From positions 1-36,797 of the IMG/VR virus record IMGVR_UViG_3300044266_000375: a DNA stretch of 36,797 nt; one strand, given 5' to 3'. A program made the translations under genes and the position numbers. Below are positions 1 through 36,797 of this stretch, one piece after another (position 1 is the first letter of the stretch; every line of letters begins with the position of its first letter). Source of the stretch: a virus (Duplodnaviria; Caudoviricetes). The notes below the pieces were generated by a model. That model made no database searches and had not been told where the DNA came from. It saw only the letters and a list, made by a program, of their open reading frames with translations.

Positions 1-1937
1 AGCTGCCGTTGGGCGGGTCGCAGTATTTGAAACTCTGGTACGACGAAAAGAAAAAACGACCCTGTGCCGAGTTCGTCCCGATCGACAACATCTACCTGCC
101 TTTTGCAGCGGCGAACTTCTACACCGCCGAGCGTGCCACCGAAGTTCAAGACATCACGGAAGAGCAGTTCGAATACCGAGTGAGCTCCAAGCTCTACAAA
201 GACATCGAAGTCTACGCCCCTTCCGAAATGCCCGAGGAAAGCAAACCCGAAAAGGCTAACGACAAGATCGAAGGTCGCAACAAAAAAAGCGACAACATCG
301 ACGGCATCCGCCGCGTCTACCACGTGACAACTTGGATGGAGCTCGCAGACGACAAGTTCTCCAAAGCCGAGCGTGCGCCTTACATCCTGATGATCGACGA
401 AAACTCCCGAGACGTTGTCGGACTTTACCGCAACTGGGAGTACGGCGACGAAACCACCACCAAGCTCGACTGGATCATTGAGTTCAAATTCATTCCGTGG
501 CGCGGTGCTTACGCCATCGGGCTGCCACACCTCATCGGCGGGCTGAGTGCTGCGCTGACGGGGGCGTTGCGCGCACTGCTCGACTCAGCGCACATCGCCA
601 CAGCCCCGACGATGCTGAAGTTGAAAGGCGGCAAGATCTCCGGTCAGTCGCAAACGGTCGAGCCCACGCAGGTGACGGAAATTGAAGGCGCTCCGGGCGT
701 GGACGACATTCGCAAAATCGCCATGCCCATGCCGTTCAATCAGCCTTCGCCGGTGCTGCTCCAGCTGCTCGGCTGGCTCACCGAAGCTGCCAAAGGCGTC
801 GTCACCACCTCTGAAGAGAAAATCGCCGACATAACCTCCAACGCACCCGTGGGCACGACGCAAGCGCTGATCGAACAGGGTGCGGCGGTGTTTAGCTCGA
901 TTCACTCGCGGTTGCACGACTCTCAGCGCCGAGTGCTCAAGGTGCTGGCGCGGTTGAATCGTTGGTATTTGGAAGAGCAGCGCAAGAACGAAGTCGTCGA
1001 AGATCTGCAAATCTCCTCGGAGGATTTTGAATCCAACTCGGACATCATTCCCGTTTCCGACCCGCACATCTTCGCAGAAAGCCAGCGCTACGCGCAGATT
1101 CAAACGCTCGCCGCACGCGCTCAAGCCAACCCCGACCTTTACAACCGTATGGCGGTGGAAAAACGGATCCTCAAGCAAATAAAACTCCCCGACATCAACG
1201 AAGTGCTGCCTGATCCGCAGGATGTAAAGGACATGAACCCTGCGCTGGAAAACGTCGCGATGACGCTCGGCAAGCCTGTGGGTGCGTTCCCGATCCAGGA
1301 TCACATGGCGCACCTGCAAGTGCACCTCGACTACGCCAAAGACCCGCTCTACGGCTCCAGCCCGATCATGGCTCCGACCTTTATGCCCGCACTGCTGGAG
1401 CACGTAAAGCAGCACCTCACGCTCTGGTACTTGAACCAAATGGACACCTACACCTCTGCGGCGCTGGACCGTCCGTTCAACGTGCTCAAAGTCGAGCCGA
1501 TCATGCAAGAAGCTCAGCAACTGCTCGCTGCGGTTGGGGCGCACGTGCACCAAGACACCCAATCCCTGCTGCAATCGATTGCGCCGGTGCTGCAGCACGC
1601 GCTCCAAACCGTTCAACAGCTCAAAGGTCAGCAGCCCGTTGCGCCGGAGGTTCAGGCGCTCGTGCAAACGCAGATGGCCGAAACACAGCGCAAAGCCGCC
1701 TACGACCAAGCCGACGTTCAACTCCGTACACAAAAACAACTCTCCGACGATCAAAGCAAGGTCGAAAAGATGAAACTCGACCTAATCATGAACACGGAAG
1801 ACAATTTGACCGAGGAGCGGATCAAGTCCGCCGAGCTAACCAATGACGCCGCACGTTTGCAACATGAGCAAGTGCAAACGGCAATCGAAGCTCAAAACCA
1901 ACTTCAATCCAACTTAGGAGGAACTCCCAATGTCTGA
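1..1937 (+). CDS. Portal protein (podovirus/P22-like), 5' end outside the window
   Basis: Open frame of >640 codons running from the window edge. It contains portal-like segments (FIPWRGAYAIGLPHLIGG, NAPVGTTQALIEQG, IIPVSDP) and a long Gln-rich helical C-terminus. It is the first gene of the head cluster. Confidence 0.85.
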   Translation, partial: LPLGGSQYLKLWYDEKKKRPCAEFVPIDNIYLPFAAANFYTAERATEVQDITEEQFEYRVSSKLYKDIEVYAPSEMPEESKPEKANDKIEGRNKKSDNIDGIRRVYHVTTWMELADDKFSKAERAPYILMIDENSRDVVGLYRNWEYGDETTTKLDWIIEFKFIPWRGAYAIGLPHLIGGLSAALTGALRALLDSAHIATAPTMLKLKGGKISGQSQTVEPTQVTEIEGAPGVDDIRKIAMPMPFNQPSPVLLQLLGWLTEAAKGVVTTSEEKIADITSNAPVGTTQALIEQGAAVFSSIHSRLHDSQRRVLKVLARLNRWYLEEQRKNEVVEDLQISSEDFESNSDIIPVSDPHIFAESQRYAQIQTLAARAQANPDLYNRMAVEKRILKQIKLPDINEVLPDPQDVKDMNPALENVAMTLGKPVGAFPIQDHMAHLQVHLDYAKDPLYGSSPIMAPTFMPALLEHVKQHLTLWYLNQMDTYTSAALDRPFNVLKVEPIMQEAQQLLAAVGAHVHQDTQSLLQSIAPVLQHALQTVQQLKGQQPVAPEVQALVQTQMAETQRKAAYDQADVQLRTQKQLSDDQSKVEKMKLDLIMNTEDNLTEERIKSAELTNDAARLQHEQVQTAIEAQNQLQSNLGGTPNV

Positions 1938-2214
1938 AGCCATCAACATGCACAAGCGTATCGCGATGGGCGAACCCAACGCCGAAACGCACCTCAAAAA
2001 AGGCGGCAAGGTGCGTAAATACGCCAGCGGCGGCGCTGTCGCCGAGTCCAAAGCCGCCAATCTCCCTGCAAGGGGAGATCGGCGCAATGCGGGCGTTGAT
2101 TTCAACGCTGGCAAGGCCAAAGTCGCCACGATGAAACGTGGCGGCTCAGCCAAAAAACCCGGACTAATGATCGCAATTGCGGTCGGCAGGAAAGGTGCAG
2201 CACGGAGTCGTTGA
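1930..2214 (+). CDS. Small basic protein with KxGG motifs
   Basis: AGGAGG Shine-Dalgarno upstream; overlaps the portal stop; contains LKKGGKV, YASGGAV and MKRGGSA. Confidence 0.75.
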   Translation: MSEAINMHKRIAMGEPNAETHLKKGGKVRKYASGGAVAESKAANLPARGDRRNAGVDFNAGKAKVATMKRGGSAKKPGLMIAIAVGRKGAARSR

Positions 2215-2402
2215 TGCTAACCACAAGCGACTTCATCTCCGGAGTCAAGCGGCGACAAGCTGAAATTGTAGAATCACTGGCGGCTGGTGTTTGTGTCAAT
2301 TTCGAGAGCTATCAACGCTTGGTCGGGCAATACCAAGGATTGCAAGAATCTTTGGACATTATGAATAATTTACTCGAAGAGGAAAGAAAAGATGTCGAAT
2401 GA
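2214..2402 (+). CDS. Small hypothetical phage protein (helical)
   Basis: ATG overlaps the upstream TGA (TGATG) and the 3' end overlaps groES. The ESYQRLVGQYQGL pattern resembles small ORFs between portal and GroES in such phages. Confidence 0.7.
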   Translation: MLTTSDFISGVKRRQAEIVESLAAGVCVNFESYQRLVGQYQGLQESLDIMNNLLEEERKDVE

Positions 2403-2814
2403 TATCGAGCAGACGCTGGACGAAGCGTTTCCCAAAATTGACCCGCTCATGGCGCCTTACGGCGGCAGGGTTTTGGTGCAATTGCGGGCTGTGAAAGAGA
2501 AAGTCACCTCAGCTGGGATTTTTATCCCCGAGGAGACCAAAGAAACCGAAAAGTGGAACACGATGATTGGGAAAGTGATCGCAATTGGACCACTGGCTTT
2601 CAAAAATCGTGAAACAATGGCCAGCTGGCCAGAGGGTGCATGGGCAAACGTGGGCGACTACGTGCGCGTGCCCAAATGGGGCGGTGACCGTTGGGAGATT
2701 GATTTCACAGACGATCAGGGCGCAAAAGGTCGCGCACTGTTCACTTTCTTTAACGATCATGAACTCATAGGAAAAGTCACCGGCGACCCGCGTGAAATAA
2801 AAGCATTCATCTAA
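2392..2814 (+). CDS. groES: GroES/Cpn10-like co-chaperonin
   Basis: PYGGRVLVQ, mobile-loop-like EKVTSAGIFIP, GKVIAIGP, VGDYV and FNDHELIGKV follow the Cpn10 pattern. Confidence 0.85.
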   Translation: MSNDIEQTLDEAFPKIDPLMAPYGGRVLVQLRAVKEKVTSAGIFIPEETKETEKWNTMIGKVIAIGPLAFKNRETMASWPEGAWANVGDYVRVPKWGGDRWEIDFTDDQGAKGRALFTFFNDHELIGKVTGDPREIKAFI

Positions 2815-2834
2815 AGTTTTGAAAGGAAACTGAT

Positions 2835-3836
2835 ATGAATTCGACCGAAAAAGCGGCTATGCAAGTGGACGAGCTCGAAGACGGCGGCGCAGCAGTGCTG
2901 CTGCCCGAGGGCGAGGAAAATCCGCAAGCTGCCGAGCAAGAAACTGAAAAACCCAGCACGAACAGTGCGCAGAGTCGTGATGAAGATGACGACGATGAAC
3001 AGGTTGCTCAGGAAGAGGAAGTCGACGAGGATCGAGAAGCCATTCGCGCTGCTCGTCGAGAAGAGCGCAAGCTCAAAAAACAGATCCATCGCGAAAAAGC
3101 GAAGGAATCCAACTACCTTATCAATGCCCTGAAAAAGCAGAATCAAGAACTTTCTGAACGACTCGCTGCGGTCGAGCGCACCACCTCCGGTGCGGAGCTC
3201 GCTCGGGTGGACAAAGCCATCGAAGACGCTGGCGTTCAGGTTGAGTATGCGAAGATGAAAATGAAGGACGCCGTTTCCAATGGAGACGGGGAGTCGTTGA
3301 CGCGGGCTCAAGAGATGTGGTATGAATCCAAGCGCAAGCTTGAATCGCTGGAGACGATCAAGAAAAACGCCACCAAACAAATCACCGAGCCGAAACAAAA
3401 CATCACAGGGCCAGACCCTGTGGTTCAGCGGATGGCTTCGGAGTGGATGGCGGCTAACCCCTGGTACGACCCCAACGGCAGGAACGAAGAGTCGCAGATC
3501 GCCAAGTTGCTCGATCAGCGCCTTCATGAAGAAGGATTCGACGCCAGCTCACCCGAGTACTGGGAAGAGCTGGATTCACGCATTCAAAAATACTTGCCTG
3601 CAAAATCTTCCAGCGGTTATAATCAGTCCAATGTTCAACAAAGACGACCTCCAAGATCTGTTATGACGAGCTCTGGCAAAGAAACGACCGCGACCACCAA
3701 AGCGAACGAATTTCGCTTGAGTCCGGCTCGTGTTGCCGCGATGAAAGAAGCAGGGCTGTGGGACAATCCCACTGCTCGTCAAAACGCCATTCAGAAATAC
3801 GCTGAATGGGATCGTCAACAAAAGAATCGAGGTTAG
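2835..3836 (+). CDS. Probable capsid scaffolding protein
   Basis: Acidic disordered N-terminus, long coiled coil, W..NPW motif and short basic C-terminal helix; located upstream of the capsid genes; AAGGAA Shine-Dalgarno. Confidence 0.6.
   Translation: MNSTEKAAMQVDELEDGGAAVLLPEGEENPQAAEQETEKPSTNSAQSRDEDDDDEQVAQEEEVDEDREAIRAARREERKLKKQIHREKAKESNYLINALKKQNQELSERLAAVERTTSGAELARVDKAIEDAGVQVEYAKMKMKDAVSNGDGESLTRAQEMWYESKRKLESLETIKKNATKQITEPKQNITGPDPVVQRMASEWMAANPWYDPNGRNEESQIAKLLDQRLHEEGFDASSPEYWEELDSRIQKYLPAKSSSGYNQSNVQQRRPPRSVMTSSGKETTATTKANEFRLSPARVAAMKEAGLWDNPTARQNAIQKYAEWDRQQKNRG
3594..3623 (+). promoter_or_regulatory. Possible sigma70-type promoter upstream of the capsid gene cluster
   Basis: TTGCCT (3594-3599), an 18-bp spacer and a perfect TATAAT (3618-3623), inside the scaffold gene. 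Confidence 0.35.
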
Positions 3837-3838
3837 TC

Positions 3839-4378
3839 ATGGACAATCGTTTGAAAAAGAATCTGAGTGCTGGCGGGCGTGAGAACCGTGGCGCAACTGT
3901 TGACAAGTCGCGCGCAGCACCTGAGGATGGTTTTGTTTCATCCGAGGAGCGTCGTAGGATGTTCCGCTCGGAGTGGCTCCAAGAAGCGCTTCCGACCCCG
4001 CCAGAAATTCCTGGCTTCCACTTGTGCTGGTTATCAACAACCAACCAATACGACCCAATCCACAAACGTCTGCGCATGGGCTACACCCCTGTGAAAGCTG
4101 AGGAGCTTCCTGGCTTTGAAAACTTTAGGGTGAAAGCTGGCGAGCACGAGGGTTTTGTTGCATGCAACGAGATGGTTCTCTACAAGATGCCTGAAGAAGT
4201 TTATCAGGACATCATGACCGAGATGCATCACAATGCTCCCCTTGACGAGCAGGAAAAGATCAAGGTGCAGCAAGACCAACTCCTCAATGCAAAAGACAGT
4301 GGTGGCAAACGTCTCGGACAGGTTGAAGGTGACGGCATGAATTTTGACCAAACTGTCCCAGTTCCTGTTTTCGAATAG
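3839..4378 (+). CDS. Conserved head-region hypothetical protein
   Basis: ATG at 3839, 2 nt after the scaffold stop and preceded by GAGG. The LPTPPEIPGFHLCWL...GYTPV pattern is typical of the gene preceding capsid genes in this phage type. Confidence 0.7.
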   Translation: MDNRLKKNLSAGGRENRGATVDKSRAAPEDGFVSSEERRRMFRSEWLQEALPTPPEIPGFHLCWLSTTNQYDPIHKRLRMGYTPVKAEELPGFENFRVKAGEHEGFVACNEMVLYKMPEEVYQDIMTEMHHNAPLDEQEKIKVQQDQLLNAKDSGGKRLGQVEGDGMNFDQTVPVPVFE

Positions 4379-4404
4379 GGCTGCGGGCTAACAAGGAGTT
4401 AAAA

Positions 4405-4995
4405 ATGTCTGCATCCAATGCTCCGTTTGGTTTGCGCCCAGCATTCTTCCCAACTGGGTTGGAACGTGCTCAAGCAATCACCAACGGAATCACTTCGGGC
4501 TACAGCTCGAACATCCTGAAAGGTCAGCCGGTTGTTTACGGCACGACTGCTAACGGTGGCACTCTCGGAACCGTTATTCCCGCCGCTGCAACCGGTGCCG
4601 TGACGGGCGCTTTTGCCGGCGTGGAGTTCACCGACACCACCGGTCGTCGTCGTGTTTCGAACTACTGGCCGGCAAGCACCACTGGTACCAACATCATTGC
4701 GTATTTCTACAACGACCTCAACATCGTTTACGAAATCCAAAGCGATGCCACCATGGCGCAAACGTCGATCGGTAACGAGTACAACTTCAGCAACATCACT
4801 GCTGGTTCCACCACCACTGGTTTGTCGGCTTGCACCTTGGGTGTTTCGACTGCCGCTGGTAACGGCAACCAAGCTCAGATGCGTGTTATTGATATTGCAC
4901 CGTATCCTGACAACAACTGGGGGGACGCATACGTCATTGTTCGTGTCCAATTGGCTAGCACGCAATTCTACGGTGCTTACACCGCGATTGCATAA
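4405..4995 (+). CDS. Probable capsid decoration/minor head protein
   Basis: Strong AAGGAG Shine-Dalgarno; N-terminal NAPFGLRP; beta-rich T/G/A composition; immediately upstream of the major capsid protein. Confidence 0.6.
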   Translation: MSASNAPFGLRPAFFPTGLERAQAITNGITSGYSSNILKGQPVVYGTTANGGTLGTVIPAAATGAVTGAFAGVEFTDTTGRRRVSNYWPASTTGTNIIAYFYNDLNIVYEIQSDATMAQTSIGNEYNFSNITAGSTTTGLSACTLGVSTAAGNGNQAQMRVIDIAPYPDNNWGDAYVIVRVQLASTQFYGAYTAIA

Positions 4996-5011
4996 CAAAG
5001 GAGACTGACAA

Positions 5012-5926
5012 ATGGCAGCCCCAATGAGAAGTACAGATTTCCGTTCGATCGTTGAGCCGATCCTCAACGAAGCATTCGACGGAGTCTACGATCAGCGCGC
5101 AGACGAATGGGAAACCGTTTTCCGCGAACAAGCTGGTATCCCCCGCAACTACCACGAAGAGCCCGTGCTCTACGGTTTCGGTGCCGCTCCGCAATTGCCG
5201 GACGGTGCACCGGTTTCGTATCAGCAAGGCGGCGTGCTGTTCCTTCAGCGCTACGTTTACCAAGTGTTCGGCTTGGCATTCGCCCTGACCAAAGTGTTGG
5301 TCGAGGACGGAGACCACATCCGCATTGGTCAAGTGTACGCAAAACACCTCGCCCAGTCTCTGGTCGAGACCAAGGAACTGCTCTGCGCTAACGTGCTCAA
5401 CCGTGCGTTCAACAGCTCTTACGCGGGCGGTGACGGTGTGCAGTTGAACTCTTCTGCCCACCCGATTGTCAGCGGCACCACGAGCAACCTGCTCACCACC
5501 GCTGCAAACCTGTCGCAGACCTCGCTGGAGCAAATGCTGATCCAGGTTCGTCAAGCCGTTGACAACAACGGTAAGAAGATCCGCCTTCAGCCGCTCAAAC
5601 TGGTTGTTGCTCCGGGCAATGTGTTCCAAGCCGAAGTGCTGCTGAAGAGTGTGCTGCGTGCCGGTACCGCCAACAACGACATCAACCCGATCAAGTCGAT
5701 CGGGCTGTTGCCGGAAGGCGCTTCCGTTATCAGCCGTCTCACCTCCGCCACCAACTGGTGGGTGCAGACCGACGCTCCCGAGGGCATGAAGCTCTTGATG
5801 CGCCGTGCTTTGGAAAAAACCATGGAAGGTGATTTCGAAACCGACTCCATGCGTTACAAAGCCACCGAGCGTTATCAGGTGGGCTGGACCGACTGGCGTT
5901 CCATGTACGGAACTCCTGGCGTTTGA
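5012..5926 (+). CDS. Major capsid protein (HK97 fold)
   Basis: 304 aa; AAGGAG Shine-Dalgarno; capsid-like segments (IVEPILNEAF, GFGAAP, GGDGVQL...HP, P.KLVVAP, EGDFETDSMRYKATERY..GWTDWR.MYG); followed by a terminator. Confidence 0.85.
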   Translation: MAAPMRSTDFRSIVEPILNEAFDGVYDQRADEWETVFREQAGIPRNYHEEPVLYGFGAAPQLPDGAPVSYQQGGVLFLQRYVYQVFGLAFALTKVLVEDGDHIRIGQVYAKHLAQSLVETKELLCANVLNRAFNSSYAGGDGVQLNSSAHPIVSGTTSNLLTTAANLSQTSLEQMLIQVRQAVDNNGKKIRLQPLKLVVAPGNVFQAEVLLKSVLRAGTANNDINPIKSIGLLPEGASVISRLTSATNWWVQTDAPEGMKLLMRRALEKTMEGDFETDSMRYKATERYQVGWTDWRSMYGTPGV

Positions 5927-5935
5927 TGTTACGAT

Positions 5936-5965
5936 GGGGTCGGGTTAACAGCCTGACCCCTTTTT
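5936..5965 (+). terminator. Rho-independent terminator after the major capsid gene
   Basis: GGGGTCGGGTT-aac-AGCCTGACCCC hairpin (two G-U pairs) followed by TTTTT. Confidence 0.85.
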
Positions 5966-6004
5966 CAGTGTTTTATTTGTCTATGCTTTTCAAGGAGAAA
6001 GACA

Positions 6005-6979
6005 ATGCCTCAGTTTTCTGATGATCTGTTTCTTGGTCCCGCCCAAACTTACATGGGCGTGGGCAATCGCCCCTACACTTCCACCGTCACCGGCGGAACG
6101 GGCAGTGTTTCCTCAACCACGCTCACAGTCACCGCGCTGAACCAAGGTTCGCCGATCGTCGTGGGCATGTACGTCGACGGCACCAGCGTCACCGATGGCA
6201 CCTACATCACCGCTTTCGGCACCGGCACCGGCGGCACCGGCACCTACACCCTCAACCAAGCCATCAACATCGCCAACACCACTGCGTTGACGCTGCATGG
6301 CAACATCCCTTTCGACGACCCTGCCCCGATGGATCTGGGCGTTGGTCCGTTGGGACGCATTTACGTTTGGGACGTTATCCCGCAAGCTGCCGTTACGAAC
6401 AACGTCTGCGCTTCGCAAACGGCAACCGGCGCTCAAGCGCTCACGCTCACCGCTGGCACTTCGGTGAAGTCGGTGGTTAACACCGCTGGCGCAACCGTGC
6501 TGCAGCTGGACCTTCCCCGTGCAATGAAAGTCAACTGCGCGACCACCGCCCGTGCATTCACCATTTCTGGCTACGACTACTACGGTCAAGCCATGAGCGA
6601 AGTGATCACAGTGGCTGTTGCTGGCACGGCTGTTACGGGCAAAAAAGCCTTTTTCCAGATCTCCAGCGTTAGCATCGCTGGCTCGGCGACTGCTTGTGTC
6701 GTGGGCACGAGCGATGTGTTGGGCTTGCCGGTGCGTGTGTTCAATGTGGCTTACATCGCCAGCGTGAAAAGCAACAACACGCTCGCTCAAGACGCGGGCA
6801 CGTTCGTCGCTGCTGACACCGCCACTGCCACCACTACCACTGGTGATGTGCGTGGAACCTACACCCCCGCCACTGCCTCTGACGGTATTGTCCGTACGGT
6901 GATGGGCATCCTGCTGCCGGCGATTGCCGTTGGACCGAACGCAACTCGCGTCGGTGCACTCGGCGTGACCCAAGCCTAA
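6005..6979 (+). CDS. Virion structural protein (possible head fibre/decoration)
   Basis: AAGGAG Shine-Dalgarno; T/G/A/V-rich beta composition; contains an SSTTLTVTA...GTGGTGTYTLN module common in phage structural proteins. Confidence 0.6.
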   Translation: MPQFSDDLFLGPAQTYMGVGNRPYTSTVTGGTGSVSSTTLTVTALNQGSPIVVGMYVDGTSVTDGTYITAFGTGTGGTGTYTLNQAINIANTTALTLHGNIPFDDPAPMDLGVGPLGRIYVWDVIPQAAVTNNVCASQTATGAQALTLTAGTSVKSVVNTAGATVLQLDLPRAMKVNCATTARAFTISGYDYYGQAMSEVITVAVAGTAVTGKKAFFQISSVSIAGSATACVVGTSDVLGLPVRVFNVAYIASVKSNNTLAQDAGTFVAADTATATTTTGDVRGTYTPATASDGIVRTVMGILLPAIAVGPNATRVGALGVTQA

Positions 6980-6991
6980 CCTAGGAGACTG

Positions 6992-7837
6992 ATGATGGCG
7001 ACCAAGAAATTTATGCGTGAGCCCAAAATGGCCACAACCGAGCCTTCTGTCGACGAGGTTGGCCATGGGATGAAACGTGGCGGTCACGCTAAGAAGTCCA
7101 AAATGGCGATGGGCGGCGCACCGATGATGGCTGCGGTGCAGCCTCGTCGCCGTATGGCTATGGCTCCCGCCATGCCTCGCGGCGCAGTTATGATGCGCAA
7201 AAAAGGCGGCGAAGTCGAGTCTCCCAAGCAGCACAAAGCCGAGATGAAAGAGTTGCACAAGGTCGAAAAAGAGCTCAAGCACCACGAAGGGATGAAAGCC
7301 TCCAAAGCTCATCAAGGGCTGAAAAACGGCGGCGCTCCCAAGGCTGGTCCTGCTGTTATGGGTGGTTTGGCTGGTGGGCTGGAAGCAACCCGCCCCGACA
7401 CCAAACGCATGACCGGCGGCGTGCGCTCTCCTGGCTATAAAAAAGGCGGTCAAGCACTTGCTGCGGAGATGGATCGTTTCGAAACCAAAACCACGCTCAA
7501 GCCCAAGCTCGACTTGGCTGACAAAGTGCACGAAGCCAAGCAAACCAAAAGCTTCAGCACCAAGACAGGTGGCGTTTCCGACACCGTTGCAGGTGGCAAA
7601 GCTGCTGGCTATAAACGCGGCGGCGGTCTGAAAAAGTATGCCAAAGGTGGCATGGCTCTTGCCAAGCACTACACCACTCACATCAATGACGCTTCCAAGC
7701 CTCACGCTGTGAAAGGCAAAACTGGTCAGATAAAACAAGCCCCTGCTGGTTACAAGCACGGCGGTCACGTTGAGTCCTCTGCCAAAGGTGAGCACGGCTT
7801 CACGCACATGAAGAAAATGTGCAAAGGCGGCTATTAA
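6992..7837 (+). CDS. Lys/Met/Gly-rich protein with about 10 KxGG-type repeats
   Basis: AGGAG Shine-Dalgarno; repeats include MKRGG, RKKGG, LKNGG, YKKGG, YKRGG, YAKGG, YKHGG and MCKGG. Confidence 0.75.
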   Translation: MMATKKFMREPKMATTEPSVDEVGHGMKRGGHAKKSKMAMGGAPMMAAVQPRRRMAMAPAMPRGAVMMRKKGGEVESPKQHKAEMKELHKVEKELKHHEGMKASKAHQGLKNGGAPKAGPAVMGGLAGGLEATRPDTKRMTGGVRSPGYKKGGQALAAEMDRFETKTTLKPKLDLADKVHEAKQTKSFSTKTGGVSDTVAGGKAAGYKRGGGLKKYAKGGMALAKHYTTHINDASKPHAVKGKTGQIKQAPAGYKHGGHVESSAKGEHGFTHMKKMCKGGY

Positions 7838-7839
7838 TC

Positions 7840-7870
7840 GGTTGGGCAGGGGAAGCCCTGCCCGCCTTTT
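7840..7870 (+). terminator. Rho-independent terminator
   Basis: GGGCAGGG-gaag-CCCTGCCC core hairpin followed by GCCTTTT, directly after the 7837 stop. Confidence 0.75.
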
Positions 7871-7887
7871 GACTTTGGAGAGACGAT

Positions 7888-8322
7888 ATGGCGATCACCA
7901 CAAACTCACAAACACTTTTCGATGGCGAACGAGTCGCTGTCATGAAGTTTTACTTCAGCACGACTGACACGGGTGGCGAAACCAACGCTGTGAAAGTCAA
8001 CCCCGCCTCTCTTCTCGCTTCGGCTTCGGGCTGCGCTTGCGATGCGGTGAGCATTCTGAAAGTGCACGCTCTTACGCACGGTCTGGAAGTGCAGATGAAC
8101 TGGGACGCCACCACACCTCTGGCGATTGAAACTATCCCGCAGAACTCGCAATACTCGATGGACTATTCTTCTTTCGGCGGACTTACGAACAATGCTGGTG
8201 CAGGCAAAACGGGTAAAATCGTTTTCACCACCATCGACCAAAGCGCTGGTGACTCTTACACCATCACGCTCGAAATGCAGAAACACTACGTCAACCCGTA
8301 CCAGACTCAGTCGAACCCCTGA
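7888..8322 (+). CDS. Hypothetical virion-associated beta-sandwich protein
   Basis: GGAG Shine-Dalgarno; beta-rich 144 aa ending [12 protein letters not shown]. Confidence 0.65.
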
Positions 8323-8324
8323 TC

Positions 8325-8483
8325 ATGCCGCTCATAAAAAGCAAATCTGAGAAAGCGTTCAAAAAGAACATCGCCACGGAAATAAAAGCTGGCAAACCGC
8401 AAAAGCAAGCTGTGGCGATCGCTTACGCAACCAAACGCGCCGCAAAAAAACGCTCTGGCGGCGCTGCCAAAAAGAACTACTAA
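8325..8483 (+). CDS. Small basic phage protein, 52 aa (absent from the ORF track)
   Basis: Translated by hand: [52 protein letters not shown]. It fills the gap between 8322 and 8485, and the [10 protein letters not shown] pattern is a recurrent phage small-protein motif. Confidence 0.75.
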
Positions 8484-8484
8484 C

Positions 8485-8895
8485 ATGAGCAAACCTGGTC
8501 TTTACGCAAACATCCACGCCAAGCAGGAACGCATAAAGCACGGCTCTGGCGAGCGCATGCGGAAGGTCGGTAGCAAAGGTGCACCCACAGCTCAAGCGTT
8601 CAAAGACGCTGCAAAAACAGCCAAACGCTCTGGCGGTGGAGTATCATTGTCAGTAGGACGCGGAGAAAAACTCTCAACTGAGCAAGGTGCAGGGCTCACC
8701 GCCAAAGGCAGAGCCAAAGCGAACAGAGCGACGGGAAGTCACTTAAAAGCGCCAGCACCTCACCCGAAAACAGAGAAAGATCAAGGTCGCAAAAAGTCAT
8801 TCTGTGCTAGAATGAGCGGTGTCGTTAAACAATCCAAGGGCGAAGCGCCTCGTGCAAAAGCTTCGCTCAGACGATGGAACTGCCCAGGATGGTAA
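8485..8895 (+). CDS. Basic hypothetical phage protein
   Basis: KPGLYANIHAK N-terminus and RKKSFCARM...SLRRWNC C-terminus, both recurrent in aquatic phage proteins. Confidence 0.7.
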   Translation: MSKPGLYANIHAKQERIKHGSGERMRKVGSKGAPTAQAFKDAAKTAKRSGGGVSLSVGRGEKLSTEQGAGLTAKGRAKANRATGSHLKAPAPHPKTEKDQGRKKSFCARMSGVVKQSKGEAPRAKASLRRWNCPGW

Positions 8896-8896
8896 G

Positions 8897-9955
8897 ATGG
8901 CTACAAGCGGAACAGTCGGACAGACCGTTGTAACGGTTCAAAACCTGATCGACAGCGGCGCTCGTCGCGCGGGCAAACTCGCCGAGGAACTAACCTCCGA
9001 GCAGATCCTTGCGTCGAAGCAAAGTCTTTACTATTTGCTGTCGAATTTGGTTAACCTCGGCGTCCAGTACTGGTGTATCAACAAAGTTATCGTCGGTCTG
9101 ATCCCAGACCAGACGTATTACTACTTGCCGGTGGGCACAGTTGACGTGCTCAATGCAAATTACCGCACACTTACGAGCGTAACCACAGGTGCTTACAGCT
9201 CCTCGGGCGTTGCACTCAACGCTTTCAATGGGGTTGGCAACTTGACTTGCCAGCTTTCCAACAACACCGGCTACATCGGGATCAATAACGGCTCTGGAAA
9301 CGCTGTTATGATCACGACGATCGGCATTTTGCCTTGTGTTTCTGGCTCGGTGACTGCAGAAATTCAATACTCTCAAGACAATTCCACCTGGACAACCCTT
9401 TACAGTCCTGGTGCAACAACTTGGGCTTCTGGAACTTGGATCTATTACGACCTGCAACCCACAGTTAATGCTCCTTACTGGCGCATTCAACAGACCTCCG
9501 GCGTCAACATGGGGTTCTATCAGGTTGTTTTCGGTACCAATCCTATCTCGATCAACATGGCTCGGATGAACCGCGACGACTATTCCTCGCTGCCGAACCG
9601 TAGTTTCACCGGATTGCGCCCGCTGCAATACTGGTTCAACCGCACGATCCCGCAGCCGAACATGGAACTGTGGCCAGTTCCGAACAGCATTCAGCCTCAA
9701 TTGGAGCTTTGGCTCAGTCGCCAGATCCAAGACGTGGGCGAGCTCTCTGGCGAGATCGAAATTCCTCAGCGCTGGTACTTGGCGGTGCAAAACATGCTTG
9801 CGCATCAGATGTCGATGGAGCTTCCGAATGTTGACCCAGGAAGGATCTCCTATTGCGAGCAGCAAGCCGAGAAGTATTGGGCTCAAGCAGAAGCCGAAGA
9901 ACGAGATAAGTCGCCGATTTATTTCGCCCCCAACATCAGTTACTACACGAGGTAG
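8897..9955 (+). CDS. Probable head-tail adaptor/connector with an inserted beta-sandwich domain
   Basis: Likely start MATSGT at 8897, 1 nt after the previous stop. Helical N-terminus, MNRDDYSSLPN...G.RPLQYWF and LWPVP; central NAFNG...YWRI insert. Confidence 0.6.
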   Translation: MATSGTVGQTVVTVQNLIDSGARRAGKLAEELTSEQILASKQSLYYLLSNLVNLGVQYWCINKVIVGLIPDQTYYYLPVGTVDVLNANYRTLTSVTTGAYSSSGVALNAFNGVGNLTCQLSNNTGYIGINNGSGNAVMITTIGILPCVSGSVTAEIQYSQDNSTWTTLYSPGATTWASGTWIYYDLQPTVNAPYWRIQQTSGVNMGFYQVVFGTNPISINMARMNRDDYSSLPNRSFTGLRPLQYWFNRTIPQPNMELWPVPNSIQPQLELWLSRQIQDVGELSGEIEIPQRWYLAVQNMLAHQMSMELPNVDPGRISYCEQQAEKYWAQAEAEERDKSPIYFAPNISYYTR

Positions 9956-9957
9956 GG

Positions 9958-10329
9958 ATGGCGGTTTGGCTCGACACGATCGGAAACACGGTACTGAGCG
10001 TAGCGATCTGCGATCGCTGCAAGCGCAAGGTCGCCTATTCCGACATTCGACCCGACGGCAATATCCCCGCCATTCGAGTTTGCGGAGACGGGTGTTCGGA
10101 TCAGTTCGATCCTTACCGCTTACCTGCTCGGCAGTCGGAGAAAATCTCGCTGCGGTTTCCCCGCCCAGACGCCGACATCGCTGAACAACAGGACGCCATA
10201 ACCACCGACCCGAACATCGTCAACAACGCCAACCAATCTGTGATTCCGTCTACCGCTGGCGAGTGGGGAGTTGGACCAGAAACTTCCCAAGATCAGATCG
10301 ACGGAAACCTTGACAATTTGAGCCCCTGA
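9958..10329 (+). CDS. Small Cys-containing protein (possible zinc binding)
   Basis: AICDRC and VCGDGC..FDP motifs followed by RFPRPD. Confidence 0.65.
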   Translation: MAVWLDTIGNTVLSVAICDRCKRKVAYSDIRPDGNIPAIRVCGDGCSDQFDPYRLPARQSEKISLRFPRPDADIAEQQDAITTDPNIVNNANQSVIPSTAGEWGVGPETSQDQIDGNLDNLSP

Positions 10330-10330
10330 C

Positions 10331-12385
10331 ATGTCGAACATAAGAATTTCTCAGCTTCCAACAGGCTCGGCGCTAACCGGCACCGAACTTGTGCCAGTGG
10401 TTCAAAATGGTCAAACTATTCAGACCACGGTTAGTGCTTTCACGTCTAGTCCTTCGCTGACGCAGACTTTCCTTACCGTCAACAACGAGCCCACCCTGCC
10501 GAATAGCCGCTATTTGGGCGTAGGAACAGGTCTAGGGCTCACAGACACCGGCGCTCAGGGGCAGCTCAGGATCGTTTTCAACGGCACGGCTGCATCACTG
10601 GAAACAGCCGGTATCGGGTTCATTGCGAAGACTGCTTCCAACACAGTGGCGGGTCGCACATTTCAGTACAATTCTGGGCTCAGCATCACGAATGCAGACG
10701 GTGTTTCTGGCAACCCGACCTTTTCGGTCACGGGATTGCTCTCTGCGCTGGCTGCAACCACAGGTACAGGCTTGTTGGCGACTGCGGGCGGTGCAACCCT
10801 CACGCCGACTTCTGTTCTTGGTGTAGCGAACCAAATTTCTGTTTCCAACGGAGACACTCAACCGCTTATCGGGCTCGCGAGCAACCCGACTTTGCCTGGA
10901 AATGCCGGAACGGTGCTGCCTTCGGGCAACACCTCTCAGCGCTCTGGCTCTCCGACCAACGGAACTTTACGCTACAACACAGACATCGCGCTGCTGGAAG
11001 CGTATCTCAATGGAGTTTGGACCTCTCTTGCTTCTGGGTCGGGCGTGACTTCTATCGCCACGGGGACAGGGCTGACGGGTGGTCCAATCACCTCGACCGG
11101 CACGATTTCGATCGACAACACCGGCGTCACGGCTGGATCTTACACCGCTGCGAACATAACGGTGAATGCGCAGGGGCAAATAACGGTTGCCAGCAGCAAC
11201 AATTCGCTGGTCAATTCGTTCAGTGCGGGCACGACCGGTTTCACCCCTAGCACCGCCACTACCGGCGCAGTGACTCTGGCAGGGATACTGAATCCCGCCA
11301 ACGGCGGAACTGGCGCTGGTTCTCTGACGGGTTACGTCTACGGGAATGGCACCGGCGCTATGACTGCTGCCACGACGATTCCGAATTCAGGGCTGACGAA
11401 CAGCTCGGTAACGGTCGGCACGACCACGATCGCTCTCGGCGCGACGAGCCTTACGCTCGGGGGTCTTACCTCGGTTGCTGTAACCGCTGATCCGACGACC
11501 GCTCTGCAATTGGCAACCAAACAGTACGTGGACGGTCTTGTTTCAAGTGGTTTGGCTTATCACCAGCCAGTTCAAGCCGCAACCACGCAAAGTCTTGCTG
11601 CGCAAACTGGTGGAACCGTTACCTACAACAACGGCACGGGCGGTGTCGGTGCGACGATAACGCTTTCTGTAGCGCTGACGACGTTGGATGGGTACAGTCT
11701 TTCTAACACCAACCGGATTTTGGTGAAGGACGAGGTCAACGGTGCATACAACGGCGTCTACACTTGGGCGACCGGTGGAACTGTTCTAACCCGTTCAACA
11801 GACACCAACTCCTACGGACCAGGCACTTCTCAGTTGAGCGAGGGAGACTATTTCTTCGTTCAAAACGGAACTGTCAACAAAGGCAGTTCCTATGTCTGTT
11901 CGAATGTTGGCACAATTACTTTCGGCACGACTGCGATCACATTCTCGCAGTTCAGCACCTCTCAGGTCTACACCGGAACCTCGCCGATCCAAATCACAGG
12001 CACGGTTATTTCGCTCAATACAGTTCCTGTGGCTTCAGGCGGAACGAACATCACGTCTTACTCGGTCGGAGACTTGCTTTACGCTTCCGGTTCGACGACG
12101 CTTTCTAAGTTGACGATCGGGACTGCGAACTACGTTTTGACGTCCAGTGGTACAGCGCCGCAGTACGTTGCGCAGTCTACGCTTTCTGTTGGTTCCGCAA
12201 CGACCGCCACCACTGCAACCAACGCAACGAACACGGCAATCACCGCCAACTCAACAAATGCAACGAATTACCTGACCTTTGTGAGTGCTACTACCGGTAA
12301 CTTGGGGCAATTGGTAAACTCATCGATAACTTGTAATCCATCGACTGGCGCGTTAACAGGCGGGATTTCTGGAGGTACTTTCTAA
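10331..12385 (+). CDS. Tail fibre protein
   Basis: N-terminal IRISQLP anchor; fibre motifs (LRYNTD, GTGLTGGPIT, YTAANITVNAQGQIT, ATKQYVD, RILVKD...NGVY); C-terminal GGTF. Confidence 0.8.
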   Translation: MSNIRISQLPTGSALTGTELVPVVQNGQTIQTTVSAFTSSPSLTQTFLTVNNEPTLPNSRYLGVGTGLGLTDTGAQGQLRIVFNGTAASLETAGIGFIAKTASNTVAGRTFQYNSGLSITNADGVSGNPTFSVTGLLSALAATTGTGLLATAGGATLTPTSVLGVANQISVSNGDTQPLIGLASNPTLPGNAGTVLPSGNTSQRSGSPTNGTLRYNTDIALLEAYLNGVWTSLASGSGVTSIATGTGLTGGPITSTGTISIDNTGVTAGSYTAANITVNAQGQITVASSNNSLVNSFSAGTTGFTPSTATTGAVTLAGILNPANGGTGAGSLTGYVYGNGTGAMTAATTIPNSGLTNSSVTVGTTTIALGATSLTLGGLTSVAVTADPTTALQLATKQYVDGLVSSGLAYHQPVQAATTQSLAAQTGGTVTYNNGTGGVGATITLSVALTTLDGYSLSNTNRILVKDEVNGAYNGVYTWATGGTVLTRSTDTNSYGPGTSQLSEGDYFFVQNGTVNKGSSYVCSNVGTITFGTTAITFSQFSTSQVYTGTSPIQITGTVISLNTVPVASGGTNITSYSVGDLLYASGSTTLSKLTIGTANYVLTSSGTAPQYVAQSTLSVGSATTATTATNATNTAITANSTNATNYLTFVSATTGNLGQLVNSSITCNPSTGALTGGISGGTF

Positions 12386-13027
12386 ATGTCGGCAACAAAC
12401 TACACCCCGATTCAGTTGTACTACAGCACGACTGCATCTGCTGTACCGGTAAACACGAACCTTGCAAACGGTGAGTTGGCGATCAACATCACTGACGGGA
12501 AACTGTTCTACAAGGACAACAGCGGCGTTGTCCAGACGCTGGCGACAAAAGCTTCCGTCACGAATGTATCTTCGATCACGTTTGGTTCGACTGGACTGAC
12601 GCCCAGCACTGCTACTACCGGCGCGGTGACTGTTGCTGGAACGTTGGTCGCAGGCAACGGCGGAACGGGTCTTTCGACCTACACTGCCGGTGATCTGCTC
12701 TACGCCACGGGCTCTGCCACATTGAGCAAGTTGGGTATCGGGACGACCAATTACGTTCTGACCTCCAGCGGCACTGCCCCGCAATACGTTGCCCAGTCGA
12801 CGCTTTCCGTTGGTTCTGCTACCACTGCAACAACCGCAACCAATTTGGCTGGCGGTGCGGCTTCGCAGATTCCGTACCAAACGACCGCCGGTTCCACTTC
12901 GTTTATTGCGAATGGAACCTCTGGTCAGGTACTCACGAGCAACGGAGCATCAGCGCCGACTTGGCAAACATCAACCGGCATTTCAACTGGCAAGAGCATT
13001 GCTATGGCTCTTATCTTCGGTTTCTAG
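12386..13027 (+). CDS. Tail fibre/adaptor protein
   Basis: N-terminal PIQLYYSTT..VP...LANGELAINITDGKLFYKD domain typical of fibre proteins; GQVLTSNG..APTW; C-terminal GKSIAMALIFG. Confidence 0.75.
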   Translation: MSATNYTPIQLYYSTTASAVPVNTNLANGELAINITDGKLFYKDNSGVVQTLATKASVTNVSSITFGSTGLTPSTATTGAVTVAGTLVAGNGGTGLSTYTAGDLLYATGSATLSKLGIGTTNYVLTSSGTAPQYVAQSTLSVGSATTATTATNLAGGAASQIPYQTTAGSTSFIANGTSGQVLTSNGASAPTWQTSTGISTGKSIAMALIFGF

Positions 13028-13037
13028 GGAGTGAAAA

Positions 13038-13442
13038 ATGGCAAACCCAAACATCGTTAACGTCACAAGCATCTATGGGAACACTGCCTATTGTGTCCCT
13101 AGTGGAACCTCTGCGACGACCTCATGGACGTACAACGGCACGACTGCGCTGACTGGGTTGACGCCCGCTGTGGGCACAGTCAACAAAATTGACAGCATCG
13201 TGGTCGCAAACACCACCGCTTCGGCTGTCAACGCCACTGTGGCTGTGGGCAACAACGCAACGTTCGGCAGCGCGACTGTGACGACCTATCCGGCGTACCA
13301 GATCAGTGTTCCGGCAAATTCTTCGTTGATTGTGACTGATAAGACGACTTCGTTCTACATCACGGAGAACCAGTCTGTTGCGGTCACCTCGGCTACTGGA
13401 AGTGCTCTGACGTTTATTGCGTCGTTTGAAGCGATCTCCTAA
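13038..13442 (+). CDS. Small tail-associated beta-sandwich protein
   Basis: GGAG Shine-Dalgarno; MANPNIVNV start; ISVPANSSLIV and SFEAIS; lies within the fibre cluster. Confidence 0.65.
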   Translation: MANPNIVNVTSIYGNTAYCVPSGTSATTSWTYNGTTALTGLTPAVGTVNKIDSIVVANTTASAVNATVAVGNNATFGSATVTTYPAYQISVPANSSLIVTDKTTSFYITENQSVAVTSATGSALTFIASFEAIS

Positions 13443-13454
13443 TCTGGAGCAGTA

Positions 13455-15989
13455 ATGGCTATTCATGGCTATCCCGGCGGAGTAGTAAGCGCCACTGCGC
13501 CCACAGTCACGCAGGTATCTGCGACTGGCATCTGGACGCTCGCCAAGCAACTTTATTACAACGCCCAAGGCTCTTGGCCTCCGGCGATTGTTGACTACCT
13601 TGTGGTGGCGGGTGGCGGTGGAGGCGGAGCCGCTTCTGGCGGTGGTGGAGGTGGCGGCGGCGCAGGTGGTTATCGCACTGGTACAGGTTTTGCGGTTACG
13701 CCGGGAACTTCATATACGATTTCAATCGGTGCTGGCGGCAACGGTGGAACTACTGGTCAAAGTGGGGCTACAGGAGACGGGTCAAGCGGCAGTGACTCTG
13801 TTTTTTCTACCATTACATCAACTGGTGGGGGTGGTGGTGGTGCTGGCGGCTTGGCTCGTTCTGGGAAAACAGGCGGGTCTGGTGGCGGCGGCGGTCACAA
13901 TGGCGGCGCTGGTGGTGCTGGAAACACTCCCTCCACAAGCCCAAGTCAAGGAAACAATGGCGGGACACCAAATGCCGCCGACAATGGTGGGGGCGGTGGT
14001 GGCGGTGCTTCAGCGGTTGGCGCAACGACTCCCGGTACAACTACTGGTGGCGCTGGTGGTGCTGGTACAGCCTCAAGCATCAGTGGTTCATCAGTGACCT
14101 ATGCTGGCGGTGGCGGTGGTTCTTCTAACGCTACAGGCGGTGCTGGAGGTGCGGGAGGCGGTGGTGCTGGTGGTGTTGGCGGCGGTGCTTCAGGTGTTGC
14201 TGGTACTGCCAACACTGGTGGTGGCGGTGGTGGCGGATATGGAAGCACGGGTATTGCAGCGGCTGGCGGCTCCGGCATAGTCGTAATCCGTTACGTCACA
14301 GGTCAGATGTCCGCGATCGGCGGGACAGTTACGACGAGCGGCTCGTACACGATTCACACATTCACCGCTTCTGGGTTGTTCCAAGTCGCGCCGATTGGGT
14401 ACCAATTCGTTTACCAAGCGTTCACTGCTTCGGGCTCATGGACTGCGCCGACTGGCGTTTCGCAGGTTGATTACATCGCTGTCGCCGGTGGCGGCGGTGG
14501 TGGGTCTTACTTCTGCGCGGGCGGCGGTGGTGCAGGCGGTTTCCGGTATGGAAACAACGCCACGGTAACTCCAGGAACGACCTATACAGTGACCGTTGGC
14601 GCAGGTGGTGCAGGTGCTGCCAACAGCGCTGCCTTGGGCTCGAACGGCTCCAATACGGTTCTGGGCTCGGTGACTTCCGCTGGCGGCGGTGGCGGCGGGT
14701 CGTACGGCTCGAGCAGTTTGGCTTCACCTTACAACCAAGACGGTCAAGCGGGCGGCTCTGGTGGTGGCGGGGGTGCGGCTGACGGCGGCTCTTCCGTGAA
14801 CCGCAACGGCAACGGCGGCGCTGGTAACACCCCGACTGTTTCGCCTTCGCAGGGGAACAACGGCGGAAACGGCGTCGGTGCTGGCGACATCACCATGATC
14901 GGTGGCGGCGGTGGCGGAGCGGGCGCGGCGGGTAGCGCTGGGAACGTCTCCAACGGCGCTGGCGGTGCTGGTCTGGCTTCGATTATCAGCGGCACGGCTG
15001 TTTCTTTCGCGGGCGGCGGTGCGGGTGGTGGATTCGGTGGCGCTGGTACGGGCGGCGCGGGCGGCGGTGGAAACGGCGGCTCGGGCAACGGCACGACTCA
15101 AGGCACTGCTGGAACGGCAAACACCGGCGGTGGCGGTGGCGGGTTCGGCGGCAACGGTTTGAGCAATTCTGGCGGGTCGGGTTTCGTCGGTATCCGCTAC
15201 GTTCAGCCCACAGCGAGCAATATCGCTATTTTCTACACCTCTGGGACTTGGACTGCACCGAAAAACGCAACGCAGGTTCAATACTTGGTCGTTGCGGGCG
15301 GTGGCGGCGGTGGCACAGACCTCGGCGGTGGCGGAGGGGCTGGCGGTTATCGCGTGGGGTCTGGGCTTTCTGTTACAGGTGGCTCTTCTTACGCAGTGAC
15401 AGTTGGCGCTGGAGGCGCTGCTGGCCCACTTAGCGGCACTTATGGAGGCTCTAACGGAAGCAATTCTGTTTTCTCCAGCATCACCTCCACAGGTGGCGGC
15501 GGCGGTGCGGGGGGCGGTTCTCCGTACACAGGCAGCAACGGCGGTTCTGGCGGCGGGGCTAGGGGCAATACTTCTAGCTCCGGCGGAACTGGCAACACGC
15601 CCTCAACGACACCCTCTCAAGGCAGCAACGGCGGCGCAACTTCCGGCGCAGGATACGGTTCTGGCGGCGGCGGTGGCGCATCTGCCTCTGGTAGCAACGG
15701 AGCAAACAGCCCGAGTTACCAAGGTGGGAATGGTGGAAACGGAACAGCCTCTTCGATTTCCGGCGCTTCGGTAACCTATGCTGGTGGCGGCGGTGGTGGC
15801 TCTGACGTTTCTCCCTGCACTGTTGCTACAGGCGGAACAGGTGGCGCTGGTAACGGTGGTGTGCGTCTTGGCACTGCGGCGACTTCTGCCACTGCAAACA
15901 CTGGCAGCGGCGGTGGTGGCGGCGCCAATGGATCGAGCAGCACAGGCGGCAACGGTGGTTCGGGTATCGTAATTTTGGTTTGGAGTTGA
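13455..15989 (+). CDS. Glycine-rich tail/adhesin protein with three tandem Gly-rich domains
   Basis: Three units, each beginning Y(L/I)(V/A)VAGGGGGG and ending GGSG(I/F)V.I. Confidence 0.8.
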   Translation: MAIHGYPGGVVSATAPTVTQVSATGIWTLAKQLYYNAQGSWPPAIVDYLVVAGGGGGGAASGGGGGGGGAGGYRTGTGFAVTPGTSYTISIGAGGNGGTTGQSGATGDGSSGSDSVFSTITSTGGGGGGAGGLARSGKTGGSGGGGGHNGGAGGAGNTPSTSPSQGNNGGTPNAADNGGGGGGGASAVGATTPGTTTGGAGGAGTASSISGSSVTYAGGGGGSSNATGGAGGAGGGGAGGVGGGASGVAGTANTGGGGGGGYGSTGIAAAGGSGIVVIRYVTGQMSAIGGTVTTSGSYTIHTFTASGLFQVAPIGYQFVYQAFTASGSWTAPTGVSQVDYIAVAGGGGGGSYFCAGGGGAGGFRYGNNATVTPGTTYTVTVGAGGAGAANSAALGSNGSNTVLGSVTSAGGGGGGSYGSSSLASPYNQDGQAGGSGGGGGAADGGSSVNRNGNGGAGNTPTVSPSQGNNGGNGVGAGDITMIGGGGGGAGAAGSAGNVSNGAGGAGLASIISGTAVSFAGGGAGGGFGGAGTGGAGGGGNGGSGNGTTQGTAGTANTGGGGGGFGGNGLSNSGGSGFVGIRYVQPTASNIAIFYTSGTWTAPKNATQVQYLVVAGGGGGGTDLGGGGGAGGYRVGSGLSVTGGSSYAVTVGAGGAAGPLSGTYGGSNGSNSVFSSITSTGGGGGAGGGSPYTGSNGGSGGGARGNTSSSGGTGNTPSTTPSQGSNGGATSGAGYGSGGGGGASASGSNGANSPSYQGGNGGNGTASSISGASVTYAGGGGGGSDVSPCTVATGGTGGAGNGGVRLGTAATSATANTGSGGGGGANGSSSTGGNGGSGIVILVWS

Positions 15990-15990
15990 G

Positions 15991-18531
15991 ATGGATTACA
16001 TCGGCGGATTTATAACCAAGAACCCTGTTGCCCCGACAGACTCAGCCGCGTCTGGTGTCTGGAGGCTGAATCAGGCGCTCCAGTACACCAAGGCGGGCAC
16101 ATGGCCTGCAAACGTCGCTGCACCCATCAGCCGGTCTGTGCGGCTGCGTTCGTCTGCGAGTGCGTATCTAAACCGCACATTGACTACGCCAACCAACAAT
16201 AAAATTTGGACTTGGAGTGGTTGGGTAAAGCGCGGCTCAGTGAGCAATACCAGTCAAGGACTGTTTGAGGCGCCATCTAGCGGAAGCACTTTTGGTTCGA
16301 TTTATTTCACCAGTGGCGACATAATCAACTGGTACGACGCAAGCGGCGGTGCAACTGTTTACATCCTACAAACAACGCAAGTATTTCGTGATCCGTCTGC
16401 TTGGTATCACATTGTGTGTGCATATGATTCAACGCAAGCGACCGCATCAGATCGTCAAAAAATTTACGTCAACGGCGTTCAGGTTACGTCATTTTCAACC
16501 GCTACTTATGTCGCACAGAATACTAATGGTCGTATCAATTCTGCGGTAACTCACAAACTTGGCACGTTTGACGCATCAAGCAATTATTTCGACGGCTACC
16601 TCACCACAATCAATTTCATCGACGGACAAGCCCTGACACCCACCAGTTTCGGTGCATTTGATGCCATAACTGGTGTATGGAATCCAATCGTTTACACCGG
16701 TACATACGGCAACAACGGCTTCTACCTTACCTTCAGCGATAACAGCAACAACACCGCGACCACACTCGGCAAGGATAGCAGCGGCAACGGCAACAACTGG
16801 ACACCGAACAACATTAGTGTGACCAACGTCGCTGCGCCCAACACCAACGACAGCATGGTCGACAGCCCAACCAACTACGGCGTTGACACTGGCGTTGGCG
16901 GCGAGGTGCGTGGAGATTACGCGGTGCTTTCTTCGGTAACAGGCTACGCCTACACATCAAGCAATGGTAATTTGACTGCCTACGGCGGGAACACCAACTG
17001 CTACTTTTCAATGCCTGTAACCGGCAAGATGTACTTTGAGGCATATTGCTCTAGCACCGCTGGCGGCGGTCAGATGGGCTTTGTGAAAAACGCATCAATC
17101 GCAACAAACACGATTGGCTACAACCAAGCCGGTTACTACGGTGTGAACTATGCTGCTGGATCAGTGACCTATTGGGTCAACGGAACCAACGACGGCATCA
17201 ACCACGGAACTATCTCTGGCAACACATTGAAGTTTGCGGTGGACGGTGCAACAGGGAAAGTGTGGATCGGTTCTGGCAGCACTTGGTTTGGAAGCGGCGA
17301 CCCTGCGAACGGCACCAACCCTGCCTTCACGCTTTCATTGTCTACGGGTGATCTCATCTATCCGATGGTCACATCGCAAAGCGCAACCTACACATTCACC
17401 ATTAACACGGGACAGCAGACCTTTGGCAACGCCGCTCCGTCTGGCTTCAAGGCAATGTGTACGCAGAATATGTCCACGCCGACGATTGCGAATGGTGCGG
17501 GGTATATTGCTGCTACGTTGTATACGGGTAATGACCCTTCAACGCAATCAATCACCAATACAGTTAATGGTGTTTCTTTTCAGCCTGACCTTGTTTGGGC
17601 AAAGTCTCGTTCAAATGCTTATACGCACGTTTTGGTTGATTCTGTTCGTGGTGTCAGCACCGCGCTATTTTCAAACTTAACAAACGCAGAAGTTACAGAA
17701 TCAACGCGTTATGTATATGCCTTTAATTCAAACGGTTTTTCTGTCAAAGAAGATACCGGAACAGGCTCAGTTAATGCAACATCTGCAACCTATGTCGGCT
17801 GGCAATGGAAAGGCGGCGGTACAGCGGTCACAAACCCTAATGGCTCAATCACTTCTTCGGTGAGCGCAAACACAACTGCTGGATTTAGCGTGGTGACATA
17901 TACCGGCAACGGTACAAGCGGCGCAACGATCGGTCACGGGCTTGGGGCGACTGCAAGTTTCATCATTTTGAAACGGCGCGATGGCGGCTCGGGGTACTCT
18001 TGGTATGTGCAGCATCCAACCCTTGGGCCAACCAAAGCGTTGTTTCTTGATTCCACAAACGGCGCGGCAACAAGTGCAAATTATTGGAACAATACTGCCC
18101 CGACCTCTACGGTGTTTTCTGTTGGAAACGACACCAGCCTTAATGCAAACACAGGCACTTATGTTGCCTATTGCTGGGCATCTGTTTCTGGCTACTCGGC
18201 ATTTACAACATACACCGGCAATGCATCAGGTGATGGGCCATTCGTGTATTGCGGCTTCCGTCCTCGGTGGCTAATGATCAAGCGTTACGATGCTGCTGGT
18301 GATCCGTGGTGGTTGATTGATTCAACGCGATCCCCCTACAATCAAACTACAATTGCTTTGCGTCCAAGTGGATCAAACGCAGAAGATAACGGCGGTAATG
18401 CAAACTTTGACTTTCTTGCAAACGGATTCAAAGCAAGAACTACCGGCGGCGGAAACGGCAATGAATCGGGCGCAACCTATATTGTTGCCGCCTTTGCCGA
18501 GAACCCGTTTAAAATCGCTAGGGCACGTTGA
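15991..18531 (+). CDS. Receptor-binding/tail protein with a ConA-like (LamG) lectin domain and a SPRY-like region
   Basis: WTWSGWVKRG, FRDPSAWYHIV, KIYVNGV, FIDGQAL, GKDSSGNGNNW, GKMYFE, FQPDLVWAK, GFRPRWLMIK and AFAENPF. Confidence 0.8.
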   Translation: MDYIGGFITKNPVAPTDSAASGVWRLNQALQYTKAGTWPANVAAPISRSVRLRSSASAYLNRTLTTPTNNKIWTWSGWVKRGSVSNTSQGLFEAPSSGSTFGSIYFTSGDIINWYDASGGATVYILQTTQVFRDPSAWYHIVCAYDSTQATASDRQKIYVNGVQVTSFSTATYVAQNTNGRINSAVTHKLGTFDASSNYFDGYLTTINFIDGQALTPTSFGAFDAITGVWNPIVYTGTYGNNGFYLTFSDNSNNTATTLGKDSSGNGNNWTPNNISVTNVAAPNTNDSMVDSPTNYGVDTGVGGEVRGDYAVLSSVTGYAYTSSNGNLTAYGGNTNCYFSMPVTGKMYFEAYCSSTAGGGQMGFVKNASIATNTIGYNQAGYYGVNYAAGSVTYWVNGTNDGINHGTISGNTLKFAVDGATGKVWIGSGSTWFGSGDPANGTNPAFTLSLSTGDLIYPMVTSQSATYTFTINTGQQTFGNAAPSGFKAMCTQNMSTPTIANGAGYIAATLYTGNDPSTQSITNTVNGVSFQPDLVWAKSRSNAYTHVLVDSVRGVSTALFSNLTNAEVTESTRYVYAFNSNGFSVKEDTGTGSVNATSATYVGWQWKGGGTAVTNPNGSITSSVSANTTAGFSVVTYTGNGTSGATIGHGLGATASFIILKRRDGGSGYSWYVQHPTLGPTKALFLDSTNGAATSANYWNNTAPTSTVFSVGNDTSLNANTGTYVAYCWASVSGYSAFTTYTGNASGDGPFVYCGFRPRWLMIKRYDAAGDPWWLIDSTRSPYNQTTIALRPSGSNAEDNGGNANFDFLANGFKARTTGGGNGNESGATYIVAAFAENPFKIARAR

Positions 18532-18533
18532 TC

Positions 18534-18764
18534 ATGCAAAAAATATATCAATTGTACGGAATCGACACCGCAATCAACATGCTGCGTCCGGGGGCGCGGT
18601 GGGAGATAAGTAACAGTCACTTCACGCGCTGGGACGACCCGCGTCCTTGCCCGAGTTGGGAAGAAGTCGTTGCAACGATGGAAAAAATCAAAGCCTTTGA
18701 AGACTCGATCGAAACGGTTTGGTTGCCCGAGCAGCGGGACATGTTGCTCGGTAAGGCTGCATAA
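18534..18764 (+). CDS. Small tail-associated hypothetical protein
   Basis: AINMLRPGARW...W.DPRPCPSWEEV; tightly packed after the lectin gene. Confidence 0.65.
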   Translation: MQKIYQLYGIDTAINMLRPGARWEISNSHFTRWDDPRPCPSWEEVVATMEKIKAFEDSIETVWLPEQRDMLLGKAA

Positions 18765-18781
18765 TTTCACTGGAGAAAAGT

Positions 18782-19144
18782 ATGGCTCATTTCGCTCAAC
18801 TTGATGCAAACAACGTGGTGATGCAAGTCATCGTTGTTTCTAACTTCGACACTTCCGACGTAACGGGGCAGGAAAAAGAACACATCGGCGCTGCCTTTTG
18901 CGAGAAACTGTTCGGCGGGACATGGAAGCAAACCAGTTATAACGCAAACATTCGCAAGAATTATGCAGGCATCGGGTTCTCTTACGACGAACAGCGAGAT
19001 GCTTTCATACCTCCCAAAGTGTATGCCTCTTGGGTGCTCGACGAGACCACCTGCAATTGGAAAGCGCCGGTCGATGCGCCCACGGATGGCAAGAACTATG
19101 CGTGGAATGAAGAAACGCAATCATGGGTTGAGGTCGTAGCATGA
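18782..19144 (+). CDS. Conserved phage protein (possible fibre-associated chaperone)
   Basis: GGAG Shine-Dalgarno; MAHFAQLD, WKQTSYN, RKNYAGIG, DAFIPP and Y.WNEE..SW, a family typically found beside Gly-rich fibre genes. Confidence 0.75.
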   Translation: MAHFAQLDANNVVMQVIVVSNFDTSDVTGQEKEHIGAAFCEKLFGGTWKQTSYNANIRKNYAGIGFSYDEQRDAFIPPKVYASWVLDETTCNWKAPVDAPTDGKNYAWNEETQSWVEVVA

Positions 19145-19287
19145 ACGACAAAATCAGCATCGACGTTTCCGTGTTGAACTCCGTGCTTGCGTACTTGGGC
19201 TCGCGCCCCTACCAAGAGGTGTTTCAACTGATTGCAATGATTCAAGACGCAGCAAAGCTCAAAGAGGACTCGAACGGACAATCATGA
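19141..19287 (+). CDS. Small hypothetical protein, 48 aa (absent from the ORF track)
   Basis: MNDKISIDVSVLNSVLAYLGSRPYQEVFQLIAMIQDAAKLKEDSNGQS; ATGA overlaps at both ends; GAGG Shine-Dalgarno. Confidence 0.7.
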   Translation: MNDKISIDVSVLNSVLAYLGSRPYQEVFQLIAMIQDAAKLKEDSNGQS

Positions 19288-19493
19288 GCGGAGAAATAGA
19301 CCCTGTTAAGTACGGCGTGCTTTGGCAGAAAGTCCAAGACCTCGACAAAAAAGTCGACAAGCTCGAACAAGGCATGGACGAACTGCTCGCTCTCGCCAAC
19401 AAAGGACGAGGCGGCTTCTGGGCTGGTATGGCGCTCGTTTCTGCCATCTCCTCGGCAGTGGGGTACTTCTCCAATTTCTTTCACAAAGGCTGA
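19284..19493 (+). CDS. Small coiled-coil protein with a C-terminal transmembrane segment (holin-like lysis accessory)
   Basis: Heptad coiled coil followed by hydrophobic GFWAGMALVSAISSAVGYF. Confidence 0.6.
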   Translation: MSGEIDPVKYGVLWQKVQDLDKKVDKLEQGMDELLALANKGRGGFWAGMALVSAISSAVGYFSNFFHKG

Positions 19494-19496
19494 TCG

Positions 19497-19760
19497 ATGA
19501 ATTGGCAAGATGTTCTCAAAGCGGTTATCCCTGTGGTCGTGGCGGCGCTGGCTTGGCTGCTGGGGCAGGTGTCGGAATTCTCGACGCGCCTGACCAAGAT
19601 TGAAGGCTCGATGCCAGCGTTGATTACCCCTGCTGGGACGCCGACTGATAGCCCAATCTCTGCCGAGGCGCGGCACAGACTGAAGGAGGAAATCTACAAA
19701 GACCTCCACGACCTGCAAGTCCGCGTGAAATTGATCGAAGAGCGTGCGAAAGGGAAATAA
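19497..19760 (+). CDS. Membrane-anchored small protein of the lysis cassette
   Basis: N-terminal hydrophobic helix (AVIPVVVAALAWLL) and a coiled-coil tail. Confidence 0.55.
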   Translation: MNWQDVLKAVIPVVVAALAWLLGQVSEFSTRLTKIEGSMPALITPAGTPTDSPISAEARHRLKEEIYKDLHDLQVRVKLIEERAKGK

Positions 19761-20158
19761 TGTTACCACTAGGTGCAATCCTCGACATCGGCAGCAAGAT
19801 TTTAGACAAAGTCTTCCCCGACCCAGCCGCTGCCGAAGCTGCTAAACTCAAGCTGCTCGAAATGCAGCAAAACGGCGAGCTGGCGCAATTGAATGCGGAC
19901 GTTTCGGAAGCGCATGAGTTGACCGACAGGCTCAAAGCTGATATGGGGTCGGATTCGTGGCTTTCCAAAAACATTCGCCCCATGACTCTGATTGCCATCC
20001 TGTCGGGATATTTCATATTCGCTTTCATGTCGGCTTTCGACAAAGACACCAACGAGCGCTACGTCGAGCTGCTTGGTCAGTGGGGTATGCTGATCATGTC
20101 GTTTTATTTCGGCGGTCGCACGCTTGAAAAGATCATCGACATGAAAGCCAAAAAATGA
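19760..20158 (+). CDS. Holin (GTA-type 3TM holin-like)
   Basis: SWLSKNIRP, two hydrophobic segments and FYFGGRT..K; ATGA overlap with the endolysin gene. Confidence 0.75.
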   Translation: MLPLGAILDIGSKILDKVFPDPAAAEAAKLKLLEMQQNGELAQLNADVSEAHELTDRLKADMGSDSWLSKNIRPMTLIAILSGYFIFAFMSAFDKDTNERYVELLGQWGMLIMSFYFGGRTLEKIIDMKAKK

Positions 20159-20595
20159 CCCAGCTCACCGAGCATTTCAGTCTTGAAGAGCTTACGCGCT
20201 CGGAAGTCGCGCTACGCAACGGCTGGGACAATACACCCAATGGCGATGAGGTGGCCAATCTCACGCGGCTAGCTCAGCTGCTGGAGCAGGTCAAAAAAGC
20301 GGTCGGCGGCAAACCCGTGATGATCAATTCTGGGTTCCGCTGCAAAAAAGTCAATGACGCTGTGGGCAGCAAAGACTCCAGCCAGCACAGACTCGGGTGC
20401 GCCGCCGATATACGTGTTCCTGGAATGACGCCGAAACAGGTGGTAGACGCCTGCATCGCAGCCCGAGTGCCTTTTGACCAGATAATTTTAGAGTTTGACG
20501 CCTGGACGCACATCAGTGTTTCCAATGCAGTGGGCAAAGACCTGCGGCACGCTCAGCTCATAATCGACAAAGATGGTACGCGAGCATACGCTTAA
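20155..20595 (+). CDS. Endolysin, peptidase M15A family (Zn-dependent)
   Basis: LTEHFSLEEL, INSGFRC, SQH..GCAADI and WTHIS supply the His/Asp/His zinc ligands. Confidence 0.85.
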   Translation: MTQLTEHFSLEELTRSEVALRNGWDNTPNGDEVANLTRLAQLLEQVKKAVGGKPVMINSGFRCKKVNDAVGSKDSSQHRLGCAADIRVPGMTPKQVVDACIAARVPFDQIILEFDAWTHISVSNAVGKDLRHAQLIIDKDGTRAYA

Positions 20596-20652
20596 ATTTA
20601 TGCTTTCTACGCCGAGCGGAGTTATAATGAAAGTTGAACAAAAGGTGTTTAA

Positions 20653-21288
20653 ATGACAACTGCATCGGTGATGACGTATGATTCGCTGACGGAGAACATC
20701 CAGAGCTATCTGGAGCGTACCGATGCTGCCACGCTCGACAAAATCCCGTTGTTTATCATGCTCGCAGAGCAGGTGATCGCGAGTGAAATAAAATTCCTCG
20801 GCAATCTTACCGTCAGCACGAGCTCGATGACGCAAGGCGTGTTCGTCATCGACAAACCCGTGCGCTGGCACAAAACAGTTTCGATGAATCTTTTGCTCGA
20901 TGGAAAACGTCAACCCATACTGCTGCGCAAGTACGAATACCTGCGTCAGTACTGGCCTGACCAAACGCAACAGACAACGCCCCTTTATTACGCAGACTAC
21001 GACTACACGCACTGGATCGTAGCTCCGACGCCCGCCGCTGCTTATTCATTCGAGGTGCTTTACTACGAGCGTGTACAGCCACTCGACAGCAGCAATCAGA
21101 CCAACTGGTTCACCGTTTACGCTCCCCAAGCGCTGCTCTATGGATCGCTGCTCCAAGCGATGCCATTCCTCAAAAACGACGAGCGCATCCCGCTGTGGCA
21201 AGCGCAATACGCTGCGATAATGCAGACGTTGAAAGCTGAAGACGTTTCCCGCATCGCCGATCGCCAAACCTTGGTCCTCGACACATGA
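20653..21288 (+). CDS. Probable tail adaptor (tail tubular protein A-like)
   Basis: MTYDSL...IQSYLER, FIMLAE, P.YYA, VAPTP and NW....PQALLYGSL; AAGG Shine-Dalgarno. Confidence 0.65.
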   Translation: MTTASVMTYDSLTENIQSYLERTDAATLDKIPLFIMLAEQVIASEIKFLGNLTVSTSSMTQGVFVIDKPVRWHKTVSMNLLLDGKRQPILLRKYEYLRQYWPDQTQQTTPLYYADYDYTHWIVAPTPAAAYSFEVLYYERVQPLDSSNQTNWFTVYAPQALLYGSLLQAMPFLKNDERIPLWQAQYAAIMQTLKAEDVSRIADRQTLVLDT

Positions 21289-22526
21289 CAATCTCTTTCA
21301 CCTCTCCGTTCACTGGCGATGTAATTCAGCCGACCGACGTCAGCTACGCTGCGTACACTCTCACTGGCGACCTTCAGCTGCAGTGGCCTTCCGCCGCTAC
21401 ACAAACGCAATACCCCACTGCGCGGATCATGGACATAACCGCCGCAACAACTGGCTACAGCCTCATCATGCCGCCAGCGAATCAGGTGTCGGTTGGTCAG
21501 GATGCGCTGATCCGTTGTTTGGGTTCAGCGTTCACGGTCAAAAACTACACCGGCGGAACAATCTGCACGGTGAACTCCAGCAACGCTCAGTACATATACC
21601 TCACCAACAACAGCAACACGACTGGCACTTGGGGAGTTCTCGGATTCGGCACCGGCACTTCCTCTGCGGACGCTGCCACGCTCGCTGGCTACGGTTTGTT
21701 GGCGATCTCCAGCACGCTCAACCAAAGTCACCCCGCTGCTGGCGTCACGAGCCCATACACCCCAGCAACTTCCGACCGAGCGCAAACAAAAGTTTGGTCG
21801 GGCGGTGCTGGAACAGGTTCTCTGCCGACAGCTTCAACGCTCGGCAACAACTGGTTCACTCTTTTCAAAAACAACGGCACGGGGACATTCACATTCAGCT
21901 GCTCTGGCAGTGAACTGATCGATGGCGCTTCCACGCTTTCTTTCAACCCGAATGAGTCGGCTTTTATCGTCTGTACTGGTACGGGTTATGTAACGATCGG
22001 GTACGGAAAGAGCTCGACGTATGCTTTCAATGTCTTGACCTATCCGGTCACGGGCGGGTCTTACTCTCTGACCGCCAGTCAAGCTGGAAATCTGATCCAA
22101 GAATACGTCGGCACACTTGTTTCGAATGTGACGGTGACTTACCCGCCGGTCGTCAATTTGTATGTCGTTTCTAACCAAACTGTTGACGCTGGTCACACCC
22201 TTACCGTTACCACCGGTGTTAGCGGATCTGCTTCCGCTGTTATTCCTCCGGGTCAGCAAGCAACGCTCGTTTGCGACGGCACGAATTTCTTCAACGCCAA
22301 CACCGTTCAAGCTGGTGCAACTTCGCTGAACTTGATAAACGGGACAGTCACCACCCCTGCGATAAACTTCGCTGCAGAAACCAACACGGGTATTTGGCGC
22401 AGTGGCACTGGAGAGTTCGACATCGCGATCCTCGGAACGAATCGTTTCGCCTTGACTGCCTCTGGGCTGAATGTCGCTGGTACGGGCAATTTCACCTCTG
22501 GGATTTCTGGAGGCACGTTTACATGA
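21285..22526 (+). CDS. Tail structural/fibre-attachment protein
   Basis: T/G/S-rich with three similar beta modules (e.g. FIVCTGTGY, TLVCDGTNF); ends GISGGTFT; ATGA overlaps. Confidence 0.6.
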   Translation: MTISFTSPFTGDVIQPTDVSYAAYTLTGDLQLQWPSAATQTQYPTARIMDITAATTGYSLIMPPANQVSVGQDALIRCLGSAFTVKNYTGGTICTVNSSNAQYIYLTNNSNTTGTWGVLGFGTGTSSADAATLAGYGLLAISSTLNQSHPAAGVTSPYTPATSDRAQTKVWSGGAGTGSLPTASTLGNNWFTLFKNNGTGTFTFSCSGSELIDGASTLSFNPNESAFIVCTGTGYVTIGYGKSSTYAFNVLTYPVTGGSYSLTASQAGNLIQEYVGTLVSNVTVTYPPVVNLYVVSNQTVDAGHTLTVTTGVSGSASAVIPPGQQATLVCDGTNFFNANTVQAGATSLNLINGTVTTPAINFAAETNTGIWRSGTGEFDIAILGTNRFALTASGLNVAGTGNFTSGISGGTFT

Positions 22527-24523
22527 CCGCCAAAGTCTTCTCTATAGACACCCTCCCTGGAGTTCAGCGAGACGGAACGGTACTGGACAAGAACTTCTAC
22601 ACAGACGGTCGTTGGGTTCGGTTCCAGCGCAAACGTCCTAGGAAAATCCTCGGTTTCAGAGAGATCGTCAACAATCTCGCTGGACCTTCTCGCGGCATTT
22701 ACCTGAACCCGCAGAACAATTTCAACAACGTCTACAGCGGCTATTCAGACGGGTTGCAGCTTTTGCCGATAACCAACACAGGGGTCGGCTCTGGAATCAC
22801 AGACATTTCACTGAGCAATTTCACGCCCAGCACTGACAATCTTTGGCAGTTCGACACCTACACCGACACAAACGGCTCGGGCAACCAGATCCTGCTCGCC
22901 CATCCTGGGCAGAATCTTTCCGACATCAACAACAGCACCAACACTCCTGTTCTGGGCAATGTCATCGGCTCAACGACAGCCAGTGCGATTGGTGTTTTCA
23001 CCATAGCCGCTACACTCAACTCCACGACCTCTGTGACGGTTACTTCCACCACACAAATTGGCGCAGGTCAGGTCGTGACGGGCACTGGCATCCCTGCCAA
23101 CACAACGGTAACAGTGGTCAACAATTCGACCACATTCACAATCTCCAACGCAGCTACGATTTCCGGCGCTTCAACGCTAACGATCGACAACCAGATCTCG
23201 GTTTCTGGCGGGGTGGTTGTGCTGCATCCGTATGTTTTTGTCTACGGCAACGCCGGACTGATCAAAAACTGTTCCGCTGGTAACATAAACGATTGGGTTT
23301 CTGCCGACGCAAACGAAACCAACGTCGCAACTGGCAAGATCGTGCAAGGGTTGCCGGTGCGTGGCGGAACGACTGCGCCTTCGGGTTTGTTTTGGTCGTT
23401 GGACTCGCTAATTCGAGTTTCCTACACTCCGACAACAATCACTAGCGGCGGGACTTCGTCAACCCTTTACTGGCGCTACGACCTGATCTCGAGCCAGTCG
23501 TCTATCCTTTCCAGCCAATGCGCCATCGAGTATGACGGGGTTTATTACTGGGTCGGCGTAGACCGGTTCTTGCTTTACAACGGTGTTGTGAAAGAAATAC
23601 CCAACGACTTCAATCAGAACTATTTCTTCGACAACCTCAACTACGCTCAGAGGGAAAAAGTCTACGCCACCAAAGTCCCGCGCTACGGCGAGATCTGGTG
23701 GTTCTATCCGAGAGGCGACTCGGTAGAGTGCAACGATGCAATCATTTACAATGTCCGTGAAGGGTGCTGGTATGACGCGGGTCAAGCCCTCGGCGCTCGT
23801 CGGTCGGCTGGTTACTTTTCGCAAGTTTTCCACTACCCGATCAATGCAAACTGGGAGTCCAACGCGACCGGCGCTGTGAATCTTTACAACATCAACAACG
23901 CTGGCACCGGCTACACCAACGGCACTTACACTCTAACAAGCCTCACGGGTGGTTCCGGCACCGGTGCTAAAGCCTCGTTCGTGGTTTCTGGGGGAGTTGT
24001 CACCAATTTCTCGATCGCAAGCCGAGGCACAGGATACAAAGTCGGCGACACCCTCGGCATAAGCCTTAGCACCGGCGGGACAGCTTTCAGCATGACGCTG
24101 ACTTACGTTATGACGTATGTTTCACTCTATCAGCACGAAATCGGCACCGATGCTGTCCGAGGCACGAGCGTGACTGCAATAGAAAGTTACTTCGAGACGA
24201 GTGACATTGGCTGGATCGGCGGTGGTCCTTCTCAAATAGCTCCAGAAGGACAGAACCGCTGGCTGCACCTGGAACGGGTTGAGCCTGATTTCGTTCAGTC
24301 TGGAACTATGCAACTTTACGTCGTCGGTCGACCTTTCGCTCAGGCTGCCGACAAAGTTAGTGCAGCTTACGATTTTGACCCGAGCACGAACAAGATCGAT
24401 ATGCGCGAACAGCGGCGAGAGCTACGGCTGAGATTCGTTAGCAACGTCCAAGGCGGCGACTATCAGCTCGGCAAAGTGATACTCAATGCAGACCTCGGCG
24501 ACGTGAGGGGTTATAATTCATGA
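22523..24523 (+). CDS. Probable tail nozzle (tail tubular protein B / P22 gp10-like beta-propeller)
   Basis: Likely ATG at 22523 (ATGA overlap); 666 aa; PGVQRDGT, WVRF, YYWVG..RFLLYNG.V, EIWWFYP and IIYNVRE..WY. Confidence 0.7.
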   Translation: MTAKVFSIDTLPGVQRDGTVLDKNFYTDGRWVRFQRKRPRKILGFREIVNNLAGPSRGIYLNPQNNFNNVYSGYSDGLQLLPITNTGVGSGITDISLSNFTPSTDNLWQFDTYTDTNGSGNQILLAHPGQNLSDINNSTNTPVLGNVIGSTTASAIGVFTIAATLNSTTSVTVTSTTQIGAGQVVTGTGIPANTTVTVVNNSTTFTISNAATISGASTLTIDNQISVSGGVVVLHPYVFVYGNAGLIKNCSAGNINDWVSADANETNVATGKIVQGLPVRGGTTAPSGLFWSLDSLIRVSYTPTTITSGGTSSTLYWRYDLISSQSSILSSQCAIEYDGVYYWVGVDRFLLYNGVVKEIPNDFNQNYFFDNLNYAQREKVYATKVPRYGEIWWFYPRGDSVECNDAIIYNVREGCWYDAGQALGARRSAGYFSQVFHYPINANWESNATGAVNLYNINNAGTGYTNGTYTLTSLTGGSGTGAKASFVVSGGVVTNFSIASRGTGYKVGDTLGISLSTGGTAFSMTLTYVMTYVSLYQHEIGTDAVRGTSVTAIESYFETSDIGWIGGGPSQIAPEGQNRWLHLERVEPDFVQSGTMQLYVVGRPFAQAADKVSAAYDFDPSTNKIDMREQRRELRLRFVSNVQGGDYQLGKVILNADLGDVRGYNS

Positions 24524-24768
24524 CAGTTCCTGTCGTTTATGACCCGCGCCATCTCTCTTGGAATGAGTGGGCTTCGCTCATGGTGGAAGCTTACGCTGGA
24601 CAGCAACTCTCCATTCCAGACAGCGAAGACAACTGGAAAGAGTGGGCTTCTGGGTTCAACGGCATTGGGCTTTTCGGGAATGACGGCGTGCCGAATCCGA
24701 ACAATTTTGCGACATGGCAAAGCTGGGCTGAAGCGCTCGTCGGCATTGTGGCCAACAGAATCCAATAA
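24520..24768 (+). CDS. Small Trp-rich protein with three WxxWA repeats
   Basis: WNEWA, WKEWA and WQSWA; ATGA overlap with the nozzle gene. Confidence 0.7.
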   Translation: MTVPVVYDPRHLSWNEWASLMVEAYAGQQLSIPDSEDNWKEWASGFNGIGLFGNDGVPNPNNFATWQSWAEALVGIVANRIQ

Positions 24769-24771
24769 GAG

Positions 24772-25059
24772 ATGAGCATGAATTTCTTAGATCTTTTCAA
24801 CGCTGTTGCAGAAGTCGCCAGACCGATTCACACAAAGTACACGCCTGTGCCGGACAAAGAGTCGATGATTGTTGACTTCGGCATGGACAGCCTTGATATG
24901 ATCATGGTTTCGGTTTTCATGTGCGAGCTGTTCGGTGTGCCCGAAGAGGTCGGCAAAGAGATGAACGCCAAAACGGTGCAAGAGATGGAAGACTTTATTT
25001 TCTCGCACAAGACACAGCAGCCTGATTCGATAGAAGCTGCTGTGGAGTATTGCAAATGA
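24772..25059 (+). CDS. acpP: Acyl carrier protein
   Basis: 95 aa and acidic. DFGMDSLDMIMV...ELFGV contains the phosphopantetheine-attachment Ser (Ser40, codon 24889-24891), followed by the typical KTVQEMEDFI last helix. Confidence 0.88.
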   Translation: MSMNFLDLFNAVAEVARPIHTKYTPVPDKESMIVDFGMDSLDMIMVSVFMCELFGVPEEVGKEMNAKTVQEMEDFIFSHKTQQPDSIEAAVEYCK

Positions 25060-26177
25060 GCATCTTCCTGACCGACTACCGCACAGCATGGACGCCGAAT
25101 GTCCGAATGGTTGGGGATATAAAGTACCCCCAGTCGGTGCACGTTTTCGAAGACACTTACAAACGCGTCTCCTCGGGGCTCGTTTATGTGCCGCACAAAG
25201 TCGCAGAGAAAGTGCTCGATCCAGAACTTTGCGAGCGGTTGCGTCAAGAAGACTGCAAAACAGCATTCATCCTAGCCAGTGGCAATGGTCACTTTGCAGG
25301 TATCGGCGCACGCCACTACGAAAACTCGCTGAGCTACACGTACAAGTTCTTGCCTTTTTCACTAACTCAAGTTTACGCAGGTCGAATCGCACAATCACTC
25401 GGTGCAGTGGATCAGATAACGACCGACGCAACTGCTTGCGCCTCATCGCTGAAAGTGATGATGGATGTGCAGAATCTCATCTGGACCTATCGGTTTGACC
25501 GCGTGATCGTGCTTTCGGTAGAAGATGGAGTTTCTAACTCTGTGTTGGATTTTTTCGGCGAAGCGCAAGCCTCACTCTCCTACGAAGAGGAAAACTCCGG
25601 CATCAAGCCTTCCGCTTTCGATAGCACTAACTATGGTTTCCGCATCGGGCAAGGCGCTGTGATGGCGATTTTCGAATCCGCTGCTTACTTGAAAAGGTCT
25701 GGCCACAAGCCCAAAGCGCAGCTGCTCGGCGCATACACTGCCTCTGAGAACTGCACCAATGCGATCGGACAGCGAGAAGACGGACAAGGATTCATCAACG
25801 CGATAAGTGGTGCGTTGGAAGTCGCTCGTGCTACGCCTGATGAAATTTCTGTGGTCAAAACTCATGGCACCGGCACCCGATCCAACAACGCCGCCGAGCG
25901 GCGTGCTATCGAAAAGATCGTGCCGAACTTCGTCGCTACTTCATACAAACCAACAATCGGACACACGATGGGTGTTTCTGGTCTGTTGGAGACCTGTTTG
26001 TTGCTCGATTCGATGGAAAAAGGCGTGGTCCCGAGAATAGAAAACCGCACAGAGCACGACTCGGTTTTCCTCTCCGAGGACAGAGAGTTCGACGGCAGTG
26101 CCGTTGTTTTGAGTCTCGCTGCAGGTATGGGTAATGTTTACTCAGCTGCTCTTTTCGACACGAGAGTTCCATCATGA
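25056..26177 (+). CDS. fabF: Beta-ketoacyl-ACP synthase (FabB/FabF-type; family-level call only)
   Basis: TACASS (Cys codon 25437-25439), KTHGTGT..N (His 25863-25865), SYK..IGHTMG (His 25962-25964), SAFD...GF.IGQGA and SLAAGMG. ATG at 25056 overlaps the ACP stop and has a GGAG Shine-Dalgarno. Confidence 0.92.
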   Translation: MSIFLTDYRTAWTPNVRMVGDIKYPQSVHVFEDTYKRVSSGLVYVPHKVAEKVLDPELCERLRQEDCKTAFILASGNGHFAGIGARHYENSLSYTYKFLPFSLTQVYAGRIAQSLGAVDQITTDATACASSLKVMMDVQNLIWTYRFDRVIVLSVEDGVSNSVLDFFGEAQASLSYEEENSGIKPSAFDSTNYGFRIGQGAVMAIFESAAYLKRSGHKPKAQLLGAYTASENCTNAIGQREDGQGFINAISGALEVARATPDEISVVKTHGTGTRSNNAAERRAIEKIVPNFVATSYKPTIGHTMGVSGLLETCLLLDSMEKGVVPRIENRTEHDSVFLSEDREFDGSAVVLSLAAGMGNVYSAALFDTRVPS

Positions 26178-26674
26178 TGGTTAACAGCAAACAGAAAATG
26201 CTCGATCCAATAGAGATCATACGCATTGCTCTGGAGAACACAAAATCTCAATACACAACCGAGGAAGGCATCGCAGCAATCATCGCTGAAACTCGCACCC
26301 CCAATGCTATCGCGATGCGTGAAGGCAACACTCTGTTCTTGATTCATTACGATCCAAAACGCAAAGACCACGGCATGTTCCGTGCATTGAACGCCGACAC
26401 CGCTGCCAACTACCTTCGCAACAGCGTGATGTTTATAAAAGCAGCGGGGCTGGCAGGGTTCAAAGTTCTCGTGAGCCAGTTCAAAGATCCAACCATACTA
26501 AACATTTTCAAATCTATCAGCCGCAATCCTCCTTTTCCAGGAATGGGTTACTCCGTTCAGCGCACAGAAGATAACGGCTACCAAGTCACTGTCAACCTAG
26601 GGCACGCAAAAGCCGCCGACAAAGGCGCTTTGCCAGCGCAACCGAAAAAGGAAACCGAAAAAGGAGCGCTGTAA
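26174..26674 (+). CDS. Hypothetical protein, possible GNAT-fold acyltransferase
   Basis: The ORF is well supported by ATGA and TAATG overlaps. The function is inferred from size, an apparent helix-helix-3 strands-helix-strand-helix-strands pattern (FIKAAGLAGFKVLVSQ), and position just before the first ejection-protein gene. Confidence 0.45.
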   Translation: MMVNSKQKMLDPIEIIRIALENTKSQYTTEEGIAAIIAETRTPNAIAMREGNTLFLIHYDPKRKDHGMFRALNADTAANYLRNSVMFIKAAGLAGFKVLVSQFKDPTILNIFKSISRNPPFPGMGYSVQRTEDNGYQVTVNLGHAKAADKGALPAQPKKETEKGAL

Positions 26675-29169
26675 TGGGTGGTGTTGTAAGAGCCGTCACC
26701 AACGTCGTTTCTGATGTTGTAGAAAGCGTTGGCGACGTAATAAAAGACGTTGGTGAGGTGGCAGAGAAAGTCGTCAACTCTGCTGTAAAGCTCGTTGAAA
26801 ATACAGTTCAAGGCGCTCTTTCAGATCCGATCGGCACGATCGCGAAAGTGGCGGCTGTCGCCACAGGCAACGCCGAACTGCTGCCCCTTATAAATGCGGG
26901 CGATGTCGTCGCGCATGGCGGAAGTTTGGACCAAGCACTCCTCGCTGCAGGCACGACTTACGTTGGGCAGGGCGTAGCGAACTACGTCTCCTCTAACCTT
27001 AGCACAGCTGACATTTACGATACAACGCCGTTCTCGGAGCAGACGCAAGCGTTGGCGCAGCAAAACGCAGGTCTCATCCCCACAGACAGCCTTTCCAGAG
27101 CGATCGGTGCAGCTGCTGGCACAGCGACCAAAGAAACCCTGAGTGGTAAAGAAGACGTAGCGCAGATTTTCGGCGATGCGTTGGCTGGTGGTGCGGGCTC
27201 TTACGTAGGCTCCGAAGTAAAAGCCAACACCCTCGACTCCCTCGGCCAAACAGGAAGCTCACTCGCCGGCAATATGGCGGGTGCAACCACGACCGCAGCG
27301 CTGCGCGGGCAAGATCCTTCCGCTGCGATCGGCAGCTCTCTGGTCAACAGCCTCGTCAGCTCGAGTTTGAGTCCGTCTGCGCCGCTCGCCCCAGTGAACA
27401 AAGCCGAAACGGAAAGTGAAACCAATTTAGCATACAACAACTTGTCGCCCGCTGACAAACAGTTTGTCGACATGTCGGTTGCGATGGGCGGAGACTTGAG
27501 CACCGCTGTCAACTATGCAATGGCGAATCCTTCGTCACCAGCTCCAGGAACGCAGTACGCTTCTCTCACGCCCGAAACAATGACAGATGTACCAGTTGGC
27601 TCGGGAGACGCAGAACCTGAAACAATAGACGTAACGCTGGGCAAAGGCTCGGGCGGCGCTCCCGGTGCTCCGGGCGCTCCGGACAGCTACGGCTACGAGT
27701 TCCCTCCTGGATCGAAGTTCGACAATGGCATGACCTATCTCGGCGATGGCGTTTGGGACATTGACGGAAAACAATGGACTGTCGGCATTGAAGGCTGGAA
27801 CGACAAAACCACGCCGAATGGTCAATTCTTTGAAGGTCTCGCCTCGCAGCTGGGTGTGAAAAGTCCGATCGAAGCAAAGCTGGTTCAAGCTCAGGAGCCA
27901 ACAGAGCCTGTCGTCGATCAATCCTCCACGACTGTGCCTTTGATTGTCTCAGGAGAGGTGACTCCGCCGCAAACACCGCCGACCTCTGTTTCTCCGAATG
28001 TTTCGGTGCTCGAACCTGCACCAACCTCCGATGCATTGCAGCAACTGCCGCCTGATCTGGCAGGGATGGTCACAGAAGACGCAAAAAATCTTTCTCAGTC
28101 CGGCTTCTCGAATCAAGACGTTATTTCGCTCATCTCGAACACATATGGTTTGGACACGCCCGTTGTCACTGATCTCGTTTCGAGCTTGACGACTCCGGCA
28201 GCGACTTCTTCAACGGCTGTAGCAACACCATCTACTTCCGCTTCAACGACAGAAATTGCTCAAACAGTCCCCGTTTCAACGACTACTGCTCCGGTGACAG
28301 AGGTTGTTGAGCAGCCAACTGCACCTGTTGTTACTGCGCAGGAAGAAGAGCAGCCGAAAAAAGAAGAGGAGAAAACAACAACTCCTCCGATCAGTGTGCC
28401 TATCGTCACGCCTTCTGTCGTCGCGCCTTCTGTCACGACTACGACTTCCGCCCCTTCACAGAATCTGTTTTTCGGTGCAGCGGGTGATTCCTCTTCGAGT
28501 TCTGCTGGCGCTCTCCCGAAGGGACTTTCCGCTACTTACCTTCCAGCTGCGCCCGCTCAAGGAACGACTATGAATTTGTTTCAGCTGAAACAGCTCTATC
28601 CGCAACTTTCCACCATCGACCCGAAACTGCTTTCTCTGATCACAGGGAAACCCGTTTCACCTCTGGGCTCTCTAGACACTGACGGAACTCATCTCTCTGT
28701 AGGGAATGCCTCTGCCCCGAGTCCGGGATACCCTTCTCGCGCTTCTGGCCCAGAAACGAGCTCGACTTCTTTCGCGCCGACCCGAGAATTTATGAGTGGT
28801 AATTATGACGCCCTTTCTTCGGCTGGGCTGCGTGCTATGGGAGCACTCCCAAGCTACGGGCTGAAAAAAGGCGGCAAAGTGAAAAACCGCCCAGCTCCTC
28901 TTCATATTCCTGAATTCAAAACTGGCACCACAGGTCACTTCGTTCAAGGCAGAGGTGACGGTCAGTCGGATGATATCCCTGCTATGCTAGCGGATGGCGA
29001 ATACGTTTTCGACGCCGACACAGTAGCAGCTCTGGGCAATGGATCTTCAAAAGCAGGTGCACTCGTTTTGGACAAAATGCGCGAAAATATAAGGAAACAT
29101 AAGCGCTCCGCTGCTGAAGACAAAATCCCTCCAAAGGCTAAATCGCCTTTAGAATACTTGAAAGGTTAA
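26674..29169 (+). CDS. Probable internal virion/DNA-ejection protein (Met-Gly N-terminus)
   Basis: AAGGAG Shine-Dalgarno; amphipathic N-terminal helix; Ala/Gly-rich helices; Pro/Thr/Ser linker; LKKGGKVK; C-terminal GDGQSDDIPAMLADGEYV domain. Confidence 0.6.
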   Translation: MGGVVRAVTNVVSDVVESVGDVIKDVGEVAEKVVNSAVKLVENTVQGALSDPIGTIAKVAAVATGNAELLPLINAGDVVAHGGSLDQALLAAGTTYVGQGVANYVSSNLSTADIYDTTPFSEQTQALAQQNAGLIPTDSLSRAIGAAAGTATKETLSGKEDVAQIFGDALAGGAGSYVGSEVKANTLDSLGQTGSSLAGNMAGATTTAALRGQDPSAAIGSSLVNSLVSSSLSPSAPLAPVNKAETESETNLAYNNLSPADKQFVDMSVAMGGDLSTAVNYAMANPSSPAPGTQYASLTPETMTDVPVGSGDAEPETIDVTLGKGSGGAPGAPGAPDSYGYEFPPGSKFDNGMTYLGDGVWDIDGKQWTVGIEGWNDKTTPNGQFFEGLASQLGVKSPIEAKLVQAQEPTEPVVDQSSTTVPLIVSGEVTPPQTPPTSVSPNVSVLEPAPTSDALQQLPPDLAGMVTEDAKNLSQSGFSNQDVISLISNTYGLDTPVVTDLVSSLTTPAATSSTAVATPSTSASTTEIAQTVPVSTTTAPVTEVVEQPTAPVVTAQEEEQPKKEEEKTTTPPISVPIVTPSVVAPSVTTTTSAPSQNLFFGAAGDSSSSSAGALPKGLSATYLPAAPAQGTTMNLFQLKQLYPQLSTIDPKLLSLITGKPVSPLGSLDTDGTHLSVGNASAPSPGYPSRASGPETSSTSFAPTREFMSGNYDALSSAGLRAMGALPSYGLKKGGKVKNRPAPLHIPEFKTGTTGHFVQGRGDGQSDDIPAMLADGEYVFDADTVAALGNGSSKAGALVLDKMRENIRKHKRSAAEDKIPPKAKSPLEYLKG

Positions 29170-29172
29170 CTC

Positions 29173-30216
29173 ATGGCTCTAACTCAAGGCGCAGCGCTTC
29201 CCAACATCACAACCACTCAGGGGCAAACCACAACTGCTCCGAGTTGGTACACTGATTACCTCACTAACATTGCCAATGCTGGCACGACTGGGGCGCAGAA
29301 TGCTACCTATGCCGGCGCTTCTCCGCTGCAGCAGGAAGCCTTTCAACAAACGCAAAGCAACGTAGGCTCTTACCAGCCTGCATTGACAAGTGCGCTGAAT
29401 CTTGCCAACCAAGCTGGCAACTATGACGTGGCCACGGCTGCTGGCAACTTCATGAACCCTTACACCACAAATGTCGTTCAGTCTTTGAACGAACTTGGGC
29501 TGCGGAACATCCGGCAGAATCTCGCTCCAGGCGCTACTTCGGCTGCTGTTGGCTCTGGCCAGTTCGGCTCTAAGCGTGGTGCAGAGGTGCTAGGACAGGC
29601 GATCAATGCTGGCCTTCAGAACCTTAACGCTGCCGAAGCGCAAGCGCTGCAAACCGGCTATACACAAGCGCTACAGGCTGCCCAGAACCAAGAGCAAGCC
29701 AAGCTCGCTTCCTCTCAGCAGCTGGGCAATCTTGCCACCTCGACTCAAGGTCTCGGATTGGGCGATATCAATGCGCTCGCGACTTTGGGTGCTCAACAGC
29801 AGCAAATTGAACAAGGTCGTAGCTTGTTCCCGCTGCAGGTTGCCTCGCAACAGGCAGGGTTGCTGCGCGGATATACTGTCCCGACTTCGGTCAGCTCGAC
29901 TTACACAGGTCCAATTCCGGGAGCATACAGCGCATCACCTTTGTCGCAGATTGCGGGGATCGGTTCGCTGATGGGTGCGGTTAGCAACACCAATCTCGGA
30001 AAATCCATCGGCGCTGGGCTCTCAAATATCAACTGGAGCAATCTTGGCACCGACCTTAGCAATTGGCTCAGCGGCAACGGTCAGCCAGAACAGCTGGGTG
30101 GTCCAACAGAAACAACTCAACCATCTGGCAGCGGGATAATTTACAATAACGACGGATCCTACACCCTCCCTAGCGGAGAGATTGTAAATCCCAATCAATA
30201 CAGCGAAGGGGCATGA
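29173..30216 (+). CDS. Probable DNA-ejection (pilot) protein
   Basis: Q/A/G-rich; FMNPY, GQFGSKR and SPLSQIAGIG patterns typical of podophage DNA transfer proteins. Confidence 0.6.
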   Translation: MALTQGAALPNITTTQGQTTTAPSWYTDYLTNIANAGTTGAQNATYAGASPLQQEAFQQTQSNVGSYQPALTSALNLANQAGNYDVATAAGNFMNPYTTNVVQSLNELGLRNIRQNLAPGATSAAVGSGQFGSKRGAEVLGQAINAGLQNLNAAEAQALQTGYTQALQAAQNQEQAKLASSQQLGNLATSTQGLGLGDINALATLGAQQQQIEQGRSLFPLQVASQQAGLLRGYTVPTSVSSTYTGPIPGAYSASPLSQIAGIGSLMGAVSNTNLGKSIGAGLSNINWSNLGTDLSNWLSGNGQPEQLGGPTETTQPSGSGIIYNNDGSYTLPSGEIVNPNQYSEGA

Positions 30217-31934
30217 CGATGCCAGCCATGAATCCACTTTCGATGTTGCCGACCCCTGTTGAGGGAAATCCTTCCGCGAGCCAAGAGTACACTGATGCAC
30301 TGAGCAAAATAGTTCAAGCGCTGGAGGCTCGTGCTTCTGGCGAGCCGAATCTATTCAATGTTGCGGCGCAATTTTTCAATCCAGGAAGGTCAGGTTCATT
30401 CGGCGAGTCGCTGGGTAATGTCGCTGCTTCGATCGGCAAAGACGTCGAGCGAGCTCAGGAGTATCAAATTCCAGTTGCGCAAATGAAAGCGCAGCTCGCG
30501 CAGCAGAAATACGCCATGGCTCAGAATCAGCAAGCCTTAGAATCGCTCAATCAGCTTTACGGCGGTCAGCTGGTGCCTTCGCCTCAAAGCGCTGCCGCAG
30601 CTCCTGCTGGAGTTCAAGCTGCGGCTGGTGCGCCCGCTGGAGCTCAAGCTGCGGCTGGTGCGCCCGCTTTGGTTTCTAGAGTTCCTGGGACTGCAGTGGG
30701 TGCAGACGGCGGTTGGCTGCCTGATTCAAGAACTGTAGGCATGATGCTCACTGCGAACAACGGTGATGCACGTCCAGTGCTGCAAGAAATAGCCAAAGCA
30801 CGGATGAAACTGTCTGAGCCGACAGACGTTATGAAAGATCTGGCTGCTCTCCAAGATCCGAGCGTTTCACAGATCGTCAAAATGGGTATCGCTACGAAGT
30901 ATTTCGAAAGCGCTGTGAAACCGTTTGATGTGCGGAGTGCTTCTGGTACGTTGCAATCCAATGCATTGGATCAAATCAAAAAACTCTTGCCGCAAATTCT
31001 CACTCCGCAAGCAGCTCAAGCATCAACTCCAGCAGCACCTTCGCCCCGTCCTGCAGCTGCAGCAGCACCTTCGCCCCGTCCTGCAGCTGCAGCTGCGACG
31101 CAGCCTCGCCCAGCGGCTGGCACACCAACAGACGTAAAGATGTTCACGACTTCAGACGGTTTCCAAGTGCCTATGCCTTCGCGACCGCCCGCCGTGACGA
31201 CACCTGCAGGTTTCGCTCCGGGAAGTTCAGAAGCGCTGGAAGCGATGAAAAAAGAAGCCGAGCAGTCCCGAGAGTACATGTACCGCAAAGACGGTCCACT
31301 CGACAAAGCTCGTATTGCTTACGATGCAGCGAACAAGAATTTGCAAAACTACACAAACATCATCAACTCAGTTCAGAACATGCAAGGCGGCATCACTGCT
31401 GTTCCGCTTCAGACTTGGGACAAGCTCGTCGATGCTTTCGGATTCAGCACTCCGGATCAGTACAAACGCATGATCTCGACAGGCATCGTCGACAAAGCCA
31501 CCAAAGAGATCGTCGCCAACGACCTCAAAGCTGCTTTCGGCGGCAACCCGACCGAAGGCGAACGCAAATACTTGAACGAAGCGCTGATCAACATCTCTGA
31601 TCCAAAAGAGCTGATCTTGTTCGCTGCGCTCACTCGTAAAGCAATCGCTGCCAAAGACATCGCGCGGTTCGAATATTTGTCGCAAAACATTGGCGCTGGT
31701 TTGAATGCAGAAAAGACTTTCGACGCTTGGTATCGGAGGCAAAATCTTTCCCTGTTCGAACCAGAGCTGAAAAAGATGGAACCCAGAATTTTCGGCAAGC
31801 GCCCAGAAGGTGCAGCTCCCGCTGCTCCAACAGAACGCAGACCCGTTTATATTGGGTCTCGAGAGATCGTGCCCGATGCTGAAAATAAAAGATGGATTTT
31901 CAAAGACAACGGACAACCGGTGCCGAGACAATGA
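30213..31934 (+). CDS. Probable internal virion/ejection protein
   Basis: Helical, with Ala/Pro linkers and a FGGNPTEGER motif; ATGA overlaps. Confidence 0.55.
   Translation: MTMPAMNPLSMLPTPVEGNPSASQEYTDALSKIVQALEARASGEPNLFNVAAQFFNPGRSGSFGESLGNVAASIGKDVERAQEYQIPVAQMKAQLAQQKYAMAQNQQALESLNQLYGGQLVPSPQSAAAAPAGVQAAAGAPAGAQAAAGAPALVSRVPGTAVGADGGWLPDSRTVGMMLTANNGDARPVLQEIAKARMKLSEPTDVMKDLAALQDPSVSQIVKMGIATKYFESAVKPFDVRSASGTLQSNALDQIKKLLPQILTPQAAQASTPAAPSPRPAAAAAPSPRPAAAAATQPRPAAGTPTDVKMFTTSDGFQVPMPSRPPAVTTPAGFAPGSSEALEAMKKEAEQSREYMYRKDGPLDKARIAYDAANKNLQNYTNIINSVQNMQGGITAVPLQTWDKLVDAFGFSTPDQYKRMISTGIVDKATKEIVANDLKAAFGGNPTEGERKYLNEALINISDPKELILFAALTRKAIAAKDIARFEYLSQNIGAGLNAEKTFDAWYRRQNLSLFEPELKKMEPRIFGKRPEGAAPAAPTERRPVYIGSREIVPDAENKRWIFKDNGQPVPRQ
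30606..30668 (+). repeat. 30-bp tandem duplication (2 copies, 1 mismatch) encoding AG(V/A)QAAAGAP
   Basis: gctggagttcaagctgcggctggtgcgccc followed by gctggagctcaagctgcggctggtgcgccc. Confidence 0.9.
31031..31093 (+). repeat. 30-bp perfect tandem duplication encoding AAPSPRPAAA
   Basis: agcagcaccttcgccccgtcctgcagctgc x2, followed by a degenerate third unit (ATQPRPAAG). Confidence 0.9.
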
Positions 31935-33751
31935 CTGATATTGCAAAGCTTCCGCCGCTGCCTCCCGGTGCTTCTCTGACGCCGAGGAGTTCTGAGCTCC
32001 CGCCGCTGCCCGCTGGCGCTTCCTACACGCAAGCCGAAGCACCAACTCCAGAGAATGTTTACGTCGATCCGTTCACCGGCATGCAGCTTTCCGGTCCAAG
32101 CATTTTCGGAGAAACAGAAGAGCCTACTGGCGGTGCAAAACTCGCTCAGCAAGCGATGCTCGGTCTTACTGCTATGCCGATGCGGTTTATGGCCTCGTTG
32201 GCGAAACCCGTTTTGGGCGGCGCGCAACTGATCGCTAAACAATTCGAAGCCCCGCCGCAGCAGACGATGGAAGGACTCATCGCTGGCAAAAAACCGACCA
32301 AGCCTCTTTCCTGGATCGACGAAGCCATCGATGCAGTGAATCAAATCGAGCGCGGCAGCAATGAAGCTGCTGGTCCGCTTTCTTGGTTGACGACTCGCCC
32401 TGCTTCTCTCGCTGGAGATCTCTATTCAGGGTTCGGCGCTGGCAAAACAGCTTACAATGTTGCTTCTCGACTCTTGCCAAATGCTCCGAGGGTAGCGAGC
32501 ACTGCGGTTGGCACGCTCGGTGGTGGAACTTCTGCTTTGCTTCAACCGACTGAACCTGGACTTTACGGTTCCGAGTTCAACTTGGAAAAAGCAAAACAAG
32601 CAGGTGTGGGGTCTGTTGCAGGCGGGACACTTGGTTCTATTTTCGGTTCCCTGGCATCGAAAGACATCGACCGTTTGCGCAAAGCTGGCGTGACAGATTT
32701 GACTCCTGGAATGCTAAGCCCAACCATGCGCAACATGGAAGACTTCGCGCAGAAATACCTGCCTTTTGTTTCGGGCAAAATCGGAGAAGCCGAAGCCAAT
32801 GCACTGCAGTCGTTCAACCGAGCAGCTGCACAAACAGTGCTTCAGCCTTTGGGCGTTACAATCCCTTCGGGCATAAAGCCTGGATACGAGCTGAACAAAT
32901 TCGTCAAAGACGAGATCGGAAAACGCTACACCGCAATCGAAAACAAGATCCACCTGCCTTTCACGATCAAAGAGGAAGACGCAATTCGCGACGAGATGAG
33001 TCGACTGACGAGAGACATGTCGCAAAAGTCAGCCAAGCTGTTCACTGAGGAGGTTATGTCCTCGCTCAAAAATGCTGTAACGAGCATTGGTATCCCTGGA
33101 AAGAATTTCCGCGAAATGGAAAGCTCGTTGGGCACAAAGGCGATGGACTATGTCTCGTCGAAAGAAGCAGTCGACCGCAGCGCTGGTCGAGCCATTTTCC
33201 AATTCCAAGACTTTTTGCGCCAGCAGCTGCGTGACGCAAACCCTTCTGTTGCAAAAGAGCTGACCGCGATTCACACCTCATTCAGAAACAGTTTGCCTTA
33301 CAGAAAAGCCTCAACCTACGCCGAAGCAATCGAGGGTGTCATAAATCCTGGGATGCTGCGCCGATCCACCAAAAATCTCGAAGGTATGGACGTTCCGTTG
33401 CGAGATCTGGCGGACGCTTCTGTCAACGTGATGGGCAAAAAAGTCGTCTCTCCGCAAGGCTCAGCCAGCTCTCGAGGTTTGGGCGCTGCTGCAGGAGTTC
33501 TGCCGTTTGTTGCTTCGAGTGTGCCCGCTGCAGCACCTTACACCGTTCCTGGGCTGGAGTTCCTCGTCCCAGCAGCAATTGGCACGACTCGCGCTCTTTA
33601 CAGTCGTCCAGGAATTGCGGCTTCGAATTTGATAAGCGCAACCCCTGGAGGTGTATTAGGGACTTCCGCCGGTGCCCCTGCTGGCGCACTCACTTCGTTC
33701 CGCGAAGACATGGAGCGCCGCAAAGCCGAACAAGGTTTGTTGCCGAGGTGA
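31931..33751 (+). CDS. Probable large internal virion/ejection protein
   Basis: Likely ATG at 31931 (ATGA overlap); LPPLP(P/A)GAS x2 at the N-terminus; Gly/Ala-rich hydrophobic helices; last gene of the + strand region. Confidence 0.55.
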   Translation: MTDIAKLPPLPPGASLTPRSSELPPLPAGASYTQAEAPTPENVYVDPFTGMQLSGPSIFGETEEPTGGAKLAQQAMLGLTAMPMRFMASLAKPVLGGAQLIAKQFEAPPQQTMEGLIAGKKPTKPLSWIDEAIDAVNQIERGSNEAAGPLSWLTTRPASLAGDLYSGFGAGKTAYNVASRLLPNAPRVASTAVGTLGGGTSALLQPTEPGLYGSEFNLEKAKQAGVGSVAGGTLGSIFGSLASKDIDRLRKAGVTDLTPGMLSPTMRNMEDFAQKYLPFVSGKIGEAEANALQSFNRAAAQTVLQPLGVTIPSGIKPGYELNKFVKDEIGKRYTAIENKIHLPFTIKEEDAIRDEMSRLTRDMSQKSAKLFTEEVMSSLKNAVTSIGIPGKNFREMESSLGTKAMDYVSSKEAVDRSAGRAIFQFQDFLRQQLRDANPSVAKELTAIHTSFRNSLPYRKASTYAEAIEGVINPGMLRRSTKNLEGMDVPLRDLADASVNVMGKKVVSPQGSASSRGLGAAAGVLPFVASSVPAAAPYTVPGLEFLVPAAIGTTRALYSRPGIAASNLISATPGGVLGTSAGAPAGALTSFREDMERRKAEQGLLPR

Positions 33752-33763
33752 CCCCTCCACGCT

Positions 33764-33934
33764 TCAGGGCGTGTTTGACCCCGCAGAGTTTGTGGGGTCT
33801 TTTTTTGCCTTCATGGTTGCGAGTGTCCAAGCTTCGAGCCATATGTTGTACGGGTCTTCGAGCAGATTTTCGTTTTTGGTACGTTTGAGCAAATCGATCC
33901 AGTCGTCGAACTCTTTGCGTGCACTGTCAAGCAT
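33764..33934 (-). CDS. Small hypothetical protein
   Basis: ATG at 33934 overlaps the 3' end of dnaE; MLDSARKEFDDW...PYNIWLEAW. Confidence 0.6.
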   Translation of the reverse strand: MLDSARKEFDDWIDLLKRTKNENLLEDPYNIWLEAWTLATMKAKKDPTNSAGSNTP

Positions 33935-36650
33935 TTTCCACCACCTTCCATTTTTCAATTTGCAACATGCGGATACCGTTTCCGCCCATCCGCCCCCTTG
34001 CCAGCATAACAGCCCCGATCGGAACAGACTCTAGGATCTCTTTGCCCATGCGCTCGTAGTCTTTGCGCCGCACCGTGAGGATTGCTAACCCTGTGTCGTC
34101 GCGCAGCGTGATGTTCAACCAATACCGGAACTGCCGGTCGTAGTCAGTTATCACACCGCCACGTTTCATCACGTTGCCGGTTTCCAATGCGTCGCGTAGG
34201 TTCTTTTCCGCCAACACGCCGATCACGACACGCTCGGAAGAGTCCGCCTCAAGCTCATTGCACTTTGTGAGCACAGAACCCTCTTTCAGCCCGTGCTTCC
34301 TCGGGTTGTTGTACCAGTCGCCGAACCGCGCTGTGAACGGGTAAGGGTCTGGCCATTTGAGCTTTGGGTTCTCGAGTTTGGCAGTTATACTTGGGGGCAG
34401 CGGCTTCCCCGAAACTCGAGAATCGAGCACCTTTTGAGCCATCTTTGGACCAATCCCGTGAACTGCGGTAAGCCCACCGTAAATTGCATCTCCTTTAGCT
34501 GCCCAGCTGGCTTCAGATCGATCTTTGTCGAAAGCCACGTACTTGAAACCCTCGCCGGTTATCTCCCGAAGAAGTTTCAAAACAGCTTCGTCATCCGAGG
34601 TGTGGCGGAGGGAAGCTGCACTGAACTCCAATGGGTGATGGTATTTCAGCCAAGCTGTCCAAGCGGAGATGACGGAGTATGCAGCAGCATGTGCCTTCAC
34701 GAAGGCATACGACCCTGCATGCATCATTGAGTTCCAAACTTCGAGTGCAGCTTCGCGGTTTATGTCTTGCTTTTCCGCGCCTTCGAGGAACTTGTCGCGG
34801 AACTGATCGAAATATTCTTTGCCCAAAGATTTCGACATCGCTCGGCGCAAAGCAGTCAGCTCTGGCCATCCGAGCAAGCCGATGTCTCTGCCGAGGAAAA
34901 GGATCTGCTCTTGGTAAACCACGACCCCTTCGGTCTGTTCAGTCCAGCGCCTGTGGATGTCATGGTAATACATCGGGGTGTCTAAGCCTCTGCGCACATC
35001 TAAGAACTTTTTAGCGCCGCCGGACTGCAGTGGTCCAGGACGCGCCAACGAAGTGAGTGCAACGATGTCGTTGAAGTTCTTCACCTCGAACTGCCGCAAC
35101 AGCTGCCGAGCAGCGTCACCTTCAAGCTGAAACACGCCAGTTATCTTCTGGCTATTGAGCAGGGTGTAGATCTCTGGTGCGTGGACGTCGATGTCGGTTA
35201 TCTTCTTGCCGACTCGGTCGAGCGTTTCTTGCACGATATCGAGGGTTTTCAGACCCAACGCATCGAGCTTCATCAAATTGAGGGACTCGGCTTGGTACTT
35301 GTCGATCTGACTTATGCCTTCCGCTGTGACAGAGCAATAGTCTGCCACCGGCGTGTTGCAAATGATCACCCCTGCAGCGTGCACTCCTGCGTGAGAGGCG
35401 TGCCCTTCAAGTGCGCCGGAGTTCCTGAATCCAGGGTGCTTTTCCAGCAAGTCGCGCCCCGCCTTGAGCGTGCCGAGGGTGTCCTCCAAGCAAAATGCTG
35501 CACGCGAGTCACCCGAGGATCGCTCGATCATGTTGTCGCGGATCTCGGTGGTTTCCCAAACGGGTATCTTCATGCGCTTGCCGACACCGGCGAGGATCGA
35601 CTTCGGCTTGAGTTTGTTCACGTTGCCGAGCCGAGCGATGCTTTCCGCGCCGTATTTCCCTTTGAGGTATTCGAACAGCTCGTCGCGACGGTCTCCGGGA
35701 AAGTCCATGTCGATGTCGGGCAAGTCGATCCGAGTCACATCGACAAACCGCTCGAACAACAGCCCGTGCTCAATCGGATCTAGCTCGGTTATACCCAAAA
35801 GATAACAAATGATCGACCCCGAAGACGAACCGCGTCCAGGACCAACGAGCATGCGCTCTCTCGCCCAGCGGATCAAGTCGTACACCATCAGGAAATACGA
35901 CTCAAACTGTTTCTCGCGGATCACGCCCAATTCCCGCTGCAGCCGAGCCTCGTATTCATCACTGAAACCATTCGGGAAACGCCAGCTGATACCTTTCCTA
36001 GCCTCAGCCTCGAGATCGCCTTCTACGACCATGTTTTTGGCCACCGGCAGGGTGATTTTCTCGAACCGCTCAGCTGCCTCTTCCCAGCTGACGGTCGGAT
36101 AATGATGAGCAGCTTCCGCCGCTGACCACCAATGTTGCGAGTGCGCGCCGAGCCGCACCCCTAGGAGTTCTGCGTACTTGCGGTCGGTCGGGGCGGGGTA
36201 GCGCACGTCAGAAACAAAAAACAGCGGCAGCCCCGTTTTCCGAGCCAGCTCGAAGTTACGCTCATTGAGCAGCGGGTTGAGCGGGTGCAGGTCGAGCATC
36301 ATGTCTGCGGCTTGAACTTTGCTGGCTTCCGCCGTGAAAGGGAACACGAGCAGGTTGTCGGAGAACTCGGTTTCGTAGGTGATTCCGGCACTGTGGCGAT
36401 ACAGCTCGCGCAACCCTTCTTGGTTCTTGGCGAGCACCTTGATCGAGCGCTCCTCGTCTCCGACAGAGAGCTCCGCTCCGAGGATCGGCTGGATGCCCGC
36501 CTTTTCTGCCGCCTTGAAAAACGGCACATGACCCCAAGTGCCTATGTCGCAGAGGGCGGCTTTTTTGCACCCGAGCTCCTTGGCTCGTTCTACGACTCTG
36601 TTGATTGGGCCAAAACAATTCCCGAACGTGAACTCACTTCTTGTTATCAT
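33927..36650 (-). CDS. dnaE: DNA polymerase III alpha subunit-like (family C)
   Basis: GPGRGSSSGS, LLFERF, PDIDMDF (catalytic Asp residues), GVHAAGV, KLDALGL, GVFQLE, RPGP, VYQEQ, YAFVKAHAAAY and the HhH motif HGIGPK; N-terminal PHP-like and C-terminal OB-like regions. Confidence 0.95.
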   Translation of the reverse strand: MITRSEFTFGNCFGPINRVVERAKELGCKKAALCDIGTWGHVPFFKAAEKAGIQPILGAELSVGDEERSIKVLAKNQEGLRELYRHSAGITYETEFSDNLLVFPFTAEASKVQAADMMLDLHPLNPLLNERNFELARKTGLPLFFVSDVRYPAPTDRKYAELLGVRLGAHSQHWWSAAEAAHHYPTVSWEEAAERFEKITLPVAKNMVVEGDLEAEARKGISWRFPNGFSDEYEARLQRELGVIREKQFESYFLMVYDLIRWARERMLVGPGRGSSSGSIICYLLGITELDPIEHGLLFERFVDVTRIDLPDIDMDFPGDRRDELFEYLKGKYGAESIARLGNVNKLKPKSILAGVGKRMKIPVWETTEIRDNMIERSSGDSRAAFCLEDTLGTLKAGRDLLEKHPGFRNSGALEGHASHAGVHAAGVIICNTPVADYCSVTAEGISQIDKYQAESLNLMKLDALGLKTLDIVQETLDRVGKKITDIDVHAPEIYTLLNSQKITGVFQLEGDAARQLLRQFEVKNFNDIVALTSLARPGPLQSGGAKKFLDVRRGLDTPMYYHDIHRRWTEQTEGVVVYQEQILFLGRDIGLLGWPELTALRRAMSKSLGKEYFDQFRDKFLEGAEKQDINREAALEVWNSMMHAGSYAFVKAHAAAYSVISAWTAWLKYHHPLEFSAASLRHTSDDEAVLKLLREITGEGFKYVAFDKDRSEASWAAKGDAIYGGLTAVHGIGPKMAQKVLDSRVSGKPLPPSITAKLENPKLKWPDPYPFTARFGDWYNNPRKHGLKEGSVLTKCNELEADSSERVVIGVLAEKNLRDALETGNVMKRGGVITDYDRQFRYWLNITLRDDTGLAILTVRRKDYERMGKEILESVPIGAVMLARGRMGGNGIRMLQIEKWKVVENA

Positions 36651-36797
36651 AAAGCACCTTGTAACATTCCCACAGCGCTTTGACGTCGTCGAGGGCGCGG
36701 TGCGTTTGAGCGAGCGGCTTGTGCTGGGTGTGCTCGTAGAGCTCAGTGAGCTTCATCCTTCTGCCCTTTATGTGCATGGTCGAGTCTACGGTGCACA
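36634..36797 (-). CDS. 3' end of a DEDDh 3'-5' exonuclease (DnaQ/epsilon-like), partial
   Basis: Hand translation from 36795: CTVDSTMHIKGRRMKLTELYEHTQHKPLAQTHRALDDVKALWECYKVLYDNKK*. KL.EL and HRALDD match the ExoIII region; it overlaps the dnaE start. Confidence 0.8.
   Translation of the reverse strand, partial: CTVDSTMHIKGRRMKLTELYEHTQHKPLAQTHRALDDVKALWECYKVLYDNKK

Follow-up and report, generated by a model that had tools for sequence, protein, structure and literature searches.

The window analysed here, the 36,797 nt of IMG/VR record IMGVR_UViG_3300044266_000375 (Caudoviricetes), belongs to an uncultured short-tailed phage. Four of its open reading frames, all on the plus strand, had been described in the initial annotation as a chain encoding an acyl carrier protein (ACP), a ketosynthase (KS), a 166-residue protein (ORF166) and an 831-residue protein starting with MGG (ORF831), and all four are present (Table 1). 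The overlapping stop and start codons reported for this chain (ATGA at 25056-59 and 26174-77, TAATG at 26672-76) were read in the sequence as well. Stop/start overlaps also occur at other late-operon junctions, e.g. 24520/24523, 30213/30216 and 31931/31934, and thus do not single out the ACP-KS-ORF166-ORF831 block. This block had been placed between the nozzle gene and the ejection-protein genes. A nozzle gene does lie upstream, but an 82-aa gene separates it from the ACP gene. This small gene is retained also where ACP and KS are absent, and Pfam, PHROG and curated-family profile searches gave no match for it at useful significance. No match to solved structures was obtained for the 347-aa predicted ejection gene, and a promoter scan gave a result at chance level.

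Table 1. Features of the late operon around the ACP-KS pair.
Feature	Position	Strand	Basis
Tail nozzle, 664 aa	22529..24523	+	phmmer match to solved podophage nozzle gp16, E 8e-8; PHROG virion structural protein
Small conserved gene, 82 aa	24520..24768	+	between nozzle and ACP
ACP, 95 aa, phosphopantetheine site Ser40	24772..25059	+	GMDSL motif; family profile
Beta-ketoacyl-ACP synthase (KS), 373 aa from ATG	25056..26177	+	Cys128, His270, Lys298, His303
ORF166, single-domain GNAT-fold protein, IVP-A/P22-gp14-like	26174..26674	+	model, Foldseek/VIA, BFVD, atlas clusters
ORF831, predicted first ejection protein, candidate acyl acceptor	26674..29169	+	amphipathic N-terminus; phrog_6090 motif; position
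Three more predicted ejection proteins, 347, 573 and 606 aa	29173..33751	+	position and composition only
Intrinsic-terminator-like hairpin at end of late operon	33777..33799	+	10-pair stem and T7 tail; consensus match only

The ACP had been recognized by its GMDSL motif, and this assignment holds: the Ser40 site is present and the family profile matches fatty-acid ACPs (E 2.7e-6). The ACP of the window on its own matches PF00550 weakly (E 0.031; 15 vs a cut-off of 20.8) and does not reach the curated AcpP cut-off (TIGR00517, 16.2 vs 70.45). Residues D39-S40-x-D42 are invariant in 40/40 ACPs, and the DSL serine within a small acidic helical protein is a feature shared with ACPs of fatty-acid synthesis (FAS). 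The description of the KS as a FabB/F-type enzyme with a Cys-His-His triad was likewise confirmed by matches to PF00109/PF02801 and by alignment of the triad with that of FabF. Its model (pLDDT 91.4) shows a thiolase fold (Foldseek E 9e-25, TM 0.80 to FabF). C128, H270, K298 and H303 are invariant in 67/67 KS sequences, and, counted from alignment columns, the catalytic residues are intact in 60/60 copies at the virion site and in 10/11 full-length copies at the replication site described below. The phage pair thus resembles FabF/FabB and AcpP of type II FAS in the thiolase fold (TM about 0.8), in the Cys-His-His and Lys residues and in the position of the ACP gene directly 5' of the KS gene. 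It differs from FabF/AcpP loci in that no fabD/G/H context surrounds it. Identity between the phage KS and FabF is about 20% in structural alignments, and the phage protein is about 40 aa shorter. FabF and FabB carry a GFGG loop with a gatekeeper Phe and the motif HGTSTxxGD. The phage KS lacks this KAS I/II loop and its Phe and harbors the family-specific motifs GMGN and HGTGTxxNN instead; G357-M358-G359-N360 is invariant, with M358 in 72/72 sequences. Scores of the curated FabF/FabB models were not reached (TIGR03150, 110.8 vs 493.75; NF005935, 42.4 vs 630).

The KS family is almost wholly viral, with 86-100% viruses in the atlas clusters, and about 670 IMG/VR stretches are estimated from one motif to carry the KS-ACP family. 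Searches for close cellular relatives with single-sequence patterns gave one weak match in GTDB contigs, plasmid matches were below 30% identity among those listed, and no relative at E 1e-30 was found in 151 genomes of one phylum. Neither a phage phosphopantetheinyl transferase (PPTase) nor a phage FabG was found in 20 near-complete records.

ORF166 had been regarded as a possible transferase, and structure comparison of its model (pLDDT 88.6) did reveal a GNAT fold, a single domain spanning residues about 4-151. After Foldseek-ranked chains had been re-aligned with VIA, the best 50 matches were all acetyl/acyltransferases, generic small GNATs, and the top neighbour was the N-alpha acetyltransferase RimI (Z 11.3, rmsd 2.6 Å over 121 residues). 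BFVD returned 'internal virion protein A' (E 7e-5), and DUF2824 occurs in 10-27% of the members of neighbouring atlas clusters. The window protein has no Pfam match, and PF11039/PF11090 were not among the best 25 of 40 families listed for 63 ORF166 relatives. A GNAT-fold gene at the nozzle/ejection position is known as a general feature of podoviruses. Like T7 gp13 and P22 gp14 (IVP-A, DUF2824), ORF166 is small and combines this fold with a position between nozzle and ejection genes. We know of no ACP or KS adjoining the IVP-A gene in T7 or P22, and a literature search found no report of an IVP-A activity. The usual CoA pyrophosphate motif of GNATs, R/QxxGxG/A, was found in only 7/159 GNAT cluster representatives; NxD[TIV] was found in 148/159. 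A missing CoA motif fits ACP-dependent GNATs, but may be equally compatible with a non-catalytic protein. Complex prediction for ORF166 (1-148) and the ACP gave a score of 0.01 (mark 0.32), a result that carries no weight in either direction. A weak search restricted to proteins of 374-2000 aa yielded no GNAT fusion to longer proteins.

ORF831 is a predicted ejection protein, as judged from position and composition; its PHROG match is confined to a short motif (phrog_6090; C-terminal GQSDDIPAML motif). Its MGG start is preceded by AAGGAG 7 nt 5' of the ATG, and residues 2-45 form a predicted amphipathic helix (hydrophobic moment 0.60 vs 0.21+-0.07 for shuffled sequences, 0/1000). Conservation of Gly2, which would be expected if this residue were the lipidation site, was not found: glycine occupies residue 2 in 36/94 clusters with the ACP-KS pair and in 28/57 without it (Fisher p 0.23). 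Residue 2 is small (G/S/A/P) in 92/94 clusters with and 54/57 without the pair and is followed by an amphipathic helix, whose hydrophobic moment is the same in both groups (0.45 vs 0.46, p 0.58). A dedicated four-gene system that lipidates Gly2 in the manner of an N-myristoyltransferase (NMT) is therefore very improbable. The MGG start shared by the window and its three nearest relatives speaks for it, as do three loci whose leader ends in LEGGGG and might leave a glycine exposed. The scatter of Gly2 irrespective of the pair speaks against it, as does ORF166, a single 150-aa GNAT domain and not a tandem NMT, and at the family level this strict form is largely refuted. The NMT route depends on Gly2, on myristoyl-CoA and on a host enzyme with tandem GNAT domains, and none of these applies to the phage system. 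The parallel with the myristoylated entry proteins of eukaryotic viruses is one of concept, a membrane-active helix with a lipidated N-terminus ahead of it.

The gene order is strongly conserved: KS adjoins the GNAT gene in 87/95 KS clusters with room for it and in 61/76 classifiable loci (motif-drawn sample). ACP and KS occur together in 96/96 KS clusters, and no gene insertion between KS and GNAT was seen in any locus among the 95 clusters. In 97 clusters chosen for KS-GNAT adjacency the length of this junction ranges over 16 nt, whereas the distance from nozzle to ACP varies from 229 to 1397 nt. Two complete phages of 36-38 kb retain the block of ACP, KS, GNAT and amphipathic protein and show no blastp match (E 1e-3) to the portal, capsid, adaptor or nozzle of the window. 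The GNAT tree (FastTree) splits deeply into two halves, and KS-GNAT adjacency is found in each. In a complete 62-kb record (G091) an ACP gene lies directly 5' of the GNAT gene, with no KS anywhere in the record. The dN/dS of ACP-only genes is about 0.07-0.11 in 3/3 pairs, which indicates that the lone ACP before the GNAT is under purifying selection.

The occurrence of ACP/KS homologues in variable non-structural contexts, named beforehand as evidence against a virion role, was found in part. Of the 76 classifiable motif-drawn loci, 14 have the pair in a replication block and one has it next to a DUF2269 membrane protein, the only locus outside the two sites of the family. The DUF2269 case is an unrelated phage (G258, 76% complete) with the order ACP, DUF2269, KS and no match to the GNAT family of ORF166. 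Four complete genomes have the pair in the replication block, at a distance of kilobases. Where the pair is relocated and the record extends into the virion block, the GNAT is still encoded (4/4 records). Eight replication-site copies form one clade (support 94/92; careful tree, 27 rows), and one independent horizontal gain of the pair was seen at this site. A return from there to the GNAT, suggested by a fast tree, was unsupported by the careful tree of 27 rows. The pair can also be absent: the GNAT occurs without ACP or KS in G082 and G090 (100% complete) and G004 (96%), GNAT and neighbour gene are kept in complete genomes without the pair, and in G049 (77% complete) both known pair sites are empty. 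Counting every locus without an adjacent pair as a loss proved untenable, as most are 7-47% fragments; of the first four non-adjacent loci found to extend as far as the replication site, three carry the pair there. An apparently special co-inheritance of GNAT and KS (rho 0.74 vs 0.39 for the nozzle, 74 loci) disappeared with adjacent-gene controls (43 loci). Tree congruence in these 43 loci drops smoothly with gene distance (ACP-p82 0.70-0.76 vs ACP-GNAT 0.53-0.57), which indicates that there is no special co-inheritance of ACP and GNAT. No GNAT residue or charge differs between loci with and without the pair, and sequence divergence is much lower in KS than in the GNAT (median p-distance 0.32-0.39 vs 0.55).

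The initial proposal that the phage attaches a dedicated acyl chain to a virion protein is partly supported, by the GNAT fold, the gene order and the intact catalytic residues, but not in its Gly2/myristoylation part. We lean, with slightly less than even confidence, towards a reading in which ACP-KS is the phage's own, optional source of acyl chains and the GNAT attaches these to the amphipathic N-terminus of ORF831. In this route Ser40 of the phage ACP would be activated by host AcpS. The KS would condense malonyl units on the ACP, with reductions carried out by host Fab enzymes. Host methionine aminopeptidase would expose the alpha-amine of Gly, Ser, Ala or Pro, so that the route would not be glycine-specific, and the GNAT would move the chain from acyl-ACP to this amine of ORF831 or a nearby side chain. 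The acylated helix might then aid entry of ORF831 into the cell envelope. Pair-less phages could use host acyl-ACP as donor for the same transfer, comparable to NodA without NodFE. It is further possible, with confidence clearly short of even, that IVP-A-type GNATs are acyl-ACP-dependent and lipidate the first ejection protein, and that this family added its own ACP and KS for chain choice.

Points in favor of the acyl supply are the KS-GNAT adjacency with its near-constant junction, the retention of the block with unrelated head and nozzle genes, and the occurrence of the adjacency in both halves of the GNAT tree. The lone ACP before the GNAT and the GNAT kept where the pair is relocated count in the same direction, as do the missing CoA motif and the N-alpha acetyltransferase as top neighbour. 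Against it stand the dispensability of the pair, its occurrence far from the GNAT with catalytic residues mostly kept, the generality of a GNAT at this position and, weakly, the failure to find GNAT fusions. The main rival, possible but on the doubtful side, is that ACP-KS is an independent accessory that, in the infected cell, joins or diverts the fatty-acid synthesis of the host, with more elongation capacity, altered membrane lipids or a decoy carrier as possible effects. The late operon would then be a tolerated, well-expressed site, and the GNAT an ordinary podovirus IVP-A morphogenesis gene that acetylates or chaperones ejection proteins alone. A pair that can be lost, moved and horizontally replaced independently of the GNAT fits such an accessory. 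No GNAT or acceptor signature tracks it, and the tree congruence shows no excess, two further points that weigh against the acyl supply. The same holds for G258, with its pair but without this GNAT, and the stronger conservation of KS is as expected for an enzyme facing conserved host partners. However, the accessory leaves unexplained why the pair holds its place beside the GNAT when head and nozzle are of unrelated types, why insertions occur 5' of ACP but spare the KS-GNAT junction, and why the ACP is conserved even where it stands alone directly 5' of the GNAT. A general metabolic benefit should also reach more types of phage than the single locus outside the two sites.

The pair might alternatively feed an acyl or short ketide group, via the GNAT or a host transferase, to another acceptor. 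This could be a lipid or a small molecule, a lysine inside one of the later ejection proteins, or a different virion or lysis protein. The condensing residues, which appear intact in all contexts, are in line with this, the DUF2269 partner in G258 suggests interchangeable downstream partners, and the N-terminus of ORF831 relatives has no pair-linked feature. We nevertheless consider it unlikely: no further lipid or tailoring gene was found among 107 proteins of three complete genomes (proteins >700 aa and some short ones excluded), and the coupling of the GNAT to ORF831 holds whether the pair is present or not.

If the acyl-supply reading is correct, a DNA-ejection protein is lipidated in tailed phages, with a phage-encoded acyl supply. 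This would assign a role to the small GNAT-fold gene preceding the ejection genes in many podoviruses and help to explain how ejection proteins enter the cell envelope. Phages with the pair present, reduced to the ACP, relocated or absent form a natural comparison set. Auxiliary acpP, fabF and fabG genes are described in (pro)phage sequences of Rhodobacteraceae, with a host-like order fabG-acpP-fabF in three putative prophages (PMC8224337). The passages on these genes do not connect them with virion genes or with a GNAT. No FabG was found in the 20 phage records studied here. A literature search of titles and abstract openings found no description of an ACP-KS-GNAT phage system; even as an accessory the pair would represent a widespread, almost wholly viral KS-ACP family that this search did not find described.

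HlyC/TAAT, FeeM and LuxI have a GNAT-related fold, use an ACP donor and are devoid of the CoA loop, and HlyC acylates a membrane-penetrating protein. ORF166 resembles them in its GNAT fold without the CoA pyrophosphate motif; none of the three is among its best 50 structural matches. The HlyC system is not known to have a private KS, and FeeM and LuxI have small-molecule acceptors. In rhizobia, NodF, NodE and NodA provide a dedicated ACP, a KS and an acyl-ACP-dependent N-acyltransferase, and NodFE is dispensable because NodA can use housekeeping acyl-ACP. The phage likewise keeps dedicated ACP, KS and transferase genes together in most KS clusters, though not obligatorily. This likeness would be an analogy of gene layout; no homology between ORF166 and NodA was seen. 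The acceptor of NodA is a chito-oligosaccharide, whereas that proposed for the phage system is a protein N-terminus.

The late operon of the window (36.8 kb, about 65% complete) is of podovirus type and encodes portal, capsid, adaptors, tail fibres, holin, endolysin and nozzle, followed by an acyl carrier protein (ACP), a ketosynthase (KS), ORF166 and ORF831. These four reading frames, their coordinates and their three stop/start overlaps are as described in the initial annotation; similar overlaps occur at other late-operon junctions of the window. An 82-aa gene separates the nozzle from the ACP, and GC content is even across this region. Relatives sharing the virion block carry DnaB/RusA or PolA modules instead of the DnaE found here.

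Coordinates of features in the window and in related loci
Feature	Location	Strand	Remark
GroES-like gene	2392-2814	+	between portal and scaffold region; relatives have one too
ACP	24772-25059	+	95 aa
KS	25056-26177	+	373 aa
ORF166	26174-26674	+
ORF831	26674-29169	+	starts MGG
Terminator-like hairpin	33777-33799		after last predicted ejection gene
DNA polymerase III alpha (DnaE)	33927-36650	-	phage-encoded
GNAT-like ORF, 162 aa	L314:292-780		opposite ejection genes
ACP without KS	L124:5131-5406		directly before GNAT
ACP-DUF2269-KS	L529:1536-3306		record G258

The KS harbors the Pfam domains PF00109 and PF02801, and Cys128, His270, Lys298 and His303 are present in 67/67 aligned relatives. Its predicted fold is FabF-like. 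It probably works like FabF, yet it lies outside that family by loop motif and by curated score, which is far under the FabF and FabB cut-offs. Clusters containing it are 86-100% viral. The profile built from the ACP family matches fatty-acid ACPs, and the D39-S40-x-D42 motif is unchanged in 40/40 sequences. Neither a PPTase nor a FabG-type reductase was detected in 20 near-complete records (positive controls were detected in 10/14 and 13/14, respectively), and 107/176 listed proteins from three genomes included no further lipid genes.

ORF166 is without annotation in Pfam, PHROG and NCBIfam. Its confidently predicted model bears out the proposed transferase fold: it is a GNAT fold, and its alignment with RimI (Z 11.3) spans 121 residues at an rmsd of 2.6 A. 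It also matches the viral 'internal virion protein A' model and DUF2824-bearing atlas clusters; the likeness to this protein (T7 gp13, P22 gp14) is one of fold and position, and by sequence ORF166 is a candidate member. The 431 GNAT loci formed 159 clusters at 90% identity, and the usual CoA-binding pattern occurs in only 7/159 representatives. The ORF in L314, from a genome without ACP-KS (G004), is GNAT-like by eye and has no Pfam match.

The gene order is strongly conserved, as had been anticipated. Among 98 clusters (95% identity) of 276 KS loci, the ACP is immediately upstream of the KS in 96/96 with room and the GNAT immediately downstream in 87/95; these counts include five clusters and one cluster, respectively, after correction of over-long start calls. 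The remaining 8/95 are located in the replication block, where they either follow an SNF2 helicase or precede the same set of genes downstream. A second sample, drawn by DNA motif rather than similarity and not de-duplicated, comprised 119 loci, of which 39 without flanks were left unclassified. In the 80 with flanks, the GNAT is next in 61; 14 lie at the replication site, a non-structural context, and one elsewhere; four had no room. One annotated GenBank record, MW202545, also has this gene order; its annotation names the KS and lists the adjacent genes as hypothetical.

Lack of adjacency to the GNAT does not mean that the pair is absent. In G001, G040 and G043, which retain GNAT and ORF831 homologues, it follows the helicase on the opposite strand, at a distance of 18-20 kb, and G264 is a fourth such record. 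Eight replication-site copies form one clade in the tree, the G043 copy having arrived separately; one replication-site KS (L520) reads Arg at the catalytic Cys, so this copy is either inactive or contains an error in its sequence. ACP and KS are both absent from three GNAT-containing genomes (G082, G090 and G004; 96-100% complete), and both known sites are empty in G049. The 100% complete G091 has an ACP alone, immediately before the GNAT. Three ACP-only genes show dN/dS of about 0.07-0.11, and by this sequence measure the ACP-only state is under selection. L124, with a slightly shortened ACP, is closely related to a locus that has the pair, and its KS was probably deleted recently. A KS was present in 15/15 near-complete records, which gives no rate because these were mostly chosen as known KS carriers. 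Two complete 36-38 kb phages retain the block of ACP, KS, GNAT and amphipathic protein; blastp of their other virion proteins against those of the window gave no match. In a ~65-kb clade an AT-rich element (TGCATTAGT-like; L082, L084, L086, L092, L321, L349, L358 and L359), probably a late promoter, occupies the gap after the 82-aa gene and precedes either ACP or GNAT, in some cases with a 50-aa ORF next.

The pair is adjacent in 97 of the 159 GNAT clusters, an ACP only in four and neither gene in 58. Where the next protein was readable, residue 2 is Gly in 36/94 with the pair versus 28/57 without (p 0.23), and small in 92/94 and 54/57. The initial annotation had proposed lipidation of Gly2 of ORF831 by ACP, KS and ORF166; judged from these sequences, a Gly2-specific model fails at the family level. 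The kept feature is a free small-residue N-terminus ahead of an amphipathic helix, which is strongly so in ORF831. In L032, L050, L195 and L361 an additional leader of 25-35 residues, ending in LEGGGG in three of them, begins the first predicted ejection protein; its cleavage may expose a new N-terminus, as is reportedly the case for P22 gp7. Many relatives have two separate ORFs in place of ORF831, and in 23/138 representatives its C-terminal motif occurs in the protein encoded immediately downstream of the GNAT. Gene position suggests that ORF831 is an ejection protein; gp14, which corresponds to it in T7, makes a pore in the outer membrane (PMC8954989), and the terms acetyl and acyl do not occur in the accessible part of that article.

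The reading favoured here is that ACP-KS is an optional private acyl supply for the GNAT, which would acylate the first predicted ejection protein, every chemical step being inferred; its chances fall somewhat short of even. It would explain why the KS-GNAT junction is fixed, why the block passes from one virion type to another, why an ACP standing alone is conserved and why the CoA motif is missing. A dispensable pair is tolerated if host acyl-ACP can substitute, as it is said to do for NodA. Pair adjacency changed seven times on the GNAT tree and is found in both deep halves. Gene-tree congruence decays with chromosomal distance without an excess for ACP-GNAT, and no pair-linked feature was found in the GNAT or the acceptor N-terminus, so that co-evolution tests, at the level of sequence, were negative.

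The main rival, only slightly less probable, regards ACP-KS as an accessory that acts independently of the GNAT on fatty-acid synthesis of the host. It explains relocation and traceless loss of the pair better than acyl supply to the GNAT does, and likewise the DUF2269 case. In that case, one unrelated phage (G258, present as three identical copies in IMG/VR), an SU10-type portal gene comes immediately after an ACP, a membrane protein with DUF2269 and a KS that is divergent but belongs to the same family; this 76% complete record has no match to the GNAT family. Transfer of the acyl group to another acceptor is unlikely, and strict Gly2 myristoylation, given the residue-2 counts, highly improbable.

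No description of the ACP-KS-GNAT-ejection gene arrangement was found in the literature searched, which lay outside subscription journals. Three prophages have a host-like fabG-acpP-fabF order according to the accessible part of PMC8224337, and the corresponding part of PMC9728967 contains nothing on an ORF166-type gene. ACP-KS is a real and widespread phage module, apparently undescribed so far, and its putative link to virion protein acylation is plausible but unproven. Known systems used for comparison were NodFE/NodA, HlyC, FeeM and NMT, together with the gene orders of T7 and P22.
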